From positions 1-64,000 of the forward strand of contig MU005997.1 in the NCBI GenBank assembly GCA_010093745.1: DNA of 64,000 nt. Direction: 5' to 3'. The notes under the pieces are model-generated. The model ran no database searches. It was not told the DNA's origin and was given only the letters and a program-made list of their open reading frames with translations. The stretch is from Piedraia hortae CBS 480.64. Its lineage: Eukaryota. The position numbers and the translations under genes are program-made. This document shows, in pieces, positions 1 to 64,000 of this stretch (position 1 is the first letter of the stretch; every line of letters begins with the position of its first letter).

Positions 1-459
1 AATAATGCGCGTAATATACCGCATATTCACAACAACTTCTCATTCCGCGAATGTGGGCAAGTCACACACACAATACACTCACAATAGAAATTTGCACCCA
101 AAAATCAGTCACTCCTACGTAAGGCAACTAGACAACTAAACTTCAGTCACCCCACAAAGTCAACCGCATCATCACAATGGCCAAGCTTGGCTCCAGGGCA
201 GTGTGCTTATCGGATACTGAGATCCAGGAGACAATTGACGATGCTGGGCTTTAGTATCGTCAAGGGTGGCCTCGCCTACCTCATCTCCCAAAGACTACCA
301 AATCACACGGTACTGAGGGTCTTGTTGAGGATAGAGTGGGCCTTTTCGAGATGGTCCGCTCCATCTTACGAACGCAACGAGTAAGCTTTTTAACAATTCA
401 TTTGGCCTTTCGTTGTACCGCAGGTCAAAAACCCTGACGCGTCTTACGCGACCCTCGTG

Positions 460-1850
460 ATGGGAACAATTGATCGTGAAGATCAGCCTCTTTTGCATGC
501 CATTGTAGCATTGTGTAAGGCTTTACAGCGCAAGCCAGACACCGCACAGCTCACGATCGAGCTCATTGATCAACGCGTCATCGATGGCCTGTTCATCTTT
601 CCTTTCGCGCGCGGCTCCATCACACCCTACAGTGACATCAACGTGTATGAAACGATTGTGGAGATTGTTGTCAAGCATGGAGAGGATTGGGATGATCTTA
701 AGCTTGTTCGGCGCGGCCTGGTCCCCAATGAAGCTAAGTACTCGGAGACTATTGTCATAACAACTCCAACTGCCGATGCAGACAATTGCTTATTGAAGAT
801 ACAGCCAGAAATACGCTTGCGATTTAATGCAGTGGGCCCTCGTGGCTGGTAAGTGGAAATCCCCTGTGGGTTTTCGATAAAGCCCAAACTGAAGCAGGCA
901 TTTAGTGAGTCTCTTGTGTACGGATCATCCGTGTTCATGGGGGCCTCTATTGGCCAATGTGATATCCCCAACCACTGGGGTACGGCCGGAGGCATGTTCG
1001 TGCTCGAAAATGGGCAGGAATGCATTCTTACAAACCCACCTCGTAATAATTAACGCAGCGATTGAAGAGCGTAAGTATAGGCAATTCGCTGCATTCCTCT
1101 AGCTAACAGTGAACAAGTCTTGAACAATAAGCCTGGCCGTGCACTAGGGCCGGAGGTACTGCAAAGAAAAGATGTAGAAACGATATCCCTTGAATGCCCA
1201 CCCGAAATACACCATTGACACTACAAAGAATTTCCGGAGGGAATTATCAGCATTTATGGCAAGTATTAACGCCACGCTGAAATGGTGCGAGAGCAACGAA
1301 CGAAATATAGCATTATTAGCACAAGTGATCTGTGTGTTTGTGATGTATACGCGTCTTCAGGTCGCAGATCGTTTAGGTCATCACAATACCAAGCAAATCC
1401 AGCCAACGGCCTGCTGATCGAAGAGCCGTCGCAAACCCTACCGGGGTACCTGCTGGACTAGGGCCTGGTTTGCCTCCGCAACCGAACCATGGAAAACGGC
1501 GTGCTGCCTTTACCCCCAGCCCGAAACATCCCGACGAGGTTTTGCCCGATCCCTGGGGGCCACGAATGCCGTGATTGATCCGTGCTCAACAACGGGAAGG
1601 TCGGTGTGCAAAAATTTGACATCACGGTGGCCAAATATGGCGCCGCACCTCTCCTGTCTTTTGGTTTGATGGGCGAATCCCGAAAGGGGGCGTTGCCCAG
1701 GATTACAGAGTGCCGCAAGAGCAAATGGAGTTACGTCCCCTCGTGGCGCCATTAGCAAGCCTTTCTTAGAGAATGGCGATTCTGGCAGTATTTTTTTTCA
1801 CACGCCTTCAGGCAAGTGGTTGGGGCTCACCTTTGTTGAGACTGTAACCG
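460..1850 (+). pseudogene. Decayed trypsin-like (PA clan, Ssy5/S64-like fungal) serine protease
   Basis: Collinear motifs: MGASIG..WGTAGG..ILTN(H) at ~938-1040, D*GLV at 1456-1470, VAKYGAA at ~1627, NGDSGSIFF at 1772-1798. Interrupted by in-frame stops (850-852, 1459-1461, 1576-1578) and frameshifts. Ends are approximate. Confidence 0.65.
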
Positions 1851-3074
1851 GCCAGGCCGTCTTCACGCCGATTGATGTCATATTCAGTTAAAGGGGACAA
1901 ACTGATAGTTGGAGTACACTGAGACATAAATAATTGTATTGTTATGTATGCTGCATACATGAAAGGGCGTTGTTCATGGTCATCACGTGACACATCCTTC
2001 AACTTATTCCATGACATCTAGCGCGTAACGGGCCTCAAAGTCGTGGTGTCGTCTTATGACGGGTCCTATCATGAGTAGGACCTGATATAGTAGTTCGGTG
2101 ATTGATGGGCACGTATCGCATACGAGTTTACAAACCTATTTGCCGTTGTTGTGATGCTCGATCAGCTTTTGTTCGAAAGTTTTCACCCTTTCCCATCATT
2201 TCCTGCAGAAAAATTTTCCAGCCCATTCTTGCAGGGTCAAGTTTTAACTCATGTGGATAATCGGAATGCTGAATGTGCGCGCCCCTGAAGAGATGTGCGT
2301 CGCCGTAGTTTCTTGTTTAAAGGCCTTCGAGCGCCTTCGTTGGTTGCTGTTTTATGTTTTTCTAGACTCCGAGTGCATTCACATTTTCATCTTTTCTCGG
2401 GCCACGGGCGTGCATCTGGTCTGATAGCAGCCCACTTCCCCGGCTTCTAGAGGTTCTGCGGGAGTTTGTATTCCAATGCCACGCTCAACACAGATTACGA
2501 TAATGCGTTACCAATGTTTGTCCATGACCTTCGCCCCACATAATTAGTTGTTGAACAAGTCCAACACATAATGAAAATGGAAACCAACAACGTGAAACCA
2601 ACGAACTATGAACGGGATGTGAATCCACCAGATTCTGTAAACTTGCCAGCAAGTCCTGCGTGCATGCATACGCTAACAGACATCATGTGAAGGACATAAG
2701 CACGATCCAATTTGCCCCGCTAACGGTGCAGACGCATGCCAAATTTTGACAGCCTTGGACAGCGTGTTCACGGATATAACATACCGTGGCTAATTTCGCA
2801 GAGTCATTAGTTTAGTCAAGTGGGAACATGGCACAGGACCACAGCACATTGCCTGCAAAGCTCTGCGGGCCGCCAAGACTTGGTTCAGATTCACATCACG
2901 TGGAGGGCAGTGGGGTGGTAGGGTGGCGTCGACCCCGCCTTTTCGGCCACGCGGCGCAAAGCCAAATTGGACACTGCATTTGTAGCAGCAGCAGAGCCCG
3001 AGGACTTCTCACCCAGGGCATCTTCCTTGTCCTAGCACCATCTCTTGTGGTAACTGTTCACCCACCAGATCGAG

Positions 3075-4685
3075 ATGACGTTGGCCGCTGCTGCCGAGCG
3101 GATTGCCGCTCAGTTCGAGTACCCACGTTCGGCAGTCCAGCGCGGGGTTCACGAGTTTCTGCGGGAGATGAAGGAAGGGCTCCGCAAATCGGGAACAACG
3201 CTGTCACAGCTCCCCAGTTATGTCACCGCGGTGCCAGATGGCTCCGAGAAGGGCGTCTACATGGCGGTTGATCTGGGCGGGACCAACTTCCGCGTCTGCT
3301 CCATCAGGCTGCACGGGAATGGCACCTTTAGCCTGACGCAGGAGAAGACCAAGGTACCTGCAGAGATGATGCTTGCGAAGACGGGCAAAGAGCTCTTCGG
3401 CTTCATGGCAGATCGGATCGAGGCGTTTCTGAAGACGCACCACGAAGCGTATCATGCAGCACACGTGAGAAGGCGCACTCGGGGTTTGGGATATTCGGAT
3501 GAGGAAATGTTCAGTCTCGGCTTTACTTTTAGTTTTCCTGTGGAGCAGCAGGGCATCAATAAGGGTACTTTGATCCGCTGGACGAAGGGGTTTGACATTC
3601 CCGACGTGATTGGAAAAGACGTATGTTCCCTGCTGCAGACCGAGATTGACGCTCGTTATCTGCCCGTTCGTGTTGTGGCCTTGGTCAACGACACTGTTGG
3701 CACACTCCTTGCCCGGGCTTACACCAATACTTCCAAGAACGCTACGGTGCTTGGTGCCATCTTTGGAACAGGCACCAACGGAGCGTACGTGGAGAAGCTG
3801 GACCGCATTCTAAAGATGTCCGATGCATCGGATGTGGACCGCAGTACGGGAGACATGATCATCAACACCGAATGGGGCAGCTTTGATAATCCGCAAAGTG
3901 TGTTGCCCGTCACATCTTATGACATCCAATTGGATCAAAACTCGGTCAATCCAGGCGTGCACATGTTTGAGAAGCGCGTGTCGGGCCTGTTTCTGGGCGA
4001 GATCCTGCGACGGGCCCTTTTGGAGCTCGTCAAGGATCCTTCAGCTGCATTGTTCTCGGATGAGAACAGCAACCAAAACGACACACACAGCACGACCAAC
4101 ATTGCCGCCTCTAGCCCGTTGTATGAACCATTCGGGCTGGACACTTCGTTGCTATCGCTCGTCGCTGGTGACGACTCAAAGGGCCTCAAGATTACCCGCC
4201 AGGCCCTTGATGGGGACTACGGCATCTCTGCTGCTTCGGCTGAAGATGCGGAAGCAGTGCGACTGATTGCCGCTGCAATAGGAAAACGCGCTGCTCGTCT
4301 CGCTGCTGTGGCCATTGCCGCTATTGTCATCCACACAAACGCGCTCAGGACGGCAGACCAAGTCGATGTTGGTGTCGATGGTTCGCTGGTAGAATTCTAC
4401 CCCAACTTCGAGGACTATGTTCGCGAAGCTCTCCGTGAAATAGCTCAGATCGGAGAGAGTGGTGAGAAACGGATACATATTGGCATAGCCAAGGATGGAT
4501 CGGGCGTGGGCGCAGCGCTCTGTGCGCTTGTTGCTGAGGCCGCACAACGAGGCAAGTCTTCTGCTGTCCTCGATTGCGAGATGCTGACCGTCGCAGAAGC
4601 TGTAAACGATGAGTATGAGGAGTCTGACAATCTATTCAGTCGTCTAATTGGAGTGATAAATGATGCAGTGCGGCTGCGTGTATAG
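3075..4685 (+). CDS. GLK1: Glucokinase (hexokinase family)
   Basis: AVDLGGTNFRVC, LGFTFSFPV, LIRWTKGF, VNDTVGTL, GAIFGTGTNGAY, INTEWG and KDGSGVGAAL motifs. Possible in-frame GC-AG intron 4552-4596. Confidence 0.92.
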   Translation: MTLAAAAERIAAQFEYPRSAVQRGVHEFLREMKEGLRKSGTTLSQLPSYVTAVPDGSEKGVYMAVDLGGTNFRVCSIRLHGNGTFSLTQEKTKVPAEMMLAKTGKELFGFMADRIEAFLKTHHEAYHAAHVRRRTRGLGYSDEEMFSLGFTFSFPVEQQGINKGTLIRWTKGFDIPDVIGKDVCSLLQTEIDARYLPVRVVALVNDTVGTLLARAYTNTSKNATVLGAIFGTGTNGAYVEKLDRILKMSDASDVDRSTGDMIINTEWGSFDNPQSVLPVTSYDIQLDQNSVNPGVHMFEKRVSGLFLGEILRRALLELVKDPSAALFSDENSNQNDTHSTTNIAASSPLYEPFGLDTSLLSLVAGDDSKGLKITRQALDGDYGISAASAEDAEAVRLIAAAIGKRAARLAAVAIAAIVIHTNALRTADQVDVGVDGSLVEFYPNFEDYVREALREIAQIGESGEKRIHIGIAKDGSGVGAALCALVAEAAQRGKSSAVLDCEMLTVAEAVNDEYEESDNLFSRLIGVINDAVRLRV

Positions 4686-4828
4686 CTTGGTTGGCATTGA
4701 ATCTGGTGTTGAGGATGCTTAAAAAGGTCTGTAGGGGTGAACCACTCTGCTGCACTGTATATATGCTTAGCTTTTGCCGCATACGGTGTGAGTTATCGTG
4801 TTTTTCGGTCAACTTCACACCACGTCGT

Positions 4829-5458
4829 TCAGCGATGCGACTTTGATCTGGTTTCCATCGGATGCTCCACATCTTTCGTAATCGTATCCGTCAACGGGTT
4901 GTATGGTGCAGCAACATTGAACTGTGTACCACTCGGTGCTCGACGCTGCTCCTCATGCAAGCGGTCCAGACCCTCACCAACAATGTGATATTTGTCCCAG
5001 TTGACGTACGGCATTCGCACGATATTCTGCGGCCCCGGGATATTGGCAAATGACGTGGTGCTCTCCGCAGGGGTTGCGCCTTGATTCAGAGCTTGAAAGT
5101 CCAATCCAAAAGAGGGCTGCGACTCCCTTACTCGGCCTCTGATTAGCTCATCTTTAAAGTGTCCTGGATCGTTCAGGGCTCGGAATTTGATCTCTTCCAA
5201 AGTCTTGAGGTCTTTTTGGGCCTGTTGACGCTGATACTGCAAGGCCGAAATGGCAGCTCTCAGTGCAATGGCGTCAGGATTGGATTCGCTCGAAAATGGC
5301 AGTGGAGCTGGAGGCGTTAGGGATCCCACTTCTGGTACGTTTTGAGCCGGACAGGTGGGCTGAGCCTTGGGAGTTATGGGAGAGAAGGCTGGAGCCTGGG
5401 GGGATGAAGGGCGACGTGCTGGAGGGCTGGGACGCGGAGGCTTGATTGTCAGCGTCAT
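4829..5458 (-). CDS. Hypothetical protein (Pro-rich N-terminus, coiled coil)
   Basis: 209-aa ATG ORF containing NPDAIALRAAISALQYQRQQA..PGPQNIVRMPYVNWDKYHIVGE, which looks like a conserved fungal domain. Fills the gap between GLK1 and SEC9. Confidence 0.75.
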   Translation of the reverse strand: MTLTIKPPRPSPPARRPSSPQAPAFSPITPKAQPTCPAQNVPEVGSLTPPAPLPFSSESNPDAIALRAAISALQYQRQQAQKDLKTLEEIKFRALNDPGHFKDELIRGRVRESQPSFGLDFQALNQGATPAESTTSFANIPGPQNIVRMPYVNWDKYHIVGEGLDRLHEEQRRAPSGTQFNVAAPYNPLTDTITKDVEHPMETRSKSHR

Positions 5459-5634
5459 GCTACTGGGAAAGGGGCATTTGTTTGAGTCGCCCGCGATGAT
5501 CTGATTGAACGAATGACGTCATGCTAATATGCCAAAAATAGTTTTTTTGCATGTGACGTGTGACGTCCCTGCGTCCCTGCATGAAGCCAAGTCTGTAGTT
5601 GCCGTCAGCCAACAGCCCCTGGAAAGTTGAAGCC

Positions 5635-6755
5635 ATGCCATTCGGATTCAAGAAAGGAGACAAGGAAAAGGAAAAGGACGACTTAGACAGCAAAAAGGCC
5701 TCGTTGTTTGGACGGTCCAAGGAGAAGAAGGCGGCTTCCACCAACCCCTATGCCACTCCGGCCAACAACGACCCATATGCCCCGGGGAAAGATGTCCACA
5801 CGGCCGGCAAGGATCCACATTCCCCGCCCACGGCTGCCCTGGCCTCGACATCACTGAGCTCTCCGCCACCGGCCTACAGCGAGGTCGGCGACCGCAATGC
5901 TCTCTTCGGTGACGCAGCGCAGCGGGCCCAGAACGGGGCGGCCGTTTCAACGGGAGAGATGGCTGGGGGATACGGTGCCTCGCGCGAGCTGAGCGAAGAG
6001 GAAATTGCAGAGGCAGAAGCGGATGACGCCAAGCAGCAGATTCGTGAGACGAAGAACGCAACACTGGAATCGATTCAGCGATCGCGAGCAAATGCCAGTC
6101 GGACGGCAGAACTGGGCCGGGAGACACTCGCCCGCTTGGGACGTCAAGGCGAGATGATCCACAACACGGAGCGGCTGATCGATGAGACTTCGGTCCACGC
6201 AGAAAGATCGAAGCACAAGGCAGAGGAGCTCCGACGGTTGCAGCGCTCAATGTTCCTCCCGACGGGCAACTACAATGCCGTCTCGGCCAGCAAGAAGAAG
6301 CGTGCCGAGCATGACTACCAGGAGCTTACGCGACACCAGGAAGAGAAGCGTATAGCCGATCAGACGCGTAAGCTCGCCCAAGACTCGGCAATGAGACAAG
6401 ACCAAGTGTCGCGTAACATTGGAGGAATGGCCAACCAGGCGCCCAAACAGCGGAACCTGACGCAGCGTTCCAAGTACCAGTTTGAAGCCGACAGCGAGGA
6501 TGATGAGATCGAGAACCAGATCGAGGACGGACTGTAGGTTGCGGTTGATGTCTTGTTTTTGCATTGGCTGACGAGTGACATAGAGATGATTTGGCAAACA
6601 ACGTCCGCATCATCAAAGCCGTGGGCCAAGCCATGGGCGAGGAGCTGGATAACCAGAACAAGCACCTCGCCAGAATCAACGAACGCGCCGATAAGGTGGA
6701 CGATACCATCCACATGAACAACACGAGACTCCAACAAATCTCTAAGAGGGCCTGA
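5635..6755 (+). CDS. SEC9: Plasma-membrane t-SNARE Sec9 (SNAP-25-like), 2 exons
   Basis: Two SNARE motifs (GRETLARLGRQGEMIHNTE; KYQFEADSEDDEIENQIEDGL|DDLANNVRIIK..ELDNQNKHLARINERADKVDD). Intron ~6534-6582 (GTAGGT..GCTGAC..TAG). Confidence 0.88.
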
Positions 6756-7146
6756 TTGGGAAAGTGAGACAGGCGACATTGGAAGGATTTTCTAACGTTA
6801 GATATCTTTACAGCGTCTCTTATACAATACAACCTGCGCGGGCAGATGATGTAATTGACGTGGCACATTAGCGTCTTATGTGGACGACATGCCGTGTGGT
6901 TGGAGGGGCGGGAAGTGGTCAGACTGTGGCCCATAGGCGTCCACCAGGGGCGACTGGGCCCAGTGCGCCGTGTGTCAGCCGAGGCGTCGAGTGCAGGACG
7001 CTTGGCGGACGCTGTGGCCGCGTCCACGAGTTTTGTTCAATGTATTTTTCGTGCGCAAGGCGCTCCTCGGCCGTCATTGGCGCCAAAAACGGGCCTGGCG
7101 GGTGGCTGTTCTGCTGTCGACGAGTTACCTGGTTGGTCAGTACGCG

Positions 7147-8313
7147 TCAAGGACGGTTGAATGCAGCTACACCCACGTTGATTTCCCTCATATCCTCATC
7201 GGCCTGCCCGTCGTTCGCACCCTGGACGTCGGGTGCGGCTGGGAAGCCGACGTACTTTGACATGCCGCTCAGCACGCTCACTTCATGGTTGTACTTGGCC
7301 TGCCGTAGCAACTGCGCGTCCCGGTCGGCGGGAAACTTGTACAAGTACTGCTCGTCCTTCTGGTATTGCTGTCGCCGTTCCCGCTGCAGGCTGGCCGAGT
7401 CCCGACAGAGCTCGGCAAGTGTCCGGTCCCGCAGGTCGCGGACTTCCTGGTCGTACTGACACATGAGCTGCGCCCTTTCGCCCAGCGTCGTCCGGCGAAT
7501 GCTCTGCAGACGAAGTGCGTAGTACGCATAGGCTTCGCGCACCTGTCGCTCCCGTCGCGCATCCACGCAGACTACCTGACGCTGGTACTCGACATGTTGG
7601 CAGTCTGGCGCCGACAAGGCCGAAAGGGCCTCGTTCATGCTCGCCAGACGCTCATCGTATATTCGTCGACGGAAGCCAACAAACTGCTTCATCAATTGCT
7701 CAAACGATGCTGCCGCTCCTGCCAACAAGTCCGGCTCGGCTTCGTTCTGATTCGTCTGAACTTCGTTATGAGCCGATTTCCGACCTTTTTGCCTGCCCTT
7801 TTTCCCTTTACGCCCTCCATTGTGGGAAGCGGCCTGGGTAGGTTTGTCTTGGTCAAGACTTTGCTCTGCATGTGGCCGCGGGGGGCTGGAAAGGTGGTCT
7901 ATGGATCGTTTGCGCTTTTGACCTGAACCGCACGTCAGCCGCTTCAGTGATTGTCAGGGTTTCTGCCCACCTGTTTTGACCTCGTTCAAATTTTCCATTC
8001 CGTCCACGAGAGTAGGAGAATTGGCAGGATCCTCTGCAGGTTTTTCTGTGGGATCCTCGGCGTGCTCTTCTGCGACAGCGAGCTGGTCGAGCTTCTTCGG
8101 CTCTGTGTCTGCAGTTTTCACCTCAAGGTCGTGGACCGGAGAGCCTGGGTCGTTGTTAATAGCATGGCCGGCGGTTCCGTCGTCATCTTCGGGTTCGCTG
8201 AGTCCGCTGGATTGATCGTCCGCTGCATCTTCCACTGCACCGTTTACCACTGCGGCTACGTGGCTGGGCTGGGCAGTGTCGGGCGCCGGAGACCTCGCGG
8301 CCGTGGGCGACAT
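7147..8313 (-). CDS. Sds3-like domain protein (Rpd3L complex, Dep1-like), 2 exons
   Basis: C-terminal exon has QAKYNHEVSVLSGMSKYVGFPAAP, typical of the Dep1/Sds3 family. Acidic N-terminal exon. Intron ~7923-7970 (GTGGGC..GCTGAC..CAG). Confidence 0.8.
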
Positions 8314-8641
8314 GTTGAGGCGTAACGGAGTGTTGAGCCGAGATGCAGATGGGCAACGTGGAGTGCTTATGCAATCGAAGCTGGCGACAATATTCCGACG
8401 GGTGGCACGCGTGGCCACGCGACGCCTATATGCGGTTTAGTCCTGCGATTTATCAGTGTATCGAGTGTCTCGCCGATGACGATTGCGGATCCAAAAGGGT
8501 CTAAATACGGCTCGGCCCGTACCAGGCCGATCCGCGGCGCCGGTATTTCTCCGCGCGAATGATGGGAAGCCCACCCACGGGGCGTGATAATTCTTGCTGT
8601 TCATTTTGCGAGACCGCGAGGTTTTCTTTCGATTCGTCACC

Positions 8642-10141
8642 ATGGCCAAAAGTGAAAAGACTAAGGCAGCATCGTCCAAGAGCAAAAAACCTACCAAAGT
8701 AGTCTCTCTATTGGCAGCCCAGTCCAGGGTCGACCAGAAGCTCTCATCTCTGTTTGCTACGGTAGGTGTGTGAGCCTAGTCAAACGTCCAACGACTGACC
8801 TTTTAGCCCGCCCCAATAGCGCCGAGAGTGGTCAAAGCTGCCCCGAGAATTGCCGCTGTGGAGGGTCCTTCGAAGCCAGCCAATAATGACGTCTCAGAAG
8901 GCGGTCCAAAGGTGGTCGAGGATACCGAACCCAGACGAAAGCGGAAGCGCAGGGACGTCGAGGAAGAGCGCGAAGAGGCATACCTGAAGCGCTGGGCCGA
9001 AGCAGAGGAGAGGGAGACGGACAAGGCTGTAAAGAAACGAAGAAAAGCGGAAGAGGAAGAGGAAGAAAAAAAAACAGAGGAAAAAGAAGAGGAAGAACAC
9101 GACACGGAAAGTGAAGCCGAGGCGGAAGACAATGAACCCATCAAACACGAAACTCAAGAGGCCACTGAGGTGGAGCTTGACAAGGCCGCCAGGACCGTCT
9201 TCCTCGGCAACGTTTCGACGTCTGCAATCACATCCAAGTCCGACCGAAAGGCTTTAATGCGCCATCTGAGTTCATTCTTTGGGGATGTTTCGGATGAAAG
9301 GCCACAGATCGAGTCGTTGCGGTTCCGCTCGACTCCGTATGCGACGGCCATGCCCAAGAAGGCCGCCTACACGCGTGGAGAGCTCATGGACGCAACTACA
9401 AAGTCGACCAACGCATATGTCGTCTACTCTACGCCGCTGCTGGCCCGGGAGGCTGCCCGTCTTCTAAACGGCAGCGTTGTGCTTGATCGGCATTTGCGGG
9501 TGGACCAAGTGGCCCATCCCGCTCCTGTAGACCACCATCGCTGCGTCTTCGTGGGCAACCTGGGCTTCGTTGACGACGAAAGCAATATCCAGGACGCGAA
9601 TGAAGAAGACGGTCGTGAGAAGCGCAAGAAAGCCAAGGAGCCGGCGGATGCTGAGGAAGGCCTCTGGCGGACGTTCGGCCGCTGCGGCACCGTCGAATCT
9701 GTGCGCGTGATTCGGGACAGCGCAACCAGGGTGGGAAAAGGCGTTGCGTACGTGCAGTTTGCCGACGCCAACGCCGTCGAGGCTGCCCTCCTCTACAACG
9801 AAAAGAAATTCCCGCCCATGCTGCCGCGCAAGCTACGGGTGTCTCGCGCCAAGGCACAGAAGCGCAAGGTGGCTAAGCCGCAGGCCAAGTCCAAAACCTA
9901 CCAGCGTAAGGTCAGCGCCGAAGAGTCTTCGAGGCTGGGCCGCGCAGGGAAGCTGTTGGGTAAGGCGGGAGCGGCTCAGATGAAGAAGCCCGAGGCATTT
10001 GTCTTCGAGGGTCATCGAGCCAGTTCATCATCCGGAGTCCAAGGCCTCAAGTTTGGAAAATCAAAGAAAAAGAAATCAGGAAAGCCAGCCACGCGGAGCG
10101 CACAGCGAGCGGCGGCGTACAAAGCGAAGAAGAATAAGTAG
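8642..10141 (+). CDS. NOP12: Nucleolar protein 12 (two RRMs), 2 exons
   Basis: [53 protein letters not shown]. Exon 1 8642-8761, intron 8762-8806. Confidence 0.9.
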
Positions 10142-10148
10142 ACATATA

Positions 10149-11417
10149 TCATCGCAGCGTCCAGTCTTTGTACGACCATTTCTCGGTGCGCGTCTTCTTG
10201 GCCTGTTTGTGCTGTTCACGATCTCTTCTCTTACGCACTTCCAACTTACCGTTGATTAGCGCATTGCGGTAGCGGTCGGTCAGGAGATTTCCCTCGGGCC
10301 GCAGACGGCGCAGCGAATCAGTAAGATCCTCGGTAAGCTGCACCTCCAGCGGCGCTTCAGGAACCGGAAGACGGCCGAAGCGACGCTTTTGCAACACGAC
10401 CTCGTCTGTCTTGTCCTCTTCCTCGCCATTCTCTGTCAGGTTCTTGCCGTTCTCGGCCCTGTCCTTACCGTCACCCAGCTGACGACGTCTGACTTCCTTT
10501 GCGATCTGAGCAATCCTCTGTTCCTCAGCCTCGCGCATCTTCTGCTTCTTCTTGCCGCGTTCCTCTGCTTCTCGCAGCTTTCGCGCCTTTATTTTCGTGC
10601 GCTCAGCCGGCGTCTTCCGCCGTGGTTGCTTAGTTGTGTGGGGCTGCTCATCCTCCGTCTCGAACCCTTCCCATTCTGTTCCATATTCATCGTCTTCTCG
10701 TTCCCATTGCTCCACTCTTTCCGCCTCGGCCCTCGCGCGAGCTTCCTTTTCCTTTTGCTCTGCTTCTGCGCGAAGACGGGCACTTTCCGCTTCTACGGCG
10801 GCAGCGCCTTCCCGCTGAAGCGATGCTTGCCAGTCGGGGTAAGCGGGATTATATGATTTAGAGGCGCTGGGTTTCAACACATCCCGAACACCTTTTCCGT
10901 CTGCTGTCAGCGGCAGAGGTGCCCTTTTGAGTGTCTTTGGTTCCACCTTTGGCCGCACCGGGGCCACGAAGCCATCTGCCGGGGCTTCTTGTTCGGCCCA
11001 AGGATCATAGACGTGCTCTTCCACCTGGACCTCGACACCCCCATCGGCAACATTACGTAGTCTAGTTAACTCACGATGAGGCACATAGTTACCCCGTTTG
11101 TAGCGGTCGCTGGGAGTCGGTGTGGGTGGCACCTTGCGCTTCCTCCCGTCCAGTCCCGGCACGGCGCTCCGCTGCTTCAGAATCTCGTCGCACTTGAGCT
11201 CCTTGCCCTTCAGCTTCTGGCCGATTGAATGGTCGCCAGCTGTGTCAGTGGCAAAGAGTTCGTTTTCAGGTTTTTCCGTAATGACTCCTCCCGTCTGAAT
11301 GATTTCCTGGCGCACTCGCTCAAGGCCAGATTCGACGATCTCCAGGTCGACGTTTTTGCGCCAGGCCTTTTTGCCTTTGCGCGACGGCTGGCTGTGCGTG
11401 GCGGGTTTACCGTTCAT
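10149..11417 (-). CDS. NOP53: Ribosome biogenesis protein Nop53
   Basis: SQPSRKGKKAWRKNVD N-terminus, LFATDTAG motif, SYNP, DSLRRLRPEGNLLTDRY, EKWSYKDW C-terminus. Confidence 0.93.
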   Translation of the reverse strand: MNGKPATHSQPSRKGKKAWRKNVDLEIVESGLERVRQEIIQTGGVITEKPENELFATDTAGDHSIGQKLKGKELKCDEILKQRSAVPGLDGRKRKVPPTPTPSDRYKRGNYVPHRELTRLRNVADGGVEVQVEEHVYDPWAEQEAPADGFVAPVRPKVEPKTLKRAPLPLTADGKGVRDVLKPSASKSYNPAYPDWQASLQREGAAAVEAESARLRAEAEQKEKEARARAEAERVEQWEREDDEYGTEWEGFETEDEQPHTTKQPRRKTPAERTKIKARKLREAEERGKKKQKMREAEEQRIAQIAKEVRRRQLGDGKDRAENGKNLTENGEEEDKTDEVVLQKRRFGRLPVPEAPLEVQLTEDLTDSLRRLRPEGNLLTDRYRNALINGKLEVRKRRDREQHKQAKKTRTEKWSYKDWTLR

Positions 11418-11563
11418 TGTGGTGGCTTAATTTGAAGTGTGCAGAATGTATGTATGATACAGGCGTTCAAAATTGTCGGTGGGCGCACGTGTCAAAGCTC
11501 GGCGAATTCTGATTGGTCGCTCCTCCACCACTTGGCCTCACCAAACTCCTTCCACCACCCGTA

Positions 11564-13947
11564 ATGTCTTCACAGCCCACCCGTCAACGGTCGAAGGAGA
11601 AGGTCAAGGATCATAAGGACGATCTCAAAGACCCTGTCAAGTCTGTCAAGAACAAAGTCCCCCACGATGCCGTCCGTAAGGCTGTCCACAGGCAGTCGAG
11701 TGACTGGGACTACCGTCTGACTCTGGTTGTGTTGACCGTTCTCGCCTTTGTAACCCGTTTCTGGGGCATTACGCATCCCGATCAAGTAGTTTTCGACGAG
11801 GTTCACTTTGGCAAGGTATGTGATGAAACATCTTAGCTTATTCCTTGATTAACAAGCAGTTTGCTTCTTACTACCTCCAGAGAACGTACTTTTTTGACGT
11901 TCATCCGCCGTTTGGCAAGCTTCTGTTTGCATTGGCTGGCTGGTTGGTTGGCTACGATGGGTCGTTCCTGTTCGAGAACATTGGAGACTCGTACATTGCC
12001 AACAAGGTGCCCTATGTGGCCTACCGCTCCATGCCGGCTATGATGGGCTCCCTGACCGTCTCCGTTGTCTTTTGGATCATGTGGGAGTCTGGCTACAGCC
12101 TTCCCGCCTGCATCGTAGCTGCTGGACTTGTCCTGTTTGACAATGCTCACGTTGGCCAGACTCGTCTGATACTGCTAGATGCCACCCTGGTGCTGTTCAT
12201 GGCGCTCAGCATCCTGTGCTATATTCGCTTCTACAAGCTCAGACACCGTGCGTTTGACCGCAAGTGGTGGAAGTGGCTGCTCTTGACGGGCATCAGCATG
12301 TCGTGTGTCATCAGCACCAAATACGTTGGTGCTTTCACCTTCTTTTCCATTGGGGTTCCTGTAGCCATTGATCTATGGGATCTCCTAGACGTCAAGCGGA
12401 AAGGCGGCGCTCTCACGATGCCCGAGTTCCTCAATCACTTTGGTGCCCGCGTTCTCGGCTTGATTGTCGTGCCTTTCCTGGTCTATCTTTTCTGGTTTCA
12501 GGTGCATTTTGCCATTCTTACCCGCTCTGGACCCGGAGATGACTTTATGACGCCCGAATTCCAGCAAACGCTCTCAGACAACCTCATGTCCAAGCAATCG
12601 GTCGGCATCGAGTACTTTGACAACATTGTCATGCGTCATCGTGAAACCAAGGTTTACCTGCACTCTCATCCTGACAGGTATCCGCTTCGGTACGACGATG
12701 GTCGTATCTCGTCTCAGGGCCAGCAGGTTACGGGCTACCCGCACAACGATACCAACAACCTGTGGCAGGTCATCCCGAGCCAGGCATTGCAAGGCACGGG
12801 ACACGCAGTGAAGAACAATGATGTTGTTCGTTTCCGTCATATCGTAACCGATACCTGGCTACTGACACACGACGTTGCCTCGCCATCGATGCCCACCAAT
12901 CAGGAGTTTACCACGGTCAGCGAGGAGGATGCCAATGGACCTCGCTACAACGATACCCTCTTTGAGATTCGCATCGAGAACGGCAAGGCGGGCCAGCAGT
13001 TTAAAACCATGGCCTCGCACTTTAAGCTGATCCATGTGCCTACCAAAGTCGCCATGTGGACCCATCCGACTATTCCGGCACTCCCCGAGTGGGGCTACAA
13101 ACAGGCCGAAATCAACGGCAACAAGAACATTTTGCAATCTACCAACATCTGGTATGTCGAGGAGATTCCCGGTCTTGACCCCAACAGCCCGCGGCTGGTC
13201 AAGGAAGAACGCAAGATCAAGACGATGCCTTTTCTCCGCAAATACATTGAACTGCAAAGAGCCATGTTCTTCCACAACAATGCGCTGACGAGCAGTCATC
13301 CGTACGCGTCTGTTCCCATCCAGTGGCCTTTTCTGCTTCGCGGAGTCAGCTTCTGGACCGACAACGATACGCGACGTCAGATATATTTTCTCGGTAACCC
13401 AATTGGCTGGTGGTTTGCCAGTTCCCTGCTTGCCGTTCTCGCTGGGGTAATGATGGCTGACCAAGTGTCTGTGAGACGTGGCATTGATGCGCTTGATACG
13501 AGTAAGTCTTTCGAAATCTCTCCTTTCGTCTGATCGATTGACAATTTAGGAACCCGCAAACGCCTCTACAACAGTACCGGCTTCTTCTTCCTGCTCTGGG
13601 CTGCTCATTACCTTCCCTTTTTCATCATGGGCCGTCAGCTGTTCCTGCACCACTACTTGCCCGCGCACTTGGCCTCTGCCCTAGTTGCTGGTGCGCTTGT
13701 GGAATTTGTCTTCAACGTTGAAATGGAACCCGAAGAAGAGGGGAAGCCCAGAGCTCGTAGGCCGATCCGCGAGCGCATTGCTGGTCAGTCTCTGTTCGGA
13801 GCCTGGGCAGCGTCTGGCGTCATTCTCGCCGCGGTTATCTGGAGCTTCCTCTTTTTCGCCCCACTGACTTATGGCAAACCGGGACTCACGGTCGACCAGG
13901 TCAACGCTCGGAAATGGCTGAATTACGATTATCACTTTGCCAAGTAA
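11564..13947 (+). CDS. PMT4: Dolichyl-phosphate-mannose-protein O-mannosyltransferase (PMT4 subfamily), 3 exons
   Basis: VVFDEVHFGK|FASYYLQRTYFFDVHPPFGKLL, MIR domains, GRQLFLHHYLPAHL. Introns 11816-11859 and 13502-13549. Confidence 0.93.
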
Positions 13948-14016
13948 ATCCGGGAAGAAACAGCACCGGACGGCTTGTATGTTATGTTGTAGTTGTCGTT
14001 GCATGGTCCTAATACT

Positions 14017-14682
14017 CTATTCGCCTCTGAGGCTCCCCGCCCGTCCAAGGTACTTTATCACTCTCAGCGCCAACAAATCTTCATCGTCGGCCTGTTTCTC
14101 AATCATTAGATGATAGATTCCCTTGCTTTTATTCCGGGCCTCGGCATGTAAGAACCGACAATTGTTTCCATGACTGCACCTCCCATTCTTGAGATAAGAC
14201 AGACACATGGTCTTCTCTGGCATCTTAGCGGAAATCACCTCAGGCGGCCCATCAGAATCTTCCACCTTCTCCGTAACCAACTCATTCCCTTTTAGATAAC
14301 CGTTCAACCTCCCATTAGCCAAAGTAAGATACTCCCTCCTCTCCTCTGCCTCCCTCTTCTTCTCTTCCTTCTTCTGTTCGATCCGTTCCCTCGTCGCGAA
14401 ATTCCTCTTCCGCTCCTCGACAAACTCATCTATAGCCCGCGGTGTCGTAAGCGATCTAATGAGCAACTCATTCTCGAGAGGGACATTTTCCGCGAGTAAG
14501 AGGCTTGATTCTTCATCTGATATGGATGAAGATGGGGAAGAAGGCTCCTGAGGCTCGGCTTCACCTCTCGGGGTAAGACCTAATGCATTTGGTCTAGGTT
14601 TCTTAATTGGAAAAGCACCGAATCGGGGGACAGCGGGTGCTGTTTGCACCTTGCGCTTTCTATTTTGGGGTTGAAAGGGCAT
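14017..14682 (-). CDS. NUFIP1/Rsa1-like snoRNP assembly factor with CCCH zinc finger
   Basis: IDEFVEERKRNFATRERIEQK resembles the NUFIP1 motif (I..W..ERKK..PT). CLSYLKNGRCSHGNNCRFLH is a C-x8-C-x5-C-x3-H finger. Confidence 0.7.
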   Translation of the reverse strand: MPFQPQNRKRKVQTAPAVPRFGAFPIKKPRPNALGLTPRGEAEPQEPSSPSSSISDEESSLLLAENVPLENELLIRSLTTPRAIDEFVEERKRNFATRERIEQKKEEKKREAEERREYLTLANGRLNGYLKGNELVTEKVEDSDGPPEVISAKMPEKTMCLSYLKNGRCSHGNNCRFLHAEARNKSKGIYHLMIEKQADDEDLLALRVIKYLGRAGSLRGE

Positions 14683-14811
14683 GGTGTTAACCCATCCTGC
14701 AAGTGCACCACCACACTTCAGATATATCTCGCGCGCACGGACTATTTAGTCACGCACACACAATAAACACACTTCCCCGTAGCGGAGCTACACCCCACAT
14801 AAACCCCCAAA

Positions 14812-15513
14812 ATGTACACCCTAGCGACCATATCCGACACGATTGAGATCCCACCTGGTTCTCTCCCGAAGCTCCCAATCCTCAACATCGAATACTCCAT
14901 CAACAAAAAATACGCAGACAAAGTCCTACCCTCAGTGGGACTATGCGTGGGCTTCCACTCTCTCGTAAAACCACACATTGCAGACGGAAGCATAAGCACC
15001 CGCAACGGATCCGTGTACGTATCCGTGACCTTTCGGTTGGTCGTCTTCCGTCCATTTAAGGGCGAGGTTGTTTACGCGAAACTGCAGCATTCGTCGCCTA
15101 TGGGTGTGTTCATGTCTATGTTCTTTTATAATGACCTCATCGTGCCGAGGCATTTGCTTTTCGAAGGGACGGGGTGGGAGACGGATGAGGAGGGGAGGAA
15201 TGTTTTTGTTTGGAGGACGGAAGGGTCCGAGGAGGGGATTTATTTTGATGAAGGGGAGATTTGTATGGTTAGGGTTGATGCTGAGGTTTGGAAGGATTTG
15301 GACCCGAGGCTTAGAGGGACCGGGGAGTTGGCAAAGGATGCGTTTGGGTTGGTCCCGTCGCCGTATAGACTTGTGGGGAGTATGCAGCAGACGGGACTGG
15401 GTCCCACGTTGTGGTGGTGTGGGGAGGAGGGGAATGGGCAGGAGGCACCCGAGGAGGAAGAAGACGAGGATGACGAAGAGGATGAGGAGGAGGGGGATGA
15501 TAGTTTCTCGTAA
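14812..15513 (+). CDS. RPC25: RNA polymerase III subunit Rpc25/RPC8
   Basis: INKKYADKVLPSVGLC, VTFRLVVFRPFKGEV, SMQQTGLGPTLWW; acidic tail. Confidence 0.9.
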   Translation: MYTLATISDTIEIPPGSLPKLPILNIEYSINKKYADKVLPSVGLCVGFHSLVKPHIADGSISTRNGSVYVSVTFRLVVFRPFKGEVVYAKLQHSSPMGVFMSMFFYNDLIVPRHLLFEGTGWETDEEGRNVFVWRTEGSEEGIYFDEGEICMVRVDAEVWKDLDPRLRGTGELAKDAFGLVPSPYRLVGSMQQTGLGPTLWWCGEEGNGQEAPEEEEDEDDEEDEEEGDDSFS

Positions 15514-15542
15514 ACGTGTGGTTATACGTCTATACCCTACAG

Positions 15543-15989
15543 CTAAATGTTTTCGTGGAGATGTTCGTGGAAGATCGACGAGCGGCCGGAGCGGACCGAA
15601 GTAGGACGTGGTGGGCTCTGGCTAATTTGCTGCGTCTGATTTACGGTGGTTGGTTGCTGCGTTGGCTGCATTGGCTGCATTGGCTGCATATTGGATGGAA
15701 GTGGTTTTCTTGCTGGTTCTTGTTCTGGAGGTTCTTGCCTGTCCATCGGGACTTGGAATGACGGTGTTGCTGCGGTTTCTGTAGGCTTGGTCCTCTTTCG
15801 TCGACGGTAGCAAAGGAAAATTGCCAGTAGGATAATCACTAGGACGACTAACCCACCCACAACCCCACCAGCAATGACGCCGATCCGACGTTTGTTGTGT
15901 CCCGCATCGTCAGGAACGTACGTGTTGTAATAATGTTCGCCATCCCCATCATCGCTGCTGCCTGCTGTAGTTCCGAACGTGTTCGACAT
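15543..15989 (-). CDS. Small single-pass membrane protein (GGVVGG transmembrane helix followed by a basic stretch)
   Basis: IGVIAGGVVGGLVVLVIILLAIFLCYRRRKR; Pro/Gln-rich tail with MQP repeats. True start is uncertain. Confidence 0.7.
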   Translation of the reverse strand: MSNTFGTTAGSSDDGDGEHYYNTYVPDDAGHNKRRIGVIAGGVVGGLVVLVIILLAIFLCYRRRKRTKPTETAATPSFQVPMDRQEPPEQEPARKPLPSNMQPMQPMQPTQQPTTVNQTQQISQSPPRPTSVRSGRSSIFHEHLHENI

Positions 15990-16129
15990 TGTGAGTGCCC
16001 TCGATAGAGAGTAACAGTGTCTGAATTGATATCCGTCAAAGAACAAATCCGGACTTGGATGCACAAAGATCTGGTTTGGAACAAAAGACTTTGTCCACAT
16101 CGTGATCTCATAATGTTTATATGGTGGTA

Positions 16130-17422
16130 TTACAACTCTTCGTGGAATAGTTTTTCCTTGCTGTCAGTCGCAGTCTCTTTGGCCTGCGCAGCCTCGCCTG
16201 TTCTTTGTTCAGTCTCCGACTCCGTCTCAGCCACCGCCGCTGTCTCTGTGTCCTTGTCGTCTGTCGCCTGCTCTTTGTCGTCTTCCCCAACATCAATCGG
16301 TTCGTCACCCAAAACAGCACGATATTCCCTACCCTCTGGGGTATCATAGACCTCCAAAGTCCAACCTTGTCCGTTGGCCAACTTCTCCAGCCGCTCAGCT
16401 AGGAGATCCACTTCTTTCCGGTTTCCAAGCCCCTTACGATCTAATTCCTTCGCAGACATGCGGAGGCCCCCACTAGTAGCGACTGTGTCGATGTATTTCT
16501 CTCTCCCCCCACCTACAATTGCCGATTTCTCAATCTTGACACCCTTGGGAATGAGCACGCGGCCGCCGACTTTGATGTCAGCTATGTAATCATTTGGTGA
16601 GTGATCAGTGTCTACTTCGGCCGCTTTCGTGTCGGTCTCTTTCAACTTAGGTCTATAGTCTTTGGGGGTGCAGGTGATGGTATTCGGTCGATGTTGCTGA
16701 GCAGGCAAAAAGGCCACATCGTTACAGAGACGCGGGGTTTGGACGACCATGAGATAAGAGCAGATGCTAATCTCTTTGATCAAAGCGATCCGGTCGGCCG
16801 ATTGTGGGTTACAGTGGAACTGAACCTCAATCGTACGAGACTTGGACGTCAAGTCGCATTCTGTGCCTCCGTCCATGTGTTGGACGAGATAGCGTATTTC
16901 GCCGCGTTGGACGAGCTCTCCGGTCTTTGCAGCCGGTTTCTGCAGAGCCACGCCGAGTTCATAGGCCTCAACGTTGGGGTCCTCGACGGGCGGGTAGACA
17001 GGCATCCCGCGGATGAAGGGTTTCTGGTGGAACTGTCTGACGCTCTTGCCGTAGCAGAATTTGTAAGACCACCATCCCGATACGTAATAGATGCAATGGC
17101 CCTTCATGCCATCTAGAAGCTCCCAGCCGCGATCCGTTGCGCGCGCGAGTTCCTTCTCCTGCTCCGCCTTGTCTGTCGTCTCGTTCGCGCCCGCCGCACC
17201 AGACGCCTTCACCACGGGTATCTCACACTTGTATTTTCGTCCATCCAGCATCATCTGCTCTTGGGCAGACTCACCTTCCCGGCCGGTTGTCTCCTCGGCG
17301 TCGGGGGGATTGTCCAGCAGATGGACTTCATATTGTGGGAATGCGAGCAAATCTTCATGGACGCGAAAGGCCAACGCAGGCCCCAGGCTAAGAGCGACCA
17401 ACAGCTGCGACAGACACTTCAT
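16130..17422 (-). CDS. YOS9: ER lectin Yos9/OS-9 (MRH/PRKCSH domain)
   Basis: Signal peptide, CIYYVSGWWSYKFCY, GTECDLT..RTIEVQFHC, CSYLMVVQTPRLC, C-terminal HEEL ER-retrieval signal. Confidence 0.9.
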   Translation of the reverse strand: MKCLSQLLVALSLGPALAFRVHEDLLAFPQYEVHLLDNPPDAEETTGREGESAQEQMMLDGRKYKCEIPVVKASGAAGANETTDKAEQEKELARATDRGWELLDGMKGHCIYYVSGWWSYKFCYGKSVRQFHQKPFIRGMPVYPPVEDPNVEAYELGVALQKPAAKTGELVQRGEIRYLVQHMDGGTECDLTSKSRTIEVQFHCNPQSADRIALIKEISICSYLMVVQTPRLCNDVAFLPAQQHRPNTITCTPKDYRPKLKETDTKAAEVDTDHSPNDYIADIKVGGRVLIPKGVKIEKSAIVGGGREKYIDTVATSGGLRMSAKELDRKGLGNRKEVDLLAERLEKLANGQGWTLEVYDTPEGREYRAVLGDEPIDVGEDDKEQATDDKDTETAAVAETESETEQRTGEAAQAKETATDSKEKLFHEEL

Positions 17423-17585
17423 GCTGCTCAGTCCTCATGGCCGTGGTGACTTTAGCTGTCTGTTCTAAATATAGGCATATGTCGGCTCGCGCTAGTGTCA
17501 TCTGGGCTAGCCGCTGCTCAATGGCCAATCAGCCAAGGCAGCAATTATTTCGTTATCATACACGTACATAAAGCTCATTATGTGA

Positions 17586-18248
17586 TCATGAAGGAACTGC
17601 ATCTCCCCCGTTTTTCGGCCTCCATTCCGAAACCAAAATATCTGGCGGCCTTTGCTCTCCTTCCTCCTTCTTCTCCATCTCCCTCCCCAATACCGTTCCC
17701 ACAAGTCTGCTCTCGTCTCCCGTCTTTGCAAACTTTTTCCTTAACGCGCAAAGGAAATCATCCCCCGACGGTACCGGCTGTCCACGCTTGAGCTGTGAAG
17801 TCCCACCAACCGCTGCATTCGGGTCTGTAACCATGCCGGCGATACGTCGGGCTTCTGCAAACTGTGGTCCATCAAACCACTGAATAAAGTCTCTGACGCC
17901 ACGCAGATCGGCCTTATCTTCTTCTTGTTGTTTGCGCGGGAGGTCAGGCTGGGCGGGCCCTCGCAGCCGCTCCGCCCAGGCTTCTTCGGCAGCGCTGGCC
18001 GCAACTGGCCGGATTGCCCCGCAGTCTGTGAGCGCTAGGCGTACGTCTGTGAGGTTGGCCTCGCGTGGGAGTGGGGAGGAGGCGGTGTAGGCGGCAGTTG
18101 TGGATGCGAGGAGGGACAGGTAGCGCTCGGCGAGGTCCGTCAACGTGTCGAGCACCGTTGGCTTGGTGCTGTGAAATCCAGCGGCGCGGAGAGTGTATAT
18201 AACCGCTGGTCGTAGCAGTGCGCGGTGCAGATCCCGTTCTTGCGACAT
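17586..18248 (-). CDS. Bromodomain-associated (Bromo_TP) histone-fold protein, TAF3-like
   Basis: LLRPAVIYTLRAAGFHSTKPTVLDTLTDLAERYL..LTDVRLALTDCG histone-fold motif. Confidence 0.75.
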   Translation of the reverse strand: MSQERDLHRALLRPAVIYTLRAAGFHSTKPTVLDTLTDLAERYLSLLASTTAAYTASSPLPREANLTDVRLALTDCGAIRPVAASAAEEAWAERLRGPAQPDLPRKQQEEDKADLRGVRDFIQWFDGPQFAEARRIAGMVTDPNAAVGGTSQLKRGQPVPSGDDFLCALRKKFAKTGDESRLVGTVLGREMEKKEEGEQRPPDILVSEWRPKNGGDAVPS

Positions 18249-18447
18249 GTTTGAGGTGGAACGTTTCGAAACTCAGATATTTTGGTCGCCGGAGAATTCC
18301 CCGCGCTAGTCAAACTCTATCTGCGCCCAGCCACGTGGTGATGCAGATCTAAAGCCGCAAGACGTCATCAGTGTTTCCACTTGTGTTAGTTATGCAATAC
18401 CTGTGTAGATGATAACCAACTCTAAACGATTCTTCCGGTAACTTTCC

Positions 18448-19518
18448 CTAGCTCCGAGAAATGTAATCCTCTATCATTTGTGCAATCTCAATATGCCCAT
18501 GTTCGACTGCCACTTGTTGCGGAGTTAGGCCGCAACCGTTTTTGAGGCTTGTATTGGCACCGCGTTCTAATAAACGAGCCACCGACCGCGTGTGTCCACA
18601 AACAGCGGCACAATGTAGTGGCGTGCTACCGTCTGCCATCAAGTGGTCAACGTCGGCTCCCGCGTCCAGCAATATGTCGAGAACATCAGGCCTTTGGGGC
18701 CAAACGGTCCAGTGAATGGCCGCAGCGCCTATAAACGAAATGATGGATAGGTTCGGCTCGTGGCTCAGGATTAGCTTGACCATCTCCTTCGACGCGTATC
18801 GAACGGCGTACATCAGTGGAGTGGTGTTGTAAGCGTTCAAACTGTCTACATTGGAGCCCATTTTTAGTAACCATCTCACCAATTCGATGTTGTTCTCCCG
18901 CACAGCCATGTGGAGCGGCGAGCAAGTCGAGATGTGGCTGCTTACGTTAAGGGTGGCGCCATACAGAAGCAGCAGCTCCATTGCATCCTTGTGTCCATGT
19001 TTTGCAGCTCCAGCCAAGGGGCATAATCGCCCGGATTTGGCCGGTCTAAAAGAATCATATAGCCCCGTGACGATGGTGCCAGAGTCAACGGGCGCCCCTT
19101 GACGCACAAGCATGTCTATGCGATAAAGATCGCCCTCGCAGGCGGCTTCGTACAGTTCATCGGCCATCCGGTTCTTGGCTTTGGCAGAAAGCTTTCCAAA
19201 TGAGGACCTGAAGGCACCTGGGGACGTTGGAGGGCTCCATGATGATGTGGCTTCGTGGAAAGAGGGTACTCGCCAGTTTTCGGTGGGACTGCCAATACCG
19301 CTGTCGACTCTGGCTGAGCGCGGCGTCGCAGGCATCGAGACAGACATGCGGCGGCGGTCGGCAGCGTCTGGATGCCAGAGAGCGGTGGGCGCATCGGCTC
19401 TCAAATGCCGGGCACGTGGAGACCGGGGGTGCAGATCGACATCCAGACGCAGATGACTGGCATCACCATACGCGAAACGCGGGCGCGATCCTGGGCCATG
19501 TTGCTCAGCGTCGCCCAT
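18448..19518 (-). CDS. Ankyrin-repeat protein
   Basis: Multiple ankyrin motifs (SPLHMAV, TPLMYAV, TPLHCAA, TPQQVAV) after a disordered N-terminus. Confidence 0.85.
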   Translation of the reverse strand: MGDAEQHGPGSRPRFAYGDASHLRLDVDLHPRSPRARHLRADAPTALWHPDAADRRRMSVSMPATPRSARVDSGIGSPTENWRVPSFHEATSSWSPPTSPGAFRSSFGKLSAKAKNRMADELYEAACEGDLYRIDMLVRQGAPVDSGTIVTGLYDSFRPAKSGRLCPLAGAAKHGHKDAMELLLLYGATLNVSSHISTCSPLHMAVRENNIELVRWLLKMGSNVDSLNAYNTTPLMYAVRYASKEMVKLILSHEPNLSIISFIGAAAIHWTVWPQRPDVLDILLDAGADVDHLMADGSTPLHCAAVCGHTRSVARLLERGANTSLKNGCGLTPQQVAVEHGHIEIAQMIEDYISRS

Positions 19519-19875
19519 TCCGATGAGGGTTGAACAAGGAGCTTGTACTAGTCCCTTTGACTTCCAAGACCCACGTCCCTAGCGAGCCCAGACCGTTCAT
19601 GGCCTGAGCAACAAGGAATGCGGCCCCATGTCTCTCCTGTGTCCCCGTCAGCTAAAGCGGTGTGCGCCGGCTTTTCAAACACATTTCAATTGGCCGTAGC
19701 AGTGGCTTCGTCAAGCTGATCAGGTCGCACTATCTGCGGAGATGTCCGACGCACATTGCCGCTTTAACGAGGTTCATCTTGTTGTTGCGGACCGCGCTAA
19801 CCCCTTTGGGCTTTAAACATAAAGCAGGTGGGGCACCTCTGCGTCATCACCCCAATGGATACATAAGACACCACA

Positions 19876-20563
19876 ATGAACAGACTGTTTGGAGCAAAGA
19901 GCGCCACGCCCAAGCCCACGCTGAGCAGTGCTATCAGTAATGTTGGTTGAGCCCTCGTAGTTTGTAGCATGTAGGCTGAACTTCCAGGTCGATAGCCGTA
20001 TTGAGAGTATCGATGTCAAGTTGGCCAAGCTGAATGCCGAACTCTCCACCTACCAGCAACGCCTGGCTCGGATGCGCGATGGCCCCGGCAAGAACGCCAT
20101 CAAGCAAAAGGCCATCAAAGTCTTGCAGCAGCGCAAACAGTACGAGGCGCAAAAGGACCAGCTGCAACAGCAGTCGTGGAACATGGAGCAGGCCGCAATG
20201 ATGCAGGACAACCTTGCAAACACAATGGCCACGGTCGACGCTATGAAAACTACGCAAAAGTCCCTGCGGAAGCAATACGGCAAGGTCAGCATTGACCAGA
20301 TTGAGCGTATGCAGGACGATATGGCTGACCTCATGGATGTCGGAAATGAGATCCAGGCGAGCATCAGTCGAAGCTATGACGTTCCGGAGGATGTAGACGA
20401 GGCCGAGCTGGATGCTGAACTCGAAGCTCTGGGCGAGGAAGTCGAGCTTGGAGGTTTAGGCATGGACGATGCTGTCCCCAGCTACCTGCAGGACATTACC
20501 GCGGCGCCCTCGTTCATAGATGAAGCACCGGACCACACTGGAGTGAAGGAGGCGGCAGCATAA
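19876..20563 (+). CDS. VPS60: ESCRT-III subunit Vps60/CHMP5 (Snf7 family), 2 exons
   Basis: MNRLFGAKSATPKPTLSSAISN|VDSRIESIDVK..QQQSWNMEQA..SRSYDVPEDVDEAELDAEL. Intron ~19942-19988. Confidence 0.92.
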
Positions 20564-20849
20564 TGTTTCATGCTGGAGCCATTGAGAAAGCAATGAATCC
20601 TTTGGCGAGCGCCACGAACATCCTACCATAACGCGCTTATAATCACTCTACCACTTCATGAAACAAAGATTCTTCTGCAGTGTTTTAGTGCCTGTGTGAA
20701 GCCCCGCCAGATCGGTCAAGTGCGCCGGGCCGAGCCGTTTCTGCTGGAGCCTTTACACTGCATTTCCACGTCAATCTGGGGCCTCTTCTCTTCTTTTCGT
20801 TTCCACACAACAACTCATCCAAGGGTAGGTAATCTCCTTATGTCAATGC

Positions 20850-20932
20850 ATGATGAATACACAGCTGGCACCAGGCCGAGAGACTTGTACTCCTATAATG
20901 CGGAAAAGCTGGAGGCTCTGCCTCACCTCTGA
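20850..20932 (+). ncRNA. Putative box C/D snoRNA (18S rRNA 2'-O-methylation guide) in the AHA1 5'UTR intron
   Basis: Box C ATGATGA 20850-20856, antisense GCTGGCACCAG(G) 20864-20875 followed by D'-like CCGA 20876-20879, box D CTGA 20929-20932. Lies inside a GTAGGT(20825)..ACTAAT..TAG(20984) intron. Confidence 0.72.
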
Positions 20933-20991
20933 CCTCAAATCTTGCAATCTTTCCTGTTTTCCAGGCACAGACTAATCAGCATAGGCTCAAA

Positions 20992-22033
20992 ATGGTGTTG
21001 CACAACCCCAACAACTGGCATTGGGTCAATAAAGATGTCTCTTCCTGGACTAACGACTATCTGAGCAAAGATCTTGTAGGCCTCAAAGCCGACGGAGATG
21101 ATGGCACTCACGTCGAAGTCAGCAAATTGCTCAGCATGGACGGCGATGTGGATGTGTCACAGCGTAAAGGCAAGGTTATTACCATCTTTGATGTACGGTT
21201 GCAGCTTGAATGGACGGGAACGCTTCCAGGCGAGAAGGAAGACGACGTCAGCGGTACCATAACCATTCCGGAAGTCGCACACGACACGGATGAGGATGAG
21301 TATGTTGTATGTCTCGGATATCCCGAGGCTGAAGGGAGGATGCTAATTGGTACAGTTCGAGGTAGAAATATACTCTTCGGCCTCGTCAAAGGAACCGGCA
21401 AAGGATCTCGTGCGCAAAGCTCTGACACCGCAAATCCGTAAGCGACTACAGATGCTGGCACCAGCGTTGATATCCGAGCATGGCAAGGATCTTCAGCACC
21501 CGCCCGGTACGGATCCGTCAGCCAACTTCGCAAAGTCTACTGTTTTGCAAAGCTCATCGGTGGCAAAGTCTGGCAACAGGCCAGCTGGCAAGACTGAAAC
21601 GACCTCCTCGGACAATGTCAATGTTACTAAATTCTCCGATACGCAGGAATTCCGCACAACTGCGGAGCAATTGTTTCAAACTTTTACAGACCCGCAAAGG
21701 ATCGCGGCGTTTACCCGAACGCCTCCTACCGTTTTTGAAGGGGCAAAGGAAGGCGCCAAGTTTGAGATCTTCGGAGGCAACGTCTCAGGATCTTTTGTCA
21801 CTCTGGACAAACCAACTCGCATTGATCAAAAGTGGCGTCTAGCACAATGGCCTTCTGGCCATTACAGCCTCCTGAAGCTCAAATTTGAGCAAAACGACGT
21901 TGACGGCGTGACCGTTATGCGCGTTGACTGGGAAGGTGTGCCCGTTGGCGAGGAGGAAACCACCAAACGCAACTGGAATGACTATTATGTACGCAGCATC
22001 AAGACCACGTTTGGTTTTGGCACAGTGCTGTGA
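20992..22033 (+). CDS. AHA1: Hsp90 co-chaperone Aha1, 2 coding exons
   Basis: MVLHNPNNWHWVNKD, GDVDVSQRKGKVITIFD, C-terminal AHSA1 domain ending YYVRSIKTTFGFGTVL. Intron ~21307-21355. Confidence 0.95.
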
Positions 22034-22403
22034 AGCCAGTGCGGTAGAAGCGTAGTTTAGTGTAAGCGTTACGTTTTGATAGATGTCATTGATGTCACCA
22101 TAGGGAAATGACTCTCCTAACACGGCGAGTACGACTTGTTCGTATTCGAGCTGTACTGTTAAGGCTTCAATATTGGGCTGAAAAGTGCAGTACGATGTCC
22201 AGCTCATCTCGTTTCAAATGCCACAAGCCTGGTATAGCTAGAGCAGCCTGGATGGAAAAAGCTGTTGAAGTTGATGTGTGCTAACTGAGTCATGGAGAGA
22301 TTACATACCGCGCCGCTGTTAAAGTTTTCACAGCCACAGGCAGATGAAGATGGCTTCAATATTCATGAATCATTATCAAAACTATCTCATCAACTTATCT
22401 GCA

Positions 22404-23063
22404 TCACATTGTCAGCCTATTCATAAGGCCAACTACATCATCGTCCTCGTCCCAACTTTGTGCCTTACAATGCCCATTTTTGCACCCTTCACATAGCGCT
22501 GACTTATGCGGCTGGGTATTCCGATGAGAGTACACTAGCTCCTCCAGATTTTTGACACCCGCCCACTTCTTCAGTCGATACACCACCCTCTCCACATACA
22601 CGTTCTCATCAATCGTTGGGCGCCCGAGGGTCATGCACTTCTTGCACCTCTGATTGTAAACCCTCGCATTATACCTCTCGTTGGGATACAACCTAATGGT
22701 GATAGCCACTTTCCCACTCGACCATCCCGAGGACCCGCACGAGGGATTTGTACACTCAAATTTTCCCACGATATTCGTATCATAATACTTTATGACCCCG
22801 CGGGGATTATCATTCGGGTTGAAAGTAAAATCTAGATTGTCCTCCTCAAGGAGGTCGGATACGGCGCGATGGAAATTCGAATACATGGCCCATGCTTTCG
22901 ACTTCATTGTGAGTGTACCTTTTGGAGAAGGGGGGTGGACAGGTATTCATATAATGGCGGGTTTGAAGTTGCATGAATGCGTTTCGCAACAGTGCATGTT
23001 TCCCGTTTGTTGGATGCAGGAATGCGTACCTCGATAAGGCTTTGACTTTGTGGTACTTGCCAT
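22404..23063 (-). CDS. 3CxxC-type zinc-binding domain protein
   Basis: GKFECTNPSC..GWSSGKVAITIR..YNARVYNQRCKKC..PHKSALCEGCKNGHC. Probable short first exon MASTTKSKPYR from 23063 joined in frame via intron 22919-23029; otherwise start at 22907. Confidence 0.82.
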
Positions 23064-24405
23064 GGTCTCTTTTGGGTTGATGTCATGAGTTGGTCCGTTT
23101 CGTTTGTAGAGATGTAATCTTGCTCTCCGCCATGTTTAGGTGACAGGGCTTATGTTCGCAGTTAGTCTTGTTACGAAGGGGAAATGCCAGCTCCCGTACC
23201 CATGCTCACTTGGCCGGCTGCGTCCTGATTACCATCCCGTGCGGGATGACGATGCAGCTGCCCCCTCAGTTTCCCATTATATGGGATTTACGGTTCAATC
23301 TCTGAGTCATTGTTGAGTACCAATGCGTTCAGGTGCAGATTGAGATTTATGTTAGGAATCAAAATCAAGAATTCTTCAAAGCAAGCTTGACAACTGCTTT
23401 GACACTCGTATTCTGTACAGGCATGGATGGGTATAGCAACTGGAAGAACTCCAGCTTTTGCTCTTCGGGCCAATGAACATGACCCTAGCTTGGCTACACT
23501 GCTATACCTGTGTACGGGAACGGGAACGGGAACGGGGCGTATGCACATCGTTGCCGAATGTCTAGCACTGATAAGAAAGAGCCCGATCGCGAAACCAGAG
23601 TTAGTTGGTTCTAGTCAGCACCAGTCTAGTGGATCAAGGATAATGATGGTCTGCCTGACTTTGGTCATTCCGTTTAGATTGTATTACGAAATCAAAACTT
23701 ACATAGAACAGCACGAAAGGGACCGTTGCCATAAACAATCTCCATGAGTTACCACAATTCGACGATCTCTTCAAGATCCGTTCTGAATTTCCCAATATGG
23801 TGGGCGATTTGGTGCCAAAAATTCTCCCCGGACACTCTTAACTTTAACCCCTTTAGAGCAAGATGGAATTTGGTCTCCAGACAATGAAAATTGCATTCCA
23901 CTATGGAACACGCAAAAAAAGTTCACGTTCCCATCTCTTGGACATTGCACAATGTCACGTGAGATGAGGTTATTCCCAATCTCCTGAAAATCGCACAAGA
24001 CAGGGCGAAATCTCGTTACCAACAGTGAACATCCGGTCCCCGGGACCGTGTTGTTTTTGTCGTTGGAGGAAACAATAGTTCCACCCGAAAAGGCAGAGCT
24101 GCAAACATTATGGGCAGGATACACGGGTGCGCAGTTTCTATGATATGTACTTCAAACTCTATCTGGGGGAAAAAATCAAAAACCTTAAGCTACGAATTTT
24201 AGTCGTGTACGCGAAAGGTACATATTGACACGGTGTGTCTCACTGGGATGAATTGAGAATTTGAGGTTGCATGCAGCTATGTTGCGGCCCACATAAGCCA
24301 ATCTGTGCACAAAACAATTCTCACATCCTATTCGGTCTCGATAGAGCAACGAGGCAATGCAAAACAGTCAACAGTCACATACGTACATACTCTGTGGGAC
24401 CTACA

Positions 24406-25478
24406 CTACTCATCGGCAAGATACTTCCTGCGAGCTTCTTCTTCCTCCGCCTCCAGGACGCCCTGCTGCTCCGTCAAACGAGTAAGACGATCGCCCCAGC
24501 CCTCAGGACGATCGATCATGTGCGCAATGTGAGAGCGAGCAATCAAGCTGACCACAAGAGATCCGCCAACAATAAACGTGAGGACGAAGCGGTAAATTCC
24601 GTACCACGGCGGGGCCCAACCGCGACGCGAGGCCCGCGCGTCAGCATAGTAGAGGAAGTTGAAAATAAGGAATTGGGAAATGAGTGCCGACTCCACAGGG
24701 AGTAGCAAAGTTGGCCATGCGGCTGCGGTGCTAAGAACACCAATGGCGTAGCGTCGGTAGCCATGAGAGCCGCCGAACGCGGCCCATTCCAAGCCCCAGT
24801 GAATGGCTCCCAGGAAGGAGATGATCTGCAACCGTCAATATGGGATTGTTTCAAAGGGTGGTATACATACCACTGCGCCAAAGCCAACCTGAATCGGTTC
24901 AATGGCGTGCAAGAGGAGCTCGGCGGACTGGGCAGTCATAAAATAACCCGTGCCCGCATGTGCGGCAGTGTTGATTTCCGAAGCACAGAATGCGGTGCTT
25001 AACGAAGTTGCAAGGTATGGCAGCACACCGGCCATACCCACAGTGATTGCCTGGGACGGGACTTCCTTCATGCTGAAAGTGTCGATGATTGTGTCCTGCC
25101 ACGATCAGCCACTCTGTGTTCCTTGTTCTGCAAAGGGAAACTTACAAATTCGCCTTTAATGCCCGCTGCCGTGTTGGGCTCATTGGCTTTCTTCTTGGCC
25201 AGCTCTTCCGAGAGCTCATGTGTTGAGCTGGTCGCGCTCACCAGAGACGGATCGTTCGACATTGGCTTATTTTCCAACGCTTCCTCGGCTTTGCGATCGA
25301 TATTATCCATGGCATACTTGCGCGTTAAGACCAGAGCATGGTTCACGCGGAGCTTCAGAGGTCGTTGTGAGAGAGTGCATACGTGGCTCCGCGGCTGTTG
25401 ACGAAGAGCGGGCGAAGCCTGCGCCCCGGATGCCGCAAAAGAGCGTAGCAAGCTCCGACTAGCCGCGGAGCGAAGCAT
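24406..25478 (-). CDS. Mitochondrial membrane protein, DUF3429/TMEM69-like, 3 exons
   Basis: Arg/Ser-rich presequence, GMAGVLPYLATS, IISFLGAIHWGLEWA..GYRRYAIGV..GWAPPWYGIYRFVLTFIVG. Introns ~25097-25145 and ~24828-24870. Confidence 0.82.
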
Positions 25479-25703
25479 TGCCATGATAACGTGAGAGCGG
25501 AGAGTGTCGTTGGCGGTGAGGTGCCGGAGCGGGCGAGCTTTGACCCCTAGTGCCACACGTGATCCTAAAAATGTTCCCAACCGTAATCGATACAATTCGT
25601 CACACCCAGGTGGTCCATCTGGGATGGAGGATCCTAAGGACTGCAGGTTGACAGGTGTCAAGCATGACCTCCATTGCAACGTTTGAATAGTCACACAGTT
25701 CTA

Positions 25704-27716
25704 TCAGTTTTTACCAGCCCACTCTTTGAACCATTTCAAACATTCTCCATTAGCCACCCTCCCCTCAACGCCTGTACCGATATCAATTCCACTCACAGTT
25801 TGCCTGACAACACCTTCAACTTTTTTCCCATTTGCTGTAACAGGGATAGCTGGACACTCGGCCACTATAGCAGGCACATGTCTTCTGCTCAGCTCCTTGG
25901 CAATGACATTTTTAATCCTACCTTCCAGCACGGGTGTGAGCTTCACTCCCTCTTTCATCTTCAGAAATAAGATGACAGATTCGTCGTCGTCTGTAGGCCG
26001 CCGCCTCCCCACACAAATTGCATCCTCAACCTCTGCCGCAAAGTGGCGAAGCAGGATATTGTAAATCTCTGCGCTCCCAAAGCGAACTCCTCCGGGTTTC
26101 AGTACACCATCACTGCGGCCAAGCATGATTAACCCACCCGTGGTGGGCGAGAAGCGTACATAATCTCCATGATGCCACACCCCGTTGAACACAGCAAAGT
26201 ATGACGACTTGTACTTCTTCTCTCCCTCTGGACCCCAGAACGTCACGGGCTGGGATGGAAAGGGCTTGGTGCACACCAAGTCACCTGGCTCACCCGCGGA
26301 TACAGGGTGGCCTGAAACGTCCCAAGCTTCAACTGCCATTCCTAGGCCGAGGACCTGGACCTCACCTGTATACACTGGATGAAGGGGGCAGGGTGCACCG
26401 AATAGAGATATGATCTCGGTTCCGCCGGTGATGGAGCCTAGATTGATGGAGCCAAATGCGCGGTAAACATATGTAAAAGTCGAAGGTGCTAGAGGTGATC
26501 CAGTGGAGTAGACTGCTTTGAGATGTTCCAAGCTCAATGGTGGAGTTGACTCACGGGGAAGGATATTTCTTTGCTCGAGGATGCTGAGATATTTTGCTGA
26601 TGTTCCAAAGTGGGTAATTTCCAACTCGTCAATCAGTTTTGGGATGGCAAGATCATCCTTCACACTAATTCCTTTTTTGTCACGATAGTAGAAAGGGCTC
26701 CCGTCATACAAGATCAATGTTACCCCAGAGGCAAGGCCAGAAACAAGCCAGTGCCACATCATCCATGTGCAAGTGGTGTAATAAAAGAGTCTCTGTGTGG
26801 GACGTAGATCACATTGGAGGATATGCTCTTTCTTATGTTGCAACAAAGTCCCAATCGCGCCATGCACAATGCATTTTGGTACTCCCGTTGTTCCGGATGA
26901 GTAGAGAATATACACTTGGTGGTCTGGGGGCAACTGCTCGAAATGAAGCTTTCCATGTTCCTTGGAGGTAAAGGTTGTAAACGGCTGGATCCTGTCTGTC
27001 TGGTCAACCTGGTCAAACACTACACACTTCTCCACTGAGGGCAGTCCAGCAACGATTTCCTTGACCTTTGGAAGCACGGGATGGGTTTTGCCATTGTATA
27101 CCACCTCGGCATCAGCAAAGACGAGGCGTGGCTCGATCTGGACAAGCCTGTCAAGGACAGCCGTAACGCCCGTGTCTGGACTGACAGCCGTCCAGACAGC
27201 TCCCAAACTGGTTGCAGCAAGCATCGCCACCAGCGCATTAAGATGATTGCCAACATACCCTGCCACCCTGTCACCAGGTCGGATATTCATGGAACGCATG
27301 CCATTTTGGCATTCGAGGAGTCTTTTGCGAAGATCTGCCCAGGTCACACTTTCCCGGGATGACTCGGTTGCTGCAATCACCGCAACATCACCCTCAGCAA
27401 CGCTCCTGCCACCTGGGAGTTTGGGAAAGAGCAGATTTTCTGCAAAGTTGAGACGGGCACCCGAAAACCATGCCGGGCGTGGAAACATAATTGATGAAGA
27501 GGAGACCACAGCATTGTAAGGTGCGGTATTGCGTACGCCGCAAAATGACCATGCGGTTGCCCAAAAAGTAGATATGTTGGATATGCTCCATTTGTAAAGG
27601 TCATCGTAAGTGGTGAGATTGAGCTTATGCTGCTTGTTTACGATTTGAATGAAAGCCCACAGCTGAGTGGATTCTGGGGATGGATGTTCCCATAACTTGA
27701 GCACACCGCTATCCAT
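25704..27716 (-). CDS. Acetoacetyl-CoA synthetase (ANL superfamily)
   Basis: WFSGARLNFAENLL, YILYSSGTTGVPKCIVHG, YYTTCTWMMWHWL, GVWHHGDY, GRSDGVLKPGGVRFGSAEIY, TANGKKVE. Confidence 0.92.
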   Translation of the reverse strand: MDSGVLKLWEHPSPESTQLWAFIQIVNKQHKLNLTTYDDLYKWSISNISTFWATAWSFCGVRNTAPYNAVVSSSSIMFPRPAWFSGARLNFAENLLFPKLPGGRSVAEGDVAVIAATESSRESVTWADLRKRLLECQNGMRSMNIRPGDRVAGYVGNHLNALVAMLAATSLGAVWTAVSPDTGVTAVLDRLVQIEPRLVFADAEVVYNGKTHPVLPKVKEIVAGLPSVEKCVVFDQVDQTDRIQPFTTFTSKEHGKLHFEQLPPDHQVYILYSSGTTGVPKCIVHGAIGTLLQHKKEHILQCDLRPTQRLFYYTTCTWMMWHWLVSGLASGVTLILYDGSPFYYRDKKGISVKDDLAIPKLIDELEITHFGTSAKYLSILEQRNILPRESTPPLSLEHLKAVYSTGSPLAPSTFTYVYRAFGSINLGSITGGTEIISLFGAPCPLHPVYTGEVQVLGLGMAVEAWDVSGHPVSAGEPGDLVCTKPFPSQPVTFWGPEGEKKYKSSYFAVFNGVWHHGDYVRFSPTTGGLIMLGRSDGVLKPGGVRFGSAEIYNILLRHFAAEVEDAICVGRRRPTDDDESVILFLKMKEGVKLTPVLEGRIKNVIAKELSRRHVPAIVAECPAIPVTANGKKVEGVVRQTVSGIDIGTGVEGRVANGECLKWFKEWAGKN

Positions 27717-27855
27717 GTAAGCCGAGATTTTGGTGAATGAAAAATGTACCGAGGTGTATCATCTGAAGGAGTTTGAAAGACAACCTTAGCATAGTTTACA
27801 CACTCCCATATCGCTACATTGGCCATATTCACACGATGAACACACATAGGTAATG

Positions 27856-30333
27856 CTAGTAGTCCAGTTCGCCTGTCCCGTTGCCAGTGTCGGCGTCCAG
27901 ATCTTCGTAGCTTTTTAACTGCCTTCCCACCACCGCTTCCCGCGGGCCTACAGCACCAGCTCCACCTTCCACTCGAGCACCAAGTCCAGTGCGCATACCA
28001 CGATTATCATGCCGGCCATACGGTCCCGGCAATCGTGGAATTCCACCATACGCCCCTCCCCGATTGCCAAGCGTCCGCATAGGCCCAACTCCGGAAAATC
28101 CCGGCAGCCCTTGCCATGTCATGTTCATGCCTGTGCCAAAGCCAGGGAAGTTTGGCAAAGCACCCATTGGTAAGCCCATTGCAAGTTGTGGATTAAGCTG
28201 GAACCCCCGTGGAGTTCCAACAGGCCCATGGCTATTTGGAGGCGGATAATGTCCGTTGCTGTTGGGATCGTTTCGACTAGGAGCAATGTGCGCCGGGTCC
28301 AAAACATAGTCATTGACCAGTGTGGCCGTTTCGACAATGTTCTTATAGAACTCTACATGGCGCTTCTCCACATGTTTGCGCCAGAAGTCGGGACCTTTGA
28401 AAAGTTTAGTGCACTCTAGTACTTTACAACGATACTTGTTTGCGTCTTCTTGCTTTACAAACTAGAGAAGTTCAGTCAAGTACATCAGAATATAAGCAGT
28501 GGGTCTTACCTTGTTTAGTTCTTCATCAATGCCCTCCTCCAGCGGCATGCCCCCTAACCTTCGCAGATTTGCCTTCTCAGGCTCAAGAATCTGTAGTATC
28601 TTCTCTTCAAACGTCTTAACCCAGCTGAAAGCCCGCTGCAGTTGCTGGATATTTTTCGACACGGGTAGCTTGCGCTCTTCACCAGCAGCTTCGCCATCGA
28701 CGTCAGTTCCGTCGTCTTTTCTCCCATTCTTGCGCAGCGGGAATTCACTGCCATTTACAGACGCCTGCGCAACTTCTCTTGCAGCCGCAGATAAAGCAGT
28801 GCGAGGTCTTCGGAGATGACCTCCGGGACACTTTCGCTGCAACTCATGGACTGAGTCTGATTCAAAAACACAAAAGAAACAGAAACTGTACACTCGCCGT
28901 AAATACTCAACCAACAGGTCGAGCTTCTTTCTCCTGACCACGAGTTCTTGTTCGTGTTCATCTAAAACCTCCCCATCGTCCTCACCATCGCCCGTTGCGC
29001 CGACTGGTGCCGTCTCCAGCATCCCAGCTTCAGTGAGTTGGTGAATACGCTGTTCGACCTTGGCAACGCCAAAGTACTCATCGCCCAGCTCGTTGTCAAA
29101 GCTTCGTGCGAGACGGGTGGCCAGCTCGAGGTCACGCGTGATACGTTCAGGCGCCGAGAACAGATCCCACAGTGCTTTTTTCCGGACAGCATCTGGAGCC
29201 CGATGCACGCCACAATGGACCGTGAAGCTGCGATGCTCCGGATCATCTACCGTTTTGCCGTTGATGTTAGCCAACGCCTGTTCACATACATCAGCTGGTC
29301 CTGCAGAACCATCCTCTGCCTTTTCCTCAGACTCAATTGCACCAGCTTCAGCATTGGTGCGGGGATTGAGCAGGATCCAACCCATTCTGTGAAACCTTTT
29401 CAGAGGATGGGGATCGCTCAAGCTCAAATGGCGGAAACCACACTCTCCGTCGCCCAAATGCTCCTTGGCAAAGGCTTCAATAGTATCGCGCCTCACTGCT
29501 GGAGAAATGGTTTTGATGAGTAGTGCAGGTTGAGAGGCAATGGGGTCTCGTTTGTCTGCGCCTTTGGACGGTAGTAGGTCGCCAATACCCAATACCTCAT
29601 TATCCTCTGCTGCATTGTTGGCCTCGCTCTTGTAAATGCCTTCTAGAGAGAAGTCGTCAAACTCTCCAGCTTGGAGGTCGCGCTCCCACTGCGAGTACAA
29701 ACTCCTCCGGAACACCCTCAGTCCGGCGCGAAGCTGCTCTTTGATCTCGGGTATGTAACGCTCACGGAACCAGCTTTCGTTTCGATGCTCGCGAACAAAG
29801 GCCAGTGCCTGAGCCCGCTGTAGATTCTCTTTGTACTGGTCATAAGCTGCCTGGATCATGGGCCTCTCGGCCTCCCTCTCCTCGCGCATTTCGCGTTCAC
29901 TCCGCGCGCGCAAAGGCGGCTTTCCAGTACGCAGACGAGCCTTCTCCTCCTGAATTCGTTGATCCATCCGCCACCACTCCGCGAACCACGTGAAACCAAC
30001 CTGGAAACCCAGCTGCATGGGATCTGGCATGGGATTTACCAAGGTGGGGACTGAGGCATTATGGGCGGGAGTGTAGCGATCAATTGCTGGTGGAGAGGAT
30101 CGGCGACGCTCGCGGTATCCGCCATCGCGACGGTGGGCCGGTTCGTAGCGATCCAAGGTACCGGGCGAACGGGAGCGGCGGAAGCTACGGTCTCTCCGCC
30201 GATCTGGTCGCAATGTTAGTACTGCCCTGCCTCCTACAGAACGAGGGCACGAACCCGAAGATCGATGGCGGTCACGATAAGATTCCTCTGGTCGGAGTTC
30301 GCGACGTTCGCGTGAGGCGCTATCCCCGTCCAT
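27856..30333 (-). CDS. ARS2: SERRATE/Ars2 RNA-processing factor, 3 exons
   Basis: FVREHRNESWFRERYIP, LLIKTISPAV, LSLSDPHPLKRFHRMGWI, LDLLVEYLRRVYSFCFFC, C2H2-like KYRCKVLECTKLFKGPDFWRKHVEKRH in the last exon. Introns ~30204-30254 and ~28463-28510. Confidence 0.88.
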
Positions 30334-30722
30334 GGCGCGGGAGGCTGCGGATCTGCTGGACGGACGGAGCCGGTTTTATCTGGTTTCGCTCGGAAACATT
30401 CACGGCAGCTTGTCCCCGTTTCCAGACGAGGTGATGGAGGGGTGAAATTCTAAGGACCATTGGCCGCTGTTAGAGCAACGCGCTGGCAAAGGCGGTTTCG
30501 GGGAAAGTGTGAGAGGCATCAAGAGGGGGGAGACGAACGAGAAGCAGAAAAAATAGACAAGCCCGCGCTGGAGGTTGGGCAAGGAGATGGCAGACGCGAG
30601 AGCTGCTCACTGCCGCCGTCGGAAGCGGTTCAGCGGGAGGGACGGACCGGCGCGGACTGGATCGGCCCGGCGCCGAACGGCATCTGACATCTAGCCACGA
30701 CGTGTACATTACAGCTGCCACC

Positions 30723-31367
30723 ATGACTACCTACATACCGTCCTTGACTCTGCCGAGCCTAGTGCTGGATAATGCTCCAGCTTCCATTCTCCTGCCCATT
30801 GCCGCTGGTACCGCTGTTGGCTTCGCTACCAGTCCTAAGAATACGCAGAAGACCTATCTGGCTCTTCGCCAGCCTCCGTTTCGTCCACCACCTTGGGTCT
30901 TTGGCCCGGCTTGGACGGTGCTCTATGGATTGATGGGTTATGCCGCTTACCGTGCGTGGACCACAGGTACCACCAGCCTTTCACCCCGAAAGGTGTCTTT
31001 GGCCAAGGTAAGAAGCTGGCACCTACCGCCATCCATCTAATATTTGATATAGCAAGGAGCTACTCTCTATACCATCCAGCTTGGACTTAACCTCATTTGG
31101 ATGCCTCTCTTTTTTGGTCTCGGCCGGCCGATAGAGGCCACAGCGGACATTGTAGCCCTCGTCGGCTTAAATGGTTATCTCTCGTACATTTGGGGCCAGG
31201 TTGATGAGGTAGCTGGCTGGTGCTTGGCGCCATATGTTGGCTGGCTCACATATGCAACCTATCTGAGTGCAGGATGCGGCTATCTGAACAAGTGGAATTT
31301 CAAGAACAAGGAAAAGAGACTCGACGATAAGAAGGCCGACACGAAGTTCGTCGACGAAAAGCCATAA
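30723..31367 (+). CDS. TspO/MBR translocator protein, 2 exons
   Basis: YLALRQPPFRPPPWVFGPAWTVLYGLMGYAAYRAW, LYTIQLGLNLIWMPLFFG, LAPYVGWLTYATYL. Intron ~31008-31052. Confidence 0.92.
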
Positions 31368-31741
31368 AATGCTTGCTATCGGGCCTTTGGCTGTGAAAGG
31401 TGGAGAAATCAGACACATTGACATTTAGCATAGCAAAAAGTCGATTACATGAAAAGACTGAAGTGCAGAAAGACCAACCCAATATTTGGCTCAGGTAGCC
31501 TCTGGGGCAATTGTCCGAACCCCAGAGAGATCCGTGCGGGGACCGTCAATGGTCTGGAACGGCGCCACAAGCGTCCGGCTTTTGGGATCCTGCGTTCGAC
31601 CGCAGATGTCCATGTGCTTGTACAACAGCAAATCAGCCCGTCCCATGCATGATCATTTGCTGGCTTTTCACTAGTGAGTTCGAACCTTCACCAGCCTTGC
31701 TCGCTCGCCCAACATGCTATCGTGTTGATATCTACAAATCA

Positions 31742-31798
31742 CCCCGCCTCCAATCGAGCGGGGTAATCTGGGGAGGCGTTACGGGCCGAACCGGATAA
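31742..31798 (+). promoter_or_regulatory. Cluster of SYGGRG (CreA/Mig1-type) sites plus a GATA site upstream of the permease
   Basis: CCCCGC 31742-31747, GCGGGG 31758-31763, CTGGGG 31768-31773, GATAA 31794-31798. Confidence 0.45.
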
Positions 31799-31901
31799 CG
31801 AGCAAATCATTGGGGCAGTTGGTAGAGAGTTGCGCCCCGTGGAACCGAAAGGATATCATGACCTTGGTTCCCACTTCAACAACATTCACATAGTTTTCAC
31901 C

Positions 31902-33572
31902 ATGGCCGAGTACGACGTCGAAAGCAAAGCAAGGCCTCACAGCTATGAAGCTCAGGACGTTCTTCCTGGGGAGATCAATCTGGATGCGTCCCACCAACTC
32001 GAACGTGGGCTTAAGAGCAGACATATTCAGTTCTTGGCACTTGGAGGGGCCATTGGAACTGGCCTTTTCATCGGCTCCGGTGGTATTCTAAGCACTGTAG
32101 GCCCTGCGCCTCTATTCATGGCTTACATCTCCATGATGTTTGTTGTTTGGGTTGTCATGAACGATTTGGCTGAAATGGTGACATATCTGCCTCTGCGTGG
32201 TATCTCTCTGCCTTATTTTGTCGGGAGATTTGTGGATCCGAGTCTTGCGTTTGCGGACGGATGGAATTATTGGTATGCATACACTATGCTTGTAGCAGCC
32301 GAAGTGACGGCAGGAGCAATCATCATTGAATATTGGACGCAAAAAGTGCCGGTTGCCGTCTGGATCACGATCATCTTGGTTATTGTTTTACTTCTAAACA
32401 TCATTGCAGTGTCCTTTTTTGGAGAAGCAGAGTTTTGGTTTGCAAGCATCAAGCTCATCACCATCACCGGCCTGATCATATTAAGTGTGGTTCTTTTTTT
32501 CGGCGGTGGACCCAATCACGATCGCATAGGATTCAGGTACTGGGAACCGGGACATCCTGGTGCTTTCAACCAGTATCTGGTAAAGGGTTCAACAGGGCGC
32601 TTCCTAGCTTACTGGTACGCTTTTGTGAGGGCTGGGTTTGCTTTCATCACCTCCCCGGAGCTAATCGCGATGGCGGCTGGAGAAACCGAAGCCCCCAGAC
32701 GAAACATTCCGAAGGCAGCTAGGCGTTATGTGTGGCGTCTTGCAATCTTCTATGGCCTAGGGTCTCTGGCAATCGGCGTTATTGTGCCTTATAACGACGA
32801 CAATCTCTTATCTGAGCATCACAATGCAAGTGCAAGTCCGTTCGTCATTGGCATCCAACGCGCTGGCATCGTCGGATTGAACCATGTCATCAATGCTGCC
32901 ATCCTCACATCAGCTTGGTCTGCGGGAAATGCCTTCCTCTACTCGGCTTCACGAGTTCTCTACTCCATGTCATTGAACGGACAAGCGCCCAAGCTCTTTG
33001 CCCGAACCAGTAAACGCGGAGTGCCGTACGTTGCAGTTCTCTTCACCTGGCTATTCGCTTGCCTGGGCTACCTGAACGTCTCCAACGGGGGTGCTACCGT
33101 GTTCACATGGTTCTCTAACATTTCCACTATATCAGGCTTCATTGCCTGGGTTGTAGCCATGATTACGTATCTCCGCTTTCGAAAAGCCATGCTATGGCAT
33201 GGAATGCTGCAAAGCTTGCCGTACAGGACTCCGTTGCAACCTTACGCAACATGGGTTGTCATGATCATCATCATAATTTTAACGCTTACAAACGGGTTTT
33301 CCATCTTCTTCCCATCGCAGTGGAGTGTGTCGAACTTCTTGGCAGCTTACATCACTCTGCCTTTCTTCTTCATTCTATACTTTGGACACAAATTTTGGAC
33401 TGCCACACGGCTTGCGTCGTCCGGACAAGGGCGCAAAGCTTGGAGGCTCTGCCTGCCTCTTCCCAATATTGATGTGACAACGGGCAAGGCCGAAATGGAC
33501 GCATTGGAGAGCTCGGATGTGCCTCCTGTTCCGAGGAATCTTGCTCAAAAAGTATGGTATTGGTTGGCCTAA
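31902..33572 (+). CDS. Amino-acid permease (YAT/APC family, proline permease Put4/PrnB-like)
   Basis: LERGLKSRHIQFLALGGAIGTGLFIGSG, FGEAEFWFASIK, AGETEAPRRNIPKA, ASPFVIGI; about 12 hydrophobic segments. Confidence 0.92.
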   Translation: MAEYDVESKARPHSYEAQDVLPGEINLDASHQLERGLKSRHIQFLALGGAIGTGLFIGSGGILSTVGPAPLFMAYISMMFVVWVVMNDLAEMVTYLPLRGISLPYFVGRFVDPSLAFADGWNYWYAYTMLVAAEVTAGAIIIEYWTQKVPVAVWITIILVIVLLLNIIAVSFFGEAEFWFASIKLITITGLIILSVVLFFGGGPNHDRIGFRYWEPGHPGAFNQYLVKGSTGRFLAYWYAFVRAGFAFITSPELIAMAAGETEAPRRNIPKAARRYVWRLAIFYGLGSLAIGVIVPYNDDNLLSEHHNASASPFVIGIQRAGIVGLNHVINAAILTSAWSAGNAFLYSASRVLYSMSLNGQAPKLFARTSKRGVPYVAVLFTWLFACLGYLNVSNGGATVFTWFSNISTISGFIAWVVAMITYLRFRKAMLWHGMLQSLPYRTPLQPYATWVVMIIIIILTLTNGFSIFFPSQWSVSNFLAAYITLPFFFILYFGHKFWTATRLASSGQGRKAWRLCLPLPNIDVTTGKAEMDALESSDVPPVPRNLAQKVWYWLA

Positions 33573-34010
33573 ATATGACAATGTTTGTTAATGTATTTTA
33601 TGAGTTTTTCGAATAATAGAAAGATATTTTCAGAAGATTCAATACGCGATGAGTGGGAATAGGCGGCCTGCTCCTGCTGAATAATAAGACGGTACGTCTC
33701 ATTGCATCCTGACCAACCCAAATTGAACAAGTGAATGAACCAGACGGAGGAGTGTCCACCACGACTCAAGAGTGTCAAACGTCAAGATGGCATACAGGTG
33801 TAATCTGAGTGTCAGCATCATAGTGACAAGTGCTAAGAAGATGAAAGACGGGACGTCCATGTCTACCAAATAAGCACCAACCGCATTCTGCCCGAGGCCA
33901 GCGGTGCGGTCCGCCTGGAAACTGCCCTATTCAGCTTAGCGCAATGTCACATGTCACAGACGTTCAGTCAGTACAAAGTCCAGCGCATATCGTTCCCACC
34001 ACGCAGCAAA

Positions 34011-35432
34011 ATGAGCCTCAAGCTAAAAGGGCCCAAGCGGCCGGCAGGCGATTCGCAGCCTGAGTCCAAGGCCTCATCGCCGATGCGGGCCGCGAGCGGT
34101 GGACCGAAGCTGAAGCTTACGTTTTCTCAGCCAGCGACGCCAGTAGAGCAAACGGGCGGGTTTCCCGAAGGACACCAACCTGTATCGCGCAAACTATCAA
34201 TCAAACTCCCAACAGAAAAACCATGGTCGCAAAGCATGAACCAGAACCGCGTGGGCAAGTCCCGCGCAGGCATGCAGAGGAAGAAGTTGTCTATAACAAC
34301 ATTGAACACAAAACGGCCTCCGCCGCCACGTCCGCACGGTGTGGGCTACGATAGTGAGGAAAGCGATCGCGAAGAAGACCCGGCCATTCAACAAGGCGTC
34401 ATCCTGCGAATGCAGCCCGGTCCCGATGCGGAGCTCGTGCGCGCCGCAATCAGTAATAATAAAATCGGCTCCAAGGAGGAGCTCGGCGTCGATGTTGGGC
34501 TAAGGTTCCTGACGAGCGACTTTCGTCGCGCGACGTTGCGCGTGCAGAATCGGCTGTATGCCGCTGTGCTGGTGGATTTGCCGTGCATTATTGAGTCGAT
34601 GAAGAGTTGGGATCGGAAGGGCTGGTGGAAGGTCGCAGATATTCATCAGATGTTGCTTGTCCTTGGGAGGGTACAGAGTGATGAGGAGGCTAAGATTTAT
34701 CCCCTACCCCGGGAGGTCGATAGCGAGAAGATGCAATATCCCCACGGACTGACACCGCCGATGCGTTACGTGCGTCAGAGAAGGTTCAGGAAGCGAATGG
34801 GTAATAAACAGGTTGAGAACGTTGAGGATGAGGTCGAGAGGTTGCTTAGGGAGGATGACGAGTGGGAGAGCAAGTACAAAGACGCCAAGATCACGTTGAA
34901 AGAATTTACACCGGCCGAGTACGAGCGACACATGGAGGTTGAAGATATGGAAATGGATAATGTGGTGCAGTCACCAGATGCGATCGATGAGGAGAACGAA
35001 GACGAGGACGACGTGGCTTTCCAGCATGACCTGGAAGCTGCCTTTGCAGAGGCCGCAGACCCTCATGCAGGGGCAGAGTCGCCGCTCGTCTCGGCCACGG
35101 GCTTCGACAGCCCCGTTGCCTTTGCTGACGGCGATATTGCAATGGCAGAAACGCCCGTCGAAACCTCTACGCCAATGCATGACGAGGAATCGGAGAGTGA
35201 GTCAGAGGAAGACGACTATGATGATGAAGACGAGGACGCAGCTGCCCAAGCGGCTGAAAAGGCACAGCAGTTGGAGGAAGTTGCTGATCTCGAGCGCGAG
35301 ATTGAGGCAGCCAAGGTCAAGGCTAATACCATGACCAACCAACTTCTCAAGCGTAGGGAGATGGAGAAGATTGCCAAGCTGGGAGACGATCTCCGCATGA
35401 AAAAGGCCACGTATGGCCTGGATGATGATTGA
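34011..35432 (+). CDS. TAF7: TFIID subunit 7 (TAFII55 N domain)
   Basis: GVILRMQPG..YAAVLVDLPCIIESMKSWDRKGWWKVADIHQML..YPHGLTPPMRYVRQRRFRKR. Confidence 0.92.
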   Translation: MSLKLKGPKRPAGDSQPESKASSPMRAASGGPKLKLTFSQPATPVEQTGGFPEGHQPVSRKLSIKLPTEKPWSQSMNQNRVGKSRAGMQRKKLSITTLNTKRPPPPRPHGVGYDSEESDREEDPAIQQGVILRMQPGPDAELVRAAISNNKIGSKEELGVDVGLRFLTSDFRRATLRVQNRLYAAVLVDLPCIIESMKSWDRKGWWKVADIHQMLLVLGRVQSDEEAKIYPLPREVDSEKMQYPHGLTPPMRYVRQRRFRKRMGNKQVENVEDEVERLLREDDEWESKYKDAKITLKEFTPAEYERHMEVEDMEMDNVVQSPDAIDEENEDEDDVAFQHDLEAAFAEAADPHAGAESPLVSATGFDSPVAFADGDIAMAETPVETSTPMHDEESESESEEDDYDDEDEDAAAQAAEKAQQLEEVADLEREIEAAKVKANTMTNQLLKRREMEKIAKLGDDLRMKKATYGLDDD

Positions 35433-35497
35433 TTCCCATTAGTCAATAGCCTCAAGGTTATGTACTGTATACCCAACCTATGATAGACCGATTTCGC

Positions 35498-36250
35498 TTA
35501 TTGACGTGCATTCACAATCTGCACAAACTCGGGCTTCAACGAAGCACCGCCGACGAGGAAACCGTCAATGTCGCTTTCCTTGGCCAAGTCGCGGCAGTTC
35601 TTCTCGTTGACGCTGCCTCCGTAGATGATGCGCGTCTTCTCCGCCGCATCCTTGCTGACGGACTTGCCCAACCACTCTCTAACCTCCTTGTGAACCTCCT
35701 GCGCCTGCTGTGTAGTGGCCACCTGGCCCGTTCCAATGGCCCAGACCGGTTCGTAGGCGATGACAATTTTGCTCCAGTCCTTGACCTGCTTGGCCACGGC
35801 ATCTAGCTGGCGAGTGACCACGTCGATCGTCTTGTTCGCTTCCCGCTGCTCAAGCGTCTCGCCGCAGCAGAGAATGACGCCCACGCCGCCATCCAGAGCG
35901 GCCTTGGTCTTCTGTGCAACAAAGTCGTCGCTCTCGTTGAGGAGAGAACGACGCTCGCTGTGGCCGACAAGGGCCCAGCTGATCTTGCTGTCCTTTAGCT
36001 GCGACACCGAAATCTCACCCGTGAATGCGCCATTGGGCTTGTCAAATACGTTCTGAGCGGCCACTTCGATGCCGGAGCGGAGGTTCTCGCGGGCAATGAG
36101 CAGATAGAGGGCAGGTGGTGCGATGACAACCTCGGTGTTCTTGTCCAGGGAGGCTGAGTTGAGGTTCGAGATGATTTCCTTGATGGAGGAGATTGTGCCG
36201 TTCATCTTGAAGTTGCCTCCAACGAAGAACTGTCGGTTTGAAGAAGCCAT
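35498..36250 (-). CDS. TPI1: Triosephosphate isomerase (no coding introns)
   Basis: FFVGGNFKMNG, GAFTGEIS, GHSERR, AYEPVWAIGTG, YGGSV, GFLVGGASLKPEF. Confidence 0.98.
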   Translation of the reverse strand: MASSNRQFFVGGNFKMNGTISSIKEIISNLNSASLDKNTEVVIAPPALYLLIARENLRSGIEVAAQNVFDKPNGAFTGEISVSQLKDSKISWALVGHSERRSLLNESDDFVAQKTKAALDGGVGVILCCGETLEQREANKTIDVVTRQLDAVAKQVKDWSKIVIAYEPVWAIGTGQVATTQQAQEVHKEVREWLGKSVSKDAAEKTRIIYGGSVNEKNCRDLAKESDIDGFLVGGASLKPEFVQIVNARQ

Positions 36251-36526
36251 TGTGGTAGACGGATGGTAGGAGAGCTACAGGTAAGACGGGAGTGTAAGGA
36301 AAACAGGTAGAGCGAGAGTGCAAGAAGAAGATGATGACTGCTCGACATGTGTCGAACTGACGTCAAAGAGGGGGAGGGGCACAGGCCAAATTCGGCCAAT
36401 AGCCGATCAATAATACAGAAATGGAGCCTCCCTTACACGTAATAATGCACAAGAGCCGGGCTTACCAGGGAGGTAGTCCGACTCACCGTTGACTCTCTCT
36501 TCCCCGTTAGTGGTTTCGGCCTTAGC

Positions 36527-37679
36527 CTAGTACCGTCGACGCTGTCTGGGGTCGTCATACCCACCTTCGTAGCTTCGTTTTTGTCCAGCGTATCCGCCGT
36601 CACGGTCGCGGTAACTGCCCCGGGGCGGGAGCGGTTCGTAGTTGGCGCTTCTTCGTTCGTCTCGGCCGTAACCAATGCCCGATCTCGAACCTCCAGGCAC
36701 GGAACCTCCTCTGCCGTAGCCTCCAAAGCCGCTTCCACCTCCACCGCGCGGTCCTCCACGGTTTCGGAACCCACCACGGTCGTTGAATCCCCCGCGGAAG
36801 CCTCCTCGGAAGCCTCCAGGTCCCATGGGCGGGCCGTAGCCATGTGGCCTTGGGGGCACAACCTTTGTATAGTGTCGCTTACCGAGTCCCCCGCCAAATC
36901 GAACCGGTTTCCACCCTTGTACGGTGCGGCCACGCTCAACATCGACCAGGACTTTGCGTCCGCGTATTGAAAACGACTCGGTTTCCTTGTATGCAGCTGC
37001 AAACACAGTCAGCGAGATACCAGGACACCAGACGTGAGCCTACCTTTCATGTCGCGCTCTCGCTCAAACTCGACAAACCCATATCCCCTGCTCTGGCCAG
37101 TTCTATCCTTTGGCTTCGTTGTTCGTGTAACATCCTTTTCTTGCTCCTCTTTGTCTTCCTTTGCGTCGGGCTTTGCATAAGTCACAACTCTGACTCTGGC
37201 AATGGGCCCAAACCGATGGAAAGCCGCCAAGAGATCGTTCTCTTTTGCGTCGTAGGGCAGGCGCGCCACGAACAGGGTGCGAAACGGATCACCGCTGATC
37301 TTCGGATCCTCGTGGGGTTTGTACAGTTCCTTTACACCTTCATTGACCAGCCAGTCGTGACGAGTCTGTTTCTCGCGCTTTTCCCGGTCGCGCTTTTGCA
37401 TCTGAGACTCGGTCGGCGTGTAGGGCGCGGACTCCTCATCGCGGAGCATGGAAAGGAACGCACCCACTCCCGTAATCTGTGCCGTCGCTCGCTTCTCGAG
37501 AGGGTAGTCGCATGGTGGAATGTAACGCAGTGGAGGACCTAAATTGTCAGTTTGGGGAACTTTGTTGAGCCGGCGCAGGTGGATTTACGAGCTGTGAAAA
37601 GCGCACGCAGATTAGGAGGTCTGAATTGTTAGTCGCCGTGCTTTAGACAAGGCAAGTGTGCATACAGCTTATCAGTCAT
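36527..37679 (-). CDS. SNP1: U1 snRNP 70 kDa protein, 4 exons
   Basis: [79 protein letters not shown]. Introns ~37621-37666, ~37539-37589, ~36996-37044. Confidence 0.92.
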
Positions 37680-37805
37680 AATGGTGTTGTGGTCGCGTGT
37701 CTTGTGTCTGTCTGTCAATGGTTTGTGGTTCGCGGAACTCGGGGAATTTTCCTTTTTGGGAACTTGCGACCGCACCATCAGTCACTCCATCACAATCCAC
37801 CAGCC

Positions 37806-38317
37806 ATGACTGTCACCGCGATACGAACCATAGCCAAGGCTCAGGTGAGTCGATTTTCGGTGGAAACTACGTAGAAGCTGACAGTGGTAGAACGGAGTGG
37901 GTTACTTTATCCTTGCGTGCAAGAAGATAGATTTCCATTACTGCGACTGGGCAGGAAGTTCGCGAGGGATGAAGTAATAATCCTCGACAAAGTTGCTCAT
38001 GTGTTTTTGATACTGACCCTCCCAGCGCATTCATCAAGCATTCTTTAAAGTCTTTTGCTCAAGCAAACCCTGCAATCGAAATCACAGTCTCACCTCGACC
38101 GGGAAAACACCCCGTCATGATAGGAACATATATCAACGGCGAACAAAAGCCTATCTGCGTAAGGAACCTCGAGCCTAGTGCAATTTTACAAAAAGCAGAA
38201 TTATTGAAGAATGCAACCGGAGGCAGACTAAAGAAGCAAAAGAAGCCCGTCAACAGCGCAAATGAGAGCATAAGAGGCGTGTGGAGTCCGTTCCACGACG
38301 CTGAATGGAAAATTTGA
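37806..38317 (+). CDS. MRPL51: Mitochondrial large-subunit ribosomal protein mL43 (MrpL51), 3 exons
   Basis: MTVTAIRTIAKAQ|NGVGYFILACKKIDFHYCDWAGSSRGMN|AF..PGKHPVMIGTYINGEQKPICVRNL..NESIRGVWSPFH. Introns 37845-37890 and ~37974-38025. Confidence 0.9.
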
Positions 38318-38882
38318 TTGTAACTGAATTCCTGTATGTTAGGGGTGGGTGGGGTCTCGCTGGCGCCGGCAATGCAAGAACTGTTTTATTCGAAGTTGCA
38401 CATAGCGAAGTTGTGTAGCATACGGATAGGTACCTGTGTCCCAACAATGCCATTGCCGAAGACACGTGTGGCAATGTTGGTTGAACTGTAACACCAGATT
38501 GGGGAGGACGACATGGTCGCACTCGGCAAAGACGCAGAGCACGTCGTCGGATCATACGCAAACCCGGTTAAGGTTAGATTGTTCAATTGACCAATTCCCA
38601 CAAGTCCAACTGCCACAATGTGGATCCTCCAGCTCAGATGGAGGGGCAACACAGCAGTCAGATGACATATCTGACGCACTTTCAATATTCCAAAAGGGAA
38701 CAAAGAAGGGTGAGTGTGTGAGTCGTGCAAGTAGTCATCCCGCAGGATGACCTCATTCAAACATGCCTGTGAGATTCAGCCTTCTGCTAAGGTTTGGTGG
38801 CGGCTTATCCATCCGTTCAGCGGCTGCACTGCCTTCCCCCGCCCGGCCCGTTTTCTTCATCGCCTCTCACTGCCACAGAACA

Positions 38883-39569
38883 ATGCCCAGCTCAATCATG
38901 GATATAACATATAGCGATCCGCGCACGGGCGAGCGCGCGCGAGATAGGAGGAGAGTCCAAGAAATTCCTTATGACCAAGTCGAAAACCTGAGGCGACAGG
39001 GAATTGATTGCATCATGAGGGGGGATTCGGTACCCCGAAATGACAGAGAGGGCGTGCCCAGGATGGTGCGCGACGATGATGCACTGTTTGAAAGAGACCA
39101 GGCCCTCGCTCGTCGATACCGCGATGAGTACGACGGCCAGAGGGTCGCGCCCTATAACCGCCGTCGCAAGTCGTATGATGATTATGACGACTACAGCGAC
39201 GAGGAGTACGACCACAGACGTCGAGATCGCGATGAGCGCCACCGCCATCACCGTAGGCACGATGATCGTCGCGGGTCCAACGCCAAGAAGGATGACGTTC
39301 TTTGGTGGAGCATGCGCAACCGTGATGAAGCCAATTTCTTGGAGCGCAACCTCGATTCATCCTATGATGGGTTGCTCGCGAGTGCCGCCGGAGCTGCTCT
39401 GGGCGCTGTGACGGCGAGGAGCTTTGCAGGAGAGGAAAAGTCCAAGATGAAGATGGTCGGCGGCGCAGTCATAGGCGCGGCAATGTTCAATGCTCTCGAG
39501 AACAAGTGGAGGGTCAGCCAGGAGAGAGACGTCAGGAATCTGGACGAGAGACGCAAGGAATCGAGGTAA
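38883..39569 (+). CDS. Hypothetical Arg/Asp-rich protein with a glycine-zipper-like C-terminus
   Basis: Long ORF containing GLLASAAGAALGAVTAR..MVGGAVIGAAMFNALENKW. Confidence 0.7.
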   Translation: MPSSIMDITYSDPRTGERARDRRRVQEIPYDQVENLRRQGIDCIMRGDSVPRNDREGVPRMVRDDDALFERDQALARRYRDEYDGQRVAPYNRRRKSYDDYDDYSDEEYDHRRRDRDERHRHHRRHDDRRGSNAKKDDVLWWSMRNRDEANFLERNLDSSYDGLLASAAGAALGAVTARSFAGEEKSKMKMVGGAVIGAAMFNALENKWRVSQERDVRNLDERRKESR

Positions 39570-39604
39570 AGTGCGAATAGGGTATCATATTACGAGAGCA
39601 GATC

Positions 39605-40234
39605 TCATAGTTCTTCATCGTCTTCGTTTCCCTTGTTCTCAGCCGGAGTGATGGTCAGTTGCGCCAGGCCTTCCATGTTCTGCAGTTGCTGTGTGGTCTG
39701 CGTAGGCTTCCCGGTGGGCATAGTTTGCCCAGTCTGCAACGCCCTGGGGAGCTGCAGGGCATTGGGCAACGTGCTGGCCGTCCTGAGTGGTAGGATGAAC
39801 GTTGGCGCCGCCTCCTCCTTGACCGGCTCCTTTTCCCGGGGCTCGGCTAAGTCCAGACTGGAATTTTCCTTCTCCCTTGTGAATTCCTCCACAATGCTTT
39901 CATTGAGCAGTTCCCAATCGTGTCTCCTACGGTGAGTTCTCCTCCCTTTTGCTTGGCTATCGGCAACCTTTTTTTCCAGCTTCAGCACGTTGATTCCTGC
40001 CTTTTCAAGCATGCGTTCATGGCGGAGCTTCTGGTGGCGCGTGAGGTTTTTGCTCCTCTTCCTGGAGATTCCGTTGGTCTGGCTGGCGCTATGGAGCCAG
40101 GGCTTGTATTCGGTTCCTTGCTTCGCCGTGCCATGATTTTCCCGGCCTTGGCGAGAGGTGAACTTGGCTACAAAGGTTAGTGTCTGAGTCTAGCGGGGCA
40201 GCGCCTGGACATTACCTTTCTTCTCCCTCGCCAT
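39605..40234 (-). CDS. ALB1: Alb1-like pre-60S shuttling factor, 2 exons
   Basis: MAREKK|AKFTSR..GISRKRSKNLTRHQKLRHERMLEKA..LEKKVADS..RRRHDWELLNE. Intron 40168-40215. Confidence 0.75.
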
Positions 40235-40645
40235 GGTGTGTCGTTCGGGTGTGTCCGCCAAGATTTCGCGTCGATCACCACATGCGACATGTGACAGGAA
40301 GGCTTAGTCAGCTGGCGTGTGCCAGCTTAGTCAGCTACCCTGCAGCAGCAGCCGTTGTCTGGAGGGCCTTTCAGAGTACCCATGTAGACAAGTAAAAGAT
40401 GTCAAGGCAATCCCTTGAGACTGCAGCCAGACCAGCTTAGTACTGCATGTCCCACAGAGGGCCAAGTAACCAGCAGCTATCGTCCACTTACGCCCACGAG
40501 ACAGCAACAAAAGGCCAAAGAACAAACACCAGATGAAAGGCATTAGAATCTGGTGACGTCACAAGCGAAATCGCTCCTTCCCAACCGGGCAATTATTTAA
40601 CGCTAAAGTCACCTACCCCAGGGAACTAGGTTCCTAGGTCAAAAA

Positions 40646-43093
40646 ATGGAGCGCTGGAGTTCCCCACACCACAATCAAAATTCGTCTGAACAAGTAAGCA
40701 ACAGCTTTTTTGGCGCTCACGCTCTCATAGTGTGCGGCATCATCTACATTATAGTCACGAAAACGCACTTAATTAAGCGCTCTGCCTGGGCTACTCTGGT
40801 CTGGCTAACTCCTTCACGCTTGCTACTGACATCAGGGGAGCGCCAAGGCCCGTCTTGGCAAGTCTGGCAGAGCAAAAGCCAATCCCTCAAAGAGCGACTG
40901 CACCCCATCCGCCGTAGGTTAAAGCGATTCGCCATGAAGAGCACCGTTGGCATCATCGGCTCTATCGCAGAGATGGAATCGCACAAGCCGCTCGGGCTGG
41001 GCAACAGTGACAACTCGTGCTATCAAAACAGCATCCTACAGGGCTTGGCATCTCTTCTATCCCTTCGAGAATATCTCAGCATATTTGACAAGCGGGGCCT
41101 TATCATGGAGGACCTTTATCTCCTACTTTCGGCGCTCAACTCCCCTGAAAGGCCCACATGGAAGCCCTTCATCTGGACCCCGGCTAGGCTTAAGAACATG
41201 GACAGCGTGACCCAGCAGGATGCACAGGAGTACTTTTCCAAACTCGTAGACGAGATTTGTAAAGAAGCGGCTGAGCGCCTCAAGTCCAACCCGAAGCCTG
41301 GCCTGGAGGGCCTCAACGCTTGTACAAAAGACGCTTCGGACGAGGAGCAAAAACAGCCCACGAATCCACTCGAAGGCCTCATTGCTCAGCGTGTCGTGTG
41401 CACCACCTGTGGCTTTTCCGAAGGTCTATCTTTGACTCCGTTTAACTGCCTCACGGTTCCCCTGGAGCGGGAAGAGAAGTGCAGTGTTGGACAGTGTCTA
41501 GACGATTACACCAAAGCTGAGGACATTAACGGAGTAGAATGTGTCAGGTGTACCCTTCTTGCTGCAGAGAAGCAGCTGACGCTCATGCTTGGTCGGTGCG
41601 ACCCGTCCCAAAAGGGCCAGAAAGAGTTTTATGATGACCTTTCTTCCCGGCTCTCTGCTGTGAAGTATTCTCTCCGTAACGACGTGTATTCGGACAAGAA
41701 CCTACGAGAGAATTGTAAAATCAGCAAATCGAATTACCGATGTAGCACCAAAACAAGACAGGCAGTCATCGCCCGCGCACCAAAAGCCTTGGCCATTCAC
41801 ATCAACAGGAGTGTTTTTAATGAAGCGACTTTTGAGCTGGTCAAAAATCACGCAACGGTCGACTTTGACATGGGATTAAATCTGAGCAAGTGGATGTTGG
41901 GTCCGACTGATGCTGAGAGCCCTTCTGAAGAGGACCAGAAGGCTGTTCAAATGGCCATCACCGGCGGCAAGACCACGCCAGAGATCAAGTCTCTTCTCGG
42001 CGGCATGAACGAGCAAGTCAAGTACAATTTGAGGGCTGTTGTTGCACATTATGGCCGGCATGACGACGGGCATTACGTCTGTTTTAGGCAGCACGCAGTA
42101 CATGATGATGGTAATGGTGATAACAGTGGCGGCACAAAGTCTAGCAGTGACGAGGTATCACACAATAACGGCACGGCCGTCGAGCCCATTACAGACCGTC
42201 AAGAGCCCATGAAATCGCAGTGGTGGGTTTTCAGTGACGAAGATGTAAGGCCGTATCCTGAAGAGGGTGTCCTTGCGCAAAAGGGGGCCTTTATGTTGTT
42301 CTACGAATTGGAGGGCGATCCCTTGCCAGCAGCGGGGGCAGCTCCACAGAGCAAGGAAACCGAATGCCCATCCCTCGCGGAAGACGTCTCGTCAGGCGTA
42401 CAAACCCCGCACGCTATATCACCAAGTGCCCACGGCTCAGAAGAGCTGTCTGATATATCCCTCTCAACCACGGACGTTTTGTTCTGTGAGTCGTCTGCTG
42501 ACGACTCTTCGTCAAGTTCGATGAATACAGAGTCCGAAGCAGATTTCTTCCTAGCTCAGCTTCAGATCCCGAAGTCTGCCAGCTCAGCGGAGCAGACCTC
42601 AGCCGTCATGGAAACGTCAGACATGGAGCAGTCAGCAGCCGTCGCAGAAACGCCAAACACGGAGAACTCAGCGGCGGAACTTGGCACGCCAGCCAGGGAC
42701 AATACTCCATCCCCATGTCCCAAAAAAGAGGACCCTTCCACCGAAATACAAGACCTTTCTATGGAGAAGGAAGACCTTCCCATGAAGAAGCAAGACCTCC
42801 CTATGGAGAAGCAAGACCTACCGGTCGAACAAGAAGACCTCCCCGTCGAGAAGAAAGCCCTCCCCAACGAGAAGGACCCCTTCACAGACGAAAATTGCCC
42901 TCCTGGGGCCCTATCCATACCTACAAAGACCACGCCAGAGATCGACACCGAATCCCATTCTGTGAGAGATTTCGAAGGAGGATCGCCGCCGAAACGCCAG
43001 AGGATCCATCCTCCCATGCGTACCGCTCATGATGCCGACGACTCTCCTGCTGCGAATCAGTTCTGGTATATTGGTATGGCTACTTCGCGTTAG
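40646..43093 (+). CDS. Ubiquitin-specific protease (USP/C19), Ubp1-like with N-terminal transmembrane segment
   Basis: Cys box GLGNSDNSCYQNSILQGL, QQDAQEY, LAIHINRS, His box YNLRAVVAHYGRHDDGHYVCFR, WWVFSDEDV, FMLFYE. Confidence 0.9.
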   Translation: MERWSSPHHNQNSSEQVSNSFFGAHALIVCGIIYIIVTKTHLIKRSAWATLVWLTPSRLLLTSGERQGPSWQVWQSKSQSLKERLHPIRRRLKRFAMKSTVGIIGSIAEMESHKPLGLGNSDNSCYQNSILQGLASLLSLREYLSIFDKRGLIMEDLYLLLSALNSPERPTWKPFIWTPARLKNMDSVTQQDAQEYFSKLVDEICKEAAERLKSNPKPGLEGLNACTKDASDEEQKQPTNPLEGLIAQRVVCTTCGFSEGLSLTPFNCLTVPLEREEKCSVGQCLDDYTKAEDINGVECVRCTLLAAEKQLTLMLGRCDPSQKGQKEFYDDLSSRLSAVKYSLRNDVYSDKNLRENCKISKSNYRCSTKTRQAVIARAPKALAIHINRSVFNEATFELVKNHATVDFDMGLNLSKWMLGPTDAESPSEEDQKAVQMAITGGKTTPEIKSLLGGMNEQVKYNLRAVVAHYGRHDDGHYVCFRQHAVHDDGNGDNSGGTKSSSDEVSHNNGTAVEPITDRQEPMKSQWWVFSDEDVRPYPEEGVLAQKGAFMLFYELEGDPLPAAGAAPQSKETECPSLAEDVSSGVQTPHAISPSAHGSEELSDISLSTTDVLFCESSADDSSSSSMNTESEADFFLAQLQIPKSASSAEQTSAVMETSDMEQSAAVAETPNTENSAAELGTPARDNTPSPCPKKEDPSTEIQDLSMEKEDLPMKKQDLPMEKQDLPVEQEDLPVEKKALPNEKDPFTDENCPPGALSIPTKTTPEIDTESHSVRDFEGGSPPKRQRIHPPMRTAHDADDSPAANQFWYIGMATSR
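42590..42872 (+). repeat. Coding minisatellites in the USP tail: ~3 x 36 bp and ~6 x 21 bp
   Basis: EQTSAVMETSDM/EQSAAVAETPNT/ENSAAELGTPAR; QDLSMEK/EDLPMKK/QDLPMEK/QDLPVEQ/EDLPVEK/KALPNEK (AAGACCT core). Confidence 0.8.
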
Positions 43094-43380
43094 GTGTAGA
43101 ACAAGCAGGGTACTTCACAGCTTAACCAAGAAAAGTTCGACCAGGAAGGCTAACCAAAAGTTTCATCAACATAAAAGCTAGAATCAGAAAAAAAGGGGTA
43201 GGATTTGAAAAATTTATTGATTGGAATGACCTTTGAAACGCTCTTTTCAGGGCATTTCTCGGTGGGAACGATAGCATACCTCTTCCCCAATGTGAGCCAG
43301 TCTATGATTACCATCCACAAAGAAATCAAAAGTTTATACATACAACAAAGCGAAGCGAAGGGACACTAACAACATTAACC

Positions 43381-45456
43381 CTACCTCCACGGCCCATCTG
43401 GCCTCCATTTGGCCAAAGCTTTTCGTAGAATTTTCGTAGCCGTTCCTTCCTTATCCTCGTCCCGTTTGCCGAGGTCGGTGTAGATGCTTTGCATGAGGTC
43501 CAGGGCAGGTTCCCTGACTGGTGGTTTCCAAAGGACGAGGTAGTAGAGTGCGTTTGCGGCTGTGGCGACGCGGTCGGGGTCATCTGCGATTTTCTTGACG
43601 AGGGTAAAATGCTCTTTGAAGAGACAGGGGATTTCGGAGAGGAAGCGGGTGAGGTACCTGGTGTCTGTGGAGTCGAGGTAGATTGAGAGGTTGGATAGAA
43701 GGGTGAGCGATGTGTGTGCGTATGAGGCGACTTGCTTTGCTGTTGGGGTTTTACTCTCGTTTGAACTTCGCCAGCGGACCATGTCCGCGTACCATTCCTC
43801 GTTACACCATGCTATTGCTACGTCGAGGTTTCGTCGCCAGTCATTCATGATGTAGTTCATTAAGAAGGAGCGGATAAAGGTCTGGATTGTCTGCGATTTG
43901 GGACTTGCTGGCCCTGGTTCCCCTATGCGTGTTGCGAGCCGGATAAGCAGTGTTACCCACGCTTCTCGGTCGGTTCCAATCGTTGCTACGTAGTTGAAGC
44001 CGCTGGTCTCGGCCTTTTTGGTGGTTGCAAACATTTTGAGATCCTGCTCCAATCGCTGAGCGACGCTCTTACGGCAAAAGTCACGCTCCATGTTGGTCAT
44101 GGGCCCTGGACGCTCCAGTCTGGTGATGTTTACAAATTCCTCCCTCTTGCCGCCATCGTCAACGAGGGCGGGATCATAGTCACCGTCATCAGAGAGGGGG
44201 GAAAGAGGCGGCCGTCTTTCGACTTCTAAATACCTCGTTCGCACAGCGTTGATGGCCGCATTCAGCCGTGACGTGTCAATCGAGTTGAGCAGCGGCCCCG
44301 TGAGCCTCACCATGACCTCCTGCGGCAGCGTTTTCACGTTAAAAGAGATGATGCCGGGGTCAGTAGTAAGGGTGAAGAGTTGAGCTACGGTGACCGGACC
44401 AGGCGGAAGAGGAGGAATTGTGATGCCGCCGGCTGTTCCGTTGCTTGCCTCAAGGTCAAGTTTTCGCCGCTTAGCATTGTCCAGCCCGTCAATCGGTTCG
44501 TCCAGGCCCGACTTGCGCTTTCCTACACCAACTTCAGCCGCCATCTCGTTCAGTCCTTGACGAAGCTGATCTACGCGCTGCTGGATCCTTCCACCTTGTG
44601 CATGACTAGGCGTTCGTTTGTGCACGTTGATCAACAGCGACATTGTTGTTCTCGCCATGCCCTTTACAGAGAGCTTATCTCTACCTGACATTGGTGGGCT
44701 ACGGGCAAGCATAAAGGGGTCGAAGTTGAGCAACGCATTCAATATCTTGCCCGAAACGCTCATACGACGCTGCAGCAAGACAGACAAGCCGTTCAAAGTA
44801 GCCGTGACAAGCAACGCATCTGTACTGTTCTCCTGCATTCCGGCCAACAGACGATCCAGCAGACCACTAGCTTCGGCTTCCAGGTTGGCGTACGAGAGCA
44901 CCGAGTGGTCTCGCGGCACCGACAGCAGGCTTATCTCAAACGTTTCGGGCTTCCTAGGGTCCGGCACGGCACCCGGAGTCTGCATCTGGACGACACGCGT
45001 AGCAAACTTGATGCAGCATATCCTCACACCGGCGGGGCCGTCGTCCATTCGGCGGAGGATATTTGCCTTGACAGCGGTCATCTTGGACCACGCGGCTTCA
45101 TCGGGATTTTGCACATTATGGCTAAACACAAGAGGGTAAAGGCTGGCGGCGCACTGCACGGCAGATTTGACAACGGCTGGGTCCTCATCTTCGCCAAACG
45201 CGTCTCGCCGAGCGAGATAGCCGTTTACGGTGTCAAGCACAGAAAGACTCAGCTTCAGCTTCTCCTCTGCGCGAAATACGGGAGACGCAAACGCCTCCGC
45301 GAGAAAGTCTGATCCCCATCGCCGCAACGAGACGTGTGCCTGAGGACTGATGACGTTTAGAATGCCTGGCACAACTTGGGCGTAAATGGCCACATCATTG
45401 AGACAGATGCGTCGTGCCTGCTCTAGCTGACGGAGCGTCTTTTGCACATCAACCAT
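43381..45456 (-). CDS. PTA1: mRNA cleavage/polyadenylation factor Pta1 (symplekin-like)
   Basis: LRRWGSDFLAEAFASP, VVKSAVQCAASLYPLVF, GVRICCIKF..VVQMQTPG, LEAEASGLLDRLL, AIAWCNEEWYAD. Confidence 0.88.
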   Translation of the reverse strand: MVDVQKTLRQLEQARRICLNDVAIYAQVVPGILNVISPQAHVSLRRWGSDFLAEAFASPVFRAEEKLKLSLSVLDTVNGYLARRDAFGEDEDPAVVKSAVQCAASLYPLVFSHNVQNPDEAAWSKMTAVKANILRRMDDGPAGVRICCIKFATRVVQMQTPGAVPDPRKPETFEISLLSVPRDHSVLSYANLEAEASGLLDRLLAGMQENSTDALLVTATLNGLSVLLQRRMSVSGKILNALLNFDPFMLARSPPMSGRDKLSVKGMARTTMSLLINVHKRTPSHAQGGRIQQRVDQLRQGLNEMAAEVGVGKRKSGLDEPIDGLDNAKRRKLDLEASNGTAGGITIPPLPPGPVTVAQLFTLTTDPGIISFNVKTLPQEVMVRLTGPLLNSIDTSRLNAAINAVRTRYLEVERRPPLSPLSDDGDYDPALVDDGGKREEFVNITRLERPGPMTNMERDFCRKSVAQRLEQDLKMFATTKKAETSGFNYVATIGTDREAWVTLLIRLATRIGEPGPASPKSQTIQTFIRSFLMNYIMNDWRRNLDVAIAWCNEEWYADMVRWRSSNESKTPTAKQVASYAHTSLTLLSNLSIYLDSTDTRYLTRFLSEIPCLFKEHFTLVKKIADDPDRVATAANALYYLVLWKPPVREPALDLMQSIYTDLGKRDEDKEGTATKILRKALAKWRPDGPWR

Positions 45457-45607
45457 GACTGTTCTACATGCGATATGTGTTGGTTGTGCCGTAGGGCGAT
45501 GTTGAGGTTTCCCGGCACGGACCGGTCGGGCCGAAGCGGGATGTAAGCGGAATATTGCCCGCTAATGGACAGCAGGACCTCAAACGATTGACCACAAATC
45601 AGGCAGA

Positions 45608-45921
45608 ATGCCCTTTGTGCGGCAAGTTGCTCCACAGCTTCGCTCGACATAAGCTGACGGCAGGATAGTCTCCCAGAAGCGTCCTACTACGATGCCAGGA
45701 ACCGGCAGGGAGCGTCCCTCATCCGCGCACGACAGCCATATCTCATCAAGAACGCCGTCACAGGCTTGACGCTCGCCGGCTTTGGCCTGGCAGTGTTCAT
45801 GTACACGATTCGCGTCATCGGCCAAGATGACTTTTCCGACGTCCCCATCCCCGACGCCCCCGTCAATCCGCCACAGACGCCAAACGCGAGCGTCGTTAAG
45901 AGTGCGGGCCCGTCACGATAA
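45608..45921 (+). CDS. COA3: Cytochrome c oxidase assembly factor Coa3, 2 exons
   Basis: MPF|DSLPEASYYDARNRQGASLIRARQPYLIKNAVTGLTLAGFGLAVFMYTIRVIGQDDFSDVPIP..*. Intron ~45617-45663. Confidence 0.82.
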
Positions 45922-45998
45922 GAGGAGGGAAAGCACCCAATCTAGCTTGTCATTCACTATATTATTTACGGCTGGCTTTGTACACCTCTAACTGTACA

Positions 45999-47841
45999 TC
46001 AGAAATCAAATTCGCCCCTCAGAGAGTCAATATCCATATCAGGCCCAACCTTTTCCGCAAGATCCTTCCGCGACATGTGCGTAAAAACCCTTCTCAGAGT
46101 TTCGTACAGGTTCGTCGACTGGTTATGGTGCAGTAAGTTTTCTACAGCGGCAGCATCTGCATTGTTTCCATTGCCATGGCCAAGGAGCTCGGCGGCTTTT
46201 GCCCGACCTTCGGATTCCTGGACATGGTGCATGGATAATGCGCCGAGCAGGTGACCGGCGGCAGACTCAAATGCACGCAGATTGATGCACGACACGCCCA
46301 GATTGTAACGCGCACGTACAAAATTGGGCCGCAGCTCCAGTGCGCGCTCATAAGCCTGGATGGCCTCCTCGGACTGGTTGCTGTTAGCCAGCGTTGCTCC
46401 GAGGCGGTTCCAGAGGAGATGTTCCTCGCCCTCACGCTTCAAAGAACCATGTTGGTGGCTGTTGAGCGCCGCCTCGAAGCAGTCGACGGCCTTTTCGTGC
46501 TCGTCCGAGCCGTAAAACAAGACACCCAGTCCGACCTGGACGTCCACATCTACGTTGCCCTCGGGATTCATCTGGGCGGCTTTCAAGAAAAGCTCTACCA
46601 CACGTTCGTGCAGCTTCTCCCTTTCGGTGAAACCCATTTCCTCATCTTCTATTCCCCGTGGCTTGACGCCAAGCTGGGGATATTTGATGCTAATCCACCT
46701 CTCCAGTGTCCGATACGAGAGGGTTTCGTAGCTCTCGTTTGTGTAACTGACGCTGAGCGCCATGAGGGCCTCCAAGTTGTCCGGCTCCAGCTTCAGAGCC
46801 TGTTGCAGGGCACGGATTGCCGGCGCCTCTTTCTCGTTCTGTGCCTGTGCTTGTCCCAGCGCAACCCAGGCCTCGACGTGCTCGGGTTCCTTTTGCACTG
46901 CCGCTTCAAAGGCCAACGCTGCCAACGACAAATTGCCGCCCTCGCGCATTATCTTCTGCCCCTCCTCAAACGCATTCGGAACATCGTTGAATAAATTGTT
47001 CTCCTCGAACATGTACTGTCCCAGATTTGCCTCTCGCGTGGTTGAATGATCCAAACCGAAGCCCAAATTCTCAAAGTCGTCCCAGTTGGCATACTCTTGA
47101 TCGAAGTGCACGGAGTTGAACATTGACCTGCGCGCCCGTCAGCGTTACTTGAACATGGCTTTCTACAGCCACTTACTCGTCCACAGAGCTCAAATCTCGC
47201 TCAATTGCAGCATCCATTTCTTTGGTGCTTGAATTTTGGTCTGACGTGCTGAGCTCTTCAAACTGCTTTTCCCAGTCGCTATCGTTGAGCTCCTGCACCC
47301 TTGACTTGCCCATCCCAGTGTGCTGTGCAGGCCCAAATTGAGACTGCATGCCAGGAAATCCAAGTCTTGAACCGAACATGGGGCGTGCAAAGGCCGACGG
47401 TGCCATTGAACTGCTTTGCACCCCTCCCAGCGACTGTTGCCTGAACTGGGCAAAGTCCTGAGGACTGAATGCGGCAGGTGCCATGGAGGGGTGATGATGT
47501 TGCATCTGCTGGGGCGCATTGGCAAACTCCCCAGCCCATCCTTGGCCGGCTCCGCTTTCCACTCTTGAAGCCTGCTGCGCCATATGAAGCTGCTGTAGAT
47601 AACCACCATCGTTTATCTGATCCAGCGGTGCTCCATTTTGCTGTCCAAGGAACTCGGAGAACCCGGCATTTGCCTCGTTCGACGGCAGCTGCGAATTGCT
47701 TCGGAACCCAGCTCCCGCGAGCGGCGAGTTGTTTTGGCGCAGACGATCGCGCTGGAGAGACGAGTCTGTGCTTGTCTGCTTATGGAACTGGGCGAGGGGA
47801 TTCGCGGCTGTGGAACACTCGGCGCCTCCAAGAAACGACAT
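45999..47841 (-). CDS. PEX5: Peroxisomal PTS1 receptor Pex5, 2 exons
   Basis: MSFLGGAECSTAANPL (conserved Cys), WAGEF/WEKQF/WDDF WxxxF-like motifs, TPR domain (LWNRLGATLANS..PNFVRARYNLGVSC). Intron ~47128-47176. Confidence 0.95.
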
Positions 47842-48070
47842 TGTTGAATTGGCCGTCGTCCCTCTACCGAGGCGCCTCGATGCCTGCCCCGGAACGAGGC
47901 GCTGCCATCACGTGTGAAAAAAGTTACATTACGTCATGCCGATAGGAGCGACATTGCGTCATTTCACGTTTGGCAAGTGCAGGTGGTGAATGTATAGCTG
48001 AGAGATTAGTTTGCACAACTATCAAAACACTTCCCAATGTACATTCCCCGATATACACTCCCCGATGCCT

Positions 48071-48968
48071 TTACCTTTCCCGGAATTCGGAGAAGTTAAC
48101 TCGCAGCGTCCGGCCAAAAAGCTCCTTCTTCTGCAAAATCTCCTTGGCTTCCGAGGCGTCTTCAATGTTCCTGAAATCAACGTGGCAGAAACCACGAGGT
48201 TGGCCTGTGCGGCGATCAACAGCCACGCGAATCTTTTCGCACTTTACGTCCTGGAAAAGATCTAAAGAGGGTCAGCTGGCGGATCCCATTGGAGACACAA
48301 ACACGTACTGTTCAGGTCCGCATCACTTATCTGGTAACTCATGTTTCCAATGAACAAGGTCCTGCTGGGCGGATGCACCTCGCGGTCCTTGTGCAGACTG
48401 GCAAGATCCGCCTTTGAATCTTTTTTCCCCTTGGGATTGTGATATTGCATTGACAGCTTGCGAGCGTAGAAGATGTACCCATCTCGCTCCAGCGCCTCGT
48501 CCGCTTCCGCTTGAGTCTCAAACTCAATGTACCCGAAACCTCTGCTCTCTCCATTGGGATTCCTTACGATCCTCGTCTTGATGACGTTGCCGAATTGGCT
48601 GAACTCCTCCTTCAGCTTCTCTTCCGTGAGGCCATAGTATAGGTTTCCCACCCAAAGTACGCGAGACGGTTTGAGTTCCCGCGGTTGCTCTTCGAAGTGT
48701 GACAGCGCATCGCTCTCGGGGTCCTTGGCGACCGCCTCCTTCTCCACAGATTCTGGTGCCGCGTTATTCGCATCTGCACGCAGGAGAGATTTGTGAAATG
48801 ATCGACTCGCGATGACAGGTTTGGTGGTGATGATGGTGAAGGCCGGACGAACCGTTGGGGATGCCTGGCGAGAAGATTGCCGAGCGGCCGCACGCAGGAT
48901 CGTGTTTCTGAGAGAAAGCCTGCGCCAGTGTCAATACAGAGCTCAGTCAGGGGTCATTATCCATACAT
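48071..48968 (-). CDS. Mitochondria-targeted two-RRM RNA-binding protein, 3 exons (split start codon)
   Basis: AT|G LSLRNTILRAAARQSS presequence; RRM1 LWVGNL..RGFGYIEF; RRM2 TLFIGNMS..|..RVAVDRRTGQPRGFCHVDF. Introns 48920-48966 and ~48262-48309. Confidence 0.82.
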
Positions 48969-49103
48969 TTTGATGGTGCTGAGACGGGTTTTCTTGAGAA
49001 ATTTTTGCGACGACGTTCAGTGCGGAGAATTCCGGTGCGGGTGCTCCCACCGCGGAATGAAGCCGCCAGCTGTTCATCCAATTCCACCGCAGCAGCAACA
49101 ATT

Positions 49104-51593
49104 ATGGCGGCCTCCCAGGCGCTCGATGGCCCTGGCGACTTCTTTTTCAAGGGGGAAACTGGTCGCAATACTAGAGGCCTCCTACGGCTGATAATTCTAT
49201 TGACAATCGCAGCAGCAGCTGTTGTCAGTCGACTGTTCTCCGTCATTCGCTTCGAGAGTATCATTCATGAATGTAAGAGCCTTGTTTTCGACTGTCCTTG
49301 CAGAGACTGACTGAACAGTCGATCCATGGTTCAACTTTCGGGCAACGAAATACCTAGTGACCCATGGATTTTCTAATTTCTGGGATTGGTTCGATGATCG
49401 TAGGTGTTCAATGATAGCCTCGTTTGGTCGCTAAAGCGAGGTAGGAACATGGCATCCGCTTGGTCGTGTTACCGGAGGTACATTGTACCCAGGTCTCATG
49501 GTCACGTCTGGTGTTATCTATCATCTCCTTCGACTCCTAGCACTTCCTGTTGACATTCGAAACATCTGTGTATTACTGGCACCTGGATTTTCTGGCCTCA
49601 CAGCCTTTGCCTCGTACCTGCTCACGTCAGAAATGAGTGATAGCCCTTCAGCTGGACTGCTAGCAGCAATCTTCATGGGCATCTCACCTGGATACATCAG
49701 TCGGAGTGTTGCTGGCAGCTACGACAATGAGGCCATTGCTATTTTTTTGTTGGTCTTTACCTTTTACCTCTGGGTCAGAGCTGTGAAGGAAGGCAGTATT
49801 ATGTGGGGCGCCTTGTGTGCTCTCTTCTACGGCTACATGGTCAGTGCCTGGGGTGGATACGTGTTCATCACGAATCTGCTGCCGTTGCACGCATTTGTGC
49901 TCATCTGCATGGGGCGGTTCAGCCCGAGGTTGTATGTCAGCTATACAACATGGTACGCCTTGGGTACACTGGCTAGCATGCAGATTCCATTTGTTGGTTT
50001 CCTGCCCATCAGGTCTAGCGACCACATGGCGGCCCTAGGTCGGTGAATGCCTGCTGAGTCTAGGATCCAGCTAATCGAAGATATAGGCGTGTTTGGTCTC
50101 ATCCAGCTCGTGGGATTTGCAGAATTTGTTCGCACCAAGTTGCCTTCAAAGCAATTTCAGACCTTCCTCTGGGGCGCTGTTGGTGTGCTGACGGCCGCAG
50201 CGTTCATGGCATTAATCCTGCTCACCGTCAGCGGAATTATTGCACCTTGGTCTGGCCGCTTCTATTCGCTTTGGGACACAGGATATGCCAAGATCCACAT
50301 TCCCATCATCGCCTCGGTGTCTGAGCATCAGCCAACAGCATGGCCAGCGTTTTTCTTTGACCTCAACATGCTGATATGGCTGTTTCCAGCCGGAGTCTAC
50401 ATGTGTTTCCGGAACCTCCGGGATGAGCAAGTGTTTATCGTTATCTACGCTGTGCTAGCATCCTACTTTGCAGGAGTCATGGTACGTTTGATGCTGACCT
50501 TGACTCCGGTGGTATGCGTTGCCGCTGCCATGGCGCTCAGTCAGATTCTCGACACCTACTTGGTCGTCGCTTCTCCTGATGAGAAAGATGCACCCAAATC
50601 CAGTGGCCCAATGAACAAAGCTGGTGGCCTGCCCACCAATGACCTCAGGGAAAAGCTGGCGGCCGCTCTCCCTGCCACTTTGAGGTCGACCAAGGCCCCG
50701 CTCGTCGGCATCTACTCTAACCTTTCCAAGGCGATGACGACGTTTACCGTCATGTGCTACCTCTGCCTATTTGTACTCCACTGTACATGGGTGACGTCGA
50801 ATGCGTACAGCTCGCCCTCGGTTGTCTTGGCGTCGAGGATGCCAGATGGGTCACAACACATTATCGATGATTACAGAGAGGCTTACTACTGGCTGCGGCA
50901 GAACACGGCACCAACAGCAAAAGTAATGTCATGGTGGGACTATGGCTATCAGATTGGTGGCATGGCCGATAGACCCACACTGGTTGACAACAATACGTGG
51001 AACAACACACACATTGCCACTGTTGGCAAAGCCATGTCCAGTCGAGAGGAAGTTTCTTATCCCATTATGAAACAACATGAGGTCGACTATGTCCTGGTCG
51101 TGTTTGGCGGTCTGCTTGGGTACTCGGGCGATGACATTAACAAATTCCTCTGGATGGTTCGGATTGCTGAAGGTGAGTGGCATTCCTTGTCTGAGGTAAA
51201 GCTGACAATCGTTACGTAGGCATTTGGCCTGATGAGGTCAAAGAACGCAATTATTTCACCAACCGGGGTGAATATCGCGTCGACGACGAGGCCACGCCAA
51301 CGATGCGCAACAGCTTGATGTACAAGATGTCGTACTACAACTACAACAGCCTCTTCCCTCCGGGCCAGGCCATGGACCGCGTTCGCGGCTCTCGTATGCC
51401 AGCTAATGGGCCCGAGCTCAGCACGGTGGAAGAGGCATTTACTAGCGAAAACTGGATCATTCGGATCTACAAGGTCAAGGACGTGGACAATCTTGGGCGC
51501 AGTCACCAAGACGCCACCAGCTTTGACAAGGGAAGTAAGAGGAAGCGCACGGGAGTTAAGAGACGAGGGCCGCGTAGTTTGAGGGTGGAGTAG
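49104..51593 (+). CDS. STT3: Oligosaccharyltransferase catalytic subunit Stt3, 5 exons
   Basis: [51 protein letters not shown]; four short GT-AG introns. Confidence 0.97.
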
Positions 51594-51653
51594 TACAACT
51601 GAAGTAATCTGAGCCAAAGAAGGGGTGGGGGGGTTTCATAGCCCCCACCCACG

Positions 51654-51720
51654 AAGCCTTGCCTGGTAATTTTAAAAGACGATCGTCCAAGCCGTGCCTG
51701 GGTAATTTAAAGAGACGATC
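51654..51720. repeat. Imperfect ~35-bp tandem duplication upstream of the 51749 gene
   Basis: AAGCCTTGCCTGGTAATTTTAAAAGACGATC followed by AAGCCGTGCCTGGGTAATTTAAAGAGACGATC. Confidence 0.75.
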
Positions 51721-51748
51721 TTAACAGTTCCCTCTCCAACACTCCAAC

Positions 51749-52678
51749 ATGGAAACAATTCGTGATATTGGATTAGACATCAAGGGCGTCCCTCACACGT
51801 TTTCGTCATGGAACACTTGCATGACCAAGATGTACTGCAAATGGCCGGCCATTGTAGGCATCCTGATCGGCAGCCTGATCGTACTTTCCATTCTCTTTTG
51901 CGTTGGAAGTTGTTTGGCCAGAGGCGGCCGGTGTTGCTGCGACTGCTGCTCCTGCCTTACGCGATGCTGTCGGGGCAGTTCTCGCCCCCATCAAACTGTC
52001 GTGTATCAACAGCCTCCGCCGCAACAGTATGCGCCACCCGCGCAGCCAGTCTACCAGAGTCCAGCGCAGCCAGTCTCTCAGAGCCAAGCGCCTCCTCCTT
52101 ATCAAGCCGCTGCTCCGCCTTCCAGACCGCCCGTTGTACCGGTCCCCCTGAAAAGCGTTAATGACGATGCGCTCCCTCATATGCCCAGCTGGGACACTTC
52201 GACCAGCAGGCGCGTAGAAGAGATCCCGCTGCAGGAGCAACAGCCTTATGCGGGACAGCAATCTCATACTCCTGCGTATGGGCACGAGCCTCACCCTGCT
52301 GCCTATGAACAACAACCTCACATTGCTGCCCATGGACAGCAATCCCACACCGCAGCCTATGCGCAACAACATCATCCACTGGCACAAAACCAGCCTGCTC
52401 CACACCTCCAGGATCCCATGGACTATCACTCGGGCTATCCACAACAACAATATGCTTCGCAAGCTGCGAATCCCATGACCAGGAGTCACCACGACTACGC
52501 TTATCTTCCTAACAATCCATATGGACAGGCTGAGGTTGGAGCATGCGAGGACCGGTACCAGGCGTACGAGCCCCAATGGGCCAATACTCGTCCAGTCTAC
52601 ACAAGCACGGGTGGAGCTCCTGCTCAGAGTTCTATGCCAGCTAGAAAACCACTACAGGGAACCTTGCCCGATGTATAA
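51749..52678 (+). CDS. Single-pass membrane protein with Cys-rich juxtamembrane segment and Pro/Gln tail
   Basis: FSSWNTCMTKMYCKWPAIVGILIG, transmembrane helix, CCCDCCSC, NDDALPHMPSW; 9-aa QQxHxxAY repeats ~52255-52375. Confidence 0.8.
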   Translation: METIRDIGLDIKGVPHTFSSWNTCMTKMYCKWPAIVGILIGSLIVLSILFCVGSCLARGGRCCCDCCSCLTRCCRGSSRPHQTVVYQQPPPQQYAPPAQPVYQSPAQPVSQSQAPPPYQAAAPPSRPPVVPVPLKSVNDDALPHMPSWDTSTSRRVEEIPLQEQQPYAGQQSHTPAYGHEPHPAAYEQQPHIAAHGQQSHTAAYAQQHHPLAQNQPAPHLQDPMDYHSGYPQQQYASQAANPMTRSHHDYAYLPNNPYGQAEVGACEDRYQAYEPQWANTRPVYTSTGGAPAQSSMPARKPLQGTLPDV

Positions 52679-52725
52679 CGTTTTAGAGCTGGACAACGCT
52701 AATATTTCATACACTTAACGCGAAA

Positions 52726-53721
52726 CTACTCTCTTCTTAAACTAAAGAGAAAAATAACCACCCACATCACAAGGTTGACGAAGACGAGAATGGTGTCAGT
52801 CCAGGTCAAAGCAATGAAACTCCCTCCAGCCTTGGCTGAGATACCAAACTCCTTGCCGAATTTGTTGACCAGATGCTCAGCCCCCACAGCCACGCCATGA
52901 GTTGCCGTCGATGCCAGAGCGAGGATAATGAGCGCCAGAGCGTTGGTCACTACATTAGCCATGGCAGGCCAGTGGCTCCTGAACGTCACTAGACCGACGA
53001 TTGCCAGCAACAAAGCCATGCCAACCAATGCAATGGCCATGACGTACAAGATCTTGGACACCTCAACGAGGTTGATATCCGAGTGGCGCGAACACTTGGA
53101 GGTGTGCCTCTTGGACGGCACCATGGGGTCGTCGCTGGCGGTTACATTGGTACCGTTGGGGTACTGGTATCTCCCCTCACACGTCGCCATTGGGTAGATG
53201 GAGTAGAATCCTTGCAGATGCAATTGTTGGACGGCACCACGGTAAGCGTCATCGATGACCTCCATAACTTTGGACTCCATTGTCGAACCGGCGCTCGCAA
53301 CGACACTCGCGCCGGCGGATTTTGCGGATTGCACCTCCGAGCTCGCGGCGCTTATGTGACTAGCGGCGGCGGCAGTCAGTTGGGCCGCATGGCTGGAGAC
53401 GGCATCGGGAATGATTGTTGGAAAGGCTCGCGATTGCTTGAGGTCTCGCTTCGCGAGGAAGTCGTTCACTTTGGTGGTGAGGTTTTGAACTTCGCCGTCG
53501 ATGGTGTCTAGCAGTGGCTCGCCGATGCGGGTTGTGTTGAGGGTGAAGATGGCATATTTCTCCAGGACGCCGGGCCTGTGGCCGGCGTACATGCACAGCA
53601 AGGACAGGATCCAGGCTACGGCAGTGATAAGGATGGAGAGGAATGTGAGGATTTGGACGATTCCCGGCTTGGGAAAGCGGCGGGTTTGGGGCTTCTTCTC
53701 GGAGCGCTTGGTGGGTAACAT
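52726..53721 (-). CDS. SUR7/PalI family tetraspan membrane protein
   Basis: TM-LCMYAG..YAIFTLNTTRIG, extracellular FYSIYPMATCEG..C motif, three C-terminal transmembrane helices. Confidence 0.8.
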   Translation of the reverse strand: MLPTKRSEKKPQTRRFPKPGIVQILTFLSILITAVAWILSLLCMYAGHRPGVLEKYAIFTLNTTRIGEPLLDTIDGEVQNLTTKVNDFLAKRDLKQSRAFPTIIPDAVSSHAAQLTAAAASHISAASSEVQSAKSAGASVVASAGSTMESKVMEVIDDAYRGAVQQLHLQGFYSIYPMATCEGRYQYPNGTNVTASDDPMVPSKRHTSKCSRHSDINLVEVSKILYVMAIALVGMALLLAIVGLVTFRSHWPAMANVVTNALALIILALASTATHGVAVGAEHLVNKFGKEFGISAKAGGSFIALTWTDTILVFVNLVMWVVIFLFSLRRE

Positions 53722-54236
53722 TGCGGTTGGAGGAGAGAGAAGGAAATGTTGGTTCTATCTAAGAGAAGGCACATGGCGTATGGGTGAAACAAAGGGTGAT
53801 TGTTCCCTTCAAGGGCGCTTGTGCTTGGGCGGCTATTCATTGTCTTGGCGGCTGTTTAGCCAATCCAGACATGTGTTTGGGCCACGAGGTGGAAGCAGTG
53901 ACCAAGGATATGTATACGTTACGAGACAGGCGCAGTCACTGGGAACATATGTGATGTATGTGTGGAAATGCGGTGAAGTCAATGTTGTGGGCTTTGTTGG
54001 GTAGGATTTTTATGAGGGCGAGGCGAAGATTGCCGCTAGCCGAAGACGTTGAGATCAGACCGGGTGGATCAAGGCCGGGCTTTTCTACATGTGCAGTGTG
54101 TTTGAGAGAATAAAAGAAGAAACCACTTGACGGGTGGTCCAGGAAAAATCCGGGCCGAACAAAAAAAGCGACTGCCACCCGATTCGGAAGGCGCGCAACG
54201 TGTAGGTGTGGGCGGCCAGCCCAACGCGCTCGCACC

Positions 54237-56846
54237 ATGGACGACGGCGAAGAGTTAAAGTTGCTTGGCCAAGACGAGGAAAACGCTCCCCGTGCGTCAA
54301 CGTCGTCGGCATCGTCGGCCTCGGCCACGTCGTTGATCCTCGAACACCTCTCGCATAAGACCGCCGACGACGAGCCGCAATGGCAGCGACGAGGGAGCGC
54401 CGCCACGACCACGGTACGGCGTCTGCTGTACGTGCTGATTGCCATCGGCAGCGTCGGCTGGCTGGCCGCTCTCGTCCTCTTTGTCGGCCAACAACGCGCC
54501 GGCCGCCAGGGCCCCCATATGCCCGCCACGGCGGCCACGGGCGGCAGCAACAAAGTGCAGTTGGAGCAAGTGCTGCAGGGCAGTTGGATGTCTACGGAAC
54601 ATGCCATACGATGGGTCCCCGGTCCGCGCGGCGAGGACGGCCTTCTGCTGGAGCGTGATGGCGGCGGCGGGCGGGACTACCTTGTGGTTGAGGACGTGCG
54701 CTTCCGAGGCGACGACGTGGAGACGCAGAAGAGACGCTCAAAGACGCTGATGAAGAAGGGAAGGTTTACTGCGGGTGGCGGAGAGGTGGTGGCCGACGAG
54801 ACCTGGCCCAGCCCGGACCATTCGCATGTCCTTGTCCGCAGCGATTACAAGCCCAACTGGCGCCACAGCAGTACAGGCCGCTACTGGATCGTCAACGTTG
54901 CCAGTCAGGCCGCTGAGCCGCTGGACCCAGACGCCGCCAGCGCCCGTTGCCAGCTGGCTACGTGGAGCCCTGATGGCAGCGCAGTCGTCTTTACAAGGGA
55001 CAACAACCTGTTTATTCGCCACTTGAATGACGCCTCTGTGCGACGCATCACCAGCGACGGCGGGCCAAACATCTTCTACGGCGTGCCCGACTGGGTGTAC
55101 GAGGAGGAAGTGCTGCAGAAGGCGTCGGCGACGTGGTGGAGTCATGACGGCCGCTTTGTTGCTTTCTTACGCACCGATGAGACTGCCGTTCCCGAGTTCC
55201 CAGTGCAATATTTCTTCAGCAGCCCGACGGAAACGCGGCGGGAGCCTGGGTTGGAGAATTACCCGGAGACGCGCATGATCAAATATCCTAAAGCCGGTGC
55301 CCCCAATCCGCTCGTTGGTCTGCAGTTCTTTGATGTGCAAAAGGATGAAGTGTTCAGCGTTCCCATCGCCAACGACTTCCCAGACCACGACCGCATCATC
55401 AACGAGGTGCTCTGGGCCGGCAACAAGGTCATTGTGCGCTCCACTAACCGTGAAGCCGATGTCCTTAAGACGGTTCTCATCGATGCTGTGGACCGCTCAG
55501 GCCGGACGGTGCGCGAACGCAATGTTCACAAACTCGACGGTGGCTGGATCGAGGCTGACCAGACGACGGCGTTTGTGCCGGCCGATCCTGCCAAGGGACG
55601 TCCTCATGACGGCTATATTGACACCGTTATTCACGGCAACTGGGAGCATCTGGCTTACTTCACGCCGCTGGATAATCCTGAGCCGATCATGCTTACTGAT
55701 GGCGAATGGGAAGTCGTCAAGGCTCCTTCGGCCGTGGATTTGGCCAACAACCTCGTTTACTACGTCTCAACCCAGGCCAGCAGCACCGAGCGGCACATCT
55801 ACACAGTTGACCTGCTCCGAGGCCCGAGGAGCATATCGCCTGTTACCAACACAGCTGAGATTGGCTATTACTCGGCTTCGTTCTCGGCTGAAAATAAGTA
55901 TATGTTGTTGACCTACAGCGGGCCTGGCATTCCGTATCAGAAAGTCCTCTCCACGCCGTCCAATCATAATGACAAACTCGACATTAGCATCGAGACGAAC
56001 CCCAAACTCGCCACTTTAGCAAAACGAACAGCACTTCCCACGTTGAAGTACGACACCTTCCACAACGATGGCTATCACATGAACGTTGTTGAGCGTCTCC
56101 CACCAGGTTTCGACCCAAGTGGCAGTATAAAATACCCGGTAGTCTTCTTCCTCTACAACGGGCCTGGCTTCCAGCACGTTGACCGCAAATTCACGGTGGA
56201 CTTCCAGTCCTACCTCGCATCCAATCTCGGCTACGTAGTAGTCACCCTCGACGCCCGCGGAACGGGCTACAAAGGCCGCAAACACCGCACCATTGTGCGG
56301 GACAACATTGGTTTCTACGAAGCCACAGACCAGATCGCCGCAGCGAAAGCATGGGCTAAGAAGCGATACGTAGCCGCAGACAAGATGGCCATTTGGGGCT
56401 GGAGCTACGGCGGCTTCATGACTCTCAAAGCACTGGAACTGGATGGAGGGCAGACGTTCAAATACGGAATGGCCGTAGCCCCCGTAACTGACTGGCGGTA
56501 CTACGACTCCATCTACACTGAGCGATACATGCACACCCCCAAGCGGAACCCCACAGGATACGCAAACGCGAGCATATCCAACATGACGACGCTCTCCTCC
56601 AACGTGCGCTTCCTGGTCATGCATGGCTTCTCGGACGATAACGTCCATTTCCAGAACACCCTCTCCCTGCTCGATAAACTCGATCTTGCTAATGTGAGGA
56701 ATTACGATGTGCATGTCTTCCCCGACTCGGATCATTCCATCTACTTCCATAATGGGAATAGAATCGTGTATGGGAAGTTGAGGGATTGGTTAATAAATGC
56801 TTTTGCGGGAGTTTGGCTTGGGACGGAGCCGAGGAGGGAATTATGA
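54237..56846 (+). CDS. DAP2: Dipeptidyl aminopeptidase B (S9B, type II membrane protein)
   Basis: GVPDWVYEEEV, KYPKAGAPNP, IWGWSYGG (Ser), HGFSDDNVHFQN (Asp), FPDSDHSI (His). Confidence 0.95.
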   Translation: MDDGEELKLLGQDEENAPRASTSSASSASATSLILEHLSHKTADDEPQWQRRGSAATTTVRRLLYVLIAIGSVGWLAALVLFVGQQRAGRQGPHMPATAATGGSNKVQLEQVLQGSWMSTEHAIRWVPGPRGEDGLLLERDGGGGRDYLVVEDVRFRGDDVETQKRRSKTLMKKGRFTAGGGEVVADETWPSPDHSHVLVRSDYKPNWRHSSTGRYWIVNVASQAAEPLDPDAASARCQLATWSPDGSAVVFTRDNNLFIRHLNDASVRRITSDGGPNIFYGVPDWVYEEEVLQKASATWWSHDGRFVAFLRTDETAVPEFPVQYFFSSPTETRREPGLENYPETRMIKYPKAGAPNPLVGLQFFDVQKDEVFSVPIANDFPDHDRIINEVLWAGNKVIVRSTNREADVLKTVLIDAVDRSGRTVRERNVHKLDGGWIEADQTTAFVPADPAKGRPHDGYIDTVIHGNWEHLAYFTPLDNPEPIMLTDGEWEVVKAPSAVDLANNLVYYVSTQASSTERHIYTVDLLRGPRSISPVTNTAEIGYYSASFSAENKYMLLTYSGPGIPYQKVLSTPSNHNDKLDISIETNPKLATLAKRTALPTLKYDTFHNDGYHMNVVERLPPGFDPSGSIKYPVVFFLYNGPGFQHVDRKFTVDFQSYLASNLGYVVVTLDARGTGYKGRKHRTIVRDNIGFYEATDQIAAAKAWAKKRYVAADKMAIWGWSYGGFMTLKALELDGGQTFKYGMAVAPVTDWRYYDSIYTERYMHTPKRNPTGYANASISNMTTLSSNVRFLVMHGFSDDNVHFQNTLSLLDKLDLANVRNYDVHVFPDSDHSIYFHNGNRIVYGKLRDWLINAFAGVWLGTEPRREL

Positions 56847-56944
56847 TTTTGCATGATTACGTTTGGTGGAGTATACATGAGTAGAAGCGTTGAGAGTCAT
56901 GAAATACACATAATATGATGGCAACAACTCTGACGAGGATACAT

Positions 56945-57556
56945 CTACTTCAGCGGGATATACCTCGACGAGTGCGTAGCACCGATACCCGGCCTTCCAT
57001 GCTTGACAGGCTTGTACGAGATTGAAAACTCGCCGAGATAATGCCCCACCATCTCCGGCTTAATCTCAACCGTATTGAACTCCTTCCCGCTGTAAACCCC
57101 CACAACAGACCCAATCATCTCAGGCACGATGATCATATCGCGGAGGTGAGTCTTGACCGTATCGGGCTTCTCATTGGGCTTGGCCTCCTGCTTCGCCTTG
57201 CGCAGCTTCTTGATAAGTCCCATCGGCTTGCGCTTCAATCCGCGGTTGAACCTGCGGCGGGCGCGTGCGTGGACCACATCACGTAGTTGTTCGCTCGACA
57301 AGTCCAGCAGGCTGTGTTTGGTTAGTTGAGTTGGTAGGGCCGCTTCGCGCGGGGGAGAACGAACTCATCGAGGTCGATGCCGCGGTAGGAGAATTTGCGG
57401 AAGGCGCGCTTCTTCTTCAGCTCTGTTTCTGTGTTAGTCGTCGCATGGAGTTTCGACGAGGTTTGGGTCCATACCCGCTGCGGCCTCGGGATCCTGCGAT
57501 TGTTAGACTCGTTGATGAGAGGACACAGTATAACATACGTAGTCTGCGTCAGCCAT
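56945..57556 (-). CDS. RPS15: 40S ribosomal protein uS19 (S15), 4 exons
   Basis: [72 protein letters not shown]. Confidence 0.96.
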
Positions 57557-57727
57557 GGTTGTTGTGGTTTTGGCAGCCTGGGTGTGGAAAAAAAGGTGTG
57601 TGGGACTACATGGGGCTTGGCGGCAGATTTTCGGAATATTTCCGCTACTTACGTACAGTCAGGATGAAACGAGACAGCAAGATTGGAGAAATCGATTCGT
57701 CTACACAGCTGCAACGACTCGCAGTGC

Positions 57728-58110
57728 TTAGTCGAACAGACCGAAGCCCATGTCCTCATCAGACTCTTCCTTTTCCTCCTCCTTAGCCTCTTCCTTGGGG
57801 GCCTCTGCAGCACCACCCGCAGCAGCTCCACCGGCAGCAGGAGCGGCCGCGGCACCACCTCCACTGGGCACCGACGCGAGTTTGGCCGAGCCCTCCTTGA
57901 TAAGCTGTTCAATTTCAGCAAAAGTCCGTGGAGTAGACAGCGCAGCCTTACCTCGTCAATGTCCTTGTCCTTGAGCTCTTCAAGCATCTTGTTCAGGCGC
58001 TCGTCATCCGCCTCCACGCCTACGGCGCTGAGCACTTTGGTAATGTCTTTTGCCGAGGGAGACGTGTTGCCGCCGAGGCTCAGTAGAAGGTAAGCTGCGA
58101 GGTGCTTCAT
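57728..58110 (-). CDS. RPP2: 60S acidic ribosomal protein P2, 2 coding exons
   Basis: [50 protein letters not shown]. 47-nt coding intron and a probable 5'UTR intron ~58120-58165. Confidence 0.95.
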
Positions 58111-58476
58111 TCTTGCGTTCTGTCGTCCAGTCAGCACCAACAAGGCCGTCGTTGGAGTCGCTGACCTTTTTGCTGGAACAATGGAATCAATCGATTTAAG
58201 CACCAAAGTTGAAGTGCAGACTGACACTCAATGTCCTGTTTGTGGTTTTGCGGGAGGGGTGGGAATTTGTTCGGGTGCTCTAAACTCTTGGCAATAGGCT
58301 AGTATTATTTTGGAAACGAGGTCACATGATTGGGTTGGTTGGCGCCTGACCGCTTTGGGCGAGCTGTTTATCATGTCACGATTCGTTGCCACGTTGCAGA
58401 GCAAGCATAAATACTGCATCTGGCTTCTCATCTTCATTCTCTCTTTTATTCACCTTTCAGACTGAAAAAATCCACA

Positions 58477-59357
58477 ATGACTGTACGTTGGGCGACAAGT
58501 TACCTCCAGGGGCATCCATACTAACATTGAGGTAGTCTTTTTCCAATCTATTGTCCACTGTGGGTGGGCAGTCAAATCCAGCAAAGCCGACATCTACGAA
58601 CGTTTCACTGAAAGCGACCAATGTAGCCGCCGGTGTCAAGCGGCGATCAGAAGAGAAGGACGTCTCCCCGACTAAAAATGTCAAAGTCGAACGATCGATG
58701 CCTGCCAATAGATTTCAACTCAGCAAACCCGCCGCACAGTCTGCTACAGCTGGGAAAAATGCACCTGCACCTGCCCAGAGCCAAGCAGTAGCCCCGGCCA
58801 GTCCCAAGAAGGGATATGCTGCCGTTCTGGCCAAAGCCAAGGCCATGCAGGAAGTTGCTGCCTCTGCTGGGCGCATCAAGCACAAGCCCATGGAGCCTCA
58901 CAAGAAGAAGGAGCGCGAGCGATTCAAAGAACAGGCGCAGAAGTCGAGCGGGGCTATAGGCACGAAGCCTAGCATTGGCAACAACGCAAAAGGTGTGAAT
59001 AAGCAGAACCCGGTGGTCGCAAAAGAAGCCGTTAAAAGAATACATCAACCGCTCAGCTACAAAGGCACGATGCGGGCCACGGTAAGCTCAACCAAGGAGC
59101 GGGCTGTCCAAAAAGCCCCGTCTCGTCGCGATCAAAACGAATATGCGTCATGGTCGGACGTGGACAGCTATGGCGATGAGGAAGAGGACGAGAATGGATA
59201 CGAATCCGAGTCTGACATGGAAGGAGGGTTCGACGACCTAGAAACCGAAGAGCAAAACGCACTGAGGGTCGCGAGAAAGGAAGATCGGGAGGCGCAAGAA
59301 GAGGAGGAGAGGCTGAAAAGGGAAAAGATGTTGCGAAAGAAGGCCAGCAGAAAGTAG
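58477..59357 (+). CDS. Spt2-like chromatin protein, 2 exons
   Basis: MT|SFSNLLS.., YKGTMR, ESDMEGGFDDLETEEQNALRVARKEDREAQEEEERLK (SPT2 domain-like). Intron 58483-58535. Confidence 0.78.
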
Positions 59358-59585
59358 CCACCGACCATCTGCCGAGCAAGACGTAACTGTGGACTGCGGG
59401 GGACAGCTCGGCAGTTATCGGAAAGTTCACCGGCTCCTTGGCCCAAAATAAACGCGAACAAAGCCGGACCAGTGGCGGGGTGGAAACCCTTTTGGTTAAC
59501 GGTTCATTCACGAACCCGATGACACTGCCGCGTTTCCTGTTGAATTGTATATAACTATACAGCGTGTAGCCTCTCACAATCAAAA

Positions 59586-61153
59586 ATGTTTCTCGCCTTG
59601 TTTGCCTCGCCCTGGGCTTGGGCCTTGCTGCCAGTCTTAATCCTCTTACTTCCCTACATCAGAAACTGGCAGATCAGGGACATCCCGGGCCCCTTTCTAG
59701 CCAAACTGACCAACCTCTGGTACATGTACGAGTGTCGTCGATGTCGTCGATATCAGACCGTATACGACCTACACCAAAAGCACGGCAAGTTTGTACGGGT
59801 GCAACCGAATCAAATCTCAGTCGCAGACGCAGATGCCATTCCCATAATCTACGGTCATGGAAATGGCTTCCTCAAATCAGACTACTATGACGCCTTTGTG
59901 TCCATCCAGCGCGGTCTATTCAACACGCGGGACAGGATAGAACACACGCGCAAGCGCAAAATCGTCTCGCACACTTTCAGCGCGAAGAGCGTTGGACAAT
60001 TCGAGCAGTACATTCATCATAACCTCGAGAAACTCGTTGCTCAATGGGATAGCAAGTCTGCTGAAGCCAAGGGAGATTTCTACCGCTTCGATGCTCTGCA
60101 CTGGTTCAACTACGTTGCTTTCGACGTTATTGGGGATCTTGCCTTTGGAGCACCGTTTGGAATGCTCGAAAGAGGTGAGGACTTTGCTGAAGTGCAGATG
60201 AGTCCCGATGCGGTGCCAACAAGGGCTCGCGCTATTGAGGTCCTCAACAGACGCGGCGAGGTGTCCAATGTTATTGGCTGCCTGCCTCAGATCAAACCTT
60301 TTGCAAAGTATATTCCGGATCCGTTCTTCTACCGGGGAGTCGAGGCAGTTGAAAACCTCGCTGGTATAGCCATTGCTCGTGTGAAGCAAAGACTCGATGC
60401 TGCCGAACGAGGTGAAATTAACCGCGTCGATCTCTTGGCGAGGTTGATGGAAGGCAAGGATGCAGAGGGCAAGCCTCTTGGTAGACAAGAACTCACAGCA
60501 GAAGCGTTGACGCAGCTCATTGCTGGCTCTGACACCACATCCAACACGTCCTGTGCCTTGCTGTTCCACTGCCTCATGAACCCCCGCGTGGTCGAGAAGC
60601 TTCAAGCAGAGCTTGACGAGACTCTTCCCAGCGACAACGTGCCGAGCTACGATCAGATCCGCAATCTGCCCTACTTGGACATGGTCATCCGTGAAACGCT
60701 CCGCATCCACAGCACATCCGCCATTGGCCTACCACGTGTTGTCCCTCCCGGTCCAGGAGTGGATATCGCGGGTCGTCATTTCCCTCAAGGCGTCGTCCTC
60801 AGTGTGCCGGCATACACCGTCCACCATAGCAAGGAGATTTGGGGGAAAGATGCCGACAAGTTCCGTCCCGAGCGGTGGGAGAAGCTAACGGAGAAGTGAG
60901 TCATTGCTTGCCTCCTGTCGCAAACCCATGCTGACCGCATCTTAGACAAAAATTGGGATTCATCCCCTTTTCGTACGGGCCTCGTGCTTGTGTGGGACGC
61001 AACATTGCCGAAATGGAGCTGGCACTCATTGTCGCGACCGTGTTTCGACGGTACGAGTTTGAGCTATACCAGGACGTCCTCGAGACCCGCGAGGGATTCC
61101 TGCGGAAGCCATTGGGGTTGGAAGTTGGTATGAGGCGGAGGAATAGAGTGTAA
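59586..61153 (+). CDS. CYP53A: Cytochrome P450 CYP53 family (benzoate 4-hydroxylase), 2 exons
   Basis: YGHGNGFLKSDYYDAFVSI..GLFNTRDR, EALTQLIAGSDTTSNT, ETLR, PERW, FSYGPRACVG. Intron 60896-60945. Confidence 0.92.
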
Positions 61154-61544
61154 ATGTTTTTTTTTTCTAAGAGTTAGATTGTGTGGAAGAACTTTACCTA
61201 TGCGTTCCCCTGACGCAGATGGAAAGAGGCAGTGCATCTGAAACAGAGCAAAGCGCATAGGGGAGGGACATGAATAGGTATGCCCATGGGGAACGACCTC
61301 CCAATTTAGCCCGCTCCCTAACGGCCCGGCGTCTTTGTATGGCCACGTGTCTTGTCCTGTAAGGACTCAGACGTCAAGATACACAGAGAGGGCCTGGACT
61401 ACTCCAGGCTGGCCAGTGGGCGTTGGATCTGTGTTGGATCTGGTCAGACGTTGGGGTTTTCAACAACGTTGGCGTGTAGCTCAAAAGGCGCAATGCCTCC
61501 TCCCAAATCGGGTCACGATCGATCTACTGACCACCGTCTCGGCC

Positions 61545-62201
61545 ATGCATCCCTTTTCGACAAGTACTCCGGTCTCCCCCACAACCGTAGCCTTCTCGGT
61601 CAATCCAACGCCGGCCGCCGGCTCAAAAAAGACCGCCAATCGTCGCCGAGCCTCGTTCAACAGAGTCATTGCTCGTGCGCGGTCAGCATCAGAAGCCTCG
61701 CTCAGGAAGTTAGTGAGTCGCTCCTGGTTTGCAGGAAGTCATTCAGCCGTCAACGGTTCCGATTCCGATGAGCCTCCGCCGCTTGTTCGAGACAGCCGGG
61801 AAAATGTCGTGCATGGAAACAGTACGCCTAGCGTGTTGACTCCTCAAACCCCAGCTTTTCCACCGGGTGTTCAAGATGATATCACCGCGTTGCCGCCCAT
61901 GCCTCCTCTGGCTGACCGGTTCGAGTTGATCTCGAGCAGCAAACGCTCCACTGGAAGCAGCATTTATCGAACCCTGTCTGGTGAGAATGGCTTCGTATTT
62001 CCCTGGCATGATGAAGTTGAGCGCGAGCGGCAGAAGTTGAGACGCTTGATGGACGTTTTGGATAAGAAATTGTCCAAATCGCAGAGTCACGTTGAGCTGG
62101 GAGAGACGGAATCAAGCGAGGATGACGTGTACATTGAGGACCAAGAGGAGACTCTATTTGTCAACCCGGAGACACTTGCAGCGCTGGAGAGTAGGTTGTA
62201 G
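61545..62201 (+). CDS. Hypothetical low-complexity protein ending in -SRL
   Basis: 218-aa ORF from ATG 61545 filling the gap between CYP53 and RPL32; no recognisable domain. Confidence 0.6.
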   Translation: MHPFSTSTPVSPTTVAFSVNPTPAAGSKKTANRRRASFNRVIARARSASEASLRKLVSRSWFAGSHSAVNGSDSDEPPPLVRDSRENVVHGNSTPSVLTPQTPAFPPGVQDDITALPPMPPLADRFELISSSKRSTGSSIYRTLSGENGFVFPWHDEVERERQKLRRLMDVLDKKLSKSQSHVELGETESSEDDVYIEDQEETLFVNPETLAALESRL

Positions 62202-62369
62202 CATACATGTATCTTGTATTCTTGTGTTGTCCTGGCGTTCAGTTTCAAAGGTGACGTCGGGTAGGCCGAGGATTAGCCGCGGGCCTTGGCACACTACCAG
62301 AAAACGCCCCACACGTCGACACCGGCACAGTTTACTGCCGCTCGCACAATCCACTGATACACTGCAAAT

Positions 62370-62859
62370 ATGGGCGCTGCTAAAGCTCACATTCCGATTG
62401 TCAAGAAGCACCGAGCGCGGTTCAACCGCCACCAGTCGGATCGCTTCAAATGCGTCGACCCCAACTGGAGGAAGCCTAAGGGCATTGACAACCGCGTGCG
62501 TCGCCGCTTCAAGGGCCAGGCCGCTATGCCCAAGGTGTGTTACTACGGCAAATGGAAGGGAATGTGATGCTGACAGCTTAGATTGGCTACGGCAGCAACA
62601 AGAAGACTCGTCATATGATGCCTTCGGGCCACAAGGCCTTTCTCGTGCGCAACCTCGCAGACCTCGAGCTTTTGTTGATGCACAACCAAACTTACGCTGC
62701 CGAGTAAGCTAGACAGTGTCCCAGAGAATGGCTGGATGCTAACAGATCAGAATCGCGCACAATGTGTCTTCACGCAAGCGGGTGGAGATGGTTGCTCGTG
62801 CGAAACAACTGGGAGTCAAGGTCACGAATGGCAAGGCGAGGATTTCAACCGAGTCGTAA
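62370..62859 (+). CDS. RPL32: 60S ribosomal protein eL32, 3 exons
   Basis: [67 protein letters not shown]. Confidence 0.96.
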
Positions 62860-62896
62860 AAGTGTAGCGCGTATCTGATGCTTCCCATGGCTACCA

Positions 62897-63595
62897 TTAA
62901 CTCTCATCCATGACATCCTCTGCACCTTTTATTTGCACAACCGACTTAATATCCCGATTCCAGTATGCCACAACGCCGACCTTGAAATCCGCCATGACAA
63001 TGCCAAACATCTTGAGCAAAGCCGTCTGGTTGCTGTCCATGACCTTTCCCTCCTCCACAATCGTATACTCTTGATCGAGCATGACCCGTCCTTTGCTCAA
63101 CTTGGTAGGCATCCCCCACTTCCTTAACGTCGCCTCAATCGAGTGTGGAACGGGCGTGTCATCCTCAACATCAATCTCCCCGCCCCTCGAATAGACCACT
63201 CCTTTCGGAACAGTAACGGTCCTAGTAGCCACATGTCCAGCGCGGGCATAATCCGTCCTCACGAAGGTATCAAAGAAACCCAACACATCACCCGGTGTCT
63301 CCTCCGTAAACAACAAACCAACATCCCCCTTTAAATACGGCGAGAGCGGAATGTTCACCTCCTCAAGCGCTTTCGCAGCAAGCTTAACCCCACCAAAGAC
63401 AATCTTCCCCGAGTCCCGGAACCGCTCGCGCACTTCTTTGAGGTAGGAATTGCGCATGTTGCGCACGCTGAGGACGTAGATGTGGCTGTACTGTTGCGCG
63501 TTTTCGAGTACTGTCGTCCATACTGCAATTTTGAGCCCCTTTTTCTTGGCCACTTTGCTTGTGTGCACTGTGCGCGCGCGTTTTGATTTCGGCAT
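62897..63595 (-). CDS. MRT4: Ribosome assembly factor Mrt4 (uL10 paralog)
   Basis: MPKSKRAR, NMRNSYLKEVR, GDVGLLFT, DYARAG, HSIEATLRKWGMPT, QTALLKMFG. Confidence 0.93.
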   Translation of the reverse strand: MPKSKRARTVHTSKVAKKKGLKIAVWTTVLENAQQYSHIYVLSVRNMRNSYLKEVRERFRDSGKIVFGGVKLAAKALEEVNIPLSPYLKGDVGLLFTEETPGDVLGFFDTFVRTDYARAGHVATRTVTVPKGVVYSRGGEIDVEDDTPVPHSIEATLRKWGMPTKLSKGRVMLDQEYTIVEEGKVMDSNQTALLKMFGIVMADFKVGVVAYWNRDIKSVVQIKGAEDVMDES

Positions 63596-63843
63596 GGTGG
63601 GTGTGGTGTGTTTGGAACTTTTTTTTGGGGGGGGGGTGGAGTGGGGTCGCTAGCGCGGTTTGGTTCAGCGCGATGTGGGTGCGGGATGTGGGGGATGCGG
63701 GGGTGCGGGGCTGTCATCTTGCTTCTGCTGGACAAGTAATGATGGAGGAGATTGGGGTTTATTTCAAATCAGGTTCGTCCTTATCGATGAATATAAACTG
63801 GAGCCTGGCCGACGGACTTTGCTCACCTTGGCAACCTCATACA

Positions 63844-64000
63844 ATGGTCAACAACTCAGCACAAGGGCTGTTCAACGTCAACGGTCTCGTTGCTGTCATC
63901 ACCGGAGGGGGCTCGGGTCTGGGGCTCTATACGGCGCGCTCTTGATACTAACGGAGCCAAGGCTGCCTACATAACTGGTCGACGCGAGCAGACGCTCCAA
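63844..64000 (+). pseudogene. Short-chain dehydrogenase/reductase 5' fragment with a frameshift (runs off the window)
   Basis: LFNVNGLVAVITGGGSGLG Rossmann motif; frame stops at 63943-63945, while another frame continues LDTNGAKAAYITGRREQTL. Confidence 0.6.

Follow-up and report, generated by a model that had tools for sequence, protein, structure and literature searches.

The window analysed here, 64,000 nucleotides of contig MU005997.1 of Piedraia hortae CBS 480.64, very probably carries, inside intron 1 of AHA1, located in the 5'UTR, a box C/D snoRNA with a single guide, a member of the Afu-190 / CD43 / snR80 group, whose predicted target is the equivalent of yeast G562 in 18S rRNA. The helix-18 guide RNA is real, and its RNA family, its target and its intronic mode are already known. 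The core finding is ordinary because the RNA, the target and the intronic hosting have all been published, and because most of the intronic C/D snoRNAs of S. pombe are hosted likewise: according to the accessible text of one survey, only 7 of 40 reside in coding-region introns, and the others are found in UTR introns or non-coding hosts (PMC4138321). What seems to be undescribed is the fixed AHA1 home of this snoRNA across moulds. A search of the literature available outside subscription found no publication naming AHA1 as the host of the RNA family, and the accessible parts of PMC8216456 and PMC12309372 do not mention AHA1.

Rfam finds a single match in the window, Afu_190 (RF01498), which aligns over model positions 1-100 with 20848-20933 on the + strand and scores 38.8 bits against a gathering cut-off of 35. 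In a genome-wide search, the same locus scored 25.9 bits, below the cut-off, and no second match was detected elsewhere in the genome. The RNA, with a predicted length of about 85-90 nt, had been assigned to the box C/D class by the first-pass annotation, and the comparison with Rfam which that annotation proposed agrees. The coordinates that it gave for box C (ATGATGA, 20850..20856, recovered both by alignment and by a position check), for box D (CTGA, 20929..20932) and for the guide followed by CCGA are all correct; box C', ATGCGGA at 20898..20904, was overlooked. This last box is degenerate, and its assignment is inferred from the alignment. The D' guide, a complement of 18S helix 18, occupies 20864..20875 and is followed by box D' (CCGA, 20876..20879), for which the relatives have CCTA, CCGA, CTTA or CTGA. 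Thus, the RNA possesses the terminal boxes C and D as well as the internal boxes D' and C' (the latter degenerate and placed by alignment) that characterize the box C/D guides. The region folds no better than its shuffled versions (z 1.0), as expected for this class. The window has one instance of the combination of box C, an 11-nt complement of 18S and box D, and of 100 Markov resamples, 2 contain it. The guide 11-mer by itself has 15 matches in the genome, and the 13 loci outside the AHA1 gene all lack an Rfam match. The 11-mer occurs again on the same strand at 21454-21464, within the AHA1 coding region; this second copy is absent in 34 of 34 relatives and is probably due to chance.

The gene downstream of the intron is identified as AHA1 by two Pfam domains (Aha1_N, E 6e-33, and AHSA1, E 5e-22), and its closest protein relatives come from filamentous ascomycetes, with dothideomycetes ranking first. 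According to the domain matches and a transcript-like contig, the coding region spans 20992..22033 on the + strand, from the ATG at 20992, with a 49-nt intron at 21307-21355, and the contig places the poly(A) at 22108. This poly(A)-tailed contig of 1963 nt, from run X1, corresponds to 19912-22108 of the window and omits three segments of 46, 160 and 49 nt, all of them GT..AG; a pattern of three canonical introns plus a poly(A) end is that expected from an mRNA. The 160-nt gap coincides exactly with 20825-20984, ends 7 nt before the AHA1 ATG and is about 3.4 times as long as its two neighbours (46 and 49 nt). A 5'UTR intron of about 160 nt, some three times the local norm, had been predicted at this place, and the junction proposed there as a check is the one that the contig skips. 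Within this intron, the 5' splice site GTAGGT starts at 20825, the branch point ACTAAT lies at 20971-76 and the 3' splice site is at 20984. In the window, the junction is seen in a single contig from a single run (X1) whose status as RNA is a guess, and relatives are spliced at the same place. The RNA lies inside a spliced host intron, as in the intron-encoded class of snoRNAs.

Upstream of the intron, the segment 20564..20824 on the + strand, past the stop codon of a VPS60/Snf7-family frame (19961..20563, +, identified by a protein domain match and included in the contig), corresponds to the AHA1 promoter and a presumed non-coding first exon. Three upstream ATGs in this spacer open frames of 8-13 codons only; an N-terminal extension of AHA1 and a long uORF were rejected. 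The single spliced contig covers both the VPS60/Snf7 gene and AHA1 (19912-22108), which points to a compact genome in which UTRs overlap or transcription reads through. The neighbouring genes at 22404-22946 and 18448-19578, both on the - strand, encode, respectively, a 3CxxC zinc-ribbon protein and an ankyrin-repeat protein.

The rDNA of P. hortae is not included in the genome assembly, where searches found no match for 18S, for 5.8S or for the helix-18 motif, and the viral contigs yielded none either. As a proxy, we used a full-length 18S sequence (L138), recognized with Rfam in a contaminant contig of bacterial assemblies, which we take to be of fungal type on the strength of a primer motif. 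The proxy 18S sequences were fetched via the target motif, so the conservation of that motif is not a question that they address. Against L138, the guide forms 11 Watson-Crick pairs and one G-U pair (20864-74 plus G20875), and this helix-18 site is its best ungapped site among 3590 nt of rDNA (18S, 5.8S and 1282 nt from the start of the large subunit RNA). In the D'+5 position stands C20871, whose partner in L138 is G558 (context UGG*UG), and the U that follows G558 fits the GmU context of yeast G562. A complement of the required 10-21 nt in the +5 register is thus present, as judged against the proxy 18S, and the predicted duplex reaches -25.0 kcal/mol, compared with -14.2 kcal/mol at the G1271-type site. 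The pairing described initially, 11 nt plus a G-U with the D'+5 base at the yeast G562-equivalent, is borne out against L138, and these observations support the prediction that the guide directs 2'-O-methylation of the G562-equivalent of 18S. For the 14 nt preceding box D, no good site was found in the same 3590 nt, and the segment is unconserved, in line with the early remark that it has no recognizable target; on these two grounds, a D-box guide was rejected.

Two short complements to the same rRNA region had been put forward as possible accessory pairing, of which one holds up. GACTTG belongs to a conserved 11-nt element between D' and C' (20882..20892), a candidate for extra pairing with 18S 545-555 and/or 510-517 (L138 numbering). 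The two best sites for this element in the 3590 nt of rDNA are both located just 5' of the target, namely, 545-555 (9 pairs, one G-U, one mismatch) and 510-517 (8 perfect pairs). Among 150 shuffled sequences, one reached such a score nearby and none did so twice, a lenient control given that the 11-mer was picked after the match was seen. The motif TGTAC is kept in 38 of 39 snoRNA copies, and its conserved A is mismatched at 545-555 and paired at 510-517; because this A pairs only with the second site, the comparison favours the use of 510-517, or of both sites, by the D'-C' element. The second complement, AGCTGGA, matches an 18S 7-mer (578-584) in reverse complement and is present in one of the 33 scored copies, that of the window itself; accordingly, it was rejected as unconserved. 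In Saccharomycotina, GUACUC is shared by 23 of 25 snR40 rows (counted by eye) in the alignment of van Nues 2011 (PMC3116282), which, in its accessible part, includes no filamentous fungi and assigns the motif to the G1271 region, at a time when Gm562 was not yet known. The conserved GUACUC element can now be read as docking near G562, which is a testable proposition.

The association of this RNA with AHA1 extends far beyond P. hortae. From an AHA1 N-terminal alignment scan that yielded 270 relatives, the best 80 loci were kept, and among these, the guide is present in all 48 loci with at least 320 nt of upstream sequence. The exact 11-mer is found in 37 of 38 distinct related copies, and 16 of the 20 relative loci tested pass the Afu_190 cut-off in Rfam, with scores of 40.3-74.5 bits versus 38.8 in the window. 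In an alignment of 24 hand-picked sequences, the splice donor, the core of box C, the guide, TTGTAC and box D are invariant. Conservation of the boxes and the guide upstream of AHA1 orthologs, another of the checks suggested by the first-pass annotation, is thus evident. By automatic calls in the 30 of 38 relatives with both ends found, the intron is 182-247 nt long. The distance from box D to the branch point has a median of 51 nt in 36 of the 38 relatives (IQR 49-53, range 47-80) and is 38 nt in the window; about 50 nt is the optimum for splicing-linked assembly. Of five pairs tried, two in which a transcript-like contig could be compared with a close genomic relative (L032 vs L035 and L030 vs L049) were informative and showed exactly the AHA1 leader intron to be missing, and three were uninformative. 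Among 21 contigs whose AHA1 frame is uninterrupted, six keep the snoRNA (L020, L022, L029, L035, L070 and L094) and may represent retained introns or genomic DNA. One copy, at L060:1630-1730, has a changed box C and a single mismatch in the guide, lacks box D, gives no Rfam match and is apparently decaying, with the splice signals and an HSE still in place.

On sequence comparison, the window RNA is closer to Afu-190, CD43 and S. pombe snR80 than to yeast snR40. Afu-190 of A. fumigatus is documented by 8 clones and a northern band, with 18S Gm557 as the predicted target (Jochl 2008, PMC2377427). It resembles the window RNA in the match to the whole covariance model, in the target and in the Aha1 flank but is listed as intergenic, between Afu4g11320 and Afu4g11330, with a length of 107-110 nt, and the accessible text names neither a host gene nor a UTR intron (PMC2377427). 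Because AFUA_4G11330 is an Aha1-domain protein (PMC4159865, as far as its accessible text goes), Afu-190 adjoins the A. fumigatus Aha1 gene. CD43 of N. crassa, an intronic RNA of 96 nt detected by northern and RT, with 18S Gm559 as the target and a host gene left unnamed in the accessible text, is described as homologous to S. pombe snR80 (Liu 2009, PMC2780460) and shares with the window RNA the guide, the D' position, the D'-C' element and intronic hosting. For S. pombe snR80, Gm565 is reported to be methylated, and this RNA is distinct from S. pombe snR40, which is linked to Gm1288 (Diao 2014, PMC4138321); it has the guide core in common with the window RNA and forms a 10-pair duplex but is housed in the non-coding polycistronic cluster VII, not in AHA1 (PMC4138321). 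In S. cerevisiae, Gm562 depends on snR40, the D' guide of which also serves G1271, and the D guide serves 25S U898 (Yang 2015, PMC4344503, accessible part). The window RNA and snR40 share the D' guide for 18S G562 and GUACUC between D' and C', whereas the extra U in the guide, the service to G1271 and the D guide for 25S U898 are features of snR40; in the window RNA, the rDNA sites and the unconserved segment give no indication of a D guide for U898.

These comparisons bear on the possibility that the window RNA is a dual-target guide in the manner of yeast snR40, such that one D' guide also methylates the G1271-equivalent, which we consider quite unlikely. Canzler 2018 groups these RNAs as the family snR40/CD_43, with the 562 interaction predicted in 71 organisms and the 18S-1271 interaction in 67 of the 90 members (PMC5824354, accessible part), yeast snR40 uses a single guide for both sites, and a duplex of -14.2 kcal/mol could form in the window RNA. 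However, the additional U found in the yeast snR40 guide is missing from the window guide, which makes just 6 contiguous pairs at the G1271-type site, in a weak, interrupted duplex, and S. pombe keeps separate snR40 and snR80. Furthermore, a C/D-like RNA at L142:1501-1578 (G000:C14, about 53438-53515, +), between splice signals in a LisH/CTLH gene, fits the G1271-equivalent in the D'+5 register with 12 contiguous pairs (2 of them G-U) and -20.0 kcal/mol, compared with -12.6 kcal/mol at the 562 site. A pattern search for G1271-type guides gave 10 matches in the genome, this RNA being one of them. The L142 RNA has no Rfam match of its own and, by eye, has in common with N. crassa CD55 a variant box C, the guide and a variant box D, so that it resembles a CD55 homologue of the G1271 type; CD55 itself was published as an orphan said to be restricted to Neurospora. 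The G1271 site is thus probably served by a separate RNA. The initial proposal of a dedicated helix-18 guide gains indirect support from the difference between the two duplex energies, from the L142 RNA and from the lack of a conserved D guide. The presence of two RNAs in S. pombe as well suggests that separate guides may be the ancestral state, with the snR40 of yeast perhaps arising by merger.

A different question is why the host is conserved. With what we take to be the three-unit HSE consensus as the search pattern, 24 of the 29 distinct long-flank relatives show a motif with at most one mismatch at 60-350 nt before the guide, versus 1.7 expected from shuffles, and 6 show a perfect one, versus 0.06 expected, the relatives not being independent. 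The window contains no three-unit HSE with at most one mismatch. This makes a response of the AHA1 promoter to Hsf1 probable in most moulds, though not evident in the P. hortae window. A stretch at 20742-20754 loosely resembles by eye the HSE of the relatives, with 3 mismatches and at about the expected distance, and is possibly an eroded element. The early suggestion that production of the RNA is tied to transcription of a chaperone gene thus survives in its physical part, the intron location supporting such a tie to AHA1 transcription; regulatory coupling to stress finds no support in the window. That an Hsf1-driven AHA1 promoter raises the snoRNA in heat and renders methylation of the G562-equivalent conditional, and that the host is conserved for this reason, is, in our estimate, rather unlikely: the motif in the relatives and the retention of the host across diverged AHA1 loci speak for it, but the window lacks the motif, the relatives are not independent, and yeast Gm sites show no partial methylation, with snR40 deletion causing no phenotype at 19-37 C (PMC4344503, accessible part). 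Besides, most A. fumigatus snoRNAs are evenly expressed according to the accessible text of PMC2377427, and intron hosts are often kept by descent, as in an example in the accessible part of PMC8216456. A broader scheme, with two guides in filamentous ascomycetes, the helix-18 guide under an AHA1 HSE promoter and CD55 for G1271, and with methylation rising with Hsf1 in most moulds and weakened in P. hortae by loss of the element, appears unlikely; if true, it would connect the chaperone response directly with ribosome modification. It is very unlikely that the snoRNA derives in part from VPS60 read-through or from a promoter of its own instead of the AHA1 pre-mRNA. The contig is unbroken over VPS60 and AHA1, the spacer is just about 260 nt long, and Afu-190, at 107-110 nt, was taken to be intergenic, but a two-gene contig does not show a single transcript, the splice signals around the RNA are conserved, and the intron stops immediately before the AHA1 ATG. 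Moreover, because VPS60 is next to AHA1 in 0 of 77 related loci (many with short flanks), the intron goes with AHA1. Finally, the window copy could be a decaying relic without activity, considering that it has the lowest Rfam score and the shortest intron of the set and that the L060 relative has apparently suffered decay in all of box C, the guide and box D. Nevertheless, the window copy retains every box as well as an intact guide and accessory element, the locus is the sole match in the genome, and the intron is still roughly threefold the length of those next to it, which makes a relic extremely improbable.

Under the preferred reading, that of a single-guide snoRNA released from the AHA1 leader intron, the core proteins Snu13, Nop56/58 and Nop1 would assemble on the RNA during splicing, as in the general pathway, and the debranched lariat would be trimmed to about 85-90 nt. 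Nop1 would then 2'-O-methylate the G562-equivalent, while the D'-C' element would dock on the immediate 5' side of the target. Counting against this reading are the low Rfam score of the window copy and the short distance, 38 nt, between its box D and the branch point. AHA1 would serve as a stable, well-expressed host, and stress regulation would be a by-product, perhaps lost in P. hortae. AHA1 can accordingly be named as the conserved host, and Afu-190 shifts from 'intergenic' to a leader intron. In moulds, deleting AHA1 or exchanging its promoter may eliminate a guide for rRNA methylation at the same time. The orphan CD55 gains a candidate target. Close to its presumptive homologue, the same LisH/CTLH gene contains a second intronic C/D-like RNA (L142:1138-1209, +) that by eye resembles N. 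crassa CD14, and a divergent neighbouring gene contains a below-threshold match of the Afu_263/snR60 type (L142:8-88, -).
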